Shown here in pieces: positions 1-64,000 of a DNA stretch of 64,000 nt. Under the pieces are notes generated by a model. That model made no database searches. It was not told the DNA's origin and worked only from the letters and a program-made list of their open reading frames with translations. Where the stretch lies: NCBI GenBank assembly GCA_035530055.1, contig DATKVN010000010.1:6344-70343 (forward strand). Reading direction: 5' to 3'. This stretch comes from a bacterium. GTDB lineage: Bacteria > UBA6262 > WVXT01. How positions within the stretch are numbered: position 1 is the first letter of the stretch; each line of letters begins with the position of its first letter. The position numbers and the translations under genes were made by a program.

Positions 1-344
1 GCAAATTTACAGCCAACCTGAGTAGAAAGGCATATTGTTTTTCTATTTTTTGCATAAATAAGGACGCTTTCTATGAAATTTCCGTCCGCGAGTTTAAAAA
101 GAAATTTTTCAGTACCGTCAGTTGACTTAAGATGCTGGGAAAGCTCAAGAGCGCTTATGTAATAGTTCTCGCCAAGTTTATCTCTAAGCGTCACTGGTAT
201 ATTGTCCATTTCGTGAAAATCGTGGACGCCTCTTCGATAAAGCCAGGAGAATATCTGGTTGGCTCTATAGCGTGCTTCGTGCATCTCCACAACTGTTTTT
301 TTAAGTTCTTCCAATGTCAAATTCCTGATATCATTCTTACCCAT
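1..344 (-). CDS. rlmN: 23S rRNA (adenine2503-C2)-methyltransferase RlmN, N-terminal part (runs off window start)
   Basis: Minus-strand translation from ATG at 344 is MGKNDIRNLTLEELKK...YRANQIFSWLY...FHEMDNIP...STDGTEKFLF...RKTICLSTQVGCKFA. This matches the RlmN/Cfr radical SAM N-terminus (FRADQ..W.Y, FDEMT, SSDGT.K, TLCVSSQVGC). The frame continues past position 1. Confidence 0.8.
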   Translation of the reverse strand, partial: MGKNDIRNLTLEELKKTVVEMHEARYRANQIFSWLYRRGVHDFHEMDNIPVTLRDKLGENYYISALELSQHLKSTDGTEKFLFKLADGNFIESVLIYAKNRKTICLSTQVGCKF

Positions 345-362
345 ATTCTGCGATTTTTGACC

Positions 363-1682
363 TTAATATCTAATTGTCTTTCTTTCAATTCCCAGGAGCG
401 GTTTTATGCCAATCATACTGAAAAAGAGCTGATTACTCTTGGTTTCTTCGACAGGTCTCACTTCTCTCAATTTCAGTGGCATAAAAATACCAACCATAAT
501 TCTTAACGTGGAAGATATTAAGAAAAGCGTTAAGATTTTGTACCCAAAAAGAGGCGGTAGTCTCTGCAATAAAAATCCGCCAAGAAGTGCGCCACCAGCG
601 AGCGCTAATCCATTGAGTACATTAAAATACGATATGCAGCGGGTTCGTTTTTCAGGAGTTACTGCATCGTAGATAAAATTGGTTGTACAAAGGTTAAATC
701 CTGCCCATAAAAATCCAGAGAATACTTGAGCGAAAATCAGGAATGCCGGGTTACGGTTAAAAATCCACATTAATGGAATTACTCCAATTAAGGGGGATGT
801 AAATTTAATAATTTTCAGGTTGCCAATTCTGTCTGCATGTCTGCCCCACCGTCTAATCATAATGTAAACCGTAAGAGTTGCAGCAATGGTGATAATGATA
901 TAAAGAATGTAACTAAAATGTAAATCCTTAAGCATTAGTACTGCAAAAAATGGAGCTGCCAAATTAACAGAGAAATTCATCATAGATACGAACAGAACAA
1001 ATTTTGCAAAATTGCTCTCTTTTATTCGAGCCAGGAAATCAAATAAAGTAAATTGATTTTCTTTCCCGTGGTTCAAAGGTGGTTCATACATTCTTGTTAA
1101 AAAATACCAGGACATCATCCTGAATATGAACGCAAGACCAAAAATAAGCGTAAAGCCATAAAATATGTTAACTCCTTTCATCTTCTGAAGAATGAATCCA
1201 GCTATTAAGGCTGCGGCGACTGTTATGAACCCCAGTGTCCTGTTCCTCCAGCCAAAATATGTTCCTCTCTTGTTTTCATCCACCAGGTCTGACATTAGGC
1301 TTCCCCATGCAGGGGTGGCAAGTGCTCCAAATGATGTAAACAGAACTACATATACTATAAAAGTAACTGGTTTCCCTCCACCTGACAAAGCCATAATTGC
1401 CATTGGCAATAACATAAGCGCATGAAGTAAAACAAAGATGTTGATAGTCTTCTTCCGCGACTTCAGGCGCTCGGTAAGGTCAGCACTTTTAACCTGTATC
1501 AGAGATGCAAAGAAATTAGGAAGAGCGCTCAGCATTCCTATATGTTTTGCTGTGGCGCCTAACAAGAGTAAAAATGGAGTGAGATATTCCTGGGTAAAGC
1601 CAGTCATTCCACTGGCAAATATCCCGTCGGAAAACGAAAATTTTAAACTTTTATTTTTCTTATTATCGTTTTGATTTGTCAT
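363..1682 (-). CDS. MFS (major facilitator superfamily) transporter
   Basis: 439 aa with about 12 predicted TM segments and an MFS-like loop between TM2 and TM3 (DLVDENKRGTYFGWRNR). Confidence 0.75.
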   Translation of the reverse strand: MTNQNDNKKNKSLKFSFSDGIFASGMTGFTQEYLTPFLLLLGATAKHIGMLSALPNFFASLIQVKSADLTERLKSRKKTINIFVLLHALMLLPMAIMALSGGGKPVTFIVYVVLFTSFGALATPAWGSLMSDLVDENKRGTYFGWRNRTLGFITVAAALIAGFILQKMKGVNIFYGFTLIFGLAFIFRMMSWYFLTRMYEPPLNHGKENQFTLFDFLARIKESNFAKFVLFVSMMNFSVNLAAPFFAVLMLKDLHFSYILYIIITIAATLTVYIMIRRWGRHADRIGNLKIIKFTSPLIGVIPLMWIFNRNPAFLIFAQVFSGFLWAGFNLCTTNFIYDAVTPEKRTRCISYFNVLNGLALAGGALLGGFLLQRLPPLFGYKILTLFLISSTLRIMVGIFMPLKLREVRPVEETKSNQLFFSMIGIKPLLGIERKTIRY

Positions 1683-1705
1683 ATGTCAAATTCCGGGGAA
1701 ATTCC

Positions 1706-1779
1706 GGGGACACAATACTTAATTATCTCACTTGAACCCCTTTCCCCGCATCCAGTCAATAATTGAGTATTGTGTCCCC
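1706..1779. repeat. Minimal inverted-repeat pair of the RAYT-associated family (GGGGACACAATACTTAATTAT ... ATAATTGAGTATTGTGTCCCC) with a 30-bp spacer
   Basis: Direct sequence match to the terminal inverted repeats of the RAYT element at 21330-22117. The arms extend to AATTCCGGGGACACAATAC / GTATTGTGTCCCCCGAATT. The element lies between the MFS start and the HEPN gene end. Confidence 0.7.
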
Positions 1780-1793
1780 CGAATTTATTAGAC

Positions 1794-2351
1794 TTATTTT
1801 AATCCCTTTATTAAACTTTCTATCGTATCAACAAAATCTATTGCATTTTTATAAACCTTTTCAGCATCTTTTTGCGCAATAACTGCATCGGCCTTATACT
1901 GTGCTGTATTTCTTTTGGATTTCGTGGCCCACATTCTATTAACATATTTCTCATCAAGCCTTTTTGCAGATTTTATCTTCTTGATGTCCTCTGATTCTAT
2001 AGCTTTTCCTTTGAAAACAAAATGATATTCTAAACCCTCGATAAGGCTTTCATGGCTTTGGGCTTTTATCCCTATTGCGGCCAACGCAGCTGTTGCCGCA
2101 TGAAACATTGCATAATATCCACAGCTTATAGTCCAATCATGTCCGATATAATCGGCACTTACTTTTAGTCTTTTCTTGCTCTCTTTATCTTCCGAAACCT
2201 CCATAAGCAAAGAACCTGTCTCAATATTATGCCTTGCTTTATCAACATGATATTTTACTAGTGCTGTAATCGTAGGGTCTACTTTTAAATCGCCATTATC
2301 AAAATAACCTTTTACTTTTATTTTTAGCATTTCTTTCTTCAAATCACTCAT
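1794..2351 (-). CDS. HEPN-domain protein (toxin-like partner of the wHTH-nucleotidyltransferase), variant motif
   Basis: About 185 aa from the internal start MSDLKK. Its ATG overlaps the upstream gene's stop as ATGA (2348-2351). It is homologous to the 8290-8742 protein. The C-terminal block KSKRNTAQYKADA sits where HEPN Rx4-6H is expected, with Y in place of H. Confidence 0.5.
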   Translation of the reverse strand: MSDLKKEMLKIKVKGYFDNGDLKVDPTITALVKYHVDKARHNIETGSLLMEVSEDKESKKRLKVSADYIGHDWTISCGYYAMFHAATAALAAIGIKAQSHESLIEGLEYHFVFKGKAIESEDIKKIKSAKRLDEKYVNRMWATKSKRNTAQYKADAVIAQKDAEKVYKNAIDFVDTIESLIKGLK

Positions 2352-2965
2352 TTTATTACCTCCAATATCAGTTCCCAAAATTTCTCTGCACCAAACAATA
2401 TTATTTTATTTTTTAAGATCTCCTTGGCTACATTATGCTCCTTATCTTTTAACATTGCTAATAAATTTGTTGGCTCAGAAACCAAAGGGTTTATTTCGAC
2501 ACCAAAACCTTTTGACAAGGCGACACATTCCATATCAATAATTTCATCATATTTCTTTTTTGAAGGGACAAGGATAAAAAGGTCGATATCACTTTTTTTA
2601 AAGTCGGTCCCTTTAGCCAAAGATCCAAATAGAACGACAGAAAGTAAGTTAAAATCTGTCTTTTTAGGTAACTCCGAAAGAAGCTTTTCAACTACAAAAA
2701 AAATCTTGTCTCTTTTCTTTAGAAAATCTTCAGCTATCTGATTTGATATTTTAACAAAGCTTGTTTTTACCTCTGGATTTTTATAGTTAGGCCTACAATA
2801 TTTACGGTTTGAACGCTGTTCAATAATTAAAATCTCTTTATCTTTCAATTCTTCAACTTGTCTGTACACATAACTGTAAGAAATGTTTGTTTTTGTAGCT
2901 AACTCGTTTATTGTAAATTGCGCATATACGTCATCATAGAATAGCTTTACTATTTTATCTTGCAT
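2348..2965 (-). CDS. Winged-HTH + minimal nucleotidyltransferase (MNT) fusion protein
   Basis: The N-terminal wHTH resembles a transcriptional regulator. The C-terminal Pol-beta-type NTase motif is LFGSLAKGTDFKKSDIDLFIL (GS-x9-13-DxD). An RBS GGAGG precedes the ATG at 2965. Confidence 0.7.
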   Translation of the reverse strand: MQDKIVKLFYDDVYAQFTINELATKTNISYSYVYRQVEELKDKEILIIEQRSNRKYCRPNYKNPEVKTSFVKISNQIAEDFLKKRDKIFFVVEKLLSELPKKTDFNLLSVVLFGSLAKGTDFKKSDIDLFILVPSKKKYDEIIDMECVALSKGFGVEINPLVSEPTNLLAMLKDKEHNVAKEILKNKIILFGAEKFWELILEVIK

Positions 2966-2978
2966 TTTTAACCTCCAT

Positions 2979-3016
2979 TATCACTTTTGGTGATAATATT
3001 ATCACTAAAAGTGATA
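2979..3016. promoter_or_regulatory. Two palindromic operator-like sites TATCAC-N5-GTGATA, centres 21 bp apart, immediately upstream of the wHTH-MNT gene
   Basis: TATCACTTTTGGTGATA at 2979-2995 and TATCACTAAAAGTGATA at 3000-3016 were seen directly. They lie next to the RBS of the wHTH-containing gene, which suggests an autoregulatory operator. Confidence 0.5.
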
Positions 3017-3436
3017 GATGTCAAGCGAAATTTTACGGGGGGAAACAGGCTTTGCCTATTTCGGGTTGGTGGGGTATTTTCCTTTCCGGCTGCTTTTTAG
3101 CAGCAACTAGGGAGTTGATGCAGCGGTCCCGAAGAATATCTACACTGAATTTCTTCATTCGGGAACGCAAAAACATCAAAATCGCCCCCGCCATCGGCGG
3201 GGCTTTGGCCCAAAAAAGAATTTCTTTTTTTCTTTTTGCCCCCTTTAATTTCTTGTTTTCAGAAACAGAAAAGAAACTGCAATGTCAAAAGAATCAAAAA
3301 CTTACAAAAATATGCCAAAAAAAATCTACATCCGTACCTTCGGTTGAACCTTGGTTTGTTCTTTACAAATTGTCTCACTCGTTCATCAATTCCACCCTGA
3401 TAAGCTTAACCAAATTAGATAATTATTTAAGCATTT

Positions 3437-5281
3437 TTAACCTTTTTTTCTCTCAGCCAAAAGAATAACATGTTTTAACTCTTCTTCGCCTTTTGCCTCA
3501 AGCCACTTCTTCTCAAATTCAGGATTCTGAACAATTTGAGCAATAGCAGCTAAAATTTTTAGATGTAAAACACGTTCGCCAGAAGAACCGACAAGAATAA
3601 ACGCAATATGAACTAACTGATCATTAGGGAAAATAATCCCCGTTTTTGCTCTAACCAAAATGACTTTAGCAATATTTTTCGCTCCGACAAAGATATGTGG
3701 AATAGCTAACCCTTTTCCAATTACTGTGCTTGATTCCGTCTCTCTTTTAACAAATTTCTTGAATAATTCTTCAGAATTTACATTTAGATCCCTACTTAGC
3801 ATGACTGAAACTTCTTTAAAAAAAACTTCCATTTTTAAAGGGGAATCTATATCTAAAACCCTCCCTTCTTCAATAAGTCTCTGGAATTTATCGCCCAGAA
3901 TCCCTTCTCGCTGGATAACTATCTCTTTTAACTCCGTTAGAAGACTGTCTGAGACTAATTCTTTATCCCTAGCAACCAATCTTTCTAAAACATATATGAG
4001 AGCTGTGTTTTGAGCTGCTCTTTTTTGCGCATATACTTTGTACCAGACAACTCCCAAAAGAAGAAAAATAGTAGTCAGAAAAATAATAAACGAGCCCATT
4101 TCTATTAAAAGAAAAATTCCTCCTAATACCCCTAAAATCTGCATATAAGGATAAAAGGGTGCATAGAATTTTGGCCTGTAGCTTAGAAGCTTGCTTTCTC
4201 TGAATAAGATAAGGGTCAGGTTGGCGAATATATAAAGTAAAATCAACACAGTGGAGGCAACTTTGACCAGTAATTCCAGCTTTAAAAAATAAATAGCCAA
4301 AACCATAAAAGCGCCGGTAAAGAAAATAGCGATATGAGGGGTTTTGAATTGGGAGCTTATTTTTTGAAAAACGGCGGGTAAAAGCTTGTCCCTGCTCATA
4401 CTCAAAGGGTATCTTGAAGCAGTCATAATCCCTGCGTTAGCAGTAGAAATAAAGGCCAAAAATGCGCCTATACTTATAATAATTTTTAAAACATTTCCAC
4501 CAAAGGCTCCTGCCCCGTCTGAGATCGGAGTAAGAGTACCTTTTAGGTTCTCGGGACTTAAAACCCCTATAGTTACAAAGATAACCAAAGCATAAAAAAT
4601 AGAGGTTACAATAAGAGAAAGTATCATGCCTAGAGGTAAATTCCTGCCTGGATTTTTTACTTCCTCAGCTAAAGCCACTACTTTAGTCAATCCCCCATAG
4701 GAAATAAAGACAAAGCTTGCTGTCGCAAGCAAAGAATTCAGCCCTTTAGAAAAGAATGGCGAAAAATGTCCGAAATCGACAGCTCTCATACCCCAGACAA
4801 CATAGCTGATAAGTATACCTAATAGGCCAACAACTAACCACACCTGAAATCTTCCAGCTTCTTTTACTCCTATTAAATTCAAGATTATAAAAAATAAACA
4901 ACAAATGAGTGCAACGATATGTATTGGAATATGAGTCATTATCGTTAAATACGCACCCATACCCAACAAAGCAAAGGCCCCTTTCAGGCTCAAAGAAAAC
5001 CAGGTACTAAAACCAGCTATTGTTCCCAATAGCGGACCAAATCCTCTCATGATATAGAAATAATCTCCGCCGGCCTTGGGCATCGCTGTAGTCAATTCTG
5101 CCATACTCAAAACCGTAGGGATACAAAACACACCCGCTATTATGTAAGATAGAATAACCGCAGGCCCCGCTTTAGCATAAGCTAATCCGGGCAAAATAAA
5201 CAAGCCCGAACTCATCATTGCCCCTGTCGCTACACAGAAAACATCTAAAAGAGTAAGTTCTCTTTTTAGACTTCTCTCCAT
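3437..5281 (-). CDS. APC-family amino acid permease fused to a C-terminal PTS EIIA (fructose/Ntr-type) domain
   Basis: 614 aa. The N-terminal roughly 430 aa form a 12-TM APC permease. The C-terminal roughly 150 aa carry the EIIA-2 signature GLAIPH...HIAFILVGS (phosphorylatable His). Confidence 0.8.
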   Translation of the reverse strand: MERSLKRELTLLDVFCVATGAMMSSGLFILPGLAYAKAGPAVILSYIIAGVFCIPTVLSMAELTTAMPKAGGDYFYIMRGFGPLLGTIAGFSTWFSLSLKGAFALLGMGAYLTIMTHIPIHIVALICCLFFIILNLIGVKEAGRFQVWLVVGLLGILISYVVWGMRAVDFGHFSPFFSKGLNSLLATASFVFISYGGLTKVVALAEEVKNPGRNLPLGMILSLIVTSIFYALVIFVTIGVLSPENLKGTLTPISDGAGAFGGNVLKIIISIGAFLAFISTANAGIMTASRYPLSMSRDKLLPAVFQKISSQFKTPHIAIFFTGAFMVLAIYFLKLELLVKVASTVLILLYIFANLTLILFRESKLLSYRPKFYAPFYPYMQILGVLGGIFLLIEMGSFIIFLTTIFLLLGVVWYKVYAQKRAAQNTALIYVLERLVARDKELVSDSLLTELKEIVIQREGILGDKFQRLIEEGRVLDIDSPLKMEVFFKEVSVMLSRDLNVNSEELFKKFVKRETESSTVIGKGLAIPHIFVGAKNIAKVILVRAKTGIIFPNDQLVHIAFILVGSSGERVLHLKILAAIAQIVQNPEFEKKWLEAKGEEELKHVILLAERKKG

Positions 5282-8010
5282 TTAAGCATTCTCCTTATTT
5301 TTGCCCGTGGTCTCAAATATTTGTACAACTCGCCTAACCATAATACCGAAGACGAAAAAATGATTATAATGAGTATTTCTAATAAACCTAAGGGCACAAA
5401 TTGAAATACGCCTTGGAAAAATGGGACATAAAGTACCATGGCTAACAGAAAAACAGAAGCTATAAGAGATGCGACTATAAAATTATTGCTAAAAAGACCT
5501 ATCTTGAAAATAGATCTTTTAAGTGAACGCATATTTAAAACATTAAATAATTGAGTGAATGCCATAACAGTAAATGCCCCTGTCCTTGCCTTTTCTATTC
5601 CGCTTGGCAAATAGGCATTAAAAATAATTAATGTAAAAATAACCATAATACCGGCCATGATGAGAATGAAAGGGATGATTTCTTTTGATAAAATATTTTC
5701 TTTTGCCTTTCGTGGAGGTTCTTCCAAAACGTCCTCATGACTTGGTTCAGCAGCTAAGGCAACATCGCTAACCCCATCAGTAACCAAATTGAGCCATAAC
5801 AACTGAGTAGGTAGCAATGGCAATGGAAGGCCAAGAAGCATTGTAGTTATAATACTTATACTTTCTGCAAAATTAGTAGTGATTAGAAAAGAACTTGCCT
5901 GTCTTGTATTCGTAAAAACAGTTCTTCCTTCTTCTATTGCATTCACAATAGAAGAAAAATTATCATCAGCAAGCACAATTGCGCTTGATTCCCTTGCTAC
6001 ATCAGTACCAATTATACCCATGGCAACTCCGATATCCGCTCTTTTAAGTGCAGGTGCATCATTAACCCCGTCCCCTGTCATGGCAACAATATGGCCTTGT
6101 TTCTGTAAAGTCTCAACAATTCTTAATTTCATACCAGGAGTTAACCTAGCAAAAATAGAAATATGTTTTATTGTTTCTTCAAACTCTTCTTCTGAAAGAT
6201 TTAGCAATTCTTGTTCAGTAAGAACCTCCGGACGCTTACTTTTTGTCTTTTCGCCAATCATCCCTATCTCTTTAGCGACGGCAACAGCTGTGTCCTTATG
6301 GTCTCCTGTCTTCATAATAACTCTAATACCTGCTTTCCTGGCTTTAGCAATTGCCTCCTTTACTTGGGGCCTTGGAGGATCCAGCATACCAACAACGCCA
6401 ACCAAAACAAGATCATTGACCAAATCTTCTGACAGGTTATCTGTACTGACAGGAGTTATCTTGTAAGCTAAGCCAAGAACTCTCATTGCTTTCTTTGCCA
6501 AACCTTGTATTCCGGCTAGAATTTCCTGTCTCTCTTCTTGAGTTATCTTCTTCTCTCCTTTTTCCCAAAGAATAAAAGAGGAATGGGCAAGAACAGCCTC
6601 GGGAGCTCCGATAACATAAATTTCTTTCTTCCTATCTTCTTCCACAAGTACTGAAAGCGATGCTCTATATTTCAATTCTGGATTAAATGGTAAATCATCT
6701 ATTCTTTTCTCTTTTTCCAGCAACTCTTCTTTCTTTAATCCAGCCTTTTCTGCAAGAGCAACCAAAGCAGCCTCTGTGGGGTCACCAATAATTTTATATT
6801 TTTCGTCCTCTTCTTTTACTATCCTTGCATTATTACAAACACAAGCGATATGTAAAAGTTTTGATAAACGAGAATTTTCTAATGGAGCAATGATGTTATC
6901 TTTTTGAGAAAAATCCCCTGAAGGCTTCCAGCCTTCTCCTGAAACAGTGATTTCATCTTCACCCGGCAAAATTATCTTCTCAACATTCATGGTGTTTTGC
7001 GTTAATGTTCCTGTCTTGTCGGTTGCAATAACTGTTGCTACCCCAAGAGTTTCAGTTGCCGGCAATGTTCTAACAATAGCATTTTTTTTTGCCATCCTGT
7101 AGGCACCAATAGCAAGTACTATTATCAGTACTGCGGGCAATCCTTCCGGAATTCCAGCAACAAGAGAAGCTATTGTAAAAAGAAAAATTTCAGAGAATTC
7201 AAACCCTCTAACAAAAAAACCGACCAGGAATACTATAAATGCACAGACAACCGCAATAATACCCATTTGTCTTGCCAGAATAGCTGTCTTCTTTTCAAAA
7301 TGACCCTTGACTTTTTTTATCTTTTCTATACTAGTAGCTACTTTACCAATGGCTGTTTTAATACCCGTAGATACCACAACAGCCTTAGCCTGTCCGCCGG
7401 CAACAAATGTCCCCATCCATACCATATTCTTACGGTCAGCTAAACCTGTTTTTTCAGGCAGCACTTTAACGTCTTTGTCAATAGGAAGTGACTCGCCAGT
7501 TAAAGAAGCCTCTACTGTCCTGGTGTTTTTCACTTCAAGAAGTCTTGCATCAGCAGGAATTCTGTCGCCCTCTTCTAAGAAAATAATGTCTCCGGGCACT
7601 AATTCTTTCGCATGTACTTGCAGTAATTTTCCTCCTCGGAAAACCTTTGCATAAGGCACAATCATCCTTTTTAAAGCCTGAATTGATCTCTCTGCCTTAT
7701 TCTCTTGAATGAAGCCTATTATGGCATTAATTAGAATTACAGCTAAAATTACATAAACATCAACTGCATGGCCAATGAAAAATGAAATGGCAGCAGCGGC
7801 AATAAGGATATAAATTAGAATGCTATGAAATTGCTTAAGGAAAATCAGAACAGGATGTTTAGCTTTTTTCTCAGGTATTTCGTTAGGGCCAAAATCCTGT
7901 AAGCGGGTCTTTGCTTCTTTATGCGAAAGTCCGCTTATCCCGGAAGATAATTTCTTCAGCACTTTTTCAACAGGTTCTGAATGAAATGAATTATTTAACA
8001 TCTGAATCAT
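5266..8010 (-). CDS. P-type cation-transporting ATPase (type II, Ca2+/Mg2+-like)
   Basis: 914 aa with DKTGTLT, TGDGVNDAPALK and TGES-like motifs and about 10 TM segments. The 16-bp overlap with the downstream permease suggests an operon. Confidence 0.9.
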   Translation of the reverse strand: MIQMLNNSFHSEPVEKVLKKLSSGISGLSHKEAKTRLQDFGPNEIPEKKAKHPVLIFLKQFHSILIYILIAAAAISFFIGHAVDVYVILAVILINAIIGFIQENKAERSIQALKRMIVPYAKVFRGGKLLQVHAKELVPGDIIFLEEGDRIPADARLLEVKNTRTVEASLTGESLPIDKDVKVLPEKTGLADRKNMVWMGTFVAGGQAKAVVVSTGIKTAIGKVATSIEKIKKVKGHFEKKTAILARQMGIIAVVCAFIVFLVGFFVRGFEFSEIFLFTIASLVAGIPEGLPAVLIIVLAIGAYRMAKKNAIVRTLPATETLGVATVIATDKTGTLTQNTMNVEKIILPGEDEITVSGEGWKPSGDFSQKDNIIAPLENSRLSKLLHIACVCNNARIVKEEDEKYKIIGDPTEAALVALAEKAGLKKEELLEKEKRIDDLPFNPELKYRASLSVLVEEDRKKEIYVIGAPEAVLAHSSFILWEKGEKKITQEERQEILAGIQGLAKKAMRVLGLAYKITPVSTDNLSEDLVNDLVLVGVVGMLDPPRPQVKEAIAKARKAGIRVIMKTGDHKDTAVAVAKEIGMIGEKTKSKRPEVLTEQELLNLSEEEFEETIKHISIFARLTPGMKLRIVETLQKQGHIVAMTGDGVNDAPALKRADIGVAMGIIGTDVARESSAIVLADDNFSSIVNAIEEGRTVFTNTRQASSFLITTNFAESISIITTMLLGLPLPLLPTQLLWLNLVTDGVSDVALAAEPSHEDVLEEPPRKAKENILSKEIIPFILIMAGIMVIFTLIIFNAYLPSGIEKARTGAFTVMAFTQLFNVLNMRSLKRSIFKIGLFSNNFIVASLIASVFLLAMVLYVPFFQGVFQFVPLGLLEILIIIIFSSSVLWLGELYKYLRPRAKIRRMLKWREV

Positions 8011-8109
8011 TTAGCCTCTCTACTGGCCTAACGTTACCAACGCCTCTGCTATCTTCTCCATAGTCCGTATATAACGCAGCCATTAAAAACTAGAAAAACT
8101 AAAAAACTA

Positions 8110-8292
8110 GGGACAGCGACCTATTTTTCTTTCTTGTTCGGATTCTAATTTTGGGGGCAGGTCTTGATTATTGAATAAAAAAGTCATTTTCCTCTGTTTC
8201 TTATCTAAACTAATTTTAGTATAAATGTAAAAAAGTAGCCTGTCCCCCTCTTCTTTTCCTACTTCTGTTAAATTAAATGGTCGCTGTCCCTA
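8110..8292. repeat. About 183-bp element bounded by a perfect 14-bp inverted repeat TAGGGACAGCGACC / GGTCGCTGTCCCTA
   Basis: The inverted repeat was seen directly. The same 14-mer recurs at 45811-45824. The right copy supplies the TAG stop of the 8290-8742 gene. Confidence 0.4.
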
Positions 8293-8742
8293 TTTTCTCG
8301 GATAATTTTTCTTAAGCCAATTAAGAATTATTTCTAAAAATCCTTCTGCCTCTTTAATCAACTCTACGGCTTCCAACCCTGAAATTCCACCAGCATAATC
8401 ATAATCGGTTATATTTCTCTTTGCCCTGCAGGAATCAAAATAATCTGCCAAATCATAATAATCTTTACCCATTATTTCTTTCATTGCTTGAAACACAGTA
8501 AAATGATGCCCTGCACCTTCTGGCTTATATCCCTTGCAATAAAGGAGAATTGTAGCTAATTGTAAGACAGCATTATAAGCAGTAACAAACTTTCTATCCG
8601 CAGAAAGACCCTTTACTTTTGCGTCTTTTATATCCCTCTTTACGAGTTCTAACAAATTGCCGATTTCTTTTTTAGATGTCTTATGCCGCCTTAACTTTCC
8701 TTGATTCAATAATTGCTTTAAGTGCATCATTATCTCCCACAA
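8290..8742 (-). CDS. HEPN-domain protein (second copy; partner of the wHTH-MNT at 8681-9283)
   Basis: 150 aa, homologous to the 1794-2351 protein with the same C-terminal block (CRAKRNITDYDYAGG). Its start overlaps the 3' end of the upstream MNT gene. Confidence 0.5.
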   Translation of the reverse strand: MWEIMMHLKQLLNQGKLRRHKTSKKEIGNLLELVKRDIKDAKVKGLSADRKFVTAYNAVLQLATILLYCKGYKPEGAGHHFTVFQAMKEIMGKDYYDLADYFDSCRAKRNITDYDYAGGISGLEAVELIKEAEGFLEIILNWLKKNYPRK

Positions 8743-9283
8743 TGAACATTTTCTTATCTTTTAAAACTGCCTTAAGAAAATGGTCTTTCTGTTTTAGCCT
8801 CTTTATAAATTCCTGCATAGGAAATACTGCATAGTTAATTTCACGCATTAATTCTCTCTTGGGCTTAGAAAGGATAGTTGAAAGTTCTCTTGAGGAGATA
8901 TCTCCTATTACCATTAAGTCAATATCGCTGGAAAGGCTTTCCCCTCCCTTTGCATAAGAACCATAGATAAAAGCGACTTTAATTCCATTTCCCTCAAGAT
9001 TATCTTTTAGAACTTTGGCAATCCCTACGCTCTTAAATAAGATATTCTTTAATTCTTCAAATATAGGACAGTTTCTGTTTACTTTATAATAGACGCGATT
9101 GCCCCGTGTGGTCTTTTCGATAAGACCAAGACTATGAAGTTTCTCTACCTCCCGTTGAACGCCTCTTATGGACTGGTGGGTAATTGCAGAAATTTCTCTT
9201 TGATAAAAGTTATCTCCGGGATTAAACAGGAATAATTTTAAAATCTCAACCCTTGCCTTTGAAGAAAAGAGTTTATCTATCAT
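8681..9283 (-). CDS. Winged-HTH + minimal nucleotidyltransferase fusion protein (second copy)
   Basis: wHTH (VEILKLFLFNPGDNFYQREISAITHQSIRGVQREV) plus NTase motif IYGSYAKGGESLSSDIDLMVI. The listed ORF begins with a TTG, so the start was moved to the ATG that begins MIDKLFSS. Confidence 0.65.
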   Translation of the reverse strand: MIDKLFSSKARVEILKLFLFNPGDNFYQREISAITHQSIRGVQREVEKLHSLGLIEKTTRGNRVYYKVNRNCPIFEELKNILFKSVGIAKVLKDNLEGNGIKVAFIYGSYAKGGESLSSDIDLMVIGDISSRELSTILSKPKRELMREINYAVFPMQEFIKRLKQKDHFLKAVLKDKKMFIVGDNDALKAIIESRKVKAA

Positions 9284-9303
9284 AAACTGCCTCCATATAC
9301 ATC

Positions 9304-9336
9304 TTGTAGTCAATTATATACAATTTGTAGTCAATT
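9304..9336. promoter_or_regulatory. Direct repeats TTGTAGTCAATT x2, 21 bp apart, upstream of the second wHTH-MNT gene
   Basis: Seen directly at 9304-9315 and 9325-9336. The 21-bp periodicity matches the TATCAC palindromes at the first copy. Confidence 0.4.
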
Positions 9337-9344
9337 GTCAAGCA

Positions 9345-9530
9345 AGTTCTGGGGCAAGTTCTGGGGACACAATACTTTGAAGTTCTGGGGACACAATACT
9401 TAATTATTCTTCTTTGGAACTATGGCATCTGCTCCTTCGTATAACACGCAGACTGAAGTCTGCGACTACTTTTCAAACGCAGACCAAGGTCTGCTACTCC
9501 AAACGCTCCGATGAATCGGAGCTACTCCTT
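9345..9530. repeat. Repeat cluster: three AGTTCTGGGG units, a solo RAYT-family left end (9387-9407), a conserved about 50-bp linker, and three short hairpins ending in CTACTCC
   Basis: GGGGACACAATACTTAATTAT at 9387-9407. Hairpins are GCAGACTGAAGTCTGC, GCAGACCAAGGTCTGC and CCGATGAATCGG, each followed by (G)CTACTCC. The same IR-plus-linker-plus-hairpin module occurs at 12989-13075. Confidence 0.8.
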
Positions 9531-9567
9531 ATAAAGACCTGTCTGTAATTCTTCATGATTTTTTTGA

Positions 9568-9984
9568 CTACAAATGATAATCTCCAGCGGCTTCAGGCTG
9601 ATAAAGCACTTCCAGAACCTTCAACTTTCTCAATCCTGCTGGAACTTTCCATTCAATAACATCTCCGACTCGATATCCAATTAATGCGGTTCCAATTGGT
9701 GCTAGAATTGAAATTTTGTTTTGGTCAGGATTCGCATCGTCAGGAAAGACTAACCAATAAATCATTTCTTCCCGAGTATCTAAATCTTTGAGACGAACTT
9801 TGGAATTCATTGTAATTACATCTGTAGGAATTTCCTTTGATTTAACCACCTTACTTCGATTCAACTCTCCTTCTAATTTCTCTAGATATATTTCATGTTC
9901 ACTACCAAACGTTCTGGCTTCTCTTATTAATTGTTTTAATCGTTTCTTATCCAAATCAGTAATATAAATCACTTTCTCTTTCAT
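9568..9984 (-). CDS. GreA/GreB-family protein, Rnk-like (regulator of nucleoside diphosphate kinase)
   Basis: 138 aa. The C-terminus ILAPIGTALIGYRVGDVIEWKVPAG matches the GreA/B C-terminal FKBP-like domain, and the size fits Rnk. Confidence 0.7.
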   Translation of the reverse strand: MKEKVIYITDLDKKRLKQLIREARTFGSEHEIYLEKLEGELNRSKVVKSKEIPTDVITMNSKVRLKDLDTREEMIYWLVFPDDANPDQNKISILAPIGTALIGYRVGDVIEWKVPAGLRKLKVLEVLYQPEAAGDYHL

Positions 9985-9994
9985 GTTTGCTCCT

Positions 9995-10190
9995 GGGGAG
10001 ACAATACTTAATTATTCTTCTTGGGTACTGGTTTCCCCTTTTTTAATACCTTTCCGGTTATTTCCTCAAGTTCGTTGAAAAAGTTTTTCAACATCCAATA
10101 GTCCAGTCGTGTTTGCCTATTATTATATAGAAGATTTGGCAAAATTTTCAAAAGTCCAGCATCGGGTTCAATAATTAAGTATTGTGTCCC
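9995..10190. mobile_element. MITE (about 196 bp) derived from the RAYT element: terminal IRs GGGGAGACAATACTTAATTAT / ATAATTAAGTATTGTGTCCC
   Basis: The ends are inverted copies of the RAYT-element termini. The first roughly 60 bp match the RAYT 3' coding end (TCTTCTTGGGTACTGGTTTCCCC...). It is about 85% identical to the element at 13813-14005. It fills the gap between a response-regulator stop and the rnk-like start. Confidence 0.75.
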
Positions 10191-10210
10191 TGGAATTTTT
10201 CCCCGGAATT

Positions 10211-10582
10211 TTACCTTAAAACCGCCTTTATTTTCGCAATTACTTCCGATGAGTCAAAAGGTTTTATAAGAAACGTTTTGACCCCCACCGTATTCATAAG
10301 TTTAGCGTGTTCTTTTTCCACATAGAAGCCAGTCATACCAATAATAGGAATATTTGCAGTTTTGCGAAAGCGTTTCAGTTCAGAAGCAACGTGAAACCCG
10401 CTTTTCTTTCCCAACTTAAGGTCAAGCAATATGACATCCGGTTTTATCTTAGACACCATCTTTAGGGCAGATGTGCCATCGCTAAAGACCACAGTATCAT
10501 ACCCGGTCAAATTCAACAGCTCCTGAAGTTCTTCTAAGAACTCTTTATTATCGTCAATAACCATTATCTTCTTTTTTGCCAT
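10211..10582 (-). CDS. Single-domain response regulator (CheY-like receiver)
   Basis: 123 aa with D10/D11 and the phospho-acceptor region (ILLDLKL), and conserved T and K. Confidence 0.85.
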   Translation of the reverse strand: MAKKKIMVIDDNKEFLEELQELLNLTGYDTVVFSDGTSALKMVSKIKPDVILLDLKLGKKSGFHVASELKRFRKTANIPIIGMTGFYVEKEHAKLMNTVGVKTFLIKPFDSSEVIAKIKAVLR

Positions 10583-10647
10583 TTTTATCTCTTTACTTTT
10601 TAACTTTTTTCAAATTTCTGTTCCACAATCTGAAATAGCTGTTGCTA

Positions 10648-11046
10648 TTAAGCAGGGGCCTTACCTGATAGTTCTTTAATCTTGTTAAGCAATACTTCTA
10701 TATCGAAGGGTTTAATAATAATCCCATCAGCCAGCCTTAAAATGTTTTCCTCTTTATCTCCATAGATTCGCTCTCCCTGCAAGTTCTTGCTTAAAGGTCT
10801 TCCAGTTAAAATAATAACTTTAAGCTTCTTATTTTGTCCTTTTATGCTCTCTAAAATATCAAGTCCACTTAAACCGGGCATCTTGACATCCAGAATGAGA
10901 ATATCGTAATCATATTTTTCAACGAGCCTTTTCCCTCTTAAGCCATCAAATGCCGTAGTTACACGGTAGCCCTCATCTATCAGGATTTCTGCTATTTCTT
11001 CACACAGTTCTTCATCATCATCAAGCATAAGGATTTTCTTTTTCAT
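10648..11046 (-). CDS. Single-domain response regulator (CheY-like receiver)
   Basis: 132 aa (MLDDDEEL...ILILDVKMPGLSG). It overlaps the upstream kinase gene by 4 bp (ATGA). Confidence 0.85.
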   Translation of the reverse strand: MKKKILMLDDDEELCEEIAEILIDEGYRVTTAFDGLRGKRLVEKYDYDILILDVKMPGLSGLDILESIKGQNKKLKVIILTGRPLSKNLQGERIYGDKEENILRLADGIIIKPFDIEVLLNKIKELSGKAPA

Positions 11047-12965
11047 TTTGTTTCTCTTTCGATTGGCAGACTTACGGTTATACTTGTTCCTTTGCCTTTT
11101 TTACTCTTAATGTCTATTCTTCCACTGTGAAGATTGACTAATTCATTACAAATTGTAAGCCCCAGTCCTGTCCCCTTTGATTTCCTGGTAAAGAAAGGTT
11201 CAAATACTCTTTCCAAATCTTCTTTACCTATTCCCATTCCGTTATCCTTGAAGCTTATCTCAATGGAGCCCTTTCCATCATCCCTCGCCGATATTTCTAT
11301 TTTTCCCTTTTTGTTCGAGACAGATTGGTATGCATTAGTTAAAATATTATTGAATATCTCTCTAATCTGCAAAGGGTCTGCCTCAATAAGCTTCTTTTTT
11401 CTCGATTTAAATTTTTTGACTATAGAAACATTCTGCTTATGAAATCTTCTCTTCGTAAAAGTAATACATTCATTTAGAATATCGTAAATCTGTATCTTTT
11501 CATAACTGGGTATTTTTATCCGTGAATAATTTAAAAGATTATTTATAATCTGGCCGCTTTCCAATACCTTCTTTTCTATATTGTCAAGATGTTTATCTAG
11601 TAAGGAATTTTCTCTCTTTTTCCTTATATTATATGCGGCTATCTTGATAACTCCTAATGGATTACGCAGCTCGTGGGCGACAGTTGCGGCAAGAATGCCG
11701 AGGTCGGAGAGGCGCTTTGCCTTATCTAATTCCGCTTGCGTTTTAAATAATTCGTGAGTTTTTTCGCTTATAAGCTTCTCAAAGGTCTCTTTGTCTCTTT
11801 TTAAAACTTCCTCTGCGTGTTTGCGTTCGGTTATGTCCCGGACAACTCCGAGCATACGGATTGCCTTATTGTTTTTGTCACGGATGACATTGCCCGTTTC
11901 TGAAACCCAACGGACTGTGCTGCCATCAGGCCAAACAATACGATGCTCGATATCATAGTCCCTGCCCTTTTCTATGCAGGCATTTACTGAGTCGACAACG
12001 TGCTGTCGGTCCTCAGGATGAACACATTCAAGAAATGCCTCATAAGTTCCACCGAATTCTCCCCGACCAAACCCAAACATAGGCTCTATTGTATCAGACC
12101 ACTCCAGATTACCGGTTCGAATATCCCAATCCCAGCTACCGATATTTGCAGCCCGCTGGGCAAGCGCATAACGCTCTTCACTGAGCTTTAACGCGTCTTC
12201 CGCCCGCTTGCGCCTGGAAATGTCTATCACGCCGGCAATCGCTCCGGAATAATTTCCCTTACCATCAAAAACTGGCGCTGTTTCCAGAGTGGCATAGAGA
12301 CGTATTCCATCTTTTCTCAGGAACTCAAAATCGTGTTGTTCTTCGACACCCTCTTTACGTCGATTCAGAAAGTTTTGAGCAATCTCTACACCACGTTTAT
12401 CCATAAATGAAAATAGATGTTTTCCTATCATTTCATCTGTTGTGTATCCTAACATCTCAGTCATACGAGGATTAACAAACGTGGTATAAGAATCTTTATC
12501 GATAACCCAAATCCCTTCCTGTAAATTTTCAATGAGATGGCGATATTTCTCTTCGCTATACCTCAACGACTCCTCGGATTTTTTGCGCTGGGTGATGTCT
12601 GTCCTTAATTTTTCATTTACCCTCAAAAGCTCTGCCGTTTGTCCGTTAATCTTGATTTCCAGCTCTTCGTGATATCGTTGCAATAACTTCTCCTTCTTCT
12701 TGTTCTCAGCAATGTTACGGATAACTACTGATACCGTGAACAGCCCAACAATAATGATTATGACCATTTCCACTATTGACTCATGCCAGTTAAAGGGAGT
12801 TCTTATCCCTCCCGTTAGAAGGTAAGGTAAATCCAGGATTTCATCTAGCCACGTTAAGATACAAAGCATAACAAACCCGAGGGCGACAAGTAGCCACATT
12901 CTCTTGTTCACAATCGATACTTTTGGTCTGCTGCGATTCTCTTTGATTATTTCTTTCTGTTCCAT
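11043..12965 (-). CDS. Multi-PAS sensor histidine kinase
   Basis: 640 aa with an N-terminal TM region, two or three PAS/PAC segments, the H-box HELRNPLGVIK, and the N/G1/G2 boxes (NAYQSV, DNGMGIG, GTGLGLTIC). Confidence 0.9.
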   Translation of the reverse strand: MEQKEIIKENRSRPKVSIVNKRMWLLVALGFVMLCILTWLDEILDLPYLLTGGIRTPFNWHESIVEMVIIIIVGLFTVSVVIRNIAENKKKEKLLQRYHEELEIKINGQTAELLRVNEKLRTDITQRKKSEESLRYSEEKYRHLIENLQEGIWVIDKDSYTTFVNPRMTEMLGYTTDEMIGKHLFSFMDKRGVEIAQNFLNRRKEGVEEQHDFEFLRKDGIRLYATLETAPVFDGKGNYSGAIAGVIDISRRKRAEDALKLSEERYALAQRAANIGSWDWDIRTGNLEWSDTIEPMFGFGRGEFGGTYEAFLECVHPEDRQHVVDSVNACIEKGRDYDIEHRIVWPDGSTVRWVSETGNVIRDKNNKAIRMLGVVRDITERKHAEEVLKRDKETFEKLISEKTHELFKTQAELDKAKRLSDLGILAATVAHELRNPLGVIKIAAYNIRKKRENSLLDKHLDNIEKKVLESGQIINNLLNYSRIKIPSYEKIQIYDILNECITFTKRRFHKQNVSIVKKFKSRKKKLIEADPLQIREIFNNILTNAYQSVSNKKGKIEISARDDGKGSIEISFKDNGMGIGKEDLERVFEPFFTRKSKGTGLGLTICNELVNLHSGRIDIKSKKGKGTSITVSLPIERETK

Positions 12966-12988
12966 TTTAACCTCGAATTCTCAATTCT

Positions 12989-13075
12989 GGGGACACAATA
13001 CTTAATTATTCTTCAGAATTATGACATCCGCTCTTTCGTATAACACGCAGACTGAAGTCTGCTACTCCTTCCTTT
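12989..13075. repeat. Solo RAYT-family end (12989-13009), conserved linker and GCAGACTGAAGTCTGCTACTCC hairpin
   Basis: Near-identical to the 9387-9470 module. Confidence 0.8.
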
Positions 13076-13163
13076 CCAGAAGCCTCTCCCAGCTTTACCC
13101 AACACCAGCCGTGGGGTAGTTTGTAAGGCACTCTCATATCTTCCTTTTCAGTGCTTTTTTGTC

Positions 13164-13511
13164 TCATTTTTCCAAATCCTCAAATACCTTTTGGATAAGG
13201 GGTTTAATCATAGAGACATCTTTCTTAACAACCTCCCAGAGAATTTCCAGGTCAACTCCAAAATACTCATGAACCAGCCTGTCCCTCATTCCCGCCATCT
13301 TTTTCCAAGGAACTTCAGGATATTTTTCTCTAATTCTTTTTGGGATATTTTTTGTTGCTTCTCCAATTATCTCAATGGCGCGTACCACTGCATAAATCGT
13401 TTTCTTATCTTTTTTAAATTTATTGAAATTCATACCTTCAGTAAATTTTTCAATGTCATTTATAGAATCAAGAATGTCCTGAATGTAATCTCCATACTCT
13501 CGCTTTTTCAT
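13164..13511 (-). CDS. hepT: HepT-like HEPN toxin (DUF86), type VII toxin-antitoxin
   Basis: 115 aa with the canonical R-x4-H-x-Y motif (RDRLVHEY). It overlaps the mntA stop by 4 bp. Confidence 0.85.
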
Positions 13512-13804
13512 ATATAGACGACCTCCTGTAAGATATGTCTACCGATTCTTGGTTTTAATGCCTTTTTGGAGACAAGATCAACCTTTGCTCCCAATATTTT
13601 CATTAAGTACTCTTCTAGATCCATAAATTCAAAAAGACCTATGGGTTTCTCAAACTCTACAAGAATGTCTATGTCACTCTTTTTTTTCTGTTCATCTCTT
13701 ACAAATGAGCCAAAAATCCCTATCTCTTTCAATTTAAATCTTTTTTTCAGTTCTTGCTTGTGCTTCCTAAGTATATTTTCAATCTTTCTGCGGGTCATGG
13801 CCAT
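13508..13804 (-). CDS. mntA: MntA-like minimal nucleotidyltransferase antitoxin
   Basis: [22 protein letters not shown] matches the GS..DxD NTase motif. The listed start at 13822 lies inside the MITE, so the start is more likely Met7 or Met9 (MAMTRRK) near 13804. Confidence 0.8.
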
Positions 13805-13812
13805 ATAATTCT

Positions 13813-14005
13813 GGGGACACAATACTTAATTGTCTTACTCGCTCCCCTTTTCCCTTTTTAATATTCTTCCCACTATTTCCTCAAGTTTGTTGAAAAAATT
13901 TCTCAACATCCAATAGTCCAGGCGTGCTTGCCTATTGTTATATGGAAGATTTGGCAAAATTTTCAAAAGTCCAGCATCGGGTTCAATAATTAAGTATTGT
14001 GTCCC
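13813..14005. mobile_element. MITE (about 193 bp), second copy; IRs GGGGACACAATACTTAATTGT / ATAATTAAGTATTGTGTCCC
   Basis: Same structure as the 9995-10190 element. Its right IR provides the last codons (GHNT) and the TAA stop of the adjacent B12-radical SAM gene. Its left IR abuts the mntA start. Confidence 0.75.
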
Positions 14006-15279
14006 TGGGCCTTTCCCCGGGACTTTTTGGTATGATAACGACTCCCTAAATTTAATGAACTGTATAGTATTGGGTGACGCTTATTAGCCCAGAATCTTTT
14101 TATTATTGAAGGAAAAGAATCAAATTTATGTCTCGCCCAATGAAAACCTCCCAAAAGTTGGTCAGCAGTCATTCTTAAAGGTTCAAAAACAAGTTTAACA
14201 TTATCATATTTACTCCAATCGTAGCTAAATATTCTACCTTCCTTTTGTAAATCATTAAAGATTTTTGTCCCTGGGTAGGGCGTAAGTAAAACTAATTGTG
14301 CGAAAGCCACTCTAGATTCAATAAGAAACTCAACTGTCTCTTCAAAAATAGATTGATCATCACCATCAAAACCAAAAATTAAACTTACATAAATTAAAAT
14401 ACCTACATCCAGAAACATTTTTATAGCTTCTTTGATCTCTTCTTTACTCTTTAGATTTTTGTGATAACGATTTATTTCTTTAGTAGATACAGATTCTAGA
14501 CCAATAAAGAAACTACAGCAACCAGACTCAGAAGCTAATTTTAATAACTCCCTGTCTTTTACAATATTTATAGCTGATTGCCCTACCCATTTTTTATCCA
14601 TATATTTTAATTCTTTGAAAAGTTCCCTTGCATATTGTTTATTTCCTGTAATGTTGTCGTCTAAAAACATAAGATTTTTCCCTTTAATGGTGGAAATATC
14701 TTTAATTACTTCTTTTATTGGTTTATGCCGAGGACGTGGGCCAAAAAATTTTGTTACTGAACAAAAATCACAATTATAAGGACATCCACGAGTTGTCTCT
14801 ACTGGAACGAGGTTAATAACCCCTGCTTTTCTTTTAACTAAATCTCTTCTGGGTATTACGGAATTATTTAAAAGAGGAAATTCGCTTTTATAAAATTTTT
14901 TTAGCTTATTTTCCTGTACATCTTTTATAACACTATCCCAGATATTTTCTGCTTCTCCAATTACAACAGAATCAGTATATTTTATGGATTCATCCGGTAA
15001 AGTTGTGGGATGAATACCTCCAAGAATGGTCTTTATACCCCTTTCCCTGAACATTATTGATATTTCATAAGCTCTGGGAGCGGTTGCCGTCATGGTTGTT
15101 ATGCCCACCAAATCATATTTCTTGTCAAAATTAATTTTATCCCACGGTTCCTCTACTATTTCAATTTCATGTTCTGGAGGAGTTAATCCCGCCAGTACTG
15201 GCAAAGATAATTGAGGTATATGCAAATTTTTGTGACGATGTTCATCTTTAGGACATGGTGAAATAAATAATATTTTCAT
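13990..15279 (-). CDS. B12-binding domain radical SAM protein
   Basis: 429 aa with an N-terminal cobalamin-binding Rossmann segment (DLVGITTMTATA) and the radical SAM CxxxCxxC motif (CPYNCDFC). Confidence 0.85.
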   Translation of the reverse strand: MKILFISPCPKDEHRHKNLHIPQLSLPVLAGLTPPEHEIEIVEEPWDKINFDKKYDLVGITTMTATAPRAYEISIMFRERGIKTILGGIHPTTLPDESIKYTDSVVIGEAENIWDSVIKDVQENKLKKFYKSEFPLLNNSVIPRRDLVKRKAGVINLVPVETTRGCPYNCDFCSVTKFFGPRPRHKPIKEVIKDISTIKGKNLMFLDDNITGNKQYARELFKELKYMDKKWVGQSAINIVKDRELLKLASESGCCSFFIGLESVSTKEINRYHKNLKSKEEIKEAIKMFLDVGILIYVSLIFGFDGDDQSIFEETVEFLIESRVAFAQLVLLTPYPGTKIFNDLQKEGRIFSYDWSKYDNVKLVFEPLRMTADQLLGGFHWARHKFDSFPSIIKRFWANKRHPILYSSLNLGSRYHTKKSRGKAQGHNT

Positions 15280-15296
15280 TATAAACTCCTAATTAC

Positions 15297-15367
15297 GGGG
15301 ACACAATACTTAATTATGACGCAGGCTGAAGCCTGCGGCTACCGTTTCAAACGCAGACTGAAGTCTG
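15297..15367. repeat. Solo RAYT-family end (15297-15317) followed by GCAGGCTGAAGCCTGC and GCAGACTGAAGTCTGC hairpins
   Basis: Direct sequence match to the other family members. Confidence 0.8.
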
Positions 15368-17035
15368 CTATTCCTTCAGCGCTTTGGCGTTTTTTTCATA
15401 AAATGTAGAAGGCTCATAAACCTGACCGTTAGCAAGTTTTTTTGCCTCTCTTTTCATAGCAAAGTATAGCCCTCTGCCCAATAGTGAAGCCATTATCCTG
15501 GTTTTCCAACCGAACTCCTTGTATAAATCTTGAAGAAGTGAGATGATTTTCTTCGACATAAGTTCGTCTTTCCTGTACCATTTTTTTATCGCCCAAACTG
15601 CTCCCGTATAATAATCGATGGATTTTTTAATCTCCCATTCAAAACGATTACGAATACGTGGATCCGGATGGTTTTTGTATCTTTTCCATCCTATTAGCAT
15701 GGTTCGAATCATTCGGGCAATGCTGGGACCGTTTATCTCGAAGTCCTGACGAAAGGCTCTGAGAAGAAACTCGGTTTCCTGACCATTGTAAATGTGCTTA
15801 TGGCGATAATTAAAGCGGTATTGACCGTGTCTATCTGCGGTGGGACATTCTTCTTCAGACAAAAGACTTCCTTCCTTCAGGAGCTGTTCATGAAGAGGCG
15901 TGCCAGGAGCCGGGATGTACAGCATAAACTGGTGGAAGTCCGTATCATGACTAACTGCCCAATCTATAATTTGATCAATGTTTTCCGTAGTATGGTTTTC
16001 TAAACCGATAATAGTTGACCCCATAACGCGAATGCCATGTGATTGCATATCTTGTACAAACGAGTGGGTATCTATCCCTTTAAGCTTTGCATACTGACTG
16101 TTCTCACCTTCCAGTCCTATCCATACCCAGGAAATTCCCAAACCCACCAGCTGTTTGACTGTATAAAATTTCAGAGCCTTGACAGAACTGAAAACGAACA
16201 AAGACCAACTCTTATTGTGCTGTTCCATTAATTCTAACAACCTTAATGCTCTTTTATGATGTAGAAGAAAGTTTTCATCAAGGATGAAGAAAGACCGACT
16301 CTTGAGCTCTTTTTCAATCTGACACATAATGGAAAAAAGAGAATCTCCAGTTTCATAAAAGTTTATGAATTTCCCCTTACCACCAAATAGGGCAGAAGTG
16401 GAACAAAAATTACAGCCCACCGGGCATCCTACTGATGGTATTAAAATTGCAGCGGTATTTCTTTTTGAAAGAGTTATACCAAAAATACGGCCGCCAAATG
16501 CAGAAAGAACTATTGGATGTCTTACTGAAACGTTTTCATCCTGTCCCAGGAACCTTCGAAACCAGCTGACACCTTCTCCTTTGACAATATAATCCGCATC
16601 AATGATATTATGAATATTGGGTATACTGGCAATATGCCCGCCCACAACAATCGTTGCCTTAGGTAAGTATTTGCGTATCACCTCACACATCTTTTTTGCC
16701 TTCCCGATATTGGGAATAATTGAACTAATTCCAACAATATCATAAGAATGGCTTTGGATTTCATTGGTAAAACGGTCGAGGGTAGGAAAATCTAAAAGCG
16801 TACATGGCGCATCAATGTTTGCCTGAAGCAGCATCAATCCAAATGAACGATGGAACAGGCGAAGAGAAAAAGGACCTTGCTCCCGAGTAACCTGGTTATG
16901 ATAAAGTTCCATCGGGTTAATCTTTCGGCTTCCATATTCATCGTCTTGTGCGTAGGGGCCAAATACGCTGGATAATAAAACTTTAGCTTGAGACTTAAGT
17001 GGATGTACAGGATTACTTGTGTTCATAATATTCAT
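15368..17035 (-). CDS. B12-binding domain radical SAM protein (second, longer paralogous type)
   Basis: 555 aa with a B12-binding segment (DIVGISSIIPNIGKAK...VVGGHIASIP) and CPVGCNFC. Confidence 0.85.
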   Translation of the reverse strand: MNIMNTSNPVHPLKSQAKVLLSSVFGPYAQDDEYGSRKINPMELYHNQVTREQGPFSLRLFHRSFGLMLLQANIDAPCTLLDFPTLDRFTNEIQSHSYDIVGISSIIPNIGKAKKMCEVIRKYLPKATIVVGGHIASIPNIHNIIDADYIVKGEGVSWFRRFLGQDENVSVRHPIVLSAFGGRIFGITLSKRNTAAILIPSVGCPVGCNFCSTSALFGGKGKFINFYETGDSLFSIMCQIEKELKSRSFFILDENFLLHHKRALRLLELMEQHNKSWSLFVFSSVKALKFYTVKQLVGLGISWVWIGLEGENSQYAKLKGIDTHSFVQDMQSHGIRVMGSTIIGLENHTTENIDQIIDWAVSHDTDFHQFMLYIPAPGTPLHEQLLKEGSLLSEEECPTADRHGQYRFNYRHKHIYNGQETEFLLRAFRQDFEINGPSIARMIRTMLIGWKRYKNHPDPRIRNRFEWEIKKSIDYYTGAVWAIKKWYRKDELMSKKIISLLQDLYKEFGWKTRIMASLLGRGLYFAMKREAKKLANGQVYEPSTFYEKNAKALKE

Positions 17036-17172
17036 CTTTTCCTCCAGTTATATTAGCAATAATAAAAATAAATTTTATTTACAATTTTTGCGAGATTGAG
17101 GATGCAAAGTGTTTGGCCCCGAAGGTTCAGGACGCCAAACACAAAAAGCCGACCGGTCTCCTGCAACCCGGA

Positions 17173-18903
17173 TTAATACGAATACGCATCTAAAACATAC
17201 TGCTGCACCATTCGATGGGTATTGAAAAAAGAAGCATTGATGGCAATTGAGTGCCGCATAATATCAACCCAGTTATCACGGTTGTTATAAAATAGAGGAA
17301 TGATTACTTTTTGTAACTTTTCATAGAGAGAATGAGCATTCCTTTCATCAACACTCTCTATATCCGAAGCTGAACCGATTGACCATCCAGTAAGACCTTC
17401 AATACATCCTTCAATCCACCATCCATCTAAAATGCTCAAACTGGGAATACCGTTGTGCGCTGCTTTCATACCAGATGTTCCTGAAGCTTCTCGGGGTTTT
17501 CGAGGAGTATTAAGCCATAAATCAACTCCGGAAATAAGCATCTTACCCAGTTCCATATCATAATTTTCAAGATAAACTATTTTAATACTGTCTTTTAGTT
17601 CTTTCGACACAGAAACAATTCTTTTTATCAGTTCTTTTCCAGGCCAATCTCTGGGGTGCGCCCTACCAGCAAAAATCAGTTGAATCTTACCAACGCTTTG
17701 AGAAATATTGACTAACCTGTTCGTATCAAAGAAAACTAAATCCGCCCTTTTATATGCAGTAGCCCTTCGTGCAAACCCAATCGTAAGTGTGTCATAATCC
17801 ATGCCTGCATTCATTTTCTCATTAACATAGTCTAAAAGTTTCTTTTTTGCCTCCTGATGAGCATTCCATATTTCCTCTTTGGGAATACTTAAGGCATACC
17901 GAAGACTGAAAGGGTCATTCATCCAACCGTGAATATACTTATCGTATAACCTTTTAAGACTTTCACAGACCCATGTGTTTGTATGTGTCCCATTAGTGAT
18001 AGAATCAATATGGTAACCGGGAAACATCTCCCGGGAAACTTTACCATGTTCCTTAGCAACACCATTTACATAATGGCTCAAATTCAATGCAAGAAGCGTC
18101 ATATTTAACCTGTCTTCCCCTCCGATATTTTTTAAAAAATCGACGGGCATAGATTCGCCCAGAACTTGCCTGACCAAGTCGTAAGAAAATTGGTCGTGCC
18201 CTGCAGGAACAGGTGTATGTGTGGTAAACACACACATTCTTTTTACCCTATCAATATCCCATATTGGTTCATGATTTCTTTTTCTTTCATTTAAGAGTTC
18301 AAGGGTCAATAAGCTTGCGTGTCCTTCATTCATATGATACCGACTAATTCGATGGTATCCTAATTCTTTAAGTATCCTTACTCCGCCAATACCCAGGATA
18401 ATTTCCTGGGCGAGCCTATACTTTTCATCTCCACCGTATAGATAATCAGTAAGACTCCGGTCATAATCACTATTCTGGTCAATATCCGTATCTAAGAAGA
18501 TGACAGGCACACAATATCCAGTGACACCAGTTGCCCTGTACTGCCATGCCTGGATAAAAACGGGTCTATTTTCTATGGTAACACTTACTTTTTTGGGTAA
18601 GAGTGTCAATAAATCTTTGGGATTCCATTCACATGGTAACTCCTGTTGCTGACCCTGGTCATCCAGCTTTTGATAAAAGTATCCTTTTCTATACAATAGG
18701 GTAATTGCAACCAGAGGAACGCTTAAATCAGCACACGATTTGATTGTATCCCCAGCTAAAATTCCCAAGCCACCGCTATAGGTAGGAATTTTAGAATCAA
18801 TGCCTATCTCCATAGAAAAATAAGCAATTCTTTTCCCTTGCTTTCGTATTTTGGGAACAGATGCCTTTCCCGGGTTAAAATATGTTTTTTCTAAGGGATC
18901 CAT
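17173..18903 (-). CDS. glgP: Alpha-glucan (glycogen/maltodextrin) phosphorylase, short GT35 type
   Basis: 576 aa with AYFSMEIG near the N-terminus and the PLP-lysine motif [14 protein letters not shown]. Confidence 0.85.
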
Positions 18904-19921
18904 TTTCCTTAAATGACGTTTCAGTAAATTTCAGTATCTGGTTCATCATCTTTACTACTTCAACGGGATGTTGACCTATAGCAGTTTCTGCTGAAAGCAT
19001 AACAAAATCAGAGCCATCTAATACTGCGTTGGCAACATCTGTGACTTCAGCTCTGGCAGGCCTTAAATTTTCTACCATACTTTCAAGCATTTGTGTAGCC
19101 GTAATGACGAACTTCTTTGCCTGGTTACATTTTTTGATTATCAGTTTCTGGACAACAGGGATTTCATAGATTGGAATTGATACTCCCATATCCCCCCGCG
19201 CTATCATAATTCCATCGGAGACATCTATTATCTCATCAATATTCTTAATACCCTGCCGATTTTCAATCTTGGCAATTATGTTGCAGTTCGGGAGGTTGGG
19301 TTTAACTAAATCTTTTATTTGAATAATATCGTTTTTATTTCTTACAAAAGATTGTGCAATATAATCTACTTTGTTTTTTATACCGAATTGGATATCGATT
19401 CTATCTTTATTAGTTAATCCTTTAAACCTTAAGGATACATCGGGAATGTTAATTCCTTTGTTTTCCTTCAAAGACCCAGGAATAATCACCTCTGCCTTGA
19501 GATATTTTTTTGTCCTTGATTTTACAATTAGAGCAATGTTGCCGTCATCTATGTATATGTAATTCCCTGGCTTTATATTATCTAAAGAGCTTTCATAATC
19601 AAACGGTATTATATTTTTTTCTCCTAATACATCCTGATTAGTCAGGAAGACCTGTTGTCTTTTTTTCAATTCGATACTCTTTTTATGTTTGAACCTGCCA
19701 ACTCTTATACGATAACCCTCCAGGTCCTGTAATATTTTTATATGGCGTCTATATTTCTTATTTAACTCTCTAATCAAATTTATACAATATTTATGACTGG
19801 CATGGTTTCTATGGGAAAAATTAAGTCTGGCTACATCCATACCAGCGAGCATCATATTTCTCAAGACGGTTACATTGTCGCTTGCAGGTCCTATTGTACA
19901 GATTATTTTTGTCTTGACCAT
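18875..19921 (-). CDS. pyk: Pyruvate kinase lacking the C-terminal (allosteric) domain
   Basis: 348 aa with [26 protein letters not shown] and ATQMLESM motifs. It ends about 15 aa after the A-domain and overlaps the glgP start by 29 bp. Confidence 0.75.
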
Positions 19922-19948
19922 TGTTCTTTTGACATTCTGATTTTTTGT

Positions 19949-20365
19949 TTAACGTCTAATAGTTTTCTTTTTGAAGAGGAGCCAGTTTTTGTCTTGGGGA
20001 TTTTTGGGTTGTATCTTTATTAAGCAATAAGTCCCTTTTAATTTCTTGCCTTTTAATTCAAAGGTTATTTCTTTAGCCTGGAACTTTATCGGCTCATAAT
20101 ATCCTTTATCCCATATTTCTACTGTTCCTGCACCATACAGTCCTTCGGCTATCTCACCTTCAAAATCCTCATATCCTAACGAATGGTCTTCAACCTGAAT
20201 GGCTAATCGTTTGACGCTTTTTTTTGTTGGCGGTTCTTTGGGAATGGCCCAGCTTTTTAATACATCACCTTTTTCCAGACGGAAATCGTAATGGAGACGT
20301 GTGGCTTGGTGTTTCTGGACTACAAAGATAAGATTTTTTGATTTTTTAGGCGTCTTTTTAGGCAT
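19949..20365 (-). CDS. Stand-alone LigD-type 3'-phosphoesterase (PE) domain protein
   Basis: 138 aa. [33 protein letters not shown] matches the LigD PE domain signature (FV.Q.H.A.RLHYD.RLE..GVL.SWAVPKGP). Confidence 0.75.
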
Positions 20366-20996
20366 AAGAATCCTTTCTAGAAGGGCAGAGTTTTCGTAAA
20401 ATACATTCTAAGCATTTTGGTTTTTTTGCATCACAAATCTTTCTGCCATGGTCAATTAAGAGATAGCTAAACTTTCCCCATTCTTTTTTATCTAACAGTT
20501 TCATTAAATCCTGTTCAATCTTCTGGGGGTCTTGATTTTTAGTAAGCCCTAACCTCTGGCTTAATCTCCTGACATGGGTATCGACTGCTATGCCTTCTAC
20601 TTTCCCGAAGCCATTAAAAAGCACTATGTTTGCTGTTTTTCTGGCTACTCCAGGTAGTTGTATCAATTTATCCATTGAATCTGGTAATTTACTGTTAAAA
20701 TCTTTTACAATCTTTTGAGCTGTTGATATTATGTTTTTTGCTTTATTACGATAGAATCCTGTTGAGCGGATTTCCTGTTCAAAAGTTTTCAAGTTAGCTT
20801 TTGCATAATCTTGGACTTTCCTATACTTTTTGAAAAGAGATTTAGTCACTATATTTACTCTCGCATCAGTACATTGGGCAGAAAGAACTGTAGCTACTAA
20901 AATCTCTAAAGGAGTGCTAAAATTTAAGGCAATCTTTGTTTTGGGATACTCTTTTTTTAGTAAGAGTAATATCTTATCTATGTTTTTCACCGACAT
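20358..20996 (-). CDS. nth: Endonuclease III (DNA glycosylase/AP lyase)
   Basis: HhH-GPD motif ([13 protein letters not shown]), catalytic K/D, and a C-terminal Cx6Cx2Cx5C [4Fe-4S] loop ([17 protein letters not shown]). Confidence 0.9.
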
Positions 20997-21053
20997 CGTT
21001 CTTTTCCCTCTCTCGGGAACTTTTTTGACACCGGTTGTTACACTAAAACTAAA

Positions 21054-21251
21054 TCAAGCGCCTTTCTTTCCTGTCTCTATCTCCTTTAGGATTTTTTCCA
21101 GTTGTTTCTTCTCATAAAGCCTGTAGTTGTTTATGGGATGGCGAGTTGCTTCTAACTTCTTCTCATTATCCCATCGTCTTAAAGTCATAGGAGATACGCC
21201 AAGAAAGCTGGCTGCTTGTTTGACAGTCATATAGTGGTTTAGTTTAACCAT
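21054..21251 (-). CDS. Small HTH DNA-binding protein, excisionase/MerR-HTH type
   Basis: 65 aa. MTVKQAASFLGVSPMTLRRW resembles the excisionase-family HTH. It lies directly beside the RAYT element. Confidence 0.55.
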   Translation of the reverse strand: MVKLNHYMTVKQAASFLGVSPMTLRRWDNEKKLEATRHPINNYRLYEKKQLEKILKEIETGKKGA

Positions 21252-21329
21252 TTTATTGTACCTTTGCTAACATTATACAAGTTTATTCATAAAAGTAAAG
21301 TAAATTTTGTGAGTTCTGGGGTGAGTTCT

Positions 21330-22117
21330 GGGGACACAATACTTAATTATTATTCTTGGGTCCTGGTTTCCCCTTTTTTAATACCTTTCCGGTTATTTCC
21401 TCAAGTTTAGTAATAAATTTATCATCACCTAAAGGTCGACCGGTGCGGGCATGTTCTCTGAAGAGATTCCTATCTATGTCTCTATCGTCTTCAGCAAGAT
21501 ATGATGACCAGTCTTCTATTTCTGAAAGCATAAAGTTATCAGAAAGTAAAATATCCTTTTCTTTCAGAACATGAGCTTTCGCACTCGACCAAGGGTAATC
21601 TTCAGCCCTTTTCACTAACCCTGCTCTTACTGGATTCCGTTCAACATAACGGACAGCCGCATAAAGATACTGCTCGTCCAATGGATAAGATATAAATCGC
21701 CCCTGCCACAGATATCCCCTCCACCCTTCACGGAAATTAATCATGCGGGTATAGTATCTGTGTACCTGACCTATTCCCCTCGCTAAACTGTCTTCATTCT
21801 TGGGGACAGCTATTAAATGCACATGATTATCCATCAAACAATATGCCCAGAAAATTACACCAGCTTCTATGGCATGCTTATATAGAAGATTAATGTAGGA
21901 TTTCTTATCTTGGTCGCTGAAGAATACATTCTGAGAGCGATTGCCACGTTGGATAATATGATGAGGATAGTTAAGTATGACGATACGTGCTATTCGTGCC
22001 ATGACATAATTCTAACAAATCAAGTATCAGAAATCAATAATTAAGTATTGTATCCCGGAAACTGGTGGGACGGAACTGGTGGGGCGAAACTGGTGGATAA
22101 TTAAGTATTGTGTCCCC
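21330..22117. mobile_element. REP-associated tyrosine transposase (RAYT / IS200-like) element with 21-bp terminal inverted repeats and a duplicated right end
   Basis: Left IR GGGGACACAATACTTAATTAT (21330-21350). Right IRs at 22036-22056 (degenerate) and 22097-22117, separated by three GAACTGGTGGG units. It is preceded by the GAGTTCTGGGG x2 micro-duplication. Confidence 0.8.
21343..22002 (-). CDS. REP-associated tyrosine transposase (IS200/IS605 TnpA-like, HuH)
   Basis: 219 aa with the HuH motif (MDNHVHLIAVP) and conserved Y in the YYTRMINF region. The architecture matches RAYT/Y1 transposases. The stop codon lies inside the left IR. Confidence 0.85.
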   Translation of the reverse strand: MARIARIVILNYPHHIIQRGNRSQNVFFSDQDKKSYINLLYKHAIEAGVIFWAYCLMDNHVHLIAVPKNEDSLARGIGQVHRYYTRMINFREGWRGYLWQGRFISYPLDEQYLYAAVRYVERNPVRAGLVKRAEDYPWSSAKAHVLKEKDILLSDNFMLSEIEDWSSYLAEDDRDIDRNLFREHARTGRPLGDDKFITKLEEITGKVLKKGKPGPKNNN

Positions 22118-22157
22118 GGAATTATTTCGCCCCTACGTGATTCGCAAGGATTCCATA

Positions 22158-23393
22158 TTAGTCTTTGGGTTCGGTGCGGGGAATGACTACAATTCCTTCA
22201 GGGGAGACGTGATATTTCTTTCGGTCTTCTTCTAAATTATAACCAATAACTGTTCTTTGGGGAATTTTGACATTCTTGTCGATAATTGTGCGTTTGATCC
22301 GCGCATGCCTTCCGATGTCTACATTGTCCATAAGAATTGACTGGTTTACCTCGGAATAGCTGTGGATGAATACGTTTCTGCCTATTACAGAATCTCTTAC
22401 TGTTCCACCACTAATGATGGTGCCTTCACAGACGATGGAGTTTAATGCTACACCTCTCCGTCCGTGTTCATCGAATACAAACTTGGCTGGTGGAAGTTCA
22501 GTGTAACTGGTGGTCTTAATTGGCCAGCGAGGACTGTAAAGGTTAAAGGAAGGTTTGACAGCGCGAAGGTCCATATTTGCTTGATAGTAACTCTCAATTG
22601 TCCCTATATCGCGCCAGTAACTAGTCTCTTTTGAGTCTTCCTCACCGGGAATCCTATTTTCTTTAAAGTCGTAGGCAAAGACCTTCTTTTGCTGATAGAG
22701 GATAGGAATGATGTCCTTCCCGAAATCGTGCTTGGTCTTTTTTCTTAGGATGTCCTCTTTCAGTTCACTTATCAATATGTCGGTGTTGAAAAGGTAATTT
22801 CCCAGAGAGGCTAAAGCTTCATTAGGTCGACCAGGAATGGTGCAGGGCTTTTTGGGCTTTTCCTGAAAGCCAATGATGAGACCATGTTCATCTACACTGA
22901 TAATACCCAGTTGTGATGCATCTTTAATAGGAACGGAAACAGCGGCTACAGTAACAGCGGTATTCTTTTTGATATGAAATTTCACCATCTGGCGAATATC
23001 CATCCTGTAAATGTGGTCTGCCCCAAAGACAGCTACAATATCTGGATTGACCCGTTTAATTAAGTTCAAATTCTGATAGATAGCATCAGCAGTTCCTCTG
23101 TACCAACTCTCTCCTAAACGCATCTGGGCAGGAACGGTAACAATAAAGTGGTCTCTCATAACCTGTCCCAGTTGCCAACCGTCCTGGAGATGCTCAATGA
23201 GAGACTGTGCTTTAAATTGTGTTAGAACATATACGGCATAAATACCTGAATTGAGAAAATTACTGAGGACGAAATCGATTAGTCGGTATTTGCCTCCAAA
23301 AGGCACTGCTGGTTTGGTTCTATCTTTGGTGAGGGGGTAAAGTCTCTCTCCTTTCCCGCCTGCCATAATCATACCGAGAATTTTTGGTTTCAT
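22158..23393 (-). CDS. glgC: Glucose-1-phosphate adenylyltransferase
   Basis: 411 aa with MAGGKGERLYPLT, the PAVPFGG motif and a C-terminal left-handed beta-helix. Confidence 0.9.
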   Translation of the reverse strand: MKPKILGMIMAGGKGERLYPLTKDRTKPAVPFGGKYRLIDFVLSNFLNSGIYAVYVLTQFKAQSLIEHLQDGWQLGQVMRDHFIVTVPAQMRLGESWYRGTADAIYQNLNLIKRVNPDIVAVFGADHIYRMDIRQMVKFHIKKNTAVTVAAVSVPIKDASQLGIISVDEHGLIIGFQEKPKKPCTIPGRPNEALASLGNYLFNTDILISELKEDILRKKTKHDFGKDIIPILYQQKKVFAYDFKENRIPGEEDSKETSYWRDIGTIESYYQANMDLRAVKPSFNLYSPRWPIKTTSYTELPPAKFVFDEHGRRGVALNSIVCEGTIISGGTVRDSVIGRNVFIHSYSEVNQSILMDNVDIGRHARIKRTIIDKNVKIPQRTVIGYNLEEDRKKYHVSPEGIVVIPRTEPKD

Positions 23394-23423
23394 TTTTTTA
23401 TCTTTTCGATAGAATATAAGTTT

Positions 23424-23465
23424 AAAAAAAATAAAAAAGCAGGATTATTAACTTATAAATCCTGC
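23424..23465 (-). terminator. Rho-independent terminator downstream of the dksA-like gene
   Basis: On the minus strand: stem GCAGGATT ... AATCCTGC followed by a U-run (plus-strand A-run at 23424-23438). Confidence 0.6.
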
Positions 23466-23493
23466 TTCATAAGGTTTTTACCTTATAGATATT

Positions 23494-23874
23494 TTAAGCT
23501 GGTTTCTCCATCTTAGCCTTACATTTGATGCATAAGCGAGCATAGGGAACTACTTTCAGTCGCTTTTTGGTTATTATATTACCGCACTTTTCGCACATTC
23601 CAAAATGGCCTTGTTCAATATTTTTTAAAGCACTTTCGATAGCTTCTAATCTTTGCCTTTCACCATGATTGAGTTCAAAAAGTAATTCCCGGGCAGAAGA
23701 ATCGGCTGCCTGGTCGACACTATCTCCTACCTCACCACTGGGATACTCTTTTTCGTTCTCTGTTGTTTTCTGGACTAATTTGAGCAACTCTTCTTTTAAA
23801 TGGAGGAGTTGTTCTTTAAATTTCTTTATTTCTTTTGCACTTATTCTTTTTTTCGATGTGGTTAATTTTTTCAT
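23494..23874 (-). CDS. DksA/TraR-family C4 zinc-finger protein
   Basis: Coiled-coil plus CEKCGNII...CIKCK zinc finger. The start was moved to MKKLTT (ATG at 23874), because the longer listed ORF runs into hairpin repeats. Confidence 0.7.
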   Translation of the reverse strand: MKKLTTSKKRISAKEIKKFKEQLLHLKEELLKLVQKTTENEKEYPSGEVGDSVDQAADSSARELLFELNHGERQRLEAIESALKNIEQGHFGMCEKCGNIITKKRLKVVPYARLCIKCKAKMEKPA

Positions 23875-24054
23875 AGATATTCTCTGCAGTATGCTATTGT
23901 AACCTCGAGATTGCCACGTCCCGATTTTCAATCGGGACTCGCAATGACATTGAGAAGCTATCACGCTCCTTTTCCCGATTTTTAATTGGGAATGTTTATA
24001 AGAATAAATAATTTTTCATTAATTGTCAAGGGAAAAATAAAATAATTTAGATAC

Positions 24055-26391
24055 TTATGAACCTAATTTCCAGGAGATTCCTGCAAAAATTCTCCTGCCG
24101 GGCATTGGATAGCCAAAAACTGTCTGGTATTTTTTATCAAGAATGTTATCGAGAGAAATATACGCTTCCAGATTTCTGATTCTTTGAGCAATCCTCGCAT
24201 TAAGCAAAAAGCAGTCTGGTAATTTATCCCCTGTCTTTCCTCTATCGCTCCATTGTTCGTCAACATATTCTGTTCCTAAACTTAACTTTAAACCAAAATT
24301 GTTAGCATAATTAATCCTGTAGTTGACTCGATTGTGGGGATTATAAGGCGCAATTTCATACTTATCTTCTCCTTCTTTCTTCCCTGCGCTGCGGATATAG
24401 GTATAATTTATGCTCTGAGAAAGTCCTGACATAATTTGATGGATAAATTCTAATTCTACGCCCTGGCTATAGGCTTGGGCGACGTTAGAAGGCCTCCATA
24501 TAAAAGATGGATCCATTGCCCACTCTATCAAATCCTCTATGTTGGTCTCGAATAGGGTCACCCTGCTTAATAAAAAATTCCCTAATTGGTGTTCAAATCC
24601 AAGGTCATAAGCCCAGGCCTTTTCTGGCTTCAAATCGGGATTCCCCTCTGCTTGATAACCATAATCTGTGTAAGGCTGGTATAGATCGCAGAACGTTGGC
24701 GCTCGAAAGCCCCTTCCCAGATTGAACGAAAGTTTTAAAGATTCTCCTGGCTGAGAGAGCTGATAGACCAAACTGAAACTGGGATTTATTTGACCTCCAT
24801 ATGCTGAATGGTTGTCGTAGCGGAGGCCCATTGTTGTAGTCAATGGCTTAAGGGATAGAATCTCCTGGAGAAAGATAGATTCATTTAAGGTCCTTTCACC
24901 AATTATGGTCTGTGAATTGATTTTATTTCTCTGCTTATATTCATCCTGGTGAATGTCCATACCGAGTGTTATCCCGTATAGAGTATCTAACTGAGTCTCT
25001 ACTCCCCGGGTAACATTTTCGTGAAGGTCATCTCTTAGCTCATCGGGATTTCGGTCTCTCCTTTGGTCGTTACTGCCATAGGCTTTGAGCAACAATTTTG
25101 AATTTTCTCCTCCATTTGAGTATTCTAAAATGGCGTATTCTTTCTCGTCCTCCTGATTGTGGTTAGGGTCGGATGCGAATTTTTCCTCTAAAATAATTTT
25201 TTCCCATGTACTTGAGTCAAACGTATAATTAACACCGGGTAGTCCCAGTTTTCCTCTATGGTAACCGCCTCTAAGTTCAAAATTTCCGATTTTCCCGGCA
25301 CTGTATGCTAATCTCCCTGTAAAATTATGGTTGTCATACGCACTATTTTCCCGCCAGCCGTTGGAAGTATTGTTACTTATTGTAAAGTAGGTTTTAATAT
25401 TGGTATCTTTTGTTCCGAAATTTAATCTAGCTATCTGGGTGCCAAAACTTCCTAAACCAAAATTTACATCAGCTGTTACCTTCTCGTCTTTTGCTTCTCT
25501 GGTAATGATATTGACTACTCCTCCCAGAGCATTGGCACCGTAGAGGGCTGAGGCAGGACCGCGCACAACTTCTATTCTTTCAATATTGTCTATGGAAAAT
25601 TGGCTCAGGTCGGCTATTCCATCTGAGGTGCTATTTATAGAGCGACCATCGACCATTACTAGTGTCTGATATGCGGAACAACCCCGAAGCCCAATGTAAG
25701 AGGGAGCTCCCAAGGTTCCATATCTTCTTACTTCTACGCCCAATCTGTTTTTAAGGACTTCTCCCACGTTGTGAGCGTTACTTTCGGCGATTTCTTTCCT
25801 GGTGATTACACTGACGTTTGTGGGTAAATCTTTTAGCATTCTGGGGCCCCTGGTGGGAGTAATTACGATGACTCCCATGTCCCCCATATAGACTGCCTGT
25901 TCCTCTCTATGTTCCTTCTCCTTCTCTATCTCTATCTCCCTCTCTTCTATCTTCTGAGAGGAGACTATCTTCTCCTCTTCCACTTTCTCCCTCACTTCTT
26001 TTAAGTCCTTTTCCAGCTGTTCCTTTAAGATATTGGCCTCTTCTTCTCTCCTTGTCCTCTCAAATTCAAGTTTATCTACCCTCTTCTTGAGCTCCCGTTC
26101 CATTCTATTCTTCTCTTCCTCTTTAGCCCTGAGTCTCCCTTCAACTTCACGCTTGACTTCCTCAATTAATGCCTTCTCCTTCTCTATCTCTATCTCTATC
26201 TCTATCTCTATCTCCCTCTCTTCTATCTTCTCAGAGGAGACTCTCTTTTCCTCTGCCACTTTCTCCCTTACTTCCTTTAACTCCTTTCCCAGCCAGGCGA
26301 GACCAACCACAAGTAGAATGGCTGCCGAAATCAAAATTAAATTTTTCTTTCTTAGTAACATCCAGATTACCCCCTTAAGAAATGTTTCCAA
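24055..26391 (-). CDS. TonB-dependent outer-membrane receptor (BtuB-like by context) with an about 170-aa N-terminal hydrophobic anchor and E/K-rich coiled-coil extension
   Basis: TonB-box-like MGVIVITPTR, then the plug (NIERIEVVRGPASALYGANALGGVVNIITR), a 22-strand barrel and a C-terminal aromatic residue. The N-terminal extension contains an internal direct DNA duplication and a (TCTCTA)n hexamer tract encoding EIEIEIEIE. Confidence 0.8.
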   Translation of the reverse strand: METFLKGVIWMLLRKKNLILISAAILLVVGLAWLGKELKEVREKVAEEKRVSSEKIEEREIEIEIEIEIEKEKALIEEVKREVEGRLRAKEEEKNRMERELKKRVDKLEFERTRREEEANILKEQLEKDLKEVREKVEEEKIVSSQKIEEREIEIEKEKEHREEQAVYMGDMGVIVITPTRGPRMLKDLPTNVSVITRKEIAESNAHNVGEVLKNRLGVEVRRYGTLGAPSYIGLRGCSAYQTLVMVDGRSINSTSDGIADLSQFSIDNIERIEVVRGPASALYGANALGGVVNIITREAKDEKVTADVNFGLGSFGTQIARLNFGTKDTNIKTYFTISNNTSNGWRENSAYDNHNFTGRLAYSAGKIGNFELRGGYHRGKLGLPGVNYTFDSSTWEKIILEEKFASDPNHNQEDEKEYAILEYSNGGENSKLLLKAYGSNDQRRDRNPDELRDDLHENVTRGVETQLDTLYGITLGMDIHQDEYKQRNKINSQTIIGERTLNESIFLQEILSLKPLTTTMGLRYDNHSAYGGQINPSFSLVYQLSQPGESLKLSFNLGRGFRAPTFCDLYQPYTDYGYQAEGNPDLKPEKAWAYDLGFEHQLGNFLLSRVTLFETNIEDLIEWAMDPSFIWRPSNVAQAYSQGVELEFIHQIMSGLSQSINYTYIRSAGKKEGEDKYEIAPYNPHNRVNYRINYANNFGLKLSLGTEYVDEQWSDRGKTGDKLPDCFLLNARIAQRIRNLEAYISLDNILDKKYQTVFGYPMPGRRIFAGISWKLGS

Positions 26392-26457
26392 TAACGCAGA
26401 GCGGTCGCTCTGCGGCTACAGGTTGCTGCACAATTTGAAATTGTGCCTACAAATCCA

Positions 26458-26670
26458 ACCTCCCTTTCGGGAGGACTCCAAAGACCCTGGAGTCCTTGCG
26501 AAAGCAAGGTCCCCTATATACCTCCCTTTCGGGAGGACTCCAAAGACCCTGGAGTCCTTGCGAAAGCAAGGTCCCCTATATACCTCCCTCTCGGCAGGAC
26601 TCCAAAGACCCTGGAGTCCTTGCGAAAACAAGGTCCCCTATATACCTCCCTCTCGGCAGGACTCCGGACT
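26458..26670. repeat. Tandem array of 3.4 x 62-bp units, each made of three hairpins (CCTCCC-TTTC-GGGAGG; GGACTCC-N9-GGAGTCC; CCTTGC-GAAA-GCAAGG)
   Basis: Units at 26458-26519, 26520-26581, 26582-26643 and a partial at 26644-26670 are over 93% identical. They lie between the cobO stop and the TonB-dependent receptor start. Confidence 0.9.
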
Positions 26671-26677
26671 TTTTCAA

Positions 26678-27223
26678 TTAATATTCGATGCCTCTTCTTT
26701 CTTTTACGCCTCGATGAAAGGGGTGTTTTATTTTCTTCATCTCGGTTACTAAATCTGCTCTTTTTATAATTTTCTTGGTTGCTCCTCTTCCAGTTAAAAT
26801 AATTTCTAAGGACTCTGGTTTCTTCTCCAGAAGCTGCAAAATTTCTTCTTCCTTCAAAAATCCGTCCCGTAAAGCAATCAGTATCTCGTCTAAAATTACC
26901 ATGTCATAGTTCTTCTGAAATATTTCCTTAATAGACTCTATTGCCTTCAGACATTTTTCTCTTATCCCTTCCGGTGGAATATTTTTATAGAAATGGGGAT
27001 GCTGAGGAACAAAATTAACAATTTCTATTCCTAGTCCTTTCAGGACTTCCACCTCACCGTAAGAGAAATCTTTCAGGTTTTTGAAGAAGTAAACAAAGCA
27101 TACTTTAAACTTATGTCCTTTTGCCCTTATTGCCTGACCGATGCTCGCTGTAGTTTTACCTTTTCCGTCGCCGGTATAAATCTGAATTAATCCTTTCTCT
27201 TCCAATTTGTGACACCTCCTCAA
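26678..27223 (-). CDS. cobO: Cob(I)yrinic acid a,c-diamide / corrinoid adenosyltransferase (CobO/BtuR/CobA type)
   Basis: 181 aa with the P-loop YTGDGKGKTTASIGQAIRAKG and a size matching the CobA/BtuR family. Confidence 0.85.
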   Translation of the reverse strand: MRRCHKLEEKGLIQIYTGDGKGKTTASIGQAIRAKGHKFKVCFVYFFKNLKDFSYGEVEVLKGLGIEIVNFVPQHPHFYKNIPPEGIREKCLKAIESIKEIFQKNYDMVILDEILIALRDGFLKEEEILQLLEKKPESLEIILTGRGATKKIIKRADLVTEMKKIKHPFHRGVKERRGIEY

Positions 27224-28086
27224 GATAACCCCTTCGGGGTACTTCTGGCGGTTAATTTTTTCTCCCGGTACTTTCTGGACATCAATTTGCTAAGCAAAGT
27301 TACCCGGGGTGCGCCAGTAACAGGATTCTCTTCCACAAGAACTTTGCTCTGGTATACCCTGGAAAGATTCTCTTCAGTTATTACCTCTTTGGGGCTTCCC
27401 ATTTTATAAATTCTGCCGGTATCAAGCAGAATCAAACGGTCGCAGTACTCACTGGCTAAATTCAAATCGTGAGCTACTATAATTACAGTCAGTCTCTTTT
27501 CAGTATTCAATTTCTTGATGAGATCGTAAATCTCTATCTGGTATCCTATATCCAGATGCGCAGTGGGTTCATCGAGCAACATTACCTGTGACCTCTGGGC
27601 TAAAGCACGGGCAATTATTACTCTCTGTCTTTCCCCTCCGGAAAGTTCGAAAATTAGACGATTGCTAAAACTGAGCGTGTTGGTTAGAGTCATTGCTTGA
27701 GAAGCAATTTGCAAATCTCTTTCTGATTCGAATCCAAAACCTGAGAGCCAGGGTGACCTTCCCATGAGAACGACCTCGCCAACTGTAAATGGGAAAGGGA
27801 AATAGGTATCTTGGGGAACGACTCCGATTATCTGGGCAATCTCTTTTTGGCTCAGTGCTAACAGATTTTTCCCATGGAGATGGACTTCTCCTTCCTGAGG
27901 CATTAAAACCCTGGAGAGTATCCTCAGGATTGTTGTCTTGCCCGAGCCATTGGGTCCTATTATGCCCAGAATCTCTCCCTCTCTTACCTCAAAAGAGAGA
28001 CCATCGAGCACCCAGCTCTCGTCATACCTAAATCTCAAATCTTTAACTCTAAAAAAAGGGGTCAGAGTCATTTTTTCTCCATCCAT
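27220..28086 (-). CDS. ABC transporter ATP-binding protein, FecE/BtuD family
   Basis: Walker A (GPNGSGKTT), signature (LSGGERQRV) and Walker B (VMLLDEP). Confidence 0.85.
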   Translation of the reverse strand: MDGEKMTLTPFFRVKDLRFRYDESWVLDGLSFEVREGEILGIIGPNGSGKTTILRILSRVLMPQEGEVHLHGKNLLALSQKEIAQIIGVVPQDTYFPFPFTVGEVVLMGRSPWLSGFGFESERDLQIASQAMTLTNTLSFSNRLIFELSGGERQRVIIARALAQRSQVMLLDEPTAHLDIGYQIEIYDLIKKLNTEKRLTVIIVAHDLNLASEYCDRLILLDTGRIYKMGSPKEVITEENLSRVYQSKVLVEENPVTGAPRVTLLSKLMSRKYREKKLTARSTPKGLS

Positions 28087-28129
28087 TTTTCAACCATCTC
28101 GAGATTGTTTCACTTCGTTCGCAATGACA

Positions 28130-29161
28130 TTAATGGAAAAAGATTGTCTTCTTTTTCCTGAGAAGATAGATGAAAAAGGGGCCTCCACATATGGCAGTTA
28201 TCACTCCTACGGGAATTTCTGTGGGCGCCATGAGCGTCCTGGCAAGAGTATCGGCAAGTATAAGATATATACTTCCGAATAGTCCAGCTGCGGGCAAAAG
28301 TAGCCTGTGGTCTGAGCCGATAATCATTCTCATAAGATGAGGAATTAATATACCCACGAACCCTATAAGACCACTGACTGAAACAGCAGCACCTGTAATT
28401 AGTGAAGCACCGATAAAAGCTATCTTTTTGGTGCGTTCTACGTCCAGACCGAGCTGAGTTGCTGATTCCTCTCCTAAGACTAAAAGATTGAGACCGCGAG
28501 CATAATAGAGAAGTATGAGAATTCCCACTATCACATATAACGAAACTATCACCACCATAGGATACTCTTGTGAACTCAAGCTACCCATCAGCCAGAAAAT
28601 TATTCCCTGCACCTTGTGGGGGCCGGCGATGGAGGTGATGAACATAATAATAGCTGCAAGTATGGCCCCGGTTACCACGCCCACTAAGAGCATTGTTTGA
28701 ATCGATATTTTCCTGTGTATTTTCGAGATATGGTAAACAAAAAGGATGGTGAGTAGTCCTCCGGCAAAACCGAACAGGGGAATTGAGGGTAGGGTACCAA
28801 TAGTAATGTTTAAACCAAGCAGAATAGCGATTATTGCTCCCAGGGCAGAACCACTGGAGACTCCCAGGATATAGGGGTCTGCCAAAGGATTTCTCAACAA
28901 AGCTTGCAAAACCACACCACTAACAGCAAGCGCTCCCCCTACCATGCAGGCAAGTAGTATTCTGGGAAGTCGCACCTTTAACAGAATTATTGCTTTAGTA
29001 TTCCACCAAGTTTGACCAGGAGAATTAGAAAATATCTCAAGTAAATCCTTAAGTTTGATGTCCGCTGAGCCTTGAAAAGAACAAAATATTATGGTGACAA
29101 TGAGAAGAATTATTAACAGGAGTATAGTTATTAGCCATTTTTTTAAACTTAAAACTTTCAT
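28130..29161 (-). CDS. ABC transporter permease, FecCD/BtuC family
   Basis: 343 aa with about 10 TM segments in the typical FecCD layout. Confidence 0.85.
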   Translation of the reverse strand: MKVLSLKKWLITILLLIILLIVTIIFCSFQGSADIKLKDLLEIFSNSPGQTWWNTKAIILLKVRLPRILLACMVGGALAVSGVVLQALLRNPLADPYILGVSSGSALGAIIAILLGLNITIGTLPSIPLFGFAGGLLTILFVYHISKIHRKISIQTMLLVGVVTGAILAAIIMFITSIAGPHKVQGIIFWLMGSLSSQEYPMVVIVSLYVIVGILILLYYARGLNLLVLGEESATQLGLDVERTKKIAFIGASLITGAAVSVSGLIGFVGILIPHLMRMIIGSDHRLLLPAAGLFGSIYLILADTLARTLMAPTEIPVGVITAICGGPFFIYLLRKKKTIFFH

Positions 29162-30090
29162 CTTTGTGGCTCCAAAAATATTTCCGGATGTATTGCCTTA
29201 GCTATTTCCATAAGCCCCTCAATCATTCTCGGTCCGGGTCTGGTTAACAGATTAGCTTCAACTACATAGATTTGACCATTACGCACTGCGGATATATTCG
29301 TCCACCTCTTCCACCATTTTTTTTGAGCGAGACAGGGATCGTCTGGAGTCATCGAACAGATGATAATCACCTCAGGGTCAGCCAAAAGAATCTCTTCCAG
29401 TGAGTATTTACGGTATCTAGAGGAGGAATGACCAACTACATTTCTTCCGCCAGCAATCTCAATTAAATCATGGGCAAAGCTCCCCGGACCCACGGATATG
29501 AGTGGGTCTTTTCCCATTCCCAGAAATACACCAGGACGAGAGATTTCAGCGACTTTTTTCCTAACTCCGTGCAGTCTTTTCTTCAAAGCTTGCAAAAGTT
29601 CTCTTGCTCTTTCTTCTCGATATGTTAGCTTTGCTAATGAAGAAATGTTAGCAAAAATGTCCTCTATCTTTTTAGGGTCTAAAACGAAAACTTTAATGCC
29701 AAAATCTTCCAGTTGTTGGATTAATCGGGGAGTATTGGTTTTCAGAGTGGTCACTACCAGGTCAGGTTCGAGTAATGCAATTGCTTCGATGTTGGGGTTT
29801 ATGTATCCGCCTACTTTTGGCGTAGTTCTCGCTTGTTCAGGATAGTCACAATAGTCTGTTACTCCCACCATTTCATTATTCAGTCCCAGGGCAAAGAGTA
29901 TCTCCGTGATGCTGGGGTCGAGAGAGACTATTCTCTGTGGAGGATGGTTGAATCTCACTTCTCTTTCGAGGTCATCTATGACTACGACTCCGTATGGAGA
30001 ATTCGATTTTAAGGGTGGTGCTTGACTGCTGCAAGAGGATACCAACAAAATGGAAATAATTAAGAAGATAAAATGATGTTTCATAGCCAT
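29158..30090 (-). CDS. Periplasmic substrate-binding (lipo)protein, BtuF/class III cluster A-2 type
   Basis: Signal peptide with a lipobox-like LVSSCSS, and a PBP fold resembling cobalamin/siderophore binders. Its 4-bp overlap with the permease gene suggests an operon. Confidence 0.75.
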   Translation of the reverse strand: MAMKHHFIFLIISILLVSSCSSQAPPLKSNSPYGVVVIDDLEREVRFNHPPQRIVSLDPSITEILFALGLNNEMVGVTDYCDYPEQARTTPKVGGYINPNIEAIALLEPDLVVTTLKTNTPRLIQQLEDFGIKVFVLDPKKIEDIFANISSLAKLTYREERARELLQALKKRLHGVRKKVAEISRPGVFLGMGKDPLISVGPGSFAHDLIEIAGGRNVVGHSSSRYRKYSLEEILLADPEVIIICSMTPDDPCLAQKKWWKRWTNISAVRNGQIYVVEANLLTRPGPRMIEGLMEIAKAIHPEIFLEPQR

Positions 30091-30100
30091 ATTTCTCTTT

Positions 30101-30268
30101 TTGTAGCCGCAAAGCGTAAGCTTTGCCTCATTTTAGCAGAGCTATCGCTCTGCAGCTACAATTTTATGGGTAGTGTAGCCTTTTATGGTCGTAATCGTAA
30201 TATAATTGTAGTGTAGCCCTTTATGGGCGTAATGTTTACGGGCATAAAGCCCTACACTACAAAAACCA
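30101..30268. repeat. Intra-operon mosaic of hairpin modules (AGCAAAGCGTAAGCTTTGC; GCAGAGCTATCGCTCTGC; GTAGTGTAGCC...GGCTACACTAC doublets)
   Basis: It shares modules with 49179-49340, 57340-57478 and 58590-58660. Confidence 0.8.
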
Positions 30269-31006
30269 TTATAAACTAATAAGCGAGAAAATTAGGAGGC
30301 TGAAGACTTCGGTTAATTCGTTTATTGCGCCGAAGGTATCTCCAGTCATACCTCCAATTTTCCTGGTGATATACCTTGTTAAGATAAGAGTAAATAGAAA
30401 TATACTCAAAATAAAGAGTGGCAATTGAGTTTTCAAAATCAGAAACGCTACTATTAATGTAAACAGTGTTGCCCCCAACCATTCTCTCAATCTTACCGGT
30501 TTACAGAAGAACTTTCCCAGACCTTCACTCTTTGCTCCTTTAGAGAGGGAGCCGGAGATTGCCATTGCCCATCTGCTGGATAGAGGCATCAACAGCAAAG
30601 CTTTGTATTTAATTACTTCGGGAATTCCCTCAAGAAGAGCAAATTTAAAAAGAATCAGAATAATCAGTGCTATTGCGCCCATTGTGCCGATATGACTATC
30701 TCCCATTATCTTCAGTATCTCTTGTCTATCCTTGCCTGCGTAGAATCCGTCTACTGTATCGGCGAAACCATCCAGATGGAGCGCGCCGGTGAGAATAACT
30801 AAAAGAAGAATAATAGATAAATTAACTACTGAATGGTTCAAATGTTTTGAAAGCACGAAGTTAAGCCCCACAAGACAACCACCAATCAAAAGACCAACAA
30901 AAGGGAAGTAGAATAAAGACCTGGATAGATAATTGCTGGTAACTTTACCTCTTTTGCCAGAGCTAAAGATAGTTAAAAACTGAATTGCTGCCACCATTGA
31001 TTTCAT
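30269..31006 (-). CDS. cobS: Adenosylcobinamide-GDP ribazoletransferase (cobalamin synthase)
   Basis: 245 aa integral membrane protein with the HLDGFADTVDG motif. Confidence 0.9.
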   Translation of the reverse strand: MKSMVAAIQFLTIFSSGKRGKVTSNYLSRSLFYFPFVGLLIGGCLVGLNFVLSKHLNHSVVNLSIILLLVILTGALHLDGFADTVDGFYAGKDRQEILKIMGDSHIGTMGAIALIILILFKFALLEGIPEVIKYKALLLMPLSSRWAMAISGSLSKGAKSEGLGKFFCKPVRLREWLGATLFTLIVAFLILKTQLPLFILSIFLFTLILTRYITRKIGGMTGDTFGAINELTEVFSLLIFSLISL

Positions 31007-32058
31007 AATCCTTCGGAAACTCCTGCATCGGGGAAGGTTGCCATCTGAGTCAATATCTTTATACCTGCATCTACCATATTTATGCCCAGGGCTGCTCCAG
31101 TACCTTCACCAAGTCTGAGGTCTAAGTCGAGTAGGGGTTTTAAACCTAAAAAGCTCAACATTCGCTTATGGCCAGCTTCTGCTGAACAATGTGAGGGAAT
31201 CAAGTAACTCTTAACTTTCGGTTCTATCTCTATTGCCAGAAGAGCTGCTGCCCCGGAGATGAATCCGTCGATAACCACAGGAATCCTGTGAGAAGCACCG
31301 GCAAGCATAATTCCCAGTAGTCCTCCGATTTCAAACCCTCCCACTTTGGATAGAATATCGATCGGGTCATTGGGGTCTGGTCTATTGGTTTCTAATGCCT
31401 TCTTAATAACATCTATTTTACGCTTAAGTTTAAAGTCATCTATTCCTGTCCCCCTGCCGGTAATTTCTTCTGCAGATGTCTTGGTTATAGCTGCGAGAAT
31501 TGCGCTGGATGGGGTGGTATTCCCAATTCCCATATCTCCTGTGCCAATAATATCTATGCCTCTTTCCAGTTCTTCTTCCACAATTTCGATTCCTTCATTA
31601 ATTGACCTTATTGCTTCTTCCCGGCTCATTGCCGGTTCTTTTACTATGTTTTTAGTTCCATAATTTATTTTTCTGATTATAAGATTGGGGTGGGGTTTTA
31701 AGTCGCAGGCAACTCCCATATCGACTACTACCACTCTTGCGCCTATGTGGCGAGCGAGAACGTTAATTCCTGCTCCTCCCTGTAAAAAGTTGTAAACCAT
31801 CTGGCTGGTGACTTCCTGAGGAAAGACACTTACTCCTTCTTTTGCGATTCCATGGTCTCCGGCTAAAGTAAATATCACTTTATTCTTCAAATTGGGACTA
31901 TCTTCTCTCTTGATTCCCACCACAATTTTTGCCAGCTCTTCCAGTCTTCCTAAACTCCCTCTGGGTTTGGTGAGAAAGTCTAATCTCTTTTGCGTTTTTT
32001 CCATCATTTGTTGGTCGATTGGCTCAATCTTTTCAATAACTTTTCGAATTCTTTCCAT
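31003..32058 (-). CDS. cobT: Nicotinate-nucleotide--dimethylbenzimidazole phosphoribosyltransferase
   Basis: 351 aa with the CobT signature regions (GDHGIAKEGVS, GTGDMGIGNTT). Confidence 0.9.
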   Translation of the reverse strand: MERIRKVIEKIEPIDQQMMEKTQKRLDFLTKPRGSLGRLEELAKIVVGIKREDSPNLKNKVIFTLAGDHGIAKEGVSVFPQEVTSQMVYNFLQGGAGINVLARHIGARVVVVDMGVACDLKPHPNLIIRKINYGTKNIVKEPAMSREEAIRSINEGIEIVEEELERGIDIIGTGDMGIGNTTPSSAILAAITKTSAEEITGRGTGIDDFKLKRKIDVIKKALETNRPDPNDPIDILSKVGGFEIGGLLGIMLAGASHRIPVVIDGFISGAAALLAIEIEPKVKSYLIPSHCSAEAGHKRMLSFLGLKPLLDLDLRLGEGTGAALGINMVDAGIKILTQMATFPDAGVSEGL

Positions 32059-32060
32059 TT

Positions 32061-32588
32061 TTACCCCTTTATCTTAACGGGAATCCCTGCCTCCAGCAAG
32101 TATACTTCGTCTGCCAGCTTAGCAACTACCTGGTTGGTTTGCCCGGCGATATCCCTAAAATTACGGCCTAATCTATTTTCTGGAACAATTCCCATCCCTA
32201 CCTCGTTAGAAACTATTAGAGTGGTAAGGTTTCTCTTCTTGAGAGTCCTGAAGAACTCTTTAATTTTCTTCAAAGTTGCTGCTTCTTTTTCTCCGGAAAG
32301 GAGAAGATTTGAAATCAAGATAGTTAAACAATCGACTATCACTATACTGGCTTTCCCTAATTTAGCCAAAATTTTTGATATATCTTTTCTTTCTTCTATA
32401 GTTTTCCAAGAAGCGGGGCGTCTTTTCTTGTGTCTCTCTATTCTTTTTTTCATCTCTTCATCGAGGGCAAAAGCAGTGGCGACATAAACTACCCCAGATT
32501 GTCCAGACGATAACTTCTTGGCCTGGGTAACAGCGAAACTGCTCTTCCCACTGCGTGCTCCACCTAAGATAAGGATTAACTTTCCCAT
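32061..32588 (-). CDS. cobU: Bifunctional adenosylcobinamide kinase / adenosylcobinamide-phosphate guanylyltransferase
   Basis: P-loop ILGGARSGKSSFA. The start was chosen at MGKLIL (ATG at 32588), 8 nt downstream of the GGAG RBS. The longer listed start lies inside the riboswitch terminator. Confidence 0.85.
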   Translation of the reverse strand: MGKLILILGGARSGKSSFAVTQAKKLSSGQSGVVYVATAFALDEEMKKRIERHKKRRPASWKTIEERKDISKILAKLGKASIVIVDCLTILISNLLLSGEKEAATLKKIKEFFRTLKKRNLTTLIVSNEVGMGIVPENRLGRNFRDIAGQTNQVVAKLADEVYLLEAGIPVKIKG

Positions 32589-32610
32589 ATACATTTCTCC
32601 AAAAATTAAA

Positions 32611-32780
32611 AAACCCAACCTTCACTTGAAAGTTGGGACTGAAGCCTTATGAATTCGGCCAACCCTCCCGCGAAGGCACTATATTGCAAACAGGTTCTCG
32701 GACTTGCTTCTGTTAAGAAGCTCACCGTTGCGGGGCAGTGTCCGGTTTTCACGGACTTCCCCTATTTACATAAAAAATAT
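32611..32780 (-). promoter_or_regulatory. Cobalamin (AdoCbl) riboswitch with terminator-type expression platform
   Basis: Minus-strand RNA reads GGGGAAGUCCGUGAAAACCGGACACUGCCCCGCAACGGUGAGC ... AAGUCCGAGAACCUGUUUGC (B12-box-like), then the terminator CCCAACUUUCAAGUGAAGGUUGGG + UUUUUU ending 22 nt before the cobU ATG. Confidence 0.8.
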
Positions 32781-32787
32781 TTAATTT

Positions 32788-32818
32788 ATTCTACTATATA
32801 TGCTCTTCCTCTGTCAAG
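32788..32818 (-). promoter_or_regulatory. Sigma70-like promoter for the riboswitch-cob/btu operon
   Basis: Minus-strand TTGACA (32813-32818), a 19-nt spacer, then TAGAAT (32788-32793). The spacer is one or two nt longer than optimal. Confidence 0.4.
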
Positions 32819-33681
32819 CACTTTCCTAATTTCGTCTTCCTATATTCTTTTAACTGTGATAGAACATCATAGGGAATTTCCTGATTTCCTATCAGAATTT
32901 CCTCATCCAATATCTCTCCGTGACAATCGGAGCCTCCAGTAATTAGAAGACCAAACGCCTTAGCCCAACTCCGAAATCTCTTTACATCTTCAGAAGAATG
33001 CTTAGTATAGTAACCTTCAATTCCATCTAATCCAAAACCTTTGAGTTTTTGAATTATTTCCTTGCTGTTTCCTCCATATAGAGGATGGGCGATAACAGAG
33101 ATTCCTCCAAGCCGGGAGATCAGGTCGAGTGCTTCTTGAGAGGGCAATCTTAACTTAGGAACGTAGGCTGGTTTGCCATAAGCTAAATAGCGGTCGAAAG
33201 CTTCCTGGAGATAGTTAACAAATCCTTCTTCTTTTAAAACTTTCGCCACATGCATTCTACCAACAGAACCTTTGCCAGCGAACTCAAATAATTGTTGGGG
33301 ATCAATCTTAACTCCCAGATGGTCCAGTTTTTCTAAAATCTCGTAGGCTCTCTTGCGGCGTGCTTCCCTGAAATTGCGGAGTTTCTCCTGAAAATTCTCA
33401 TCTTGCCAATCGATATAGTATCCCAGAATGTGTATCTCTTCATCTCGAGAAGACTCCGGCTCGACGCTTAGTTCCACTCCAGGAACGATTTCTACTCCCA
33501 ATTTTTTTCCCGCCTTAATAGCCGAGGGGGTAGCATCAGTATTGTCGTGGTCAGTAATAGATATGGCGGCCAAACCCGCCTTGCTGGCATGCTTAACAAT
33601 TTCTTCCGGAGTAAAAGCCCCGTCAGAAAATGTGCTATGTATATGCAAGTCTACGTATAGATTTTTCAAAATATGCTCCAT
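32794..33681 (-). CDS. PHP-domain metal-dependent phosphoesterase (TrpH/YciV-like)
   Basis: 295 aa with the N-terminal HIHSTFSDG and the conserved His/Asp metal ligands of the PHP fold. Confidence 0.8.
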   Translation of the reverse strand: MEHILKNLYVDLHIHSTFSDGAFTPEEIVKHASKAGLAAISITDHDNTDATPSAIKAGKKLGVEIVPGVELSVEPESSRDEEIHILGYYIDWQDENFQEKLRNFREARRKRAYEILEKLDHLGVKIDPQQLFEFAGKGSVGRMHVAKVLKEEGFVNYLQEAFDRYLAYGKPAYVPKLRLPSQEALDLISRLGGISVIAHPLYGGNSKEIIQKLKGFGLDGIEGYYTKHSSEDVKRFRSWAKAFGLLITGGSDCHGEILDEEILIGNQEIPYDVLSQLKEYRKTKLGKCLTEEEHI

Positions 33682-33699
33682 TAATAAGTAGATGCTGGA

Positions 33700-33795
33700 G
33701 TCCTGCCGATTTCATCGGGGGAATAACTATCTTCCTCCCTCTCGGGAGGACTCCATACCCAGACTTTCTTCGGGAGGAATCCAGAAAAATTTAAA
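33700..33795. repeat. Hairpin modules (CCCCGATGAAATCGGGG; CCTCCCTCTCGGGAGG; GGACTCC)
   Basis: Members of the CCTCCC/GGGAGG family. Confidence 0.7.
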
Positions 33796-33801
33796 AATTA
33801 C

Positions 33802-33876
<75 letters not shown>

Positions 33877-33889
33877 TTTGATTAAGAAA

Positions 33890-33918
33890 ATTTTATTCCA
33901 AAAAGACCCTTTTGTCAA
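33890..33918 (-). promoter_or_regulatory. Near-consensus sigma70 promoter for tRNA-Gly
   Basis: Minus-strand TTGACA (33913-33918), a 17-nt spacer, then TAAAAT (33890-33895). The -10 ends 13 nt before the tRNA 5' end. Confidence 0.65.
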
Positions 33919-33935
33919 GTAAATGGTTAGAACCC

Positions 33936-34613
33936 TCATTTGCTGAATTTATATTTAAGTATAGTTAAAATGCCTGAAAGAGCATCTTTCCAGTTGATTT
34001 TCTTTCCCTCTTTTAATGTTCTGGGAGAATATGATATGGGGATTTCATGAATCTCGTAACCTTTCTTCAGCAATTTAACTGTAACTTCGGCTTCAAATTC
34101 AAACCTTTTTGCTTGCAATGTCAAATTTTTTAGAACGCCAGTTTCAAAGGCCTTATAGCAGGTATATGAATCGGTGATCCTGGAACGGTATAATATATTG
34201 ACTAACCAGGTCAAAAACTTGTTGCCTAAAAGGTAACGCAAGTAAATAGGTTTGTTAAATTGTAGAAATCTGGAACCATAAATAATCTTGGCTTTTCTAT
34301 CCAGAATTGGTCTCATCAATTTATGGTACTCTTCGGGGTCATATTCTAAATCAGCATCCTGTATGATTGTTACCTCTCCCTCAAGGTAGGGAATCGCTGT
34401 CCTTATTGCGCTTCCCTTTCCCTGGTTTTTCGTATGGTAAATTACTCTTATATTTTCATCCCTCAATTTTTCCAATATCTCTCTCGTCCTGTCAGTGGAA
34501 CCGTCATCAACTATAACAATTTGCTTATCAATATTTACTTTTTTTACTTTGTCGATGATGTTTAGTATCGTACTTTCTTCATTAAAAACTGGCATGATAA
34601 CTGATAATTTCAC
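33936..34613 (-). CDS. Family 2 glycosyltransferase (polyprenol-phosphate sugar transferase-like)
   Basis: 225 aa with SVIMPVFNEE, DDGSTD, the DxD motif (QDADLEYD) and GSRF. Confidence 0.8.
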   Translation of the reverse strand: MKLSVIMPVFNEESTILNIIDKVKKVNIDKQIVIVDDGSTDRTREILEKLRDENIRVIYHTKNQGKGSAIRTAIPYLEGEVTIIQDADLEYDPEEYHKLMRPILDRKAKIIYGSRFLQFNKPIYLRYLLGNKFLTWLVNILYRSRITDSYTCYKAFETGVLKNLTLQAKRFEFEAEVTVKLLKKGYEIHEIPISYSPRTLKEGKKINWKDALSGILTILKYKFSK

Positions 34614-36112
34614 AACTTCTCCTCTTTTAATGTCTTCTTCAAAAACTGGAGAGCTTCCTCTTTATTTTTTAATTTTCCTCCCGCCTGGATTTCTGCTACT
34701 CTTTTCAATAACTTGCCAATCAAAGGACCTTGAGGAAGATTGAAACTTTTCATAATCTCATCTCCTCGAACAAGAGGTTTAGGCAAGATTCGTTCTTTAT
34801 GGTAGTAGTACTTGTTTAACATTTTTCTAACAGTCTGTTCATGTTTCCTTATGGACTTTCGACTTATTTCTATGGCAAACTTTTTATCTCGCTCAGGTAG
34901 AATCTTTCGATAAGAATAGCGGTCTGCCAGAGAGAGAAGAAGAGTGTCCACTCCTTCTTCAGAAAGGTCTCTAAAAAAGCGATGGATTGCTCTATCGGTC
35001 AACCGAGGAGCTTCATTCAAGTTACCGGGACGCATATGGTGCTTAACCGTCTTCTCTACAATTTTGATTGCCTTATTACTGAATTTAAGCCTCTGCATAA
35101 TTTCCATAACCAGTGAGGCTCCCTTTTCATCGTGACCAAAAAACCGAACCCTTCCCTCTTCCCTCCTTACTGTTTTTGGCTTACCGATGTCGTGAAAAAT
35201 TGCTGCCCACTTTAAAAGAGATTTTCTTTCTACTTCACCAAATATTTTCTCATCGAGATGAGCCATTATCTTGCTAGACATCCGGGGAAAGAGCTTGACC
35301 AGGTTAGCAAAAATCTCTTCCAAGGATTTGAGAGTCTCCAGGGAATGTCCCCACAGCCCTTCCCGGTGGTAATAATTTCCAGGTTTCTCCTTCATTATTT
35401 TTATTTCAGGAATGATTCTGTTCAAAAGTCCTATTCTGTGCAGTCTTTGAAGATATCGATAACCTTGAGGTGCAAAGAGAATCTTGAACAATTCGTCTCT
35501 TATTCTCTCTCTGGCTACGCTTTTAATTAAATCGACCTTCTTTTTAATTTCATCCTCTGTTTTTTTCTCTATAGCAAATTCCAAGGTGGCTGCCAGGCGA
35601 TATCCGCGGAGTAATCTCAAGGGGTCATCGTCAAAAATTTTGCGAGAAGTTCTCCTTACTATTCTCTTTTTCAAATCTCCTATCCCGCCAGAAGGGTCTA
35701 TAATTAACCTGGACAGGAGTTTCGCCCGTTTTAAGGTTTTGAGGCTTCCTTCTATTTGGTCTAATCTCACAGCCATTGCATCGATGGTGAAATCTCTTAG
35801 TAAAAGGTCTTCTTTTATTTCTTTTCCGCGCATTTGAGAGAAGTCTAAATTGAATATCTGTTTATCTTTCTTCTTGGATATTTTCTGTTTTACTACCCGA
35901 TAAATCCTGTTTTTCTCATCCAGAAGAACAAAACTGCCGCTCACTTCACTGGCGAAATTCCTGGCGAACTTCTCAGCATCTCCTTCAGGAACAAAATCAA
36001 AATCCCCGGTCTCCCTTCCCAATAGTAAATCTCTTAGGGAACCACCCACCAGAAATATTTTTCTGTTAGATTTATTTGCAAAATTTAATATCAGTTTCAG
36101 CAATTTTTCCAT
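34610..36112 (-). CDS. CCA-adding tRNA nucleotidyltransferase / poly(A) polymerase family protein with HD domain
   Basis: Pol-beta head (FLVGGSLRDLLLGRETGDFDFV), the RNA-binding region and an HD motif (AAIFHDIGKP). The start was set at MEKLLK (ATG at 36112). The listed start further upstream lies in CCTCCC/GGGAGG repeats. Confidence 0.8.
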   Translation of the reverse strand: MEKLLKLILNFANKSNRKIFLVGGSLRDLLLGRETGDFDFVPEGDAEKFARNFASEVSGSFVLLDEKNRIYRVVKQKISKKKDKQIFNLDFSQMRGKEIKEDLLLRDFTIDAMAVRLDQIEGSLKTLKRAKLLSRLIIDPSGGIGDLKKRIVRRTSRKIFDDDPLRLLRGYRLAATLEFAIEKKTEDEIKKKVDLIKSVARERIRDELFKILFAPQGYRYLQRLHRIGLLNRIIPEIKIMKEKPGNYYHREGLWGHSLETLKSLEEIFANLVKLFPRMSSKIMAHLDEKIFGEVERKSLLKWAAIFHDIGKPKTVRREEGRVRFFGHDEKGASLVMEIMQRLKFSNKAIKIVEKTVKHHMRPGNLNEAPRLTDRAIHRFFRDLSEEGVDTLLLSLADRYSYRKILPERDKKFAIEISRKSIRKHEQTVRKMLNKYYYHKERILPKPLVRGDEIMKSFNLPQGPLIGKLLKRVAEIQAGGKLKNKEEALQFLKKTLKEEKL

Positions 36113-36298
36113 TTCAGTGCATGCGTTAGAAGGTCTCTGAAAATTCTGGACTCCTTGCGAATCGCGTAGGGGCGACCCTTGTGGTCGCCCGAACCTCCCT
36201 TTCGGGAGGACTCCACAAATTCTGGATTCCTTGCGAGAGCAAGGTTTTTTCCTCCCTCCCTTTCGGGAGGACTCCAAACTCCGATTTTGATAGGGCTC
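36113..36298. repeat. Hairpin-module mosaic (GCGACCCTTGTGGTCGCC; two CCTCCCTTTCGGGAGGACTCC units; CCTTGCGAGAGCAAGG)
   Basis: Members of the CCTCCC/GGGAGG family. Confidence 0.8.
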
Positions 36299-36598
36299 CT
36301 ATTTCTTTGAGCCTTTTTCTAAATTTTCTTTGATTTCTTTTAAGGTGCGTCGTCTCTCCATAGATGGTTTTACGTGTCGAATAATCCTTATAGTCTCTTC
36401 CCTGTCGTAGAGCCTATAGCCACCCTTGGTATAGCTGGCTACCTTTAATAAGCCGATGTCGGTGTAATACCTTACGAGAGAAGTAGTTACTCCTGCCAGA
36501 TTGGCTATCTCACCAATCTTAAGTAACCCTCTTCCCAATCTCTCCTTACGGGACAATCTCTCAATCTTCTTCCTTCTATCTTTTTCCTTTGGTGCCAT
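36299..36598 (-). CDS. MerR-family HTH transcriptional regulator (short)
   Basis: LKIGEIANLAGVTTSLVRYYTDIGLL resembles the MerR N-terminal HTH. 99 aa. Confidence 0.7.
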   Translation of the reverse strand: MAPKEKDRRKKIERLSRKERLGRGLLKIGEIANLAGVTTSLVRYYTDIGLLKVASYTKGGYRLYDREETIRIIRHVKPSMERRRTLKEIKENLEKGSKK

Positions 36599-36614
36599 CT
36601 CTTATCCCTCCTCT

Positions 36615-37415
36615 TTATTTTATGGTCTCAGTCTCCAGAGTGGGAATTGCTTCAAGCAACTTTTTTGTATAGGGATGAAGGGGGTCTTCATATACATTCC
36701 TGACAGAACCCCTTTCTACAATTTTTCCCTGGTACATTACCGCTACCCTGTCAGCTAAAAACCGCACGACGTTCAAATCATGAGCGATAAGAAGATAAGA
36801 TAATTCCAGAGAATCCCTCAAATCGAGCAAAAGATTTAGAATCTGAGCCTGAACAGAAATATCCAAAGAAGATACGGGCTCATCTGCGACAATCAATTCC
36901 GGTTGCATAGCCAGTGCCCTGGCAATGCCGATTCTCTGTCTTTGACCTCCACTGAACTGATGGGGATACTCATTTAAAATATTAACTGGCAATCCCACTC
37001 GATTTAAAAGTTCTCTTGTTTCCTTTTTTATTTTCTTATTTTTTACTTTCTCGTCAGTAGCTTCTAATCTATGTTTAACTGCTTCTCCAACAATAGTTCC
37101 TATTGTGAGCCTGGGATTGAGACTGGCAAAGGGATCCTGGAAGATTATCTGTATTTTTCGAGCCAGCTCTTTTCTTTTCAGTAAAGAGATATCTTTGCCG
37201 TGGAAAAAAATTTCCCCATCTGTGGGTTCAAATAGCCCCACAATCATCTTTGCTGTGGTGGTTTTGCCACAGCCGGATTCCCCTACCAGGGCAAAGACTT
37301 CTCCTTTTTTGATTTCAAAGGAGATACCATCAACAGCTCGTACGTAATCGATAACTCTCCTGAACACTCCTCGCTCTACAGGGAAATACTTTTTCAGATT
37401 ATCAACTTTTAACAT
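36615..37415 (-). CDS. Oligopeptide/dipeptide ABC transporter ATP-binding protein (OppF/DppF type)
   Basis: Walker A (GESGCGKTT), signature (FSGGQRQRI) and Walker B. Confidence 0.85.
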   Translation of the reverse strand: MLKVDNLKKYFPVERGVFRRVIDYVRAVDGISFEIKKGEVFALVGESGCGKTTTAKMIVGLFEPTDGEIFFHGKDISLLKRKELARKIQIIFQDPFASLNPRLTIGTIVGEAVKHRLEATDEKVKNKKIKKETRELLNRVGLPVNILNEYPHQFSGGQRQRIGIARALAMQPELIVADEPVSSLDISVQAQILNLLLDLRDSLELSYLLIAHDLNVVRFLADRVAVMYQGKIVERGSVRNVYEDPLHPYTKKLLEAIPTLETETIK

Positions 37416-37501
37416 AACTCCTTCACCCTACCCGTCCCGAGACCGGGACGGGACCGGGAAAACCGCCCGCTAAGCTGGTCGGGCACCGTTTACGGTGCCG
37501 T

Positions 37502-38497
37502 CTAATAGACGGCACGAATACACCTTACCCAGTGATTTTTGACTATCTCCCTGAGTCTTGGCTCCTCGGGTTTACAGTCCTCAATAACTTTTGGACATCT
37601 GGGATTAAATTTGCACCCTGAAGGTAAATTACTGGGGTCAGGGACTTGTCCGGGGATTGCTTTGAGTCTTCTCTTCTTACCCTGGGAAGAACTTGGCAGT
37701 TCTTCTCTTGAAGGAAGAGACTCTAAAAGCCCTTTAGTGTAAGGATGTAGAGGATTATGAAAAATTTCAGAAGTTGACGCTTCCTCAACTATGATTCCTG
37801 CATACATAACTGAGACCCTTTGACAGGTCTGGGCAACTATGCCAAAATCGTGAGTGATCAAGACTACCGAAAGTCCCAGTTTCTTTTGTAGTTCAGTTAG
37901 AAGGTTTAGTATCTCTTTTTGAATAGTGACATCGAGCGCTGTGGTTGGTTCATCAGCAATTAAAATTTCTGGATTGGAAGAGAGAGCTATGGCAATCATT
38001 ACTCTCTGTTGCATTCCTCCACTTAGCTGATGCGGATAGGACAACATCGTATCTTTTGGCTTGGGTAGCTTAACCAGCTCAAGGAGTTCGATTATCTCTT
38101 TTTCCATTTGATGAGTAGACAAGTTCTCTTTCTTGTGAAGAATGAGAGATTCAGCAATCTGCTTACTTATTTTGAATACGGGATTAAGAGAAGTAAAGGG
38201 GTCTTGAAAAATGATAGAGATTCTATCTCCTCTTATCTGGAGTAATTTCTCGTCGGATAACCTCAGGAGGTCTTCTCCCTTAAAAAGGATTTCGCCCGAG
38301 ATAACCCTACCCTCCTTTTCCGGAATTAATTTCAGTATGGACAGAGCAAGCGTGCTCTTTCCGCAGCCAGATTCACCAACTATACTTAAGACTTCGTTCC
38401 TTTTCAGAGTGAGCGAAGTATCTCTCAGTGCCTGGATAACTTTTCCTCCTTTATAAAACTCAACGGAAAGATTTTTGACTTCTAAAATTTTTTCCAT
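37502..38497 (-). CDS. Oligopeptide/dipeptide ABC transporter ATP-binding protein (OppD/DppD type)
   Basis: Walker A (GESGCGKST), signature (LSGGMQQRV) and the C-terminal Opp extension with Cys residues. Confidence 0.85.
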   Translation of the reverse strand: MEKILEVKNLSVEFYKGGKVIQALRDTSLTLKRNEVLSIVGESGCGKSTLALSILKLIPEKEGRVISGEILFKGEDLLRLSDEKLLQIRGDRISIIFQDPFTSLNPVFKISKQIAESLILHKKENLSTHQMEKEIIELLELVKLPKPKDTMLSYPHQLSGGMQQRVMIAIALSSNPEILIADEPTTALDVTIQKEILNLLTELQKKLGLSVVLITHDFGIVAQTCQRVSVMYAGIIVEEASTSEIFHNPLHPYTKGLLESLPSREELPSSSQGKKRRLKAIPGQVPDPSNLPSGCKFNPRCPKVIEDCKPEEPRLREIVKNHWVRCIRAVY

Positions 38498-38599
38498 TGC
38501 TATTTTTTCCTATTCAGACATCCTTCTGTTTAAGGGTCAAACTTTCGTTTGACACTCCAAAGGACTAAATAATTTTGGAGTGTAAAGCGAAATCTTTAC

Positions 38600-39436
38600 C
38601 TATTCTGCCATCATTCTGGGGTCGAAGACATCGCGCAATCCTTCGCCAAGGAGGTTATAAGCCAGAACGGTGATAAGAATTGCCAGGCCGGGGTAGAGAG
38701 AAAGCCACCACGCCACAGTAATATAATCTTTGCCTGCAGTTAAAATATTACCCCAACTGGGAGTTGGCGGCTGGACGCCCAGACCAAGAAAGGACAAAGC
38801 CGATTCAGTCAAAATTGCTCCGCCAATCCCTAGTGTGGCTGTAACCAGAATGGGGGCCATTACATTGGGCAATAGATGAACAAACATCACTCTTATGTTT
38901 GACAAACCTAATACCTTGGCTGCCTGAACGAACTCTCTCTCCCTTATTGAAAGACATTCACCTCTGACGAGTCTGGTTAAACCAGGCCATCCTGTCAACC
39001 CGATAACTACCATTACAGTCCAGATATTAGGCTCAAGGAAGGCGATTACCATCAAGATTAAAAAGAATGTGGGAAAGCAGAGCATTATGTCTACAAATCT
39101 CATAATTACAGCATCGAGCCAGCCTCCAAAGTATCCAGAGAGAAGCCCGAGAATACTTCCGATTATAATGGCAATTCCTATTGCTACAAATCCCACAAGA
39201 AGTGAAATTCGAGTCCCGTAGATTACTCTGGAGAGAAGGTCTCTTCCCAGATCATCGGTTCCTAAAGGATGTTTAGTAGAAGGTGGCTCTAACCTGTGAA
39301 GAATATCCTGCTGGTGAGGACTGAAAGGGGCAATGAGAGGAGCAATAACTGCTACCAGTGCTAAGGAGAAAATAATGAGAGCTCCCAACATAGCCAACTT
39401 ATTCCTTCTAAATCTTTTCCAGAAAATCTTCCACAT
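38600..39436 (-). CDS. Oligopeptide/dipeptide ABC transporter permease (OppC/DppC type)
   Basis: 278 aa with 6 TM segments and an EAA-like loop. Confidence 0.85.
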   Translation of the reverse strand: MWKIFWKRFRRNKLAMLGALIIFSLALVAVIAPLIAPFSPHQQDILHRLEPPSTKHPLGTDDLGRDLLSRVIYGTRISLLVGFVAIGIAIIIGSILGLLSGYFGGWLDAVIMRFVDIMLCFPTFFLILMVIAFLEPNIWTVMVVIGLTGWPGLTRLVRGECLSIREREFVQAAKVLGLSNIRVMFVHLLPNVMAPILVTATLGIGGAILTESALSFLGLGVQPPTPSWGNILTAGKDYITVAWWLSLYPGLAILITVLAYNLLGEGLRDVFDPRMMAE

Positions 39437-39462
39437 CTATTTTCCTTTTCAGAGACCTCTTT

Positions 39463-40434
39463 TTATCGATATCTAATGCGGGGGTCGATAAAAGCATAAG
39501 TTATATCGGCGATTAGATTGCCCAATAGAGTGAGAAGAGCAGCAATAACTCCCACACCCATAATTACCGGATAGTCTCTGGCCATAATCGCCTGATAACC
39601 GAGGCGTCCCATTCCCGGCCAGGCGAAAATGGTTTCAAAAATAAATCCGCCTCCAATTAAAGCGGGAAGTGATAGTCCTAAAAGAGTAACAATGGGAATT
39701 AGAGCATTACGTAGGGCATGTCTATATATCACTTTCTTCTCGGACAATCCTTTGGCGCGGGCGGTGCGGATATAATCCTGGCGGAGTACCTCTAGCATAG
39801 ATGTTCTCGAATATCTGGATAAATATGCCAGTCCGCCAAAAGCAGAAACAAAAACAGGTAAGATTAAATGTTTAATAATGTCCCAAAGCTTTCCCCAGAA
39901 AGAAAAATAAGGGAAATTAACGGAATGCATGCCTGAAATGGGAAGCCATCCCAGAACAACGCCAAAAAGTACCATTAGAAGCAAGGCGAGCCAGAAAGCA
40001 GGCACGGAGAAACCCAAGAAAACAAATACTGTCATCCCCTTGTCAAAAAATGAATCTTGTCTCACTGCAGAGATAACCCCTATGGGCAGGGCAATAAAAA
40101 AGATGAGAAGTAAGGAAAGGACGTTTAATAATAAAGTTGCCGGAAGCCTCTCCAAAATTTTTATAATCACCAGGCGTCCGTCTTTAAAAGACTTTCCAAA
40201 ATCGAAGCGCACTAACCGACTTAGCCAGAGCCAATACTGGACGTGGAGCGGTTTATCCAACCCGTATAAGGAGTGGAGACGGGCTTTAGCCTCAGCACTA
40301 ACCTTGGGGCTGAGTCCAGTCAGCATATCGGCAGGTCCTCCGGGAGAGAGATGAACGACTACAAAAGTAATGATTGTAATTCCCAGGAGGAGCGGAATCA
40401 TGAACAATAGTCTGCGAACAATATACTCAAGCAT
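39463..40434 (-). CDS. Oligopeptide/dipeptide ABC transporter permease (OppB/DppB type)
   Basis: 323 aa in the BPD transporter layout. Confidence 0.85.
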
Positions 40435-40445
40435 AGTTTCTTCCC

Positions 40446-40946
40446 TTAAAAAACTTTCGTTAAAATAAGGACAGCCATTATAATAGTGATGAATACTTTT
40501 ACTGAAATTGCCGCCACTCTTCCCAGAAAAGCACCCAGTCCAGCAGTAATAGCTCTTTTGGAACCCTCTTTCTTGAACAGTTCAAAAAGGAAAGCTCCCA
40601 CAAATGCACCTACTAATCCGCCCACCAAGGGACCGAGAATAGGCAGGAAAGAACTACCTATAAAAATACCGACAATGCCTCCTAAAAAAGCACCTATCAA
40701 ACCCAATCTTGAGGCGCCATAATGCTTTGCCCCAAAGATATTGGAAAAGAATTCGAAAATTTCACCCACAACTGCCAATCCCAGGAGGAGAAGTAAGAAC
40801 CAGACTGTTATTGTTTGAAAACGGGTAATTAATCCATAAACCAGGGCGTCAGCAACAATAATGAAGGTTCCCGGCAGTCCGAAAAAGGGTGAGATAATCC
40901 CTAAAAGGAGAACGGCTATAAAAGCGATTATTCCCACAATTTCCAT
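40446..40946 (-). CDS. DUF456-family small membrane protein
   Basis: 166 aa, four TM segments, Gly-rich. Confidence 0.55.
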
Positions 40947-40968
40947 TTTAACTACCTCCCCAATATGA

Positions 40969-41757
40969 TTAAGTGGTTCTTTTCTCTATGTAAATTTTAC
41001 TGCCTTTATTTAAATTCAAACGCTGTGAGGCATCATCTCCATAAAGCGAAATCTCCAAATTATCGAAACTGCCAAATATGGCAATGGGTAGACCTTTTTT
41101 CTCTTCTTGATAGGAAGAACTAATTTTTGATATCTTTGCTTTCCCTATGACTATTTGGAACTTATTGCCCTCAATGAATCGGAGAAAAGCATCCTGGTTA
41201 ATATTGGTAATCAAGTTTCCAAAATGGTCGACATACATAACCTCACCCATTAGACGATTGTTTTTTATTTGAGGCTCAGAAAATTTTAGTTTTTTTATCT
41301 TTTTTATCGCCGTGCCAAATTTCTCTATTTTTTTTCCTCTGGAAAGATGTGCTGCTACCGGAGCAAAGATATCCCGGCCATGAAAAGTGCGAGACACTGG
41401 TTTCAGAAAATATTCTTCATTGGTTATCTGGATAATTCTTTTTATATCTCTTTCTGTGAGAAAAGATAGAACTCCGTTATCGGGTGCTACAAAGATATAC
41501 TTTTCTGTTTCCACTATTACAGATTTCCGCTCACTTCCCACTCCCGGGTCGACCACTATGAGGAAGACCGTGCCTTCAGGGAAATATGGGTAGGAGCTTT
41601 TCAAAAGGAATGCTGCATCGTGGATATTGTGGGATTCTATTTCGTGGCAGAGGTCAACAATTTTTGCCTGGGGATTAATACGATATATTACTCCCTTCAT
41701 AATTCCTACGAAATTATCATTTAATCCAAAATCTGTTAATAAACCAATAACTCTCAT
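40969..41757 (-). CDS. SAM hydroxide adenosyltransferase family protein (DUF62; fluorinase/chlorinase-like fold)
   Basis: 262 aa. IGLLTDFGLNDNFVGIMKGVI...VVDPGVGSERK resembles the N-terminal domain of this family. Confidence 0.7.
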   Translation of the reverse strand: MRVIGLLTDFGLNDNFVGIMKGVIYRINPQAKIVDLCHEIESHNIHDAAFLLKSSYPYFPEGTVFLIVVDPGVGSERKSVIVETEKYIFVAPDNGVLSFLTERDIKRIIQITNEEYFLKPVSRTFHGRDIFAPVAAHLSRGKKIEKFGTAIKKIKKLKFSEPQIKNNRLMGEVMYVDHFGNLITNINQDAFLRFIEGNKFQIVIGKAKISKISSSYQEEKKGLPIAIFGSFDNLEISLYGDDASQRLNLNKGSKIYIEKRTT

Positions 41758-41809
41758 CTTTTAGTATTTGGTAGCTCCGATTCATCGGAGCGTCAAGGAG
41801 TAGCAGACT

Positions 41810-42334
41810 TTAGTCTGCGTCCAAGAATTCCTTTTTCAACTCTTCTGGCAATATCTTTCGATTTTCTAAAGTTACCTCAATGAGTTCTACGTCTTCTCTT
41901 TTTCTAATGGCATCAATAAACTTATTGTGTCTTTCCTGGAGTGTGCCGATTACTCTTTTGGAGCTATCGAGTGCTTTAATTACTGCTTCCTGAAATTTAG
42001 GAGAATAGAGTTCCATCCTTCCAATCTCGTCGATGAGGATAATCTTTTTCTTATCATCATTTACAGCAAGAGAAATGCTCCTCCCGGCAATATTCTCTAA
42101 ATCTTCAATATTAACTCCGTATTTCCCTACTCGATAAGGGCTGTTTAAAGCTTTATAAGCTAAGATTCCCTTTTTACCCCTGAGAGTAATAATCCTGAAT
42201 CCTTTCCTCTCCCCTTGCTGGCGAATCTCCTCAGTATAGAATCCTCCCACTTCTTTCAACCCGCTAATCAATTTCATAATAACTGTGGTCTTTCCCACAC
42301 CGGGTCTACCGGTGAAGAGAATGTTCTTCTTCAT
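41810..42334 (-). CDS. NTPase, THEP1/COG1618-like P-loop protein
   Basis: 174 aa with the P-loop FTGRPGVGKTT. Confidence 0.65.
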   Translation of the reverse strand: MKKNILFTGRPGVGKTTVIMKLISGLKEVGGFYTEEIRQQGERKGFRIITLRGKKGILAYKALNSPYRVGKYGVNIEDLENIAGRSISLAVNDDKKKIILIDEIGRMELYSPKFQEAVIKALDSSKRVIGTLQERHNKFIDAIRKREDVELIEVTLENRKILPEELKKEFLDAD

Positions 42335-42502
42335 TTTTTTCCAGATTATGCTGGCTAAACCTGTAACAGCGGTTTATTATTCGGTAGCCGCAACCTTTAG
42401 GTTGCGTGGAATATGCGCAGGCTAAAGCCTGCGACTACCTAAGAGGATACAAAATTGTTGACAATTGAAAATATTTTCTATATCATATCCCCGTGATATA
42501 AA

Positions 42503-43297
42503 ATGGCAAAAATAATATTTTTAGGTACTGCTGGGGCAGTAGCCTCAGCCCAAAGAGATAATACTTCCTTGCTTTTTATGGATGATTCCGGAGAGAAATT
42601 TCTTATAGACTGTCCCGGAAGTCCTGTAACAAAACTTGCTAAACTGGGTTTCGATTATCGCGAAATTTCTAACCTCATATTAACCCATACTCATGTTGAC
42701 CATATCTATGGAGTACCTTCTCTCTTACATTCCCAGTACAGGTTAGGAAATAAAATAAATATCTTTGCTACCCAGGAATGCCTCCTTCTTATCAGAGGAC
42801 TTATCTCTTTTCACCGGCTTGAAGACCCTGAGAAGTTTCCTGAAGTTTCTTTCCAGACCATACCAACTGATAAGAATAATTTTCTCTTTTTCCAAAAGGA
42901 AAATACCCTCATCTCCTCTTTTCCAGTAAAGCATACTCCTGATTCTATAGGACTCAAAATTTATCTTAAAGATCTCCCACTCACCTGTGTCTACTCAGGA
43001 GATACAGCATTTAGCCGCACAATTGTTGAGGAAGCAAAAGATGCCGATTATCTCATACACGACTGCGCCTGTCCATCACGCTTTGCCAAAGAGCTTGAAG
43101 AAATGCACACCTCAGCCCTGGCTTTAGGAGAAATTGCCGAGGAAGCTCAAGTTAAGACCCTCGTTCCTATCCATTTTTTTACTGAAATCGAATTTAAAAT
43201 GGAAGAAATAGAAAACGAGATAAAAAATAATTTTTCAGGAAACCTTATAATTCCTTCTGACTTCGATTCTTTAGAATTAAAGCCTCAGCTTTCTTGA
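42503..43297 (+). CDS. MBL-fold metallo-hydrolase
   Basis: HTHVDH motif (HxHxDH) and downstream D/H ligands. This is the only plus-strand CDS. A TTGACA-17-TATCAT promoter lies at 42458-42486. Confidence 0.75.
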   Translation: MAKIIFLGTAGAVASAQRDNTSLLFMDDSGEKFLIDCPGSPVTKLAKLGFDYREISNLILTHTHVDHIYGVPSLLHSQYRLGNKINIFATQECLLLIRGLISFHRLEDPEKFPEVSFQTIPTDKNNFLFFQKENTLISSFPVKHTPDSIGLKIYLKDLPLTCVYSGDTAFSRTIVEEAKDADYLIHDCACPSRFAKELEEMHTSALALGEIAEEAQVKTLVPIHFFTEIEFKMEEIENEIKNNFSGNLIIPSDFDSLELKPQLS

Positions 43298-43976
43298 TAT
43301 CTTCAAGAGAGTTCACATTGACCCGCCAGGTATCAATCTTTTGGTAACGTACTTCAAATTTTTTATCTATTAAATACTGTAAGGCATCTCCAATGTAGTA
43401 TTCTCCCATTGCTGACGGTTTGATATGTGGGATGGCTTTAAAGATATCGGGCTCAATAATTAATAGCCCACTTATTCCATAATCAGAAATTTTGTCCTTT
43501 GGCTTCTCCACTATCTTTTTAATCAGATCTCCTTCCCAAACTACCTGACCTGTTGTTTCAGGACTCTCTTCTCTATTGATAAGGAGAGTTGCCAGGGGAC
43601 GAAATTTTAGATGAGACTCGATGAGTTTTGTGAAGTCGTAAAAGGAAACAAGGTCACAATAAGCCAACAAGAAGTTGTCTTCACCGACAAATCCTTGAGC
43701 TTTTGCCAGTGCATCTCCCGTGCCTAATGGTTTCTCCTGTTCTATGTAGGTAAGCTGCGTGTCCCATTGTCCCCCGTCGCCCAGTCTTTCAGAAACGGTT
43801 CCCTGCTCGCCAGGCGAGACAACAATACCTACTTGGCCAATTCCTGCCCTCCCAAAACCTCTAAGGCTGTACTCAATCATCGGTCTTCCTGCTACAGGGA
43901 TTAAGGCTTTAGGAAGCGAATTGGTCAGTGGCCGAAGTCTTTTACCAATACCAGCAGCCAGAATTAAACCTTTCAT
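43245..43976 (-). CDS. Sugar-phosphate nucleotidyltransferase (GlmU/RmlA N-terminal-like)
   Basis: LAAGIGKRLRPLT is a G-x-G-x-R-L-x-PLT motif. The start was set at MKGL (ATG at 43976). The listed upstream extension lies in GGGAGG repeats. Confidence 0.75.
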   Translation of the reverse strand: MKGLILAAGIGKRLRPLTNSLPKALIPVAGRPMIEYSLRGFGRAGIGQVGIVVSPGEQGTVSERLGDGGQWDTQLTYIEQEKPLGTGDALAKAQGFVGEDNFLLAYCDLVSFYDFTKLIESHLKFRPLATLLINREESPETTGQVVWEGDLIKKIVEKPKDKISDYGISGLLIIEPDIFKAIPHIKPSAMGEYYIGDALQYLIDKKFEVRYQKIDTWRVNVNSLEDIKKAEALILKNRSQKEL

Positions 43977-44055
43977 GCCTTCTCGTTCATTATAGAAACC
44001 TCCCTTTCGGGAGGACTCCGAAAAAAGGGGCCTGACCCCTTTTTTACCCCTTTTT

Positions 44056-44814
44056 TTATCCAAACATTCTCCTCAAAAAACCTAAAGGTCTCCTCATCTT
44101 TTTGGCGTAATCTACAATCTTGTATACTTCAATTCCTGTCTTTTTCATAATAAGTTCTATTGCTTTAGTCTTTCCCCCCAGAAAATCTATTAAACCAAGC
44201 TTTTTTGCCTCTTCCCCTAAGTAAATCTTTCCAGTGGATATTTCTTTTACTACTTCCTCGCTTAGTTTTCTGTTCTTGGTGACTTCTTCTATGAAATTTT
44301 TGTAAATGGTATTGAGTTCTTCTTTTAGCAACTCTTTCTCTTTCGGGGTCGACTTCTTATAAGGTATGCCAAATGTCTTGTAGACACCTGAGGCCATTGT
44401 CTCCACGTCTATCCCGAACTTTTTCATCAGCTCAGAGAAGTCGGGTCGAATGGACGCCACACCAATACTCCCCAGGGTACTTAAGCGGTCAGCTACAATA
44501 CTGTCGCAAGATGAGGCAATCCAGTAGCCACCAGAAGCAGCATATTCTTTTATCCAGGCTACCGTGGGCTTTCCCAGGCTTTTGATACATTCTGCAATCT
44601 CTTTACAGGGGAAAGGTCTTCCGCCGGGAGAATTTATTTCCAGAATCAAACCTTTAATCCGGCGATTCTTCTTTACACTTTCAATTAATGGAATTAGTCC
44701 GGCTGAGGATACTGTTCTGGTCATAGCCAAGAAAGGGAAAGACGAAGGAGGGCCTTCCTCAGAAATAACCATCCCCTTAATTGGAATAATTGCAATCTTT
44801 CCTTTTTTAGCCAT
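44056..44814 (-). CDS. sppA: Signal peptide peptidase SppA (S49, 36K type)
   Basis: ClpP/crotonase fold with the catalytic Ser context (ASGGYWIASSCD) and Lys. The start was taken at MAKKGK. Confidence 0.8.
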   Translation of the reverse strand: MAKKGKIAIIPIKGMVISEEGPPSSFPFLAMTRTVSSAGLIPLIESVKKNRRIKGLILEINSPGGRPFPCKEIAECIKSLGKPTVAWIKEYAASGGYWIASSCDSIVADRLSTLGSIGVASIRPDFSELMKKFGIDVETMASGVYKTFGIPYKKSTPKEKELLKEELNTIYKNFIEEVTKNRKLSEEVVKEISTGKIYLGEEAKKLGLIDFLGGKTKAIELIMKKTGIEVYKIVDYAKKMRRPLGFLRRMFG

Positions 44815-44879
44815 CTTATTCTCCTTGTGACAAACAGTCACTCACTTTGTCCTCTCTCCCCTTAGGGTCAGGGTGAGGG

Positions 44880-45085
44880 GGTTCCTTCGATATATCCTTT
44901 CCTACTTTAAATTTTTTGACTTCCTCTTCGGGGATAGGAGAAACCGCCCATGTTCTGGGGTTGCGAGAAAAGAATTGGATTGTCCTGGCTCTTCTCTTGC
45001 GTGCCAGTTCAGGCACCTTAGAGAATCCTTCACCGATCCAGATGTGAAATCCAAAACGCATACTATCTGACTCCACTATCCCCAA
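44880..45085 (-). pseudogene. nfo: Remnant of endonuclease IV (nfo): only about 55 N-terminal codons retained
   Basis: MRFGFHIWIGEGF...FFSRNPRTWAVSPIPEEEVKKFKVG aligns with Nfo MKYIGAHVSAAGG...FTKNQRQWRAAPLT..IDEFKAA. Homology stops after about residue 60 and the ORF ends at 89 aa. Confidence 0.5.
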
Positions 45086-45716
45086 TCTCTCTTAATCCTT
45101 CTAAAAGAACAAACCTTCCCAAAGGTTTAACCTTGCACTGAAAACTTTTGATAAATAAATTGTTGTTATATAATCCTCCACTTAAATAGAAAAATTCAGG
45201 TTCATCTATGAATTTATAGACGTTCTCTGCTATTCCTTTGACAAAGCTTGCCAGAATATCGTTTATCTCATACCCTTCTGAAATCTTATCGAAAATTTTA
45301 GCCATACCTAAAACTCCACAAGTCACTCCCAGGGACTGAGAAGTTTTCTCTATCTCTGATGTCTTTACATTAAAATGGTTCTCCAGAAGCTCAATAGAAA
45401 ATCCTAAAGTTGCTCCACAGAGAGCGTTCCAATCCATCTCCTCATATTTACTACTTTTCATTTTTACATATTTGATGTCCCTACTTCCCACATCCACCAC
45501 CAGAAAATTCCCGTTTCCAATCAATCTCCTGCTACCCTTTTCCAGAGCAACCAATTCATTGACCACTCTATCTGCTTTCAATTTCGCGTTATGCCCGCAG
45601 GCTATATCGAATCTTATGTCACTCTTAAGCAAGTCGAGAGTCTTCATAACTCTATACTCATCTTTTTCTGTGTTTAATATCTTGGTATAACTGGTTCCCA
45701 CATCGCCTAAAAGCAT
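45063..45716 (-). CDS. ASKHA-fold ATPase, BadF/BadG/BcrA/BcrD-like (activase-like)
   Basis: N-terminal LLGDVGTSYTK (phosphate-1), VVDVGSRDIK (phosphate-2) and FYLSGG (adenosine motif). 217 aa. Confidence 0.55.
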   Translation of the reverse strand: MLLGDVGTSYTKILNTEKDEYRVMKTLDLLKSDIRFDIACGHNAKLKADRVVNELVALEKGSRRLIGNGNFLVVDVGSRDIKYVKMKSSKYEEMDWNALCGATLGFSIELLENHFNVKTSEIEKTSQSLGVTCGVLGMAKIFDKISEGYEINDILASFVKGIAENVYKFIDEPEFFYLSGGLYNNNLFIKSFQCKVKPLGRFVLLEGLREIGDSGVR

Positions 45717-45796
45717 ATCGCCTCACTCCATCCAGCGGGTCGCATAAATGCCACCCCCACAAAAAATGTACCTGTCACCTTTTTTATGCACCGCCT

Positions 45797-46525
45797 TTAA
45801 AAATGGTCGCTGTCCCTATTTAAGTAGAGATAAGCTTCGATTTTGCTTTTTACGGAATTATCGAGAACATCGTCAACTTCAACATAAAGTCCATTATGCT
45901 TTTTTGCCAGATATTTCGCCAAGGAGTTCTTGCTGCAGAAAGCCTGTGCATAGAATACCGTAGGCAGGTCCTCCCTTATCATGATTTCCAACTCCAGGTC
46001 TGCGGGAACTCTTGCTTCCATACACCTTGCCCAGCCGAAAACATGGGTCTCTTTAGGAAATAGGTCAAGTATGCTGAAATCATTGGGAGGGACTCCCCAG
46101 AAACCATAATTTGGCTTTACATACTTCAACTTTGACTTATCAACATCTTTAACCACACTGTCCACTATCAAATCAAACTTCTTTCTCAATTCCAGGTCGC
46201 TTTCGCATACTGTCTGGGGATGTCTACGAGTAGCATTATTTTGAGTGGTAACTATAGGCACATTAAGCTCACGCTTAAGAATTTCACTGACGAACCTACC
46301 ATTGTCACACTTGCTATAGCCATTATCGAAAATGATGAGGTCTAATTTTATAGTCAAAGCATTGGCGATAATGCTTTTAATTGTAGCACAGTATATCTTT
46401 GGTAAGTAGGATTCAGCTTTGGTGTTATCAGTAAAATCGAAAAGAGTGTCCAGGTCTATGAAATCGTTTCCTCTATATTTATCTAAAACTTCCTGTGGGG
46501 GAACTCCCACTATGCCTATCTTCAT
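45797..46525 (-). CDS. Hypothetical Cys-containing protein, partner of the ASKHA ATPase
   Basis: 242 aa with several Cys (KCDNG, ARCMEA). I could not assign a family. The last six codons come from the GGTCGCTGTCCCTA repeat. Confidence 0.35.
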   Translation of the reverse strand: MKIGIVGVPPQEVLDKYRGNDFIDLDTLFDFTDNTKAESYLPKIYCATIKSIIANALTIKLDLIIFDNGYSKCDNGRFVSEILKRELNVPIVTTQNNATRRHPQTVCESDLELRKKFDLIVDSVVKDVDKSKLKYVKPNYGFWGVPPNDFSILDLFPKETHVFGWARCMEARVPADLELEIMIREDLPTVFYAQAFCSKNSLAKYLAKKHNGLYVEVDDVLDNSVKSKIEAYLYLNRDSDHF

Positions 46526-47159
46526 CTTTTTTTCCCCTTCTTATTAACCAGACGCCAAAATATACAATCGGTGTATCTAATAACGCAATTAGTAGTTTGA
46601 TAATATATTGTCCTTTAATTAATGTAAAAACTGGCATTACACCATAAAAAGCAATGGTAATAAAGACAACTGTATCGATGAACTGTGAGACAAACGTTGA
46701 AGCATTATTTCTCAGCCAGAGATGCTTTCCTTTGGTAACCTTGCGCCAGAAATGGAATGCCCAGATGTCGTGGTACTGGCTTACCAGATAAGCAATAAAA
46801 CTAGCGATAATAATCCGCGAGGTGCCACCCAGAATCTTGGTGAAGGCCTCTTCTCCAGTCCAGAAAGAAGCTTTGGGAAAGATGAGAGTAAGTCTAATCA
46901 GTGCCAGGACGACCAGTAGAGTGATGAACCCACTAAAGACCACATATTTCCCTTTTTTTTTACCCCAAACTTCGCAAATTATATCAGTAATGGGGAAAGT
47001 TATGGAGTAGGCAAAAACTCCTCCCGGGACTATAAGACCAGCTATATTGACAATCTTGCTCGCCAGAACCCCGGCAATGACCAGGCCACCGACAAAAATG
47101 GCTATCAGAAGAATATAAATCTTCTCTTCTCGCTGAATAGCCCTTTCAGTTTTTCCCAT
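46479..47159 (-). CDS. Queuosine-precursor transporter, YhhQ/Vut (DUF165) family
   Basis: 226 aa with 6 TM segments. VFAYSITFPITDI and FIDTVVF match the family signatures. Confidence 0.7.
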   Translation of the reverse strand: MGKTERAIQREEKIYILLIAIFVGGLVIAGVLASKIVNIAGLIVPGGVFAYSITFPITDIICEVWGKKKGKYVVFSGFITLLVVLALIRLTLIFPKASFWTGEEAFTKILGGTSRIIIASFIAYLVSQYHDIWAFHFWRKVTKGKHLWLRNNASTFVSQFIDTVVFITIAFYGVMPVFTLIKGQYIIKLLIALLDTPIVYFGVWLIRRGKKDEDRHSGSSPTGSFR

Positions 47160-47169
47160 TCGTTTCTCC

Positions 47170-47533
47170 TATCGTCGATATAGGATAGAATAGCAAAAGA
47201 ACTAAAATTTGTCAATTAAAACTGTCTACTTGACTATTTATACTAATTTTGAGGGTCTTAAGTGGAGGGAGCTTGATTTTCTGGGAAGCTGTGCAGGCTT
47301 TAGTTTTTGGAGTCCTCCCGAAAGGGAGGAAAGCAAAAAGTTGTAGCTCGAGAGCGACAACTCTGCATTGTAGGGGCGGCACTCCGTGGCCGCCCAAATG
47401 AAGGGACGGCACAGAATCCGTCCCCTACAGAGAGGCAAAGCTTACGCTTTGCTGCTACATTTTTGAATAACCCTTGCTTTCGCAAGGACTCCATAGGTTG
47501 TGAAATGTTCCGATGGATCGGAGCTACTCCATA
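47170..47533. repeat. About 360-bp intergenic mosaic of hairpin modules
   Basis: Modules in order: GGAGTCCTCCCGAAAGGGAGG; GAGAGCGACAACTCTGC; GGGGCGGCACTCCGTGGCCGCCC; GGGACGGCACAGAATCCGTCCCC; GCAAAGCTTACGCTTTGC; CTTGCTTTCGCAAGG; CCGATGGATCGGAGCTACTCC. Confidence 0.85.
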
Positions 47534-47839
47534 TTAAAATTGGAAGCTGGGGGTGTCGTAGGTGCACTGGCAGGGGATTTTTTTGCACTTGGGACAGCCT
47601 TCTTTATACTTTTCGATTTCCTTTTCTACATTCACATCTAAAAGGTTGGCTAAACTTAAAAACCAGGCAAAAACATCTCCTACTTCTTCCTTAAAATCAC
47701 TCTTTTTGCCTTCACGAATTAGCTTGGCTAACTCCCCTACTTCTTCAATAAACCAGACAAAAGTCCTGGCAAGTCCTCTCTTCTTGTCTCTGGAATAGTA
47801 GAGTTTGTGCATTAGATTCTGAAATTCTCTTATTTCCAA
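47534..47839 (-). CDS. MazG-like nucleotide pyrophosphohydrolase domain protein
   Basis: 101 aa. EEVGELAK...EEVGDVFAW matches the EExxE...E..D metal-binding pattern. Confidence 0.7.
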   Translation of the reverse strand: MEIREFQNLMHKLYYSRDKKRGLARTFVWFIEEVGELAKLIREGKKSDFKEEVGDVFAWFLSLANLLDVNVEKEIEKYKEGCPKCKKIPCQCTYDTPSFQF

Positions 47840-47854
47840 TTGAACCTCCTTTTA

Positions 47855-47960
47855 CCCCCTCGCCCCTGGCCGTGGCTCGTGCCACCCTGGCCGTTAAGGC
47901 CCAGAATGGACAGGCGCACAGGCAGGCCTAACTCTCTCCCCCAAGGGGGATAGGGAACTT
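47855..47960. repeat. Repeat family CCTGGCCGTGGCTCGTGCCA...GGCAGGCCTAACTCTCTCCCCCAAGGGGGA
   Basis: A second copy with about 80% identity lies at 54140-54235. Confidence 0.7.
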
Positions 47961-47972
47961 TTTTCCCATTTG

Positions 47973-49178
47973 TCAAATCTCTTCCCAAAGGAAGAGTTGT
48001 TTGTCTATTTCTGGTTCGAGTTCCTTCTTTGCAGGATAAAATTTTCCATTTAGAGTTATAAATTTTCGTGCTCGTTTAACAACCGTGCCCAACTTTTTCA
48101 ACTGTTCCAGTTCCTTCAATTTAGTGTTTTTCCTTATATCCAGAATTTTCCTAGCTGATATTCTACCAATTCCAGGAACTCTGATCAGTTCTTCGAACGA
48201 AGCTTTATTTATTTCTACCGGAAACCTGTCTGTATTACTTAAAGCCCATACTAACTTGGGGTCTTTATCCAGATAGAGATCCCCTTTCTCATCAAAAATC
48301 AATTCCTCTGGAGTGAAATTATATTTCCGTAAGAGAAAATCGGCCTGATAAAGACGGAATTCTCTCAAAGGAGGACAAGGACGCAAGTTCTCCAAAGGAG
48401 TATCTTCTACCGGAGTGAAAGCACTGTAATAGACTCTACGAAGGTTATGGCCTCTATAAAGATTGTGACTCAGAGAAAGGATTTCCTTATCCCCCTCCTT
48501 TGCCGCTCCTACTACGAGCTGAGTGGTCACTCCTCCTTTCAAGGGATGTTTCCCATGAAAAGAGGCAATCTTCTTCAACCCATCGAGCAGTTCTCGATGG
48601 AAATTCTTATCCGCAGATAGTTCAGAAAGGCATTTCTGGTTTGGTGCTTCTAAGTTCATAGAGAGCCTATCTGCTAATCTTCCTGTGGCTTCGATGAGGC
48701 CAGTATCTACACCAGGCAGAATTTTACAGTGTATATATCCCTGGTAATTATACCGTTGCCTTAAAATCTTTAGAGTCCCCAGCATCTTTTCTTGACTGGC
48801 ATTAGGAGAAACATTTATTGCTGAAGAAAGAAAAAGCCCTTTAACCCACCTTTTCTTATAGTATTCCAGGAAAAGAGAAGCAAGCTCTTGAGGTGTGAAT
48901 TCTATTCGAGGACAATCTCTGTCTTTCCTATTTACGCAGTAGAAGCAGTTGTTCTCGCAAAAATTAGTTTGCAGAACTTTAAACAGATTTATACATTCAC
49001 CTTTTTGTCCTGCCGCAGGATAGATGAGACTGGAACGGGCAATGTGTTTCTTAGGGAAAATAGCCAGGGGGAAACCAGTTACATCGAAGCCAGCCAGTTC
49101 TCCCAATAAGTTTGCTTTATGATGTAAATTCTGTTTTTTCATACTCAAATTACGGGCATAAAGCCCCTGGGCGACCAT
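47973..49178 (-). CDS. Putative DNA modification/repair radical SAM protein (TIGR03916-like) with C-terminal HhH
   Basis: CENNCFYC (CxxxCxxC) and a C-terminal helix-hairpin-helix (FEELIRVPGIGRISARKI). Confidence 0.7.
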   Translation of the reverse strand: MVAQGLYARNLSMKKQNLHHKANLLGELAGFDVTGFPLAIFPKKHIARSSLIYPAAGQKGECINLFKVLQTNFCENNCFYCVNRKDRDCPRIEFTPQELASLFLEYYKKRWVKGLFLSSAINVSPNASQEKMLGTLKILRQRYNYQGYIHCKILPGVDTGLIEATGRLADRLSMNLEAPNQKCLSELSADKNFHRELLDGLKKIASFHGKHPLKGGVTTQLVVGAAKEGDKEILSLSHNLYRGHNLRRVYYSAFTPVEDTPLENLRPCPPLREFRLYQADFLLRKYNFTPEELIFDEKGDLYLDKDPKLVWALSNTDRFPVEINKASFEELIRVPGIGRISARKILDIRKNTKLKELEQLKKLGTVVKRARKFITLNGKFYPAKKELEPEIDKQLFLWEEI

Positions 49179-49340
49179 AAAGGTCGCCCCTACGCGACCA
49201 AAACATTATCCGTAGTGTAGCCCTTTATGGGCGTAATCTCTACGGGGACAAGCCCCTACACTACTTACATTGACGCACCGTTACGGACATAAAGACCTGC
49301 ATTGCCAATGAAGCAGAGCTTCGCTCTGCTGCTACATTCG
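49179..49340. repeat. REPIN-like doublets: TACGGGCATAAAGCCCCTG ... GTAGTGTAGCCCTTTATGGGCGTAAT...TACGGGGACAAGCCCCTACACTAC plus GCAGAGCTTCGCTCTGC
   Basis: Inverted pairs begin with GTAG. The same unit occurs at 30170-30265 and 58595-58650. Confidence 0.8.
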
Positions 49341-49428
49341 TTTACCAGAATGAGCGCCTATACTCCTTTACTTTTTCTTCTTTTTTGGCTTCTTCTTCTC
49401 TCTCTTGGCCGGTACTTTCCCTGGCATA

Positions 49429-49929
49429 CTAATCACCACCCCTTTTTCCAAGTTTTTCCATTAAGATAGGAAGATTAACAATGTCTTCTTTATTATACTC
49501 CAGTAACACTTGTAAGGCCTTTTTGTTATTTTCTTTTTCGTATTGGTACCATAGTTCCATAGCTACCCAGCCATCTACCTCTTTCAGGCGTCTTTTAATT
49601 CCTAGTATTTGTTCGACTTTTTTTAAACCACCATAAAGATTTCTTTCCCAGCAGTCGTACATCAAGTCGTAGGTTGCGAAAAAATCATCCAAATCTACAC
49701 TCAGCTTCTCCTTTATGACCGGGAGATCAAACCTGCTCCCATTGTAAGTGTAAATGGCAGTTGTCCCCACAAGGCTCTTAAGCAAGTTTGGCTTGGTAAT
49801 TTCTTTTCCCACTAACTGAATTAGCGTGCCATCCCCGCGATATATTCCCAGAACAGTTATTTCTCCTTCAAATGAGGTCTCAATGTCCAGAAAAGCTTTC
49901 ATAATTCGTCTTTCTACCGGAGCAAACAT
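49429..49929 (-). CDS. RNase H-like 3'-5' exonuclease domain protein (COG3359/YprB-like)
   Basis: FLDIETS ... YNGSRFDLPVI ... YNKEDIVNL matches the DEDD-type exonuclease motifs I, II and III. Confidence 0.6.
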   Translation of the reverse strand: MFAPVERRIMKAFLDIETSFEGEITVLGIYRGDGTLIQLVGKEITKPNLLKSLVGTTAIYTYNGSRFDLPVIKEKLSVDLDDFFATYDLMYDCWERNLYGGLKKVEQILGIKRRLKEVDGWVAMELWYQYEKENNKKALQVLLEYNKEDIVNLPILMEKLGKRGGD

Positions 49930-50921
49930 TCTTGTGGAATTCTCTCCATAGTTGCTATTTCGGCAGCCCTTTTCAGGAAGCCATCAAATCTCCTGCCTTG
50001 CCTGTATCCTCCACACCAATCTAAGGAACTATCAAACTTTTGAAAGAATTCGTTTATCCGTCTAATAAATATTTCTCTGATGTATTTGCCAAAAATTGAG
50101 GAAAGGGAGATGGGAAAGATGAACTTATCACCGGACTTGATAAAACAGAGCTTCAATTTTTTCTTTTTATGGAAGACTGTAAAAATATCTATTCCCTCTT
50201 TTGTAGGAAAAGGTTGAATTTCAAATCTCTCTCCCAAGCAACTCAAAATTTTCTTCTTTCCCCAGCCATCTATCTTCCCTGAAAAAAAGGAAATTTCTTC
50301 TTCTGGGTAGTTTTCCAGAAATAGATTAATAAAATCACCTATTGTTTGAACCTCGAGCCAGTACTTATCCAGATTTTTCTCTCCCGTCTTATTAAGAATG
50401 GAAGGACAAAATATTCCACTTTTCCAAAAAATGAATTCAATTCTCTTTTTTCTTAACGTCTCTTTCAATTTTTCTGAGATATTTTCTATAAATTGAGTTT
50501 CTGCTTTCCAGGCGGGGAGATTGTAGGGAGCACCGATTCCACAGAGGGAGCTTTTCCAATTTACAGGACAATCACTAAGAAGACCCTGTCCATTGAGAAC
50601 TATTTTGGAGAAAAAATCGTTATCGAAATCTTGGGGCAATTTTCTATTCAAAAGAGAATAGAAAGCAAGTACTGTAGCCTCTGCTAATTTATATGTTTTC
50701 TGGTTATTGCTCTTGAAAAGTTCTTTACTATCACAGACAATGAGGCTCTTCTTATCACTTTTATCTTTTGAAACTACCTTTTTAAGCTCATTCCAGAAAA
50801 AATCTTTATTGAAGTCATAACCTCTTTCTATTCTAAAGGCAGTAGCGGTTACCACCAGAGGTCCCAACATTCTCTGGTTCCGAAAACCTAATCCATTCTC
50901 ATCAATTCCTACAATGAGCAT
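49914..50921 (-). CDS. RNase HII-family-like protein with C-terminal extension
   Basis: N-terminal GIDENGLG (DE) and the downstream CDSK motif typical of RNase HII, plus about 150 extra C-terminal residues. Confidence 0.45.
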   Translation of the reverse strand: MLIVGIDENGLGFRNQRMLGPLVVTATAFRIERGYDFNKDFFWNELKKVVSKDKSDKKSLIVCDSKELFKSNNQKTYKLAEATVLAFYSLLNRKLPQDFDNDFFSKIVLNGQGLLSDCPVNWKSSLCGIGAPYNLPAWKAETQFIENISEKLKETLRKKRIEFIFWKSGIFCPSILNKTGEKNLDKYWLEVQTIGDFINLFLENYPEEEISFFSGKIDGWGKKKILSCLGERFEIQPFPTKEGIDIFTVFHKKKKLKLCFIKSGDKFIFPISLSSIFGKYIREIFIRRINEFFQKFDSSLDWCGGYRQGRRFDGFLKRAAEIATMERIPQECLLR

Positions 50922-50936
50922 TTTTGAATCTCAAAC

Positions 50937-51446
50937 TCAATATTTTTCCCAGTGGAGGACGTCTTTCAGTTTTCTCTTGGCCGGCTTCGGTTCCTCTTTA
51001 CTATAACCCAGGGGAATGAGAGTGATTAGTTTAAAATTTTGAGGTGCTCCGAGCAGTTGGCGGACCTTCTCTGCATATAGTTTCTTGTCTCCAGCTACCC
51101 AGCAGGCTCCTAATCCATGTGCGTGAGCAGCTAAGAGTATGTTCTCTGTTGCTGCACAACCATCTTCTAAGTAGTATTTCGTCTGGCGAGAAAAAATGAC
51201 AATGCAGACAGGAGCCTCCACAATAAACCTGCCGTAATCGGTCATTTCTGCTATTTTCTTCCTGATTTCCTCCTTGGTAACCACAATGAACTCTACAGGT
51301 TGTATGTTCACTGCACTGGGAGCAAGTCGACCACAATCGATGATATCTTTAATTACTTTTTTGGGGACAGGCGTAGGCAAAAATTTTCTTTTACTTCTTC
51401 TGGTCTTCAACGCTTCAATTGCTTTCATAGTTATTTTCCTTATCAA
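50937..51446 (-). CDS. Nitroreductase family protein
   Basis: 169 aa. RRSKRKF...LAPSAVNIQP and the C-terminal PLGY fit the FMN-nitroreductase fold. Confidence 0.8.
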   Translation of the reverse strand: MIRKITMKAIEALKTRRSKRKFLPTPVPKKVIKDIIDCGRLAPSAVNIQPVEFIVVTKEEIRKKIAEMTDYGRFIVEAPVCIVIFSRQTKYYLEDGCAATENILLAAHAHGLGACWVAGDKKLYAEKVRQLLGAPQNFKLITLIPLGYSKEEPKPAKRKLKDVLHWEKY

Positions 51447-51630
51447 ACAAAATTTTTGGTATTTCCTTGTTTTTTATCTTATATCTTTTTGGAAAAAAAG
51501 TCAATATTCCCAAATAATAACTGGTAGTCAGGGACTTCATCTTTTGGAGTCCTCCCGAAAGGGAGGAAAGACCCCCTATTTCATCGGGGGAACCCAGAAG
51601 TTGCGGTTACTAAATAATAAAATAGAAAGG

Positions 51631-51922
51631 CTTGAAATGAACCTGTAAGCCGAATCCTGTATTCCGACTACAAATCGGAACGATGGTTATTTATCTAAGC
51701 GACCAACCCATAGAGTAGTAACGAGACGGGCCGTCTCTCCTCTGCTATTCGGTCTTGCTCCGAGTGGGGTTTAGCCTTTTCACTACAGCATTACCTGTAC
51801 CTGGTTTCTGTGCCACTTTCCGTAGGATCGCTCCCCTTCCGTTTACACGGAACACCCTGCCCTGTGGAGTTCGGACTTTCCTCTCCGATAAATATCGGAG
51901 CAACCATCCGGTTCACTTCAAA
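51631..51922 (-). ncRNA. rnpB: RNase P RNA, bacterial type A, compact
   Basis: Minus strand reads GAAGUGAACC...AGGAAAGUCCGAACUCCACAGGGCAGGGUG...GGAAAGUGCCACAGAAA...AAACCCCACUCGGAGCAAGACCGAAUAG...ACGGCCCGUC...CGCUUAGAUAAAUAACC...GGCUUACAGGUUCAUUUC. The P1 helix pairs 5' GAAGUGAACC with 3' GGUUCAUUUC. Confidence 0.85.
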
Positions 51923-51934
51923 CCTATATATACG

Positions 51935-52047
51935 CAGGCTAAAGCCTGCGGCTACCATTTATTATTGGGTAGTCGCAACCTTTAGGTTGCGTTATGTACG
52001 CAGACTAAAGTCTGCTACTCCTAAGACGCTCCGATGAATCGGAGCTA
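51935..52047. repeat. Hairpin modules (GCAGGCTAAAGCCTGC; GCAACCTTTAGGTTGC; GCAGACTAAAGTCTGC; CCGATGAATCGG, each followed by (G)CTAC)
   Basis: Same family as 9440-9530 and 42385-42440. It abuts the rnhA stop. Confidence 0.8.
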
Positions 52048-52650
52048 CTACTTTTTTATTGCTATACTGGCAAGTTGGTCGGCTACCTTATTCTTATTTC
52101 TACCTATCAGGCAATAAGTCACTTTTTCAAACTTGCCTTCGAGGTTTTTTGCTTGTTGGAATAGTCTCCGTAGGTCTTTGTTGTTTATTCGAAACCTTCC
52201 GTCCATCTGATTAATCAACAATTGGGAATCGCTGAATACGTTAACACTTTGCGCTAATAGCTTTTTACTCTCTTTCAATCCCTGAATTAAAGCCTTGTAT
52301 TCAGCTACATTGTTAGTTGCTAAACCGATATATTTATTTACCTCTTTAATTTTCTTCTTTTTCTCATCATAAATAACTACCCCGATCCCGGAAGGGCCGG
52401 GATTGGGCTCTGCAGATCCATCGACATATACCTTGAGATTTCTGTATCTTTTAACTCCGGGGAAAGATTTTACCATAGAAGCTGCAACGGAGATAGCTTT
52501 CCATATTTCTTTATCGGTGAGCCCAGGAAGTCTCTTCTTTGCTGAGCGAAAAGACTTCTCCTGGGCAAGAGTGTTCAATATCCTGTAGGTCTCTTCCCTT
52601 AACTCAGATTCCTTCACTTTTCTTCCTTCAGATATAGTATCCTCAAACAA
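52048..52650 (-). CDS. rnhA: Ribonuclease HI with N-terminal extension
   Basis: RNase H catalytic DEDD residues in VYVDGSA, AEYKAL, SDSQLLI and the C-terminal D. 200 aa. Confidence 0.85.
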   Translation of the reverse strand: MFEDTISEGRKVKESELREETYRILNTLAQEKSFRSAKKRLPGLTDKEIWKAISVAASMVKSFPGVKRYRNLKVYVDGSAEPNPGPSGIGVVIYDEKKKKIKEVNKYIGLATNNVAEYKALIQGLKESKKLLAQSVNVFSDSQLLINQMDGRFRINNKDLRRLFQQAKNLEGKFEKVTYCLIGRNKNKVADQLASIAIKK

Positions 52651-53324
52651 TTTCTACAAGCTACTAGGTCTTCCCCTTTCAAAACATCATTTATAACCTG
52701 AGGTGGTAAGACTATGCTACACCCTCCACAAAATCCATTAGTTAACGGAACAACTGCCACTCCATCCTTCTTTTCCCTTATTCTCTGATACCTTTTAAAT
52801 ATTTCCGATTCGATGTTAGCTATTTTCTGTTTCTGTTCCGATTGAACTTCCTGTAGATTCTGCTTTAAGCGTTGCAATCTGTCTTCTAATTCCTTTTGTT
52901 GTTTAGTAACTTCTTCTTTCTTCTTAGCCAGCTCTTCTTTTTTTATCTTCTCTTCGGTAAGTAAAGCATCCTCTTGCTCCATCACTGCAAGAACTGTATT
53001 TTCAATATCATTTTTTAACTTCTTACCTTCCTCAATTTCTTTCAGTAATGCAGTATAGGCTTCGTTTGTCTTTATTGAAAAGAGTTCGCTCTGATGTTTT
53101 TTAAGTTCTTCCTCTTTGGTCTTGAGTTCGAGTTCTTTACTTTTCCTACCTACTTGTAGTTCAGCCATCTTCTTTTTCGACTCGTTAAACGATGCCTGGC
53201 TTTCTTCAAACTCTCTTTTCAATCTGTCAATTTCTTGGGGGATCTGGTCGATTTCACTTCGAATGCGGTCAAGAAGTAAATCGACTTCCTGCAACTCGAT
53301 TAATCTCTCTAATTGTTCATTCAC
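52614..53324 (-). CDS. COG1579-type coiled-coil + C4 zinc-ribbon protein (DUF164)
   Basis: Long coiled coil plus a C-terminal CGGCSIVLPPQ...CRNC. This family is classically adjacent to RNase HI (as with Rv2229c next to Rv2228c). Confidence 0.7.
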   Translation of the reverse strand: MNEQLERLIELQEVDLLLDRIRSEIDQIPQEIDRLKREFEESQASFNESKKKMAELQVGRKSKELELKTKEEELKKHQSELFSIKTNEAYTALLKEIEEGKKLKNDIENTVLAVMEQEDALLTEEKIKKEELAKKKEEVTKQQKELEDRLQRLKQNLQEVQSEQKQKIANIESEIFKRYQRIREKKDGVAVVPLTNGFCGGCSIVLPPQVINDVLKGEDLVACRNCLRILYLKEEK

Positions 53325-53411
53325 GTCCGCTCCCCAAAAAAAATCTAACTTACTTATACTAAATTTTTAGGGGAAAGTCAACTTGAAAGTTCCTCTAAAA
53401 GTTATCCGATT

Positions 53412-54122
53412 TCACCTGGAGTGACCTATGGGCATTATAAATAAGGGTTCTATGTCTTTTTCGAACTCAAGAGTTGTCTTTACGAATTTTTTGTCTACAG
53501 AAGCTACAAAGCAGGTTCCTAATTTTAATGCCGCGCACTGCAAGTAAACGTTTTCTCCAATGGCTCCTGCTTCTGCGCTGACGAAAGAAATTTTCCTGGT
53601 CATAGAAAACTCAGACAATTTCGAGAAATCCGCAACAAACATCAAAATAACAGGAGCGGTCTTCACGTATTCCTGTGTGCCTATACCTTTCCGTATATCT
53701 CTATTACTAATGGATAAGAGAGAATGGTTTTCGGGAATATAGAGGAAAGTGCCTTTGCTTGTAGCAACATAAACTGAGACCGAATAGCGAGCCGTTGCTG
53801 AAGGAGAAGTAAGCTTTCCATTAGGACGATTAACTCCTCTTGCTGCCCATAGGATTTGTCCGATCTCTTTTTCCTTTAATTCCTTACTGGAAAAACCCTC
53901 CTTGCTCGACCGACGAAGATTCAGTGCTTTTTCAAGACTAACTTTACTTTTTTTCTTGGGGGCTGGTAATTTCCACTCTTCTTGCGTGGACTTTGATACT
54001 TCTTCAGCAAAACCACACGACATTATAGACCACCCAACCCCGATAGCAAAGCTTAACACCATAATTTTCCAGAAATTCTTTTTCAATTTAGTCCTCCTTT
54101 CCAATAAAGTTGCATCTGCCAT
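53412..54122 (-). CDS. SagB/ThcOx-type nitroreductase-fold dehydrogenase, probably lipoprotein
   Basis: GQILWAARGV ... AGAIGENVYLQCAAL fit the nitroreductase fold. Start chosen at MADATLL. The n-region RRTKLKK, hydrophobic core and IMSC lipobox suggest lipoprotein export. Confidence 0.65.
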   Translation of the reverse strand: MADATLLERRTKLKKNFWKIMVLSFAIGVGWSIMSCGFAEEVSKSTQEEWKLPAPKKKSKVSLEKALNLRRSSKEGFSSKELKEKEIGQILWAARGVNRPNGKLTSPSATARYSVSVYVATSKGTFLYIPENHSLLSISNRDIRKGIGTQEYVKTAPVILMFVADFSKLSEFSMTRKISFVSAEAGAIGENVYLQCAALKLGTCFVASVDKKFVKTTLEFEKDIEPLFIMPIGHSR

Positions 54123-54249
54123 AAAATTATTTTCCCCGCACCCCTGACCGTGGCTCGTGCCAGGCACGGGCAGGTCCTGGCTGTGGCAGGCTTAACCCTC
54201 TCCCCAGAGAGGAAAGGGAGTTTTTTCTCCGTTTATTAAGAAGTAACTG

Positions 54250-54284
54250 CACAAAGAAAAGAGCGACTCTGGAGGGAGTCGCTC
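54250..54284 (-). terminator. Rho-independent terminator downstream of the lysine-rich micro-ORF
   Basis: Stem GAGCGACTC / GAGTCGCTC (54261-54269 and 54276-54284), followed on the minus strand by UUUUCUUUGU. Confidence 0.55.
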
Positions 54285-54320
54285 CTTTCTTTTAAAAATC
54301 TTTTAAGATGTAATTCTTTT

Positions 54321-54392
54321 TTAACACGATTTTTTCTTTTTCTTCTTGCCCTTTTTTTTCTTCTTGGCCTTCTTTTTCTTCTTAGCTGCCAT
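54321..54392 (-). CDS. Candidate 23-aa poly-lysine micro-protein (MAAKKKKKAKKKKKGKKKKKKSC)
   Basis: GGAGGTG RBS 6 nt upstream of the ATG at 54392, TAA stop at 54321-54323, then a terminator. It is not in the supplied ORF track because it is too short. Confidence 0.35.
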   Translation of the reverse strand: MAAKKKKKAKKKKKGKKKKKKSC

Positions 54393-54449
54393 CGATTTCA
54401 CCTCCCCCCTTTAAAAAAAACTAGGAATTTAAAATTCCAATCGTTAACC

Positions 54450-54521
54450 TGGGCAATGCTGGGGTTGAACCAGCGACTTCTGCCTTGTGAAAGCAGCGCT
54501 CTCCCGCTGAGCTAATTGCCC
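54450..54521 (-). tRNA. tRNA-Val (anticodon CAC), CCA not encoded
   Basis: Reverse complement GGGCAATTAGCTCAGCGGGAGAGCGCTGCTTTCACAAGGCAGAAGTCGCTGGTTCAACCCCAGCATTGCCCA. Anticodon loop TTCACAA, T-loop GGTTCAACC. Confidence 0.9.
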
Positions 54522-54554
54522 TTAAAAAGAATTTTCAAAATTTTCCAACGCAGA

Positions 54555-54666
54555 CCAAGGTCTGCTACTCCACAGTCTTTTGGAGTAGCGAAACTTGTTT
54601 CGCGTTAATAACAAGGTCTGCTACTCCACAGTCTTTTGGAGTAGCGAAACTTGTTTCGCGTTAATA
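54555..54666. repeat. Perfect tandem duplication, 2 x 56 bp (AAGGTCTGCTACTCCACAGTCTTTTGGAGTAGCGAAACTTGTTTCGCGTTAATAAC)
   Basis: Each unit contains the nested inverted repeat GCTACTCC...GGAGTAGC and GCGAAAC-TT-GTTTCGC. A single copy occurs at 61600-61660. Confidence 0.9.
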
Positions 54667-54735
54667 ACGCAGAGCAATCTCTGCTTATTCCTTTTAAAAT
54701 AATTATAATGCGATAATGAAATTTTGTCAAGAAGT

Positions 54736-55317
54736 TTAAAATTTTTTATCTACTTTTTTGGAAATAATATTGCGCCTTTGACTAATGTAAAGTTTCCTAA
54801 TCTGATTAAACGTTTCAATGTACTCCCGGGTTTTATAGTCGGGAAAAGTCCAGGGTCGGAACTTAAAAGTTCCCTGGCTGAAATATAAAGTTATCTCTGC
54901 ATAGATCATCTCTCTTAAATAAATTCTGTTTGGTGAATCTTTAGTGTTGGCTAAGACCAGCTTTGTACAATCGAGATAACCCGGGTCAAGATTAATAAGA
55001 CGGCTTGGTTCATCTTTGGAAAGCGAAAACTTTTCTTCCAGACTGTTGGTAAATAATTTAATCTCTACTAACCCCCTTGGTTCAATTAACTCGCAAAAAC
55101 TTAAAAATCGTCTCTTTAAATTTTTGCCTATCTCTTCTTCGTAGTAATCGGTCTTGTCAAAGTTGAATACATTGCTTTTCAAATCTACCGGCCCAAATTT
55201 CTCAACTAAAATTTGTGTTAGCTGGTCGAAAAGGTCTACATTCGGAGATATCATACCCATTATTAACTTTACTGGTAGAGGTTTTTTTATTTTACGCATT
55301 GTTTGTCCTTTCACCAT
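54736..55317 (-). CDS. Hypothetical protein (possibly DUF4416-like)
   Basis: 193 aa with no recognisable catalytic motif. The assignment is from weak memory of the family only. Confidence 0.35.
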   Translation of the reverse strand: MVKGQTMRKIKKPLPVKLIMGMISPNVDLFDQLTQILVEKFGPVDLKSNVFNFDKTDYYEEEIGKNLKRRFLSFCELIEPRGLVEIKLFTNSLEEKFSLSKDEPSRLINLDPGYLDCTKLVLANTKDSPNRIYLREMIYAEITLYFSQGTFKFRPWTFPDYKTREYIETFNQIRKLYISQRRNIISKKVDKKF

Positions 55318-55357
55318 AGAATTATATACATAAATGGACTATTCATCAAGTGAAAAA

Positions 55358-56623
55358 TTAAAATTTCAATAATTTTACAAATTTTTCTTTATCTGTAAAA
55401 GGACCAACTACTGCCAGATTAAGGTGCTCCTTAACGAAAATCTTTTTGGCTACTCTGTTTATGTCGTCTGAAGTAACTTTTTCAATTTCTTTCATCTGTT
55501 TTTCCGGCAGTTTAATCTCTCCTAAAAGAAGTTCTTGATGGCCCAGAAAACTTGCTACCCCTGGAGAAAGCTCCAGTTCCAGAGCCAGTCTGCCTTTCAA
55601 GTATTCTTTAGCTTTTCCCAATTCTTCTTTTCCAACAATTTCTTGACACATTCTTTTAAACTCTTCCAAAATGGTCGTAATGGCAATTTCTGTTTTGTTT
55701 ATCTCCACTCCCGCATTGACACGCAGGTTCCCCCCATCCAGATAAGATTCCCTTAAAGAATCAACTGAATAAACTATACCTTCTTCTTCTCGAAGCCTAA
55801 CGAAGAGCCGGGAACTTACCATTCCTCCCAGAATCGTATTTAAAACCCTGAGCACATAATAGTCGGGATGTTTATAAGCAAAAGTCCTTACTCCCAGACA
55901 TAGATAAGCCTGGTCAGTCTTTCTATATTGAAGAGTTGTAGCAGGAGCGGTCTGTTTTTCTTCTAAAGGCAGGTAAGAAGGTTTTTTTCTGTTTTTCCAT
56001 CTTCTTAAATACTTCTTAACCAAAGCCGAAGTCTTTCCAGACTGGACATCACCAGCAATGGAAATTACAGTATTATTGGAAGAAAAATTATTCTTCCTAT
56101 AAACCAATAATTTTTCCCGATCGATATTTTTAACTACCTCTTTCTTTCCGATTACTTCCCAGCCCAGGGGCTGGTTGCCGTAGAGTAGAGATTCATAAAT
56201 ATTTACAACCTGAATATCTGGTTTATCCTGATGCATATTAATCTCTTCCAAAATCACGCCTTTTTCCTTTTCAATCTCTTCTCTTTCAAATTTGGAATTA
56301 AGTAACATATCTGAAAGAACATCGAGAGCGAGCTCCAGGTGAGGACTGGCTAAGTGAATGAAAAAGCCAGTGCTCTCTTCGCTGGTATAAGCGTTTAGTT
56401 CTCCTCCTACTCTATCAATAGTTTCGGAAATGGTTTTGGCGCTTGGACGCTTGCTCGTTCCCCTAAAGAACATATGCTCCAAAAAATGGGTAATGCCGTT
56501 CAGTTGCCGAGATTCATAGCGAGACCCTGTTCCAATTAAAATCAAAACAGTGACTGCTCGCGTCCCTTTCATTGGAGCTGTTATGACTTTCAAACCGTTA
56601 TCTATTAGATATTTTTTATACAT
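55358..56623 (-). CDS. M16-family zinc peptidase (insulinase-like)
   Basis: Inverted zinc-binding motif HFLEHMFFRGT (HxxEH) and a downstream E. 421 aa. Confidence 0.85.
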   Translation of the reverse strand: MYKKYLIDNGLKVITAPMKGTRAVTVLILIGTGSRYESRQLNGITHFLEHMFFRGTSKRPSAKTISETIDRVGGELNAYTSEESTGFFIHLASPHLELALDVLSDMLLNSKFEREEIEKEKGVILEEINMHQDKPDIQVVNIYESLLYGNQPLGWEVIGKKEVVKNIDREKLLVYRKNNFSSNNTVISIAGDVQSGKTSALVKKYLRRWKNRKKPSYLPLEEKQTAPATTLQYRKTDQAYLCLGVRTFAYKHPDYYVLRVLNTILGGMVSSRLFVRLREEEGIVYSVDSLRESYLDGGNLRVNAGVEINKTEIAITTILEEFKRMCQEIVGKEELGKAKEYLKGRLALELELSPGVASFLGHQELLLGEIKLPEKQMKEIEKVTSDDINRVAKKIFVKEHLNLAVVGPFTDKEKFVKLLKF

Positions 56624-56638
56624 AGCAAAAAATTCTAT

Positions 56639-57328
56639 TTACTTTCTTTTGGGATGTTTTTTGCCTTTTAAGAGTAGAATAAAAAATATTCCACTTAAAA
56701 ATCCGCCAATATGTGCCCACCAGGCAATTCCTCCTGCCTGGGCAGTCCCTGGACCCAGGGTTAACACTCCAATGAAAAACTGCATTAAAAACCAAATTCC
56801 TAAAAATATGAAAGCAGGTAGCTTAATTATCTGGAAAAAGAAAAAGATTGGCACAAGAGTGATGACCCGGGATTTAGGATAGAGGATAAAGTATGCACCC
56901 AAAATCCCAGCAATAGCCCCACTGGCACCAATCGAGGGCACAGAAGAAGTGGGATTGGCAAAGATATGAGCTAAGCTTGCCCCCAATCCGCAAAGGAGAT
57001 AGAAAATCAGGAACTTAAAATGTCCCAATCTATCCTCTACATTATCAGCAAAAATCCAGAGATACAACATATTGCCCAGAAGATGAACCCATCCTCCATG
57101 TAGGAAAAGGGAAGTGAATATTGGAAAGTAACTCCTAAGGAGTCCTTGAGATACATAGAGGCGAGAATCAAAAAAGCGCGCGGGCACCACACCAGCAAAT
57201 TTCACAAGTTCTGGCAATTGTCGACCGAGGCTAAGCTCATAAAAAAAAACAGAAATGTTTGCCACAATTAGAAATATGGTGCTAATGGGATACCTTTCTG
57301 ATGGTATGGTGTCTTTAAGTGGAATCAT
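56639..57328 (-). CDS. Rhomboid-family intramembrane serine protease
   Basis: GASGAIAGILGAY (GxSG) and the catalytic H in AHIGGFLSG. Start set at MIPLKD (ATG at 57328). The listed longer start is in repeats. Confidence 0.8.
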   Translation of the reverse strand: MIPLKDTIPSERYPISTIFLIVANISVFFYELSLGRQLPELVKFAGVVPARFFDSRLYVSQGLLRSYFPIFTSLFLHGGWVHLLGNMLYLWIFADNVEDRLGHFKFLIFYLLCGLGASLAHIFANPTSSVPSIGASGAIAGILGAYFILYPKSRVITLVPIFFFFQIIKLPAFIFLGIWFLMQFFIGVLTLGPGTAQAGGIAWWAHIGGFLSGIFFILLLKGKKHPKRK

Positions 57329-57339
57329 TTTTGTTCTAT

Positions 57340-57478
57340 ATTTATTTTTTGTAGCAGCAAAGCGTAAGCTTTGCTCCCCTGTAGGGGACGGACTCCGTGC
57401 CGTCCCTTCCTTTGGGCGACCATCCCGATACATCGGGATCGCCCTTACAATGCAGAGTTATCGCCCTGCGGCAACATT
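57340..57478. repeat. Hairpin-module mosaic (AGCAAAGCGTAAGCTTTGCT; GGGGACGGACTCCGTGCCGTCCC; GGCGACCATCCCGATACATCGGGATCGCC; GCAGAGTTATCGCCCTGC)
   Basis: It shares modules with 30101-30160 and 47340-47460. Confidence 0.8.
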
Positions 57479-58549
57479 TTATTTTGCCTTGATACCTAAT
57501 TTATCATATAAATACCGGAAATTTATCTCCCGATTAACCAGTTCTACTGCTCTGGTCACCTTCTTCTTCCCGCTAACTCTCAAGCGTCTCAGTAGGCTTT
57601 CTATTTTTTCAACCGTTGTGAGTGTGTCTTCTTTAACCAATATCATCGGTACTTGCCGTTCTTCTGCCCGAGAAATTATAATATTGCTGGGGAAAAGGTT
57701 GCCTGTTAAAATAATGCATCTCGTCGAGGTTTCCAGGGCAGCAAGCTGGATGTCCGGGCGGTCACCTCCAGTAATAACCGCTTTGTTTTGAACTTTTCGG
57801 AAATACCTTAAAGCCCCTTCGACATTCATAGCCCCTATCATAAAATGTTCCACTAGCTCGTCCAGCTTATCATCGCAACAAAGAATTTCTCCTCCCAGGT
57901 TATTACAGAGTTCGCCAATGCTAATAGCATTTAATAAGGTATCCTGAGGAATCATGCCTAAAACTTCGATTCCCTCTCTTTTCAAAAAAGGAACTATTCT
58001 CCTTTTGAAATAGTCAATCCTGTCTGAGGCTACGCGGTTTAGAACAACACCTATAAAACTTTCTCCCAGAAACTCGCTGGCAGCAAGAATAGAGTCTACT
58101 GAAATATCTGTTTCGCATTTGTTAATTAATACGGTTTTTGCTTTCATTTTTTTAATTAGTTTTTTTCCGGGGATACCTAAGAATGAACCTTCGTTGAGAT
58201 TACCCGCTCCTCCTATTAGAACCAAATTTCTACCCTTAGAAATCTTATTATAAGCGTCAATCACTTTATCCTCGATATTTTTTATTTTTTTCGTATAGGC
58301 TTGAATGGTGAGGTCCTGAGTCAAAACAACCGGGCAAACTAAATCGAGTGGGTCCCGTAGTCCCAAAATTTCCTCCATGGAGACTCCGTCTTCGTCAGTT
58401 AATACCTTTCCTACTCTAACAGGAAGTTTTCCCAGAGGTTTAAAATAGGCAACAGATATACCATCGTTTTGAAACCTCTTTCCCAAACCTATACAAACCA
58501 GAGTCTTTCCGGAATATTCGGAAGTAGAACCTACATATAGAGAGACCAT
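57479..58549 (-). CDS. Phosphotransacetylase N-terminal-like protein (BioD-like P-loop-type fold + DRTGG domain)
   Basis: GGAGNLNEGSFLG and ITGGDRPDIQLAAL (DRTGG motif). This family commonly accompanies ADP-forming acyl-CoA synthetases. Confidence 0.65.
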   Translation of the reverse strand: MVSLYVGSTSEYSGKTLVCIGLGKRFQNDGISVAYFKPLGKLPVRVGKVLTDEDGVSMEEILGLRDPLDLVCPVVLTQDLTIQAYTKKIKNIEDKVIDAYNKISKGRNLVLIGGAGNLNEGSFLGIPGKKLIKKMKAKTVLINKCETDISVDSILAASEFLGESFIGVVLNRVASDRIDYFKRRIVPFLKREGIEVLGMIPQDTLLNAISIGELCNNLGGEILCCDDKLDELVEHFMIGAMNVEGALRYFRKVQNKAVITGGDRPDIQLAALETSTRCIILTGNLFPSNIIISRAEERQVPMILVKEDTLTTVEKIESLLRRLRVSGKKKVTRAVELVNREINFRYLYDKLGIKAK

Positions 58550-58589
58550 TTCATCCTCCTTTATTTAAAAATGTAGCAGTGCCAAGAGT

Positions 58590-58660
58590 TAAGTTGTAGG
58601 TAGTGTAGCCCTTTATGGGCGTAATTTTTACGGGGACAAGCCCCTACACTACCAATTTAA
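58590..58660. repeat. REPIN-like GTAG doublet (GTAGTGTAGCCCTTTATGGGCGTAAT...TACGGGGACAAGCCCCTACACTAC)
   Basis: Third copy of this unit. Confidence 0.8.
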
Positions 58661-58661
58661 A

Positions 58662-60758
58662 TTAAATTTTTATTGTTAAGCGGGAGTCTATTACCACAGC
58701 TCCTTTCCCCGCAGGTAAAACCATCAATGGATTTATATCAATCTCCAAAATTTCGGAAAAATCTGTAACCAGTTGAGACAGTCTTAACAGAGACTCTCTA
58801 ACTGCTATTAAGTCAGAAGGTTCTTCTCCTCTCACTCCTTTAAGAATTGGGTATGAACGAATTTCTTTTATCATTAACTCTGCTTCATTGAAAGTTAATG
58901 GCGCAATTCTGAAAGATACGTCTTTAAGGACTTCTACATAGATTCCCCCAAGCCCGAACATAAGAAGAGGACCGAAGGACGGATCTCTGGAGGAGCCTAA
59001 TACTACCTCTTTCCCTGGTGCAATCATCTCTTCTACAGTTACTCCCAGGATTAACGCTTCCGGCATAAATCTCTTTGCATTTGAGATGAGGTCTTCAAAG
59101 CTTATGGCAACTTGAGACTTCTCAGTGATTCCCACCTTAACTCCCCCTACATCAGATTTGTGTAAAATATCGGGTGAGACAATCTTCATCACCACGGGGT
59201 AACCGAGAGAGTTCGCCGCAGAGATTGCCTCACGCGAAGTCTCAGTAACGATTCTCTGGGGAAGAGAAAAACCATAGGCTGAGAGCACTTCTCTTGTCTC
59301 TTCGGTAGTCAAATTCGCTTCGCTTTTCTCTTTCGCTTTTGTGAAAATCTCCTCTGCTTTCTTCTTATTTATCTCAAAAGACAGAGTCTTGCCAGAAGGT
59401 GTCTCTTTCCACTTTCGGTACTTAACCATAGCCTCCAGAGCAGAAATGGTACGCTCCGGGTAAGAATAATTGGGTATCTTTCCCGAACGCAAAATCCTTA
59501 TACCTTCTTTAACTTCCAACCGTCCCATAAAGGAAGAGACAATGGGTTTGTCAGAGACTGCTGAGGAAATTTTGCGTATAACTTCTGCCGTTTCTTTTAT
59601 CTTAGTCATCGCTTGAGGAGCCAGAATTACAGTAAGGCTATCAACTCCCGGGTCATCAACGATGGTTTTCATTGCCTTCTCATAACGATCTGCTCCTGCA
59701 TCGCCAATCACATCAACTGGATTATATATGGAAGCGTTAGGGGGGAGTTCTTTTCGGAGTTTACTAATTGTGTTTTCCCTGAAAGAAGCCATCTGGAGAA
59801 TAGAATTTTCTACTGCATCAGCTGCAATAATTCCCGGACCACCGGCATTGGTCAGAATAGCAAGATTTGGTCCTCGGGGAAGAGGTTGATAGGCAAAGGC
59901 AATAGCGTAATCAAAAAGAGTTTGTACTGTCTCAGCTCTGATTATCCCACATTGTCTAAAAGCAGCTTCATAGGCGGTGTCCAAACCTGTCAAGGTTCCT
60001 GTGTGTGAAGAGGCAGCTCTTGCACCGGCTTGTGTCCGTCCAGATTTGATAATAATAACAGGTTTTTTTCGGGAAACCTCTCTAGCTACTTCCATAAATC
60101 TAGTCCCATTGCTTACTCCTTCCAGGTAGCCGAGGATGACTTTGGTTTCATGGTCCTCAGCCAAGGTAAGCAACAGGTCCACCTCGTCGATATCTGCCTT
60201 GTTTCCCAGGCTAATGAATTTTGAGAATCCGACATCTTCCCCAAGTGCCCAATCTAAAACGGCAGTACATAGAGCGCCAGATTGGGAAAAGAAGGCAATA
60301 TTTCCTGGGGAAGGCATACCTGCGGCAAAAGAGGCGTTGAGGTTTGAAGCAGTATCGATAATTCCAAGACAATTCGGACCGAGTACCCTTATACCTGAGT
60401 TTTTGATAGTTTCAACTAATTCTCTTTCGAGTTGAGAACCCTGTTTACCAGATTCTTTGAAGCCGGCTGAAATAATAACTACTGTGCCGATTCCTCTGTT
60501 CACGCAATCTTTAAGGATAGAAGGAACAAATTGAGAAGGAATGGCAACCACAGCGAGGTCTATCTCCCCTTCCACAGCAAAAATTGTGGAATATGCTCTT
60601 ATTCTCAAAATTTCTTCTGCTTTGGGATTGATGGGATAAATCTTTCCTGGGTAGCCATATTGGAGGAGATTTTTCAAAACGCTATGGCCAACTTTTCCTT
60701 CCTGGCGGGAAGCACCGATAACTGCTATTGATTTAGGGTTGAAAAGTTTTTTCATCAC
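58662..60758 (-). CDS. acd: Acetyl-CoA synthetase (ADP-forming), fused alpha/beta (NDP-forming acyl-CoA synthetase)
   Basis: 698 aa with N-terminal CoA-binding (IAVIGASRQEGKVG), a succinyl-CoA-synthetase-like ligase domain with the phosphohistidine region, and a C-terminal ATP-grasp. Confidence 0.9.
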   Translation of the reverse strand: MMKKLFNPKSIAVIGASRQEGKVGHSVLKNLLQYGYPGKIYPINPKAEEILRIRAYSTIFAVEGEIDLAVVAIPSQFVPSILKDCVNRGIGTVVIISAGFKESGKQGSQLERELVETIKNSGIRVLGPNCLGIIDTASNLNASFAAGMPSPGNIAFFSQSGALCTAVLDWALGEDVGFSKFISLGNKADIDEVDLLLTLAEDHETKVILGYLEGVSNGTRFMEVAREVSRKKPVIIIKSGRTQAGARAASSHTGTLTGLDTAYEAAFRQCGIIRAETVQTLFDYAIAFAYQPLPRGPNLAILTNAGGPGIIAADAVENSILQMASFRENTISKLRKELPPNASIYNPVDVIGDAGADRYEKAMKTIVDDPGVDSLTVILAPQAMTKIKETAEVIRKISSAVSDKPIVSSFMGRLEVKEGIRILRSGKIPNYSYPERTISALEAMVKYRKWKETPSGKTLSFEINKKKAEEIFTKAKEKSEANLTTEETREVLSAYGFSLPQRIVTETSREAISAANSLGYPVVMKIVSPDILHKSDVGGVKVGITEKSQVAISFEDLISNAKRFMPEALILGVTVEEMIAPGKEVVLGSSRDPSFGPLLMFGLGGIYVEVLKDVSFRIAPLTFNEAELMIKEIRSYPILKGVRGEEPSDLIAVRESLLRLSQLVTDFSEILEIDINPLMVLPAGKGAVVIDSRLTIKI

Positions 60759-60803
60759 TCTTTTGAGCTCAATTCCGTTTAAACAGAGAAATATATCGTT
60801 AGT

Positions 60804-61568
60804 TCACTCTATTTTCTTGTCGTATTTTGTTGTCCTTTGTTTAGCCCACTCCCAGGTATAATCATACAAGTGGAGCCCTTTACTTATTGCTATAATTTCT
60901 CCGTCTTCAACTCCAATCTCTTCTGCCATATACTGTTTTACCAGTTGCAGTCCCCCAAGGTTTGAGGGAAAACCTCCCCATAAATCCCAGGACCTGAAAT
61001 AAGGTATGAAATGGAGTTTGCCATACCTGATTCTGGTATCTATTAATCTCATACAGGGAGGGTCTTTTAAACTAACGTCAGAAGGCATTCCAATCTCCAT
61101 TATCGCCTGATTTGTGCCATATCCCTCTGTCTTGTACATGTTTATAACTTCTTCTACTTGGTTGACATTAAGGGGAATCTCTCTCATCATCTTCTTTCCC
61201 TCAACATTTTCCTCTATTCTCACCTTGGGGTCAACCAGCCTTTCACCATAGGTATAGTCTTCGGTTTCTGTCTTGGCTCCGGTCAAAAGGTATTGCAGAT
61301 AGCCCTGAACGTACTCCATGGTGGTTGGGGGAGGAATGCCTGAACCTTCGGGAATGAGGGGTATTATCTGATGGGAAGGTTTCTTAACTCTGAGAGTAAC
61401 GAAGTCGAGTTCTAGTCTCTTCTGACCCTTATAGCTACCCCTGGTAATTGTGTAGACTTGTCCCTTCTCCAGTATTGCTGAGAGACACTGGAACCAGGCA
61501 TCGTCGAGGTCGAAGGCCTCGATATATACTGGCTTCATCCCTTCGTTTTGAGTATGTTGAGTCATCAT
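60804..61568 (-). CDS. Thymidylate synthase-like protein (short, archaeal-type ThyA/dCMP hydroxymethylase superfamily)
   Basis: PPCMRLIDTRI...YFRSWDLWGGFPSNLGGL parallels ThyA PCH..QFYV...YQRSxDxxLGxPFNI. 254 aa and divergent. Confidence 0.55.
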   Translation of the reverse strand: MMTQHTQNEGMKPVYIEAFDLDDAWFQCLSAILEKGQVYTITRGSYKGQKRLELDFVTLRVKKPSHQIIPLIPEGSGIPPPTTMEYVQGYLQYLLTGAKTETEDYTYGERLVDPKVRIEENVEGKKMMREIPLNVNQVEEVINMYKTEGYGTNQAIMEIGMPSDVSLKDPPCMRLIDTRIRYGKLHFIPYFRSWDLWGGFPSNLGGLQLVKQYMAEEIGVEDGEIIAISKGLHLYDYTWEWAKQRTTKYDKKIE

Positions 61569-61589
61569 TCACACCTCAAACTACCTTGC

Positions 61590-61670
61590 TTTCGCAAGGA
61601 CTCCATTGTTTCTGGAGTAGCGAAACTTGTTTCGCGTTAATAACGCAGAGCAAGCTCTGCTACTCCATTG
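61590..61670. repeat. Hairpin modules (CTTGCTTTCGCAAGGACTCC; GGAGTAGCGAAACTTGTTTCGC; GCAGAGCAAGCTCTGCTACTCC)
   Basis: Single copy of the 56-bp unit that is duplicated at 54555-54666. Confidence 0.8.
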
Positions 61671-61680
61671 AATCTATTTT

Positions 61681-63057
61681 TTATTCACGGAAGTATTTTC
61701 TCCCAGGTCTTATAATCAAGAGCTGTCCTGTCCTGATCTTATTGATATTTTTTATATTATTGTCTCTTTTTATTGCATACACCGTAGTATAGTATTCTCG
61801 AGCAATTATTCCCAAAATATCTCCCTTTTTCACCTTGTAGCGAATAAGTCCCCTTCCAGGAGTTAAATCTTTTACTTCAGCAACGTTGGTAAGAAATCTC
61901 TCCTTTGTGCCGGGAGGTAGCTTTAACTTAAAATTGGGATAGTTCTTGGGAGTACACCAGGCTCGTAAAGCGGGATTCAATTTTTTTATCTTAGCCTCTG
62001 TTGTGCCCACGCACTTGGCAATAACTTCCAGGTCAATTACTTTATCTAAAACTATTTCATCATAGTTTAAAGGCTCTTCAAAATTTAAGGGGAAACCGTA
62101 CTCCTGATAATTTTCTCCAATACTTACACAAGCCATAAATTTGGGAACAAAGTTTTCCGTTTCCTTGGGCAGAGCTTTTCTTTCTACCAACTGGTTAAAG
62201 TCGACAGCCTTAGAAAATTTTAAATCACGACCAATTCCACTTTGTCCCCGATTATAAGCGGCCAGAGCTAAATGCCAGTCATTAAACCAGGCATGGAGGT
62301 CTTTGAGGAATTTAAGGGCAGCACGGGTAGCCTTTTCCGGGTCTCTCCTCTCGTCTATCCAGTAATTAATAACCAATCCCAGGTTTCTGGCAGGAGTTTC
62401 CATTAACTGCCATAGACCCACTGCCCGAGCCCGAGAATAGGCGTTCACTTTATAAAGACTCTCCACTACAGGTAAATAGACCAGTTCTCGAGGAAGGTCA
62501 TATTCTTCCAGAACTCCAAAGATCATCTCTCGGTATCTTCCCGACCTTTCCAGTGCTTCAGCAATTGCTTTTCTTCTTTTTCCTTTAGTATAAAGTCTTA
62601 TATATTCCTTTGCTAAACTATTTTCAATATCTATGGGTATGGTATAATTTTCTTTTATTTTCTCTGCTTCCAGATTTTCTGTTCCTTTCAGTTCTTCTTT
62701 AGAGACATCGAGGATCGATTTGGAATTTCTTTCCATTTCTTCCAGAAGCACGTCCATTTTGCCGAATAGATTATCGTATTCCTCCTTCAATTGATAGTTC
62801 AGAACAGCATCCAGATTGGCCTTCGCCAATTTTTTCAAAGCTCGTTTATAAAGATTCTCTGCGAGATCAATCTTTCCTTCTTCGTAGGCTATAACTGCCT
62901 GATTATAGAGGTTTTCTGTCTCTTTAATTACCTGCCTTAAAGATTCTATTTTTTCCTGAATAGGTGAAGGAGAGCTATTTACAGATTGGAAGATTAATGG
63001 AAGGAAGAAAAAAATAGTTATAAAAAACGAAAGGGAAAATTTTTGTTTTATTTTCAT
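61681..63057 (-). CDS. Lytic murein transglycosylase (SLT domain) with C-terminal LysM, MltD-like
   Basis: Signal peptide, SLT motif (ARAVGLWQLMETPAR, catalytic E in VESLY) and a C-terminal LysM (YKVKKGDILGIIAREY). Confidence 0.8.
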   Translation of the reverse strand: MKIKQKFSLSFFITIFFFLPLIFQSVNSSPSPIQEKIESLRQVIKETENLYNQAVIAYEEGKIDLAENLYKRALKKLAKANLDAVLNYQLKEEYDNLFGKMDVLLEEMERNSKSILDVSKEELKGTENLEAEKIKENYTIPIDIENSLAKEYIRLYTKGKRRKAIAEALERSGRYREMIFGVLEEYDLPRELVYLPVVESLYKVNAYSRARAVGLWQLMETPARNLGLVINYWIDERRDPEKATRAALKFLKDLHAWFNDWHLALAAYNRGQSGIGRDLKFSKAVDFNQLVERKALPKETENFVPKFMACVSIGENYQEYGFPLNFEEPLNYDEIVLDKVIDLEVIAKCVGTTEAKIKKLNPALRAWCTPKNYPNFKLKLPPGTKERFLTNVAEVKDLTPGRGLIRYKVKKGDILGIIAREYYTTVYAIKRDNNIKNINKIRTGQLLIIRPGRKYFRE

Positions 63058-63113
63058 ATTCTTATATTTTAGAGTATTCTATATTTTTTCTTTTAAATAA
63101 TCAAATAAAAAGA

Positions 63114-64000
63114 TTACGATTGAATGTCGAATCTTTTTATTTTTAGCGTTTCCTTCAGGGAATTCATATATTCAAATACCTCAGGGTGTACTGGAATCCC
63201 TTCTTTTTTTCTCCGATTTTCCATCTCAAATTCTTTCTCCCCGGCAATATAGATTCTCTCTTTCCCGGGAAATTTCTTAGAACCTTTTATTTCTCTGAAC
63301 ATCGAATCTATCGTCTTCTTAAATTCATCGAGTGGGCGAAAAAGTTCTATCTTAATTGCTCCCAGGAAATGGCCAAGATTGTACCCCCCCTTTTTTAATC
63401 GTGAAAGATGTAAACCATAATTGGCTCCTGTGAGGCAAGCGCATAGAATATCTACAAGCAGACCCAGACCATATCCCTTATGCCCACCCAACTCTTCTCC
63501 TATTCCTCCCAAGGGGAGAAGCGCTGCTTTTCTCGTAAATATACCTTCAGTAACCTTTTTTGGATTGGTGAGGGTCTTGCCTCTTTCATCTATTGCCCAG
63601 CCTGAGAGCATCTCTTTATTTTCCCTCTCCAGGACTTCCAGTTTTCCTCTCTGGATAATACTCGTTGCCATATCCAGAACAAAGGGCAATGGTCCACCAG
63701 TAGGTACAGCCACACTTATAGGATTTGTTCCCAGAACAGGTTCCACTCCGAAAGTGGGAGCGACCGAAAAACGAGCATTAGTGAGAGAAATACCAATCAT
63801 ATCCTTCTCTAAAGCCATTGTTGAATAGTAACCAGCTATTCCAAAGTGGTTGCTATTTTTCACGCCAACAAAACCCATTCCAGTCTTTTCAGCAATTTCG
63901 ATACATTTCCTCATAGCCTTGTACGCTACTACCTGACCCAAACCGTTTCCGCCATCAATTAAAGCACTCACCGGTGTCTCTTTTACTACCTTTATTTTGG
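63114..64000 (-). CDS. Ldh_2-family malate/L-lactate/sulfolactate dehydrogenase, C-terminal part (N-terminus beyond window end)
   Basis: NHFGIAGYY and GGHKGYGLGLLVDIL are typical of the Ldh_2 family. The frame is open to position 64000. Confidence 0.75.
   Translation of the reverse strand, partial: KIKVVKETPVSALIDGGNGLGQVVAYKAMRKCIEIAEKTGMGFVGVKNSNHFGIAGYYSTMALEKDMIGISLTNARFSVAPTFGVEPVLGTNPISVAVPTGGPLPFVLDMATSIIQRGKLEVLERENKEMLSGWAIDERGKTLTNPKKVTEGIFTRKAALLPLGGIGEELGGHKGYGLGLLVDILCACLTGANYGLHLSRLKKGGYNLGHFLGAIKIELFRPLDEFKKTIDSMFREIKGSKKFPGKERIYIAGEKEFEMENRRKKEGIPVHPEVFEYMNSLKETLKIKRFDIQS

Follow-up and report, generated by a model that had tools for sequence, protein, structure and literature searches.

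A young in-frame insertion, apparently taken from a tandem-repeat gene, lengthens the N-terminus of a BtuB-type TonB-dependent receptor in a minority of alleles

Introduction

The window, that is the whole 64-kb stretch of DNA analysed here, carries the gene of a TonB-dependent receptor in which a long glutamate- and lysine-rich segment separates a hydrophobic N-terminus from the TonB box. A survey of 34,893 TBDTs recognized five N-terminal architectures (PMC6434023). The question raised by this locus is whether the segment belongs to the protein at all and, if so, where it came from and whether it is a dedicated signalling or spacer domain.

The receptor gene and its operon

The receptor gene has an intact reading frame and encodes a Plug domain followed by a barrel (Table 1). 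In an AlphaFold2 model of the receptor with a mean pLDDT of 84.8, the plug and the barrel are both confident, the barrel being mostly above 90. The motif GVIVITPTR is nearly invariant in the alignment of all close orthologues and was called as the TonB box by eye, by comparison with DTLVVTANR of BtuB. Among NCBIfam models, TIGR01779 (TonB-B12) matches best, at 205.8 bits against a cut-off of 599.7, and the score with NF007926 is 160.3 bits against 836, so that the BtuB equivalog cut-off is not reached. The BtuB identity of the receptor comes from its genomic context and not from a model score. The gene is the last of a cob/btuFCD operon headed by a cobalamin riboswitch, and CobU, DBI_PRT (CobT), CobS, Peripla_BP_2, FecCD, ABC_tran and CobA/CobO are encoded directly upstream, a synteny that is kept in relatives. 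A plug with a 22-strand-type barrel and a cobalamin-riboswitch operon of btuFCD-like and cob salvage genes are features shared with BtuB-type cobalamin receptors. The genes flanking the receptor are cobO and dksA/traR, with glgC also nearby. A promoter scan of the cobO-receptor spacer and the gene gave a signal no higher than in shuffled sequences, and the terminator-like matches in this region are the 62-bp hairpin repeats of the spacer.

Table 1. Features of the receptor locus, in positions of the window.
Feature	Position	Strand	Remarks
TonB-dependent receptor gene, BtuB-like, 768 aa plus stop	24055..26361	-	Plug + TonB_dep_Rec barrel
Beta-barrel TonB_dep_Rec (PF00593), residues 313-740	24142..25425	-	Pfam E 2.1e-41; mosaic between strains
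Plug domain (PF07715), residues 177-282	25516..25833	-	Pfam E 4.2e-28, 98.4 bits (cut-off 23.9)
TonB box region GVIVITPTR, residues 163-171	25849..25875	-	Just before Plug domain
Internal repeat, second copy (KDLKEVREKVEEEKIVSSQKIEEREIEIEKEKE)	25894..26017	-	Repeat search and blastn
387-bp in-frame insertion, E/K/R-rich, predicted helical	25906..26292	-	DNA alignment; missing in most orthologues
Internal repeat, first copy (KELKEVREKVAEEKRVSSEKIEEREIEI...EKEK)	26170..26293	-	Corresponds to second half of donor repeat unit
(GAGATA)n hexamer tract, + strand TCTCTA, encodes (EI)5	26181..26214	-	x5.7, 100% matches; copy number polymorphic
Signal peptide region, residues 1-25, MLLRKKNLILISAAILLVVGLAWLG	26287..26361	-	Orthologous to that of ~640-aa alleles
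Shine-Dalgarno AAGGGGGT, 7 nt before ATG	26369..26376	-	AAGGAGGT in every orthologue aligned
62-bp tandem hairpin repeat, x3.4, in cobO-receptor spacer	26458..26665	.	L001 and L019 one unit fewer
Cobalamin riboswitch, head of cobU-cobT-cobS-btuF-btuC-btuD-cobO-receptor string	32673..32808	-	44 bits, E 9e-8

Translation start and signal peptide

Translation starts at the ATG at 26361, the TTG at 26391 being simply the codon that opens the mechanically longest ORF. The N-terminus that follows is organized like a signal peptide, with an n-region (RKK), an h-region of 15 hydrophobic residues and a c-region (GLA). By inspection it contains a possible signal peptidase I site, GLA/W, which is retained in the long alleles: short alleles read ...VGLAWG/EEQAVYMGD and long alleles ...VGLAWLG/KELKE. 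A reading of the gene from its sequence alone (hereafter the sequence-only reading) had described this segment as a hydrophobic anchor. It corresponds instead to the cleavable-type signal peptide of ~40 orthologues and is, by this orthology, an ordinary Sec signal peptide that is presumably cleaved. The same orthologues share the Shine-Dalgarno sequence, which places the E/K-rich stretch, as had been proposed, within the translated protein and upstream of the TonB box. The converse possibility, an untranslated E/K region produced by faulty ORF calling, did not apply when the orthologues were inspected. No hydrophobic segment follows either of the internal methionines, M159 and M162, so that a receptor starting at one of them could not be exported.

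A 387-bp insertion in a minority of alleles

In 35 close orthologues of ~640 aa, the sequence ...GLAWG runs straight into EEQAVYMGDLGVIVITPTR. In the window allele and five others, an insertion lies exactly between these two elements, at the end of the signal peptide, and the DNA alignment of the alleles shows a single clean gap of 387 bp, at alignment columns 110-496, with conserved flanks and Shine-Dalgarno sequence. The window protein thus consists of MLLRKKNLILISAAILLVVGLAWLG, then 130 residues (K26-Q155; 62% E+K+R, no proline, one glycine), then AVYMGDMGVIVITPTR. The insert is present in 6 assemblies among ~45 close orthologues, namely the window (P0121, HUW22652.1), L001, L019, P0127, L002 and L008, and the reading frame is intact in all six. 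The extension noted in the sequence-only reading is therefore genuine, and most orthologues do without it, but it measures 129 aa (387 bp) relative to them and not ~150 aa. A Pfam search of residues 26-155 gave no match even at E<=1, and the insert had no meaningful sequence match in NCBIfam or PDB either.

Origin of the insert

The insert matches a family of giant E/K/R-rich proteins built of 68-aa tandem repeats (L013, 1121 aa; L014, 1228 aa; L016, >1512 aa). It is colinear over its full length with residues 1014-1135 (57% identity) and 1154-1276 (55%) of L016, and the sole alignment gap, of 6 aa, coincides with the (EI)n tract described below. The match scores 138 bits, against 58.1±3.4 (maximum 73) in 200 shuffles, and has an E-value of 4e-25 with composition-based statistics, or 2e-17 when scaled to 2.4e11 residues. 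Other parts of the donor proteins, which are equally E/K-rich, score 55-68 bits only. At the DNA level, the insert is 74-83% identical to the donor repeats. It represents ~123 residues of the C-terminal repeat subtype of these proteins, with the pattern ...ELKE[IL]R.KLE...VSSQKIEEKERELEREKALIEELK..IEGRLRAKEEEKNR.E.ELKK.IEELE.E. By this colinearity, the insert is one unbroken stretch of the donor tandem repeat, about 1.5 units long; the donor proteins have 10 or more units, whereas the piece found here follows the signal peptide of a receptor.

The donor proteins are of cytoplasmic type, with no signal peptide and no Pfam family. In related genomes, their genes stand between that of a FliF_C-FliG_M-FliG_C-TPR fusion and those of MotA and MotB, and a literature search on such a non-flagellar FliG/MotA context found nothing specific for the donor locus. 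No copy of the donor was detected by tblastn or blastn in the 64-kb window or in L001; the closest donors found, 55-57% identical, come from related MAGs. With the insert alone as query, a protein database yielded no match, which for such a low-complexity query does not imply absence, and a search with the L014 donor ORF likewise returned nothing. An all-against-all search of representatives, uninformative for a low-complexity query, gave one match to the insert, the unrelated repeat protein P0128 (28%, E 4e-5). The same query run locally with phmmer or blastp against the donors scores strongly, unlike in the large database searches, which are thus uninformative for the insert.

Internal repeat and hexamer tract

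The insert contains a direct repeat of 101 nt with 90% identity (25917-26017 and 26193-26293), extended by blastn to 125 nt (86%, E 9e-36). The sequence-only reading had seen a direct duplication here; the repeat itself stands, at positions shifted from the proposed ~25890-25985 and 26170-26270. A local tandem duplication as its source was rejected, since the colinear periodicity of the donor accounts for it: the ~100-nt repeat is present because the fragment covers ~1.5 donor repeat units, and its periodicity is inherited from the donor gene.

The in-frame hexamer tract pointed out in the same reading was confirmed. The predicted variation in length between strains was also found, with about 5, 4 and 2 GAGATA copies in different assemblies. 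The tract encodes (EI)5 in the window, P0121 and P0123, (EI)4 in L001 and (EI)2 in L008, and it is degenerate in L002 (ER+EI). L001 is 99.9% identical to the window over 22 kb and yet differs from it in this tract. The (EI)n expansion belongs to the insert and has no equivalent in the donor proteins, and it is a secondary expansion that followed the insertion. On/off phase variation through the hexamer was considered and rejected, as a 6-bp unit within the ORF keeps the frame and changes the length by two residues (EI).

Divergence of the insert and its backgrounds

The value of pS is 0.014-0.042 in the insert versus 0.31-0.57 in the plug and barrel. The corresponding pN/pS ratios are 0.6-1.3 and 0.08-0.27, the former resting on 7-14 substitutions per comparison and being compatible with weak constraint. 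The window and L002 alleles are 95-99% identical in the 5'UTR, signal peptide and insert, and 70-87% identical thereafter. Sliding identity of the window barrel to other alleles varies between 70 and 100%, and the short allele L018 has a barrel 99-100% identical to that of the window with no insert. The genes flanking the receptor in the window are 93-96% identical to those of short-allele loci, against 88% for the insert-bearing L008. Altogether, the insert occurs in three receptor backgrounds that are 80-82% identical. The low pS, a pN/pS ratio near 1 and the near-identical barrels with and without insert indicate that the insert arose once and recently, was spread by recombination and is under no detectable constraint.

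Predicted structure of the extension

Modelling of the N-terminus with AlphaFold2, as the sequence-only reading had suggested, predicts a helical extension: a helix spans residues 45-153 (~109 residues), with a pLDDT near 80 between residues 50 and 120. With a rise of 0.15 nm per residue, the length of this helix would come to about 16 nm. Opposite-charge i,i+4 pairs number 31 versus 25.5±3.9 in shuffles (1.4 sd above), and hydrophobic residues make up 24% of the extension, partly at 3-4 spacing. Its 62% E+K+R, the lack of proline and the long uninterrupted predicted helix resemble E/K/R-rich single alpha-helix (SAH) domains and long coiled coils; it differs from these in its partially spaced hydrophobic residues, its (EI)n tract and its small excess of i,i+4 pairs. 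The extension may form either a single alpha-helix or a coiled coil.

Discussion

We consider it likely that this is an ordinary BtuB-type receptor in which a minority of alleles carry a donor-derived 387-bp insert as a tolerated, near-neutral passenger rather than as a domain dedicated to signalling or spacing. In these alleles, a fragment of another gene has entered in frame where the signal peptide meets the mature N-terminus, ~10 residues ahead of the TonB box. Its junctions are rich in purines (GGA / GAGAGGAACAG), which suggests illegitimate recombination mediated by microhomology for this step. After insertion, the EREIEIEKEK motif would have grown by slippage of the GAGATA hexamer, and the insert has passed among diverged alleles through short-tract homologous recombination. 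The exported mature receptor would then carry a highly charged, largely alpha-helical periplasmic tail of ~130 residues extending from its TonB box. From the comparison of alleles, the insert is most likely functionally neutral.

Such an insertion would be tolerated because the site before the TonB box is permissive, as it is occupied by whole domains in FecA, FoxA, Oar and SusC. FecA without its signalling domain is still transport-competent (PMC11658791), and Oar without its NTE still functions (PMC6434023). The short alleles resemble BtuB-type receptors in having the TonB box near the mature N-terminus with no add-on domain, whereas the window allele has ~130 extra residues between signal peptide and TonB box. 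The Oar/SusC (CarboxypepD_reg) and AMIN-domain TBDTs also have added domains at this position; the window extension, in contrast, matches none of their Pfam domains (the receptor gave no match to CarboxypepD_reg, PF13620/PF13715) and is a low-complexity helix from a repeat protein.

The alternative that survives best, although we regard it as unlikely, is that the extension is functional, a rigid charged helix serving as a periplasmic spacer or spring that alters how the TonB box meets TonB or that contacts an envelope component, and that was selected and swept. Judged by pS, the insert has at most one tenth of the age of the surrounding gene and yet sits in three backgrounds, which is compatible with a recombinational sweep, and one young insert across backgrounds differing by ~20% could instead mean positive selection. 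The periplasm has a width of the same order as the predicted ~109-residue, ~16-nm helix. The frame is intact in all six assemblies, but this is expected in any case because a frameshift would destroy the receptor. In other proteins, SAH domains are known as spacers and constant-force springs (PMC4183817, PMC5378345). Against this reading, the pN/pS ratio of the insert is ~1, its length is not conserved ((EI)1-5), no partner gene is linked to it, and its donor lacks a signal peptide, so that the periplasm played no part in shaping the fragment. Moreover, ~40 close orthologues do without the insert, some of them with barrels 99-100% and flanking genes 93-96% identical. The extension may still act as a periplasmic spacer, but nothing points to such a role. 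Also doubtful, and placed lower, is a recent recruitment of the helix as a periplasmic rod or spring on the TonB box, which would alter TonB-ExbBD force coupling or tether the receptor across the periplasm. If this were true, recombination would be carrying a module captured from a motor-associated coiled-coil protein through a natural population in a sweep, and the N-terminal architectures of TBDTs would have gained a sixth class, a non-globular one, caught at birth.

It is very improbable that the signal peptide is an uncleaved anchor tethering the receptor to the inner membrane by a periplasm-spanning helix. The residues after the h-region now read AWLG/KE, formerly AWG/EE, a change that might weaken cleavage, and the predicted helix is about long enough for such a span. 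However, the same segment lies within 10 residues of the TonB box in ~40 orthologues and must be cleaved there, and the long alleles keep both the small-residue site G-L-A/W and the n-h-c arrangement typical of signal peptidase I substrates.

An artefact, whether an E/K region left untranslated by a wrong start or an assembly chimera, can hardly be the explanation. Purine-rich repeats do assemble poorly, and the copy numbers differ between assemblies, but six independent assemblies (ENA, NCBI, JGI, co-assembly) whose flanking alleles differ all carry the insert in frame and at one and the same site. Moreover, a conserved Shine-Dalgarno sequence, ATG and signal peptide precede it, and a start at M159 or M162 would give a non-exportable receptor.

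The extension had also been likened to FecA-type N-terminal domains, and it does share with the FecA, FpvA and FoxA transducers a periplasmic segment of ~80-130 residues N-terminal to the TonB box. The likeness is one of position only (PMC11658791), and a relay to an anti-sigma factor is the least credible of all readings: there is no match to STN (PF07660; residues 26-155, Pfam, E<=1) or to any other Pfam or NCBIfam domain, a single long helix is predicted in place of the mixed alpha/beta STN fold, no anti-sigma or ECF sigma genes (FecR/FecI-like) lie near the receptor, whose neighbours are cobO, dksA/traR and glgC in a locus under a cobalamin riboswitch, and the extension is strain-polymorphic and unconstrained, being confined to 6 assemblies among ~45 close orthologues with a pN/pS of ~1.

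For annotation, the locus cautions against taking an unusual N-terminal "extension" for a feature of a family, since it can be polymorphic at the level of strains. Should the helix prove functional, it would serve as a naturally occurring test of the distance and force that TonB coupling requires. Under the tolerated-passenger reading, the accretion of a domain by a bacterial outer-membrane transporter can here be dated and traced from sequence, and the donor family, the insertion site, the putative junction microhomology, the later growth of a microsatellite and the spread by recombination can all be read. The locus shows that the position before the TonB box accepts even a charged helix of 130 residues, which may bear on how FecA-, Oar- and AMIN-type extensions originated and on the engineering of periplasmic tags on TBDTs.

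The receptor gene and its N-terminal extension

The longest mechanical open reading frame of the TonB-dependent receptor gene begins at a TTG (26391). The start is the ATG at 26361, which has a Shine-Dalgarno sequence upstream (AAGGGGGT, 26369-26376), and the DNA alignment shows this sequence in all orthologues. The receptor is the final gene of a minus-strand string in the order cobalamin riboswitch, cobU, cobT, cobS, btuF-like, btuC-like, btuD-like, cobO, receptor. Its top NCBIfam match is TonB-B12, with a score under the family cut-off, and its gene context makes it a BtuB-like corrinoid receptor. Plug and barrel are confidently predicted (AlphaFold2, 62-sequence alignment, mean pLDDT 84.8).

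The N-terminus, MLLRKKNLILISAAILLVVGLAWLG, leads into K26-Q155 and then AVYMGDMGVIVITPTR. These 130 residues comprise 62% E+K+R, 24% hydrophobic residues and no proline, with a net charge of -11. The underlying DNA contains a direct repeat (25917-26017 versus 26193-26293; 101 nt, 90% identity; 125 nt, 86%, E 9e-36 in a longer alignment) and 5.7 perfect copies of TCTCTA (26181-26214), confirming the sequence-only reading of an E/K-rich extension with both features ahead of the TonB box.

Positions of features and carriers of the insert
Feature	Position	Strand	Remarks
TonB-dependent receptor gene	24055-26361	-	768-aa product; extension at its 5' end
Plug domain	residues 177-282		domain search
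TonB_dep_Rec barrel	residues 313-740		domain search
Cobalamin riboswitch	32673-32808		heads receptor operon
62-bp tandem unit, x3.4	26458-26665		cobO-receptor spacer
Y1_Tnp (IS200-like) gene	21343-22002	-	single copy; ~2 kb downstream of receptor, two genes on
CCA-adding-enzyme/PolyA_pol-like gene	34610-36277	-	longest ORF starts within REP-like hairpins
56-bp x2 perfect tandem repeat	54556-54668		hairpin-like modules inside; adjoins tRNA gene 54450-54521
Donor loci, related MAGs (outside window)	L013 2089-5454; L014 2110-5796; L016 1571-6107; L017 1-8435		
Insert carrier: window			product identical to HUW22652.1 (P0121)
Insert carrier: L001			ERZ27256810
Insert carrier: L019			ERZ27256847
Insert carrier: P0127			JGI
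Insert carrier: L002			ERZ27247703
Insert carrier: L008			CAYOFG01, GTDB species representative

The extension is a lineage-restricted insertion

Most close homologues lack the extension: 35 of the closest (73-91% identity) are about 640 aa long, and in these short alleles the signal peptide leads straight into the TonB box, as in MLLRRKNLILILAAILLAVGLAWG-EEQAVYMGDLGVIVITPTR. In the DNA alignment ...CTCGCCTGG and GGAGAGGAACAGGCAGTC are separated by a single clean gap of 387 bp, and conservation extends over the 5'UTR, Shine-Dalgarno, ATG and signal peptide. The hydrophobic N-terminal segment, previously proposed to be an anchor, is therefore the signal peptide common to short-allele orthologues and would be cleaved. 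No hydrophobic segment follows either internal methionine (M159, M162), and export of the receptor therefore requires the extension to be translated; together with the conserved upstream signals, this rules out an ORF-calling artefact with an untranslated E/K region. The extension is a lineage-restricted insertion, with insert-bearing alleles in six independent assemblies.

Origin of the insert

Searched against GTDB species genomes, the receptor also matched a second locus in two MAGs with short receptor alleles, over query residues 24-163 only. The proteins encoded there (1121 and 1228 aa) and a third, metagenomic homologue (>1512 aa) share about 52-55% E/K/R, a Pro-rich N-terminus and a 68-aa tandem repeat; a signal peptide is absent from all three. 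The insert aligns colinearly and over its full length to residues 1014-1135 (57% identity) and 1154-1276 (55%) of the L016 protein, the sole gap, of 6 aa, falling exactly at the (EI)n tract. This match scores 138 bits; 200 shuffled versions of the insert score 58.1±3.4 (maximum 73), and equally charged other parts of the donor proteins reach only 55-68. Composition-based statistics give E 4e-25, which becomes 2e-17 when scaled to 2.4e11 residues. The colinear match and the scores above the shuffles show that the insert is a contiguous piece of the donor repeat array, about 1.5 units of the C-terminal subtype with an "EKEKALIEE..." linker. The repeat earlier described as a direct duplication is thus real, but it derives from the donor's 68-aa periodicity and not from local duplication.

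Insert and donor are 74-83% identical in DNA, similar to the 80-85% between receptor-operon genes of the window and those of the two donor-carrying MAGs (L009, L010). All related lineages sampled have the donor array and only a few strains have the insert in the receptor, so parsimony favours movement from donor to receptor. Both junctions are rich in purines and share short strings (GGA at the left, GAGAGGAACAG at the right), compatible with insertion by microhomology-mediated illegitimate recombination. No donor copy for the window's own genome was found in the 64 kb examined, and large protein searches with extension or donor sequence were uninformative, the low-complexity query limiting what they show.

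At the tract position the donors carry E(K/R)ELE(K/R)EK, and the insert's second copy and both L008 copies carry EREIEIEKEK. Since the donors lack the (EI) expansion and, in the window lineage, the first copy has grown to (EI)4 or (EI)5, the hexamer tract is a secondary microsatellite.

The donor locus encodes, in order, two TPR proteins, a 644-aa fusion (signal peptide, FliF_C, TM, FliG_M, FliG_C, TPR), the giant repeat protein, whose length varies from 1121 to >1512 aa, MotA and MotB/OmpA. It is an unusual rotor/stator-like gene cluster, for which a literature search gave no described counterpart.

Population pattern

Six SNPs separate the window from L001 over 22.3 kb (99.92-99.98% identity); the two differ in length by one GAGATA unit, bearing out the predicted strain-to-strain variation, and by one 62-bp spacer unit. 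L019 combines (EI)5 with the shorter spacer, so the two tracts vary independently.

Comparisons among the window, L002 and L008 put the synonymous divergence of the insert at 0.014-0.042, versus 0.31-0.57 in plug and barrel. The corresponding pN/pS is 0.6-1.3, from just 7-14 substitutions, versus 0.08-0.27 elsewhere; on so few substitutions, no purifying selection on the insert is detectable. Identity of the window to L002 is 95-99% in the 5'UTR, signal peptide and insert and 70-87% afterwards; the insert-free L018 is 99-100% identical to the window over much of the barrel and 80-90% at the 5' end. Flanking operon genes share 93-96% identity with short-allele loci (L003, L004, L012), versus 88% with insert-bearing L008. 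The insert is a presence/absence polymorphism, and these patterns together show that it has a single recent origin and spreads between diverged alleles by short-tract recombination.

The barrel (24055-25800, compared with L002, L003, L004 and L018) is itself a recombination mosaic: identity to any single allele ranges from 70 to 100% along the gene, and the nearest allele changes by segment.

Hairpin repeats in the window

Each 62-bp spacer unit consists of three small GC-rich hairpins (CCTCCC-GAAA-GGGAGG, GGACTCC..GGAGTCC and CCTTGC-TTTCG-CAAGG), and the array is one unit shorter in L001 and L019. Folding of the spacer RNA gives -157.8 kcal/mol (z = -8.9). The same modules recur at 33734, 36194-36270, 43999, 47314, 47472, 51551 and 61584 (10 and 6 sites in the window versus 0.05 and 0.03 expected), and look like a REP-like family of dispersed palindromic elements. 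The Y1_Tnp gene, syntenic in L001, L004 and L005, may be a REP-associated tyrosine transposase (RAYT) tied to them. The N-terminus of the PolyA_pol-like ORF, MESSRKGGRKKPCSRKESRICGVLPKGRF, is translated hairpin sequence, and in L001 the gene is called at 500 aa, which probably puts the true start further downstream.

Structure and likely role

AlphaFold2 places one helix at residues 5-38 (signal peptide and insert start) and another at 45-153, interrupted at VSSEK (39-44), so that the extension is modelled mainly as one helix; pLDDT is about 80 at residues 50-120 and below 50 near the junction and the second VSSQK. Neither the spacing of hydrophobic residues nor the charge pattern distinguishes a single alpha-helix from a coiled coil, and no family in Pfam, NCBIfam or the PDB matched the insert.

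In a survey of 34,893 TBDTs, STN, CarboxypepD_reg and AMIN domains lie ahead of the TonB box, in five architectures (PMC6434023), and transport or secretion stays intact in FecA without its signalling domain and Oar without its NTE (PMC11658791, PMC6434023). Because this position accepts added domains and such deletions are tolerated, we read the receptor as an ordinary one whose insert is a tail tolerated in the periplasm; its add-on differs from the known domains in being non-globular. The insert could also modulate TonB coupling or serve as a tether, but nothing supports either. FecA-like signalling, suggested earlier from its position, is contradicted by the lack of an STN fold in the insert and of sigma/anti-sigma genes near the receptor, and by the cobalamin riboswitch heading the operon. 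A distant homologue (P0047, 839 aa, 39% identity), in which a CsgG-family domain (PF03783) is added and the N-terminal region is long, is a further atypical TBDT architecture.

The observation made from sequence alone holds, and its interpretation holds in part; the interest of the insert lies mainly in a very recent, traceable domain capture.

Follow-up and report, generated by a model that had tools for sequence, protein, structure and literature searches.

The tandem array at positions 26458-26665 of the window (the whole 64,000-nucleotide stretch of DNA analysed here) is very probably a BIME-like tandem cluster of REP (repetitive extragenic palindrome) elements composed of heterodimers tied to a REP-associated tyrosine transposase (RAYT). 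The decisive evidence is that its two modules, A and B, also flank bona fide RAYT genes, and on that ground we regard them as REPs tied to RAYT. An earlier note had suggested a transcript processing or stability element or an attenuator, with a REP-like expansion as the fallback; the fallback came near the answer, and the note missed the tie to RAYT and the lineage-specific amplification of the array.

Architecture of the array and its gene context

TRF analysis of 26458-26665 identified a period of 62 bp in 3.4 copies with 97% matches, 0 indels, and a score of 381, a copy number to be read with the caveat that a 208-bp tandem could be miscounted if the window assembly is short-read. The 3.4 near-identical 62-bp units of the earlier note are thus borne out, as is their location between cobO (PF02572) and a TonB-dependent receptor gene (Plug + beta-barrel). 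The array and its surroundings comprise the following features:

24055-26361, minus strand: TonB-dependent receptor with Plug and beta-barrel domains (Pfam), the downstream gene
26395-26450, plus strand: two GTAG/CTAC-type REPs between the array and the receptor gene (perfect-hairpin search)
26458-26665, no strand assigned: the array, seven modules in alternating orientation (TRF, sequence, and module matches)
26678-27223, minus strand: cobO, ATP:corrinoid adenosyltransferase, the upstream gene (Pfam PF02572, 191 bits; NCBIfam)
32673-32808, minus strand: cobalamin riboswitch (Rfam RF00174, 44 bits versus a gathering score of 31.5), which is context and not repeat

Each unit joins two 21-nt modules tail to tail. 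Module A is CCTCCC-TTTC-GGGAGG-ACTCC, which reads GGAGT+CCTCCC-GAAA-GGGAGG in the mRNA sense, and module B is of the same design with the stem CCTTGC, its B' form in the mRNA sense being CCTTGC-TTTC-GCAAGG+ACTCC. In both, a GC-rich stem of 6 bp closes a loop of 4 nt and is bordered by an unpaired ACTCC/GGAGT tag; they differ solely at the two central stem pairs. Read as mRNA (minus strand), the array has the pattern A-(TATATAGGGGA-B'-AGGGTCTTT-A)x3: four A modules alternate with three B' modules, joined by linkers of 11 and 9 nt. The individual copies were located by module matches:

26459-26479, plus strand: module A copy 1 (CCTCCC-tttc-GGGAGG-ACTCC)
26521-26541, 26583-26603, and 26645-26665: the other array copies of module A
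26489-26509, minus strand: module B copy 1 (CCTTGC-tttc-GCAAGG-ACTCC on the minus strand)
26551-26571 and 26613-26633 (one mismatch): the other array copies of module B

A copies 3 and 4 (26583-26603 and 26645-26665) carry the same variant, CCTCCCTCTCGGCAGG / CTCTCGGCAGG. The three inverted repeats named earlier were found in every unit, and the middle one, GGACTCC-N9-GGAGTCC, is two module tags face to face across 9 nt. A GNRA (GAAA) loop is indeed presented on either strand, by B on the plus strand and by A on the minus strand, with GAGA in two variant copies. The three hairpins of the unit overlap in bases, the 53-nt dimer is a near-perfect inverted repeat, and folding predicts that a 62-nt unit of single-stranded DNA favours one long imperfect hairpin; the two strands gave -17.3 and -17.9 kcal/mol with z values of -5.7 to -6.0 (-5.7 for the former), and the modules folded singly gave -5.6 and -6.0 kcal/mol. 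The note's statement that the array is not a CRISPR stands, and we reject that candidate because the units follow one another directly, all 62 bp being repeated, with no spacers. The ORFs at 26443-26769(+) and 26416-26631(-) were rejected as genes because they cross the repeat units and the array is missing in relatives; for annotation, ORFs called over the array are spurious.

Nearly all of the window genes are on the minus strand, and Pfam matches place the array in a riboswitch-led same-strand string in the order cobU-cobT-cobS-btuF-like (periplasmic binding protein)-permease-ATPase-cobO-array-receptor, with the cobalamin riboswitch 6 kb upstream of the array. The cobO stop codon is located 12 nt ahead of the first array module. 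The best NCBIfam match of the receptor is a B12 receptor, under cutoff, and its probable start is the ATG at 26361, preceded by AAGGGGGT. A search of the spacer for a promoter returned nothing above chance, so co-transcription is likely. Intrinsic terminators were sought in the array region, yielding 3 sites versus 1.3 expected, none of them proper, and a weak T-rich tail (TTGGATTTGT) is present at the last A module only. The best Rfam matches for 26300-26750 were at chance level (E of at least 0.1, far under the gathering scores). The array was rejected as a riboswitch or known RNA family, as the region has no Rfam match and the sole riboswitch is that at 32673-32808. As a separate observation, the receptor contains an E/K-rich insertion of ~130 aa (residues ~34-162; 25906-26292) between the signal peptide and the TonB-box region that is missing in all 16 of the orthologous loci described below; it holds a 276-nt-spaced duplication (25917-26017 / 26193-26293, 90%) and a TCTCTA x5.7 microsatellite.

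Membership in a dispersed, RAYT-associated repeat family

The array belongs to a dispersed repeat family. The window was searched for both modules with up to 3 mismatches and compared with shuffles: module A (CCTCCCTTTCGGGAGGACTCC) occurs 10 times in the 64 kb, 4 times in the array and 6 times dispersed, and module B (CCTTGCTTTCGCAAGGACTCC) occurs 6 times, 3 of them in the array and 3 elsewhere; the shuffles contained 0 of either. The copies outside of the array, all from module matches unless stated, are these:

33734-33754, plus strand: single A
36194-36275, no strand assigned: A-B-A trimer (A 36194-36214, B 36224-36244, A 36255-36275)
43999-44019, plus strand: single A
47309-47329, minus strand: single A
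47472-47492, plus strand: B
51546-51566, minus strand: single A
61584-61604, plus strand: B, tail-to-tail with a GGAGTAG-tagged module at 61614-61635

The dispersed sites of the earlier note were correct to ~10 nt, and it had overlooked those at 47472-47492 and 61584-61604.

An unbiased search for perfect hairpins returned 151 in the window, versus 46-81 in mononucleotide shuffles, and in 42 of the 151 the stem base adjoins an ACTCC or CTAC (=GTAG) tag. Of the 256 possible 4-mers flanking the window hairpins, the three seen most often are CTCC, ACTC, and CTAC. The tag is constant and the stems vary (CCTCCC, CCTTGC, GCAGAC, GCGAAA, GCTCCGA, GTCAAAC, GCAGAG, CGCAGGC, GGGCGACC, and others). Even with a deliberately inclusive ORF model, by which 90.5% of the window was called coding, 27 of these 42 hairpins lie between genes. 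Of the remaining 15, 14 fall within spurious ORFs that span repeats or within 90 nt of the start of ORFs extended too far, and the single one deep within a gene is AT-rich, so that 41 of 42 are effectively extragenic.

The hallmark tag of REPs is GTAG, with the complement CTAC (PMC3733652, PMC3333891). Modules A and B are without the canonical GTAG, as GGAGT abuts the stem and GTCC replaces GTAG. The canonical form is carried by sister modules in the window, namely GGAGTAG-GCAGAC, -GCGAAA, and -GCTCCGA and the two REPs at 26395-26450, the first of which is a CGCAGAGC-ggtc-GCTCTCGC-type hairpin (CGCAGAGCggtcGCTCTGCG) followed by GCTAC and the second GCACAATT-tga-AATTGTGC followed by CTAC.

Several other repeats of the window were noted in passing. 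A second perfect tandem at 54556-54668 (56 bp x 2) consists of GTAG-type modules with GCAGAC and GCGAAA stems, paired tail to tail as a heterodimer, and it adjoins a tRNA gene (54450-54521). The RNase P RNA gene at 51630-51919(-) has the A module at 51546-51566 downstream and a cluster of four GTAG modules (51933-52045) upstream. A 53-nt composite palindrome, GTAGTGTAG...CTACACTAC, with two inner hairpins is present at 30164-30260, 49206-49264, and 58594-58652, and one copy separates cobS from the binding-protein gene in the array's operon.

Beyond the window, an exact scan for the A 21-mer using one genome per species gave at least 120 stretches among the matches listed, mostly from few uncultured MAGs and 80-97% identical to the window over syntenic genes. 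In the sampled loci, A/B modules are scattered over more than 260 sites. When the window and 120 related loci were taken together, a perfect hairpin adjoined 326 of 2118 ACTCC sites, and 15 or more stem types recurred. Module placement in the related loci was between same-direction genes in 163 cases, between convergent genes in 8, and between divergent genes in 9. The tail-to-tail dimers of the sampled loci (n = 34) have spacers of 7-11 nt, and every listed stem pairing is heterodimeric. The 1.41 Mb sampled contain 18 clusters of at least three A/B modules; the window array ranks second to one of 11 modules situated next to a RAYT gene. A full-text literature search for the module sequences found no paper. 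The exact 21-nt A was also seen in MAGs labelled Scalindua, Elusimicrobiota, Gammaproteobacteria, and Deltaproteobacteria (L040 6250, L088 4156, L105, L055 4127, L101 1482, L038, L071), and the Scalindua-labelled copies occupy an orthologous site in two independent MAGs. From these sequence labels, the occurrence of module A beyond one lineage suggests spread or mislabelled bins. Among GlgC homologues, identity to the window was 78-96% within the clade, whose records are labelled simply 'bacterium', and at most 67% to records with more specific labels, save for one hit of 81% labelled Elusimicrobiota.

The A/B repeat family is associated with RAYT genes. A 175-aa ORF in a Scalinduaceae MAG (L105:3402-3929) scored 93.6 bits on the NCBIfam model REP_Tyr_transpos (cutoff 80) and has the exact A 21-mer and B-like modules on either side; its homologues P0010, P0017, and P0008 scored 92-113 bits on the same model. 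For RAYT contexts at 54% identity or above (L201/L202, L203, L206, and L209), A and/or B' were present on both sides in all cases read, as A-B'-A trimers in L201 (upstream) and L206, B'-A dimers in L203, and a single A upstream in L202. The RAYT flanks of L201 and L206 are 84-92% identical to the window array. The modules flanking a 48%-identical homologue (L208) share the tag and the TTTC loop and have other stems. No flanking ACTCC modules were found at a 46%-identical homologue (L207, P0044), indicating that the association does not cover all homologues at 46% identity. The neighbouring genes in L201 and L206 place the RAYT in the window's lineage: those flanking the L201 gene are 92% identical to a MAG that is 97% identical to the window, and the L206 neighbourhood matches a different MAG of the family at 94% identity. 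No cognate RAYT was found in the 64-kb window itself. The identical 21-nt A lies beside RAYTs of the Scalinduaceae MAG and of the window's lineage that share only ~56% identity. For assembly, A/B-type repeats break contigs, and the RAYT genes are mostly on very short contigs.

In the relatives L201 and L206 (6001-6525 in each), the RAYT gene lies between a radical-SAM gene and a DUF72 gene. It is missing at that site in L052 (~4861-4900), L066 (~1543-1593), and L028 (~1896-1966), where about one REP is left, and in L028 the adjacent radical-SAM gene is missing as well. The absence in these three MAGs may reflect either real loss, by deletion between flanking direct REP trimers, or assembly collapse.

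Turnover of the cobO-receptor spacer and alternative explanations

An exact-protein look-up of CobO gave no match, and no cobO/receptor orthologues were found among the 120 A-bearing genome loci; a metagenome scan with CobO provided 16 orthologous cobO-receptor loci. Their spacers range from ~60 to ~390 nt, each with a different mix of tagged hairpins. The array is present in 0 of the 16, none has more than one A module, and there are no A or B modules outside of L127, L129, and L131. These three loci retain the window's flanks and both of the GTAG REPs at 26395-26450, but with one A versus the 7 modules of the window, and the window-specific insert relative to them is exactly 3 x 62 nt. Between genomes, the module number at this locus is 7 (window), 1 (L127/L129/L131), and 0 (the other orthologous spacers). 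The dispersed trimer behaves similarly, with A-B-A at 36194-36275 in the window versus a single A in L056, L078, and L080, including a 97%-identical relative. No target-site duplications were seen at the gained units of the array or of the 36194 site. We conclude that the array modules were gained in a lineage-specific manner, and that the spacer between cobO and the receptor is hypervariable filler of REP type rather than a conserved regulator. Other repeats occupy some of these spacers: copies of the GTAGTGTAG...CTACACTAC family, mostly partial, are found in L122-L124, L126, L130, and L132-L134, and AT-rich satellites (GAAATTTG / GTAATTTG / GGAATTTG) lie amid palindromes in L126, L130, and L132-L134 and not in the window's spacer.

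The turnover of the spacer bears on the possibility that the array was selected to control the receptor as a cis-regulatory RNA specific to the B12 operon, for instance an attenuator, a processing site, or a platform for protein binding. Its position on the transcribed strand between cobO and the receptor, the GNRA loops that the mRNA would display, the structure predicted for the spacer RNA (-157.8 kcal/mol, z = -8.75), and a family orientation bias of 116:47 toward the GGAGU-hairpin in the mRNA sense, in which gene and replication direction are confounded, all fit such a role. The spacer is nevertheless unconserved in the 16 orthologous loci, the same modules adjoin tRNA, RNase P RNA, and unrelated genes, no Rfam match was obtained and the riboswitch sits elsewhere, and a wobble comparison in the sense strand gave no clear sign of selection on the RNA (5 G.U versus 8 A.C mismatches). 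The lack of conserved spacer content together with a riboswitch 6 kb upstream makes dedicated B12 regulation unlikely, and we consider this explanation quite improbable.

Another alternative is that a chance palindrome multiplied by replication slippage or unequal crossing-over alone, transposase-free throughout. The 97% identity of the units and the private variant CTCTCGGCAGG in the adjacent A copies 3 and 4 are what local duplication would leave, and from the shared variant we take the later steps to be local duplications. The first step cannot be slippage of local sequence, however, since the B module and both linkers are absent in the single-A alleles and so came from elsewhere; moreover, the same A-B-A unit flanks RAYT genes and the modules recur at the many sampled sites noted above. 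As an account of the whole array, slippage has very little probability.

The sole Y1 (IS200-like) transposase gene of the window (21343-22002) lies 4.4 kb from the array. It scored 62 bits on the RAYT model (cutoff 80), is 24-26% identical to the A/B-flanked RAYTs, and is bracketed by inverted copies of another repeat, GGGGACACAATACTTAATTAT (region 21312-22124), of which there are 12 in the window:

1706, 1759, 9387, 9995, 10171, 12989, 13813, 13986, 15297, 21330, 22037, and 22097: GGGGACACAATACTTAATTAT TIR copies

This repeat fits the GGGGWSAS shared by the TIRs of the TIRYT class (PMC3733652), to which the gene apparently belongs on the evidence of its termini, as an element separate from the A/B repeats. 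It was rejected as the cognate A/B transposase on the basis of the different flanking repeat, the score below the cutoff, and the low identity. A TIR-type MITE moved by a DDE transposase or by this Y1 gene, an idea invited by the near-perfect inverted repeat of the dimer and the proximity of the gene, is hardly credible given those same properties of the gene and the lack of a target-site duplication at the gained units. The inverted GGGGACACAATACTTAATTAT pairs 1706/1759, 9995/10171, and 13813/13986 resemble MITE-like deletion derivatives, and the pair 9995-10171 keeps a 24-aa C-terminal remnant of the Y1 gene.

Proposed mechanism and comparison with known systems

TnpA-REP acts on single-stranded hairpins, and its strand transfer can build tandem BIMEs in vitro (PMC3333891). 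For the RAYT-associated REP array favoured here, we propose that the A/B REPs would act as substrates of the lineage RAYT (Y1/HUH, single-stranded hairpin DNA), whose gene lies elsewhere in genomes of the lineage. A resident single A would gain a linker and a B-A dimer, either via RAYT strand transfer or by recombination with another copy, and the 62-bp unit would then be reiterated locally to 3.4 copies. We infer that the first unit was delivered by RAYT and not by recombination.

If transcribed within the riboswitch-led cob/btu string, the array is predicted to form a very stable structured block. E. coli REP325 is a partial terminator and a stabiliser of upstream mRNA (bioRxiv 10.64898/2026.03.23.713779). 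By analogy with E. coli REPs, the array would probably shield the mRNA upstream of it, with cobO, against 3' exonucleases and would lower read-through into the receptor gene. Such an effect on the transcript, as stabiliser or attenuator, is plausible, and by the same analogy it would be a side effect and not conserved B12-specific regulation.

On a broader scale, we tentatively raise the possibility, which we hold to be doubtful, that A/B constitutes a REP-RAYT family with the non-canonical GGAGT/ACTCC tag across distant lineages (the window's bacterium, Scalindua of the Planctomycetota, and MAGs labelled Elusimicrobiota and Deltaproteobacteria), in which the 21-nt REP would be more conserved than the transposase and arrays would grow by RAYT adding tail-to-tail heterodimers at a resident tag, each insertion remaking its target. 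If true, it would imply horizontal spread of the REP-RAYT pair or unusually strict recognition constraints. The novelty is otherwise modest and consists of the GGAGT/ACTCC tag, the very high REP density in an uncultured lineage, and an identical REP beside RAYTs of ~56% identity; the kind of element is ordinary. A conspicuous repeat is accounted for without a new regulatory RNA, an uncultured sediment lineage is seen to be REP-dense (~42 tagged hairpins in 64 kb), and the repeat is paired with a biochemically testable transposase family. The cobO-receptor spacer provides a natural 0/1/7-module allele series for gauging the REP load on operon expression.

The A/B modules have the properties of REPs in the broad sense: a GC-rich stem-loop in the 20-40 nt range, dispersed copies, an extragenic location, and a RAYT flanked by the same REPs. 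The closest architectural counterpart is E. coli BIME-2 (y/z2 REP; Bachellier/Gilson, Ton-Hoang 2012, PMC3333891), whose tandem copies show good conservation at any one locus and differ in number from strain to strain (PMC3333891). Like BIME-2, the array has two slightly different stems as alternating variants, short linkers, near-identical tandem copies conserved at the locus with a number that differs between genomes, an intergenic position inside an operon, and a link to a Y1 transposase with the same REPs on either side. Unlike BIME-2, the sequence is unrelated, there are no y/z2 REP sequences or S/s/l/r linkers, and the host is an uncultured lineage; the array is an analogue in architecture and not a member of the enterobacterial family. 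The BIME-2 REPs are ~35 nt with obligatory mismatches and GTAG, whereas A and B are shorter, with a perfect 6-bp stem, a 4-nt loop, and GGAGT/ACTCC.

With the GTAG REP superfamily, including the Stenotrophomonas SMAGs (Di Nocera 2013, PMC3733652), the family shares short GC-rich stem-loops with an unpaired terminal tag, several stem families per genome, HH and TT dimers with a preference for heterodimers, tandem clusters, REPtrons, and co-occurring TIR-flanked TIRYT genes; reiteration of REP dimers in tandem is known (PMC3733652). It departs from that superfamily in that A and B are without GTAG, and the GTAG sister modules of the window form hybrid dimers with B. As in the REPINs of Pseudomonas fluorescens (Bertels and Rainey 2011, PMC3116915), an inverted REP pair with a short spacer forms one hairpin, it is the doublet and not the lone REP that recurs, and the elements are RAYT-associated; the B-A pair, with its tags inward across a 9-nt spacer and its predicted single hairpin, may be described as a REPIN-like heterodimer. 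The array dimers differ from those REPINs in having a far shorter loop (7-11 nt) and arms that are systematically different. Finally, the subterminal hairpins of IS200/IS605 likewise combine a hairpin with an adjacent short guide/cleavage motif read as ssDNA by a Y1 HUH enzyme, a reading that is putative for A/B; in contrast to IS200/IS605, no transposase gene lies between the A/B hairpins, and the copies are non-autonomous and far more numerous.

Follow-up and report, generated by a model that had tools for sequence, protein, structure and literature searches.

GTAG-headed inverted doublets as probable dimers of a REP family associated with a clade of RAYT genes in uncultured bacteria

The 64,000-nucleotide stretch of bacterial DNA analyzed here (the window) carries three inverted doublets that are very probably head-outward heterodimers of a GTAG-tagged REP family, similar to REPINs and BIMEs, tied to a clade of ~155-aa RAYTs and derived from REPtrons. 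A sequence-only reading had picked out the doublets as a second repeat family, separate from the repeats of the window's own Y1 transposase gene. This is borne out, as GTAGTGTAG units bracket a different RAYT clade in related genomes. The same reading had proposed looking for a RAYT gene flanked by GTAG doublets, and such genes, the 155-aa clade, were found in related MAGs and metagenomes.

The doublets are 53 nt in length and have the layout GTAGTGTAG-CCCTTTATGGG-CGTAAT..TACG-GGGGACAAGCCCC-TACACTAC. Doublet 1 (30208-30260, plus strand) combines a GTAGTGTAG-CCC-TTTAT-GGG-CGTAA unit with an inverted GTAGTGTAG-GGC-TTTAT-GCC-CGTAA unit, the heads facing outward. Doublet 2 (49212-49264, plus strand) is a heterodimer of a CCC-type unit and an inverted GGGG-CTTGT-CCCC-type unit, and doublet 3 (58600-58652, plus strand) is identical to it in type; the right half of doublet 1 (TTTACGGGCATAAAGCCCTACACTAC) differs from both. 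Pairwise identity among the three is 89-100%, and the sequence originally quoted for the doublets is present at all three sites, within limits slightly narrower than those first given. Two partial copies accompany them on the plus strand: a slightly degenerate solo left unit, GTAGTGTAGCCTTTTATGGTCGTAA, at 30170-30194, and at 49150-49166 a headless unit body, TTACGGGCATAAAGCCC, lacking the CTACACTAC tail.

Read from its GTAG end, the unit consists of GTAGTGTA, a hairpin with a stem of 4 bp and a loop of 5 nt, and CGTAA. Written out, it is GTAGTGTA-G CCC TTTAT GGG C-GTAA, that is, a short stem-loop with GTAG at one end, and its head is a tandem GTAG-T-GTAG. In a doublet, a CCC..GGG unit is followed by an inverted unit of the GGG(G)..CCC(C) type and the GTAG heads face outward; in the three doublets of the window, the CGTAA and TTACG arms are 3-5 nt apart. 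The GTAG heads and the inverted orientation had been described correctly, but "imperfect palindrome" is slightly off the mark as a name for the unit, with its perfect 4-bp stem and 5-nt loop.

Chance does not account for these sequences. The 11-nt head GTAGTGTAGCC occurs five times in the window with at most one mismatch, against 0.29 occurrences expected, and none of 100 shuffles matched this count; the unit body TTACGSSSAYAARSSSC occurs seven times, against 0.02 expected. All seven units found in 78 kb (the window plus flanks) are intergenic. The window has a G+C content of about 40% and almost all of its genes on the minus strand, and every doublet copy lies between co-directional minus-strand genes: doublets 1 and 3 are 9-10 nt past the stop codons of cobS (30269) and of a CoA ligase gene (58662), respectively, and doublet 2 is 34 nt ahead of the start codon of a radical-SAM gene at 49178. 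Orientation relative to flanking genes is strongly skewed, 26:2 overall and 19:2 when nested copies are left out, counts that are not fully independent because some sites are orthologous. Copy number looks moderate, with the seven units in 78 kb and 15 exact 25-mers in WJOT01, the nearest species-representative MAG.

The units behave as hairpins. Among 22 distinct unit variants taken from all loci, the 4-bp stem is retained through C-G/G-C flips at three of its four pairs; 90.9% of cells are paired, as opposed to 64.7% in shuffles (none of 500 shuffles was as high, and slid controls were lower). This covariation shows that the unit is constrained to form a hairpin. As single-stranded DNA, the three doublets are predicted to fold with z-scores of -3.3 to -5.6. 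The prediction for doublet 1 is one long hairpin (-14.6 kcal/mol, z = -5.6). For doublet 2 it is a mini-cloverleaf (z = -3.3), and because their unit stems are flipped, doublets 2 and 3 alike are predicted to form an 8-bp outer stem with three small hairpins. ARAGORN finds just two ordinary tRNAs in the window, so the cloverleaf-like fold is not that of a tRNA-like gene. The solo unit at 30170-30194 does not fold by itself, because its stem is mutated. Searched against Rfam, the whole window gave no match at the gathering threshold and the span 49120-49360 none at E<=1, and a related locus (L009) had no meaningful match at permissive E-values.

Terminators and CRISPR were considered and rejected as readings of the doublets: no T-run follows any doublet, the spacing is not regular, and Rfam has no match. 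The GC-rich hairpin followed by a T-run that marks an intrinsic terminator is not found at the doublets, and a terminator scan of 49100-49450 returned as its sole candidate an unrelated hairpin at 49182-49199.

The only Y1 transposase gene of the window (21343-22002, minus strand; Pfam Y1_Tnp, 4e-10) encodes a protein of 219 aa. Perfect 21-bp inverted repeats, GGGGACACAATACTTAATTAT (GGGGACAC-type), enclose the gene, the left one at 21331-21351 on the plus strand and its partner at 22098-22118, and no GTAG unit adjoins the gene. On the NCBIfam model REP_Tyr_transpos (NF047646) the protein scores 62.3 bits, below the cut-off of 80 by which RAYTs are recognized, and it is only 26% identical to the RAYT associated with the GTAG doublets. 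The start of the GGGGACAC-type repeats fits the GGGGWSAS motif of the terminal inverted repeats (TIRs) around TIRYT genes (PMC3733652). The gene had earlier been taken for a single RAYT gene with different ends of its own. There is indeed one Y1 gene with its own GGGGACACAATACTTAATTAT repeats, but the name RAYT does not survive the score and the TIRs. Judged by its fit to the published class, the gene would be better termed a TIRYT, and it is probably not the cognate enzyme of the GTAG doublets. It resembles the TIRYTs of TIRtrons (PMC3733652) in being longer than RAYTs, in its GGGGWSAS TIRs, and in the moderate abundance of its TIR repeats, a system unrelated to the GTAG doublets.

The first 22 kb of the window are scattered with short derivatives bounded by GGGGACACAATACTTAATTAT repeats (1700-1786, 9989-10198, 13807-14013), some of which retain the gene's 3' end. 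Within 14 kb there are three nucleotidyltransferase/HEPN (MNT-HEPN-like) gene pairs, at 8290-9313, 13164-13822, and 1794-2965, each beside GGGGACAC-type repeats. Otherwise 100% identical contigs (L127-L129) align to the window as two blocks that overlap by 25 nt at 1702-1726; the overlap lies over a tandem AAATTCCGGGG motif (1688-1726), and the alignment points to probable variation in repeat copy number at this motif.

The enzyme that does go with the doublets is a RAYT of about 155 aa. Members of this clade, bracketed by GTAGTGTAG units and doublets, were found at locus L078 (MAG CAYOFG01) and at L119-122, L123, L125/126, L133-139, and L213. At L078, the gene is a 172-aa Y1 open reading frame just downstream of ligA, immediately preceded by one unit and immediately followed by two units and a doublet. 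A further doublet (6851-6903) lies in frame after the HUH motif and adds about 18 aa. On NF047646 (cut-off 80), the score of the L078-type protein is 83.2 bits without these 18 aa and 76.7 bits with them; on transpos_IS200 (NF033573) it is 32 bits against a cut-off of 55. The residues H69 and H71 (HxH) and Y128 (the tyrosine of YDH) are invariant in 33 RAYT sequences of what is a small family, with 139 matches. The translated doublet (…HLHFLC-SVGVYPRKDYAHKGLHY…) is common to eight close homologues with identities of ~73-94% in the alignment. Inserts encoded by a doublet were noted in proteins P0121-P0125, P0128, and P0130, that of P0123 being longer still and encoded by repeats. Several other homologues have spurious N-terminal extensions that are translations of upstream units (HKGLHY, GLVPVK).

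The association between GTAG units and this clade is shown by how the two vary together. Contigs with homologues 54-94% identical all carry units of the doublet family around the RAYT gene, and in Chloroflexota a 38%-identical homologue lies between copies of a different GTAG REP. A blind, profile-guided scan of metagenome contigs produced 80 loci, of which the top 38 were examined. Where the RAYT is at least 50% identical, GTAGTGTAG units lie on both sides of the gene (7 of 7 metagenome loci); at 40-44% identity the units are related but visibly diverged (GTAGTCTAGCCCCTTGTGGGCG; GTAG-YMTAG-CCCC-TTGT-GGGCG); and below 40% most loci are without such units. Thus enzyme and repeat co-vary.

When both Y1 proteins were compared by tblastn with the window and 118 loci, L078 and L063 alone yielded the cognate RAYT. 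No copy turned up in the window plus flanks, which represent 78 kb of the source genome, nor in 145 kb (8-kb blocks) belonging to the two closest MAGs. The extra 14 kb of flank came from metagenome contigs of ENA (ERZ27256808, ERZ27256810) and JGI (Ga0307376) that match the window at 100% identity, and it contained no units and no RAYT. Some lineages have the gene at the ligA locus and another has it displaced, and it is absent from the ligA-DUF362 locus of three more, reached through their LigA homologues (JBHIBS01, JABAOC01, JABAOF01). With that locus empty in three relatives, the RAYT gene may be missing from the source genome as well.

A scan of one genome per species encountered the 25-nt left unit in 118 stretches from 22 assemblies, and doublets of at most 60 nt account for 44 of the 122 matches in other genomes. 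According to their record titles, the 22 assemblies are "Clostridia bacterium" MAGs, Thermodesulfovibrionales, Candidatus Edwardsbacteria, Endomicrobiales, WOR-3, Omnitrophota, Thermodesulfobacteriota, and unclassified bacteria. Identity to the window is 94-98% for WJOT01, ~95-96% for DAOVHK01, and 79% for CAZTSA01. The LigA protein of L078 (4555-6597) is 81-100% identical to proteins inside its own clade, and those next closest are from Candidatus Omnitrophota, at 61-68%; the Y1 protein of the window likewise has matches in Omnitrophota and Elusimicrobiota. Going by sequence similarity, the NCBI label "Clostridia bacterium" looks doubtful for this group of MAGs.

How the doublets may have arisen can be read from JAJOKM01, a Thermodesulfovibrionales MAG in which the unit occurs 23 times, at least 12 of these copies taking the form of a MITE of ~135 nt composed of a unit, a RAYT remnant, and an inverted unit. 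The remnant retains the first ~20 and last ~6 codons of the gene and occurs with two different deletion junctions. The dimer is itself nested in a further inverted repeat, GGTTCTTCTCCAAA..TTTGGAGAAGAACC (L010, L031, L044, L066, and about 20 other loci), and the MITE often lies at contig ends and therefore breaks the assembly. The 53-nt doublet has the structure of the JAJOKM01 dimer with the spacer cut to a few bases, which indicates that doublets derive from gutted REPtrons. In several genomes doublets are nested inside another MITE. A palindromic element of ~125 nt, GGATGAAGGGATAGTT...AACTATCCCTTCATCC, encloses the doublet in related MAGs (L009 3510-3770, L012, L008, L017, L025, L027, and others), sometimes in tandem at a spacing of 138 nt and without a match in Rfam; it was not found in the window.

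Comparison with relatives gives some idea of how old the copies are. Doublet 2 occupies an orthologous site in both DAOVHK01 (L105) and WJOT01 (L114), its right unit being different in WJOT01, and doublet 3 has an orthologous copy in WJOT01 (L006). Since both of the comparable doublets are at the same sites in genomes ~95% identical, no recent insertion of a doublet is seen. The intergenic region of doublet 1 in the 79%-identical CAZTSA01 contains units of the doublet family in another arrangement. Comparison of the window with its relatives revealed no plain doublet that fills a site in one genome and is missing from that site in another. Whole units do differ among four near-identical JGI contigs beside the RAYT gene, gains and losses that could come from unequal recombination rather than transposition. 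Whole-element differences between the window and its ~95%-identical relatives also mark the hairpin clusters at 47330-47480, 47885-47975, and 49265-49310.

The doublets are not the only GTAG-headed hairpins of the window. Among 4-mers just 5' of hairpins, GTAG ranks second in enrichment (42 cases as opposed to 15.4 expected, 2.7-fold); it heads 27 of 127 intergenic hairpins versus 15 of 403 in coding sequence, and the intergenic ones show at least nine different stems. The earlier view that the genome has more than one REP lineage is therefore right, considering that about 30 GTAG-headed hairpins in the window have other stems. These further hairpins are GC-rich, bear GTAG (often GGAGTAG) at one end, and have stems unlike those of the doublets (for example at 9447-9522, 15320-15368, 41774-41818, 47374-47452, 51933-52045, 54550-54684, and 61620-61660). 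They probably represent additional REP families with RAYTs of their own. Hairpin repeats from different families also share the span 49179-49340 with doublet 2. One hairpin, GTAG-GGGCGACC-TTTAT-GGTCGCCC (49169-49193, minus strand), belongs to another family, of a type resembling the REPs around a 38%-identical RAYT in L148. A third family is represented by GTAGC-AGCAGAGC-GAA-GCTCTGCT (49312-49335, minus strand), beside which the window has a 38-nt block missing from L105 and L114. Hairpins with a second type of head, GGAGTCC (CCTCCCTTTCGGGAGG-ACTCC / CCTTGCGAAAGCAAGG), occur at 26453-26668, 33728, 36188-36278, 43993, 47466, and 61578 and include a 62-nt tandem array of four copies.

What became of the doublets in the source genome is less clear than where they came from. 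Perhaps they are fossils, REPINs whose RAYT has been lost, immobile relics possibly kept for some host role, such as stabilizing the 3' ends of mRNA. This has a real but lesser chance of being correct. It would account for the failure to find a RAYT in ~78 kb of the source or 145 kb of its closest relatives, for the vacant ligA locus in three related lineages, for the conservation of doublet positions across ~95%-identical genomes, and for the degeneracy of the solo unit at 30170 and of the right half in WJOT01. The absence of the gene is, however, judged from a limited portion of the genome, the doublets are still 89-100% identical with intact hairpins, and neighboring repeat clusters are still turning over. 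Alternatively, the doublets might be structured RNA or DNA selected by the host (terminators, mRNA stabilizers, or protein-binding sites) and not substrates of a transposase at all. Their position 9-10 nt past stop codons in two of three cases, the strong bias in orientation with respect to transcription, the stable predicted folds, and the covariation of the hairpins are all in keeping with such a role, but there is no T-run, the terminator scan gives only an unrelated hairpin, and Rfam offers no match. The bracketing of RAYT genes, the MITEs with RAYT remnants, and the nesting inside other repeats would moreover be left without explanation. We consider it unlikely that host selection is the whole story, though a secondary host role is compatible with the REP/RAYT explanation.

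Two other enzymes might be invoked. The 219-aa Y1 transposase (21343-22002) is the sole Y1 enzyme in the window and is related to RAYTs (62 bits on NF047646), and some TnpA-REP enzymes tolerate variation in substrate (PMC8266576). Yet its ends are 21-bp GGGGACAC-type inverted repeats with MITE-like derivatives of their own, in the published TIRYT pattern, the protein shares just 26% identity with the RAYT clade that co-occurs with GTAGTGTAG units, and the gene has no adjacent GTAG unit; it is thus a most improbable agent for mobilizing the doublets. Nor is it at all likely that the doublets are ends or derivatives of an insertion sequence of the IS200/IS605 type (PATE-like) rather than REPs. 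Both kinds of Y1 enzyme do use hairpins with a 5' guide tetranucleotide, and the MITE with the RAYT remnant is multi-copy and resembles an insertion sequence. The protein, however, scores 83 bits on the RAYT model and 32 (cut-off 55) on transpos_IS200, and both ends of the element are one unit inverted, in place of the distinct left and right ends of such insertion sequences. There is also no tnpB gene, and the RAYT is single-copy in conserved chromosomal contexts.

In the favored explanation, in which the doublets are REP dimers tied to the 155-aa RAYT clade, genes for these HUH/Y1 enzymes sit between inverted units, and deletion of the gene would leave a doublet behind. By analogy with the TnpA-REP enzymes that have been studied, the RAYT may bind the unit strand-specifically, as a single-stranded DNA hairpin, reading the 5' GTAG, and may then cut at a nearby dinucleotide, CT or CA, and rejoin the ends. 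Units and doublets would in this way be moved or copied without target duplications, probably on one strand at a replication fork. The three doublets of the source genome would be old residents, common to genomes ~95% identical. A RAYT encoded at another place in the genome may serve them in trans, or they may be orphaned.

Every structural feature of the doublets has precedent in the literature on GTAG REPs and REPIN-RAYT systems. GTAG REPs, head-to-head heterodimers, REPtrons, TIRtrons, and intragenic REPs have all been described (PMC3733652). The units share with the GTAG REPs of Di Nocera, De Gregorio & Rocco (2013, PMC3733652) the form of a short stem-loop with GTAG at one end, and the dimers share the outward GTAG, spacers of 1-5 bp, and the pairing of units with unlike stems (PMC3733652). 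Also familiar are the location between unidirectional genes, the occasional nesting in longer palindromes, the occasional in-frame insertion into a gene (PMC3733652), and, from the REPtron, a RAYT gene flanked by units (PMC3733652). The present family differs from known GTAG REPs (PMC3733652) in its tandem GTAG-T-GTAG head and very short 4-bp stem. A sequence family with GTAGTGTAG and a 4-bp stem was not found in the literature, the literal head matching only unrelated papers on tRNA fragments and oligonucleotides, and Clostridia, Firmicutes, and Thermodesulfovibrio go unmentioned in PMC3733652.

The likeness extends to enzymes. TnpA-REP recognizes REP hairpins in single-stranded DNA, requires GTAG, and cleaves at CT/CA (PMC8266576). 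E. coli BIMEs with TnpA-REP (PMC8266576; PMC3479197) likewise have two REP types in inverted orientation (Y and Z in E. coli) with GTAG 5' of the hairpin, and that enzyme, like members of the present clade, is a Y1/HUH protein with a conserved HUH motif and tyrosine. The stems of E. coli REPs are longer, with a required bulge, unlike the 4-bp stem here. REPINs (Bertels & Rainey 2011, PMC3116915; Bertels et al. 2017, PMC5581495) are similarly two inverted REPs with a short spacer and a joint fold; they too have a cognate single-copy RAYT in a chromosomal context bracketed by matching REPs (in the present case, in relatives), and non-autonomous derivatives. The flipped stems within the doublet set it apart, giving a predicted mini-cloverleaf instead of one long hairpin. 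So does its distribution: a single 25-mer extends across 22 species-level genomes labeled as several phyla, with RAYTs down to ~54% identity, whereas REPIN-RAYT systems are described as mostly vertically inherited. What is new, then, is the family of sequences together with the hosts that carry it, a unit that hardly varies across labeled phyla and across RAYTs down to ~54% identity, and the RAYT sub-clade with a translated doublet.

GTAG REP and REPIN-RAYT systems have been studied almost exclusively in Proteobacteria. These results extend them to uncultured lineages about which little is known, and they provide a natural series that begins with the REPtron, passes through the gutted REPtron that keeps a RAYT remnant, and ends with the minimal doublet of 53 nt. 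In annotation, they explain part of the dense hairpin repeats that break the assemblies of these MAGs, and they tell apart two Y1 systems that share one genome, the TIRYT with its flanking TIRs and the GTAG REPs. It is conceivable, and we suggest it only tentatively, that one REP/REPIN family and its RAYT clade spread horizontally among uncultured anaerobes of several phyla (labeled Clostridia/Omnitrophota-like, Thermodesulfovibrionales, Edwardsbacteria, Endomicrobiales, and WOR-3), the 25-nt unit remaining nearly invariant while the enzyme diverged to ~54% and one RAYT sub-clade came to carry a translated REPIN just after its HUH motif. Long-term horizontal transfer of RAYTs has been suggested earlier in the literature. 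If the wide distribution does reflect horizontal spread, it would qualify the view of REPIN-RAYT systems as essentially vertically inherited, and the present system would be unlike the vertically inherited, lineage-specific ones described so far.
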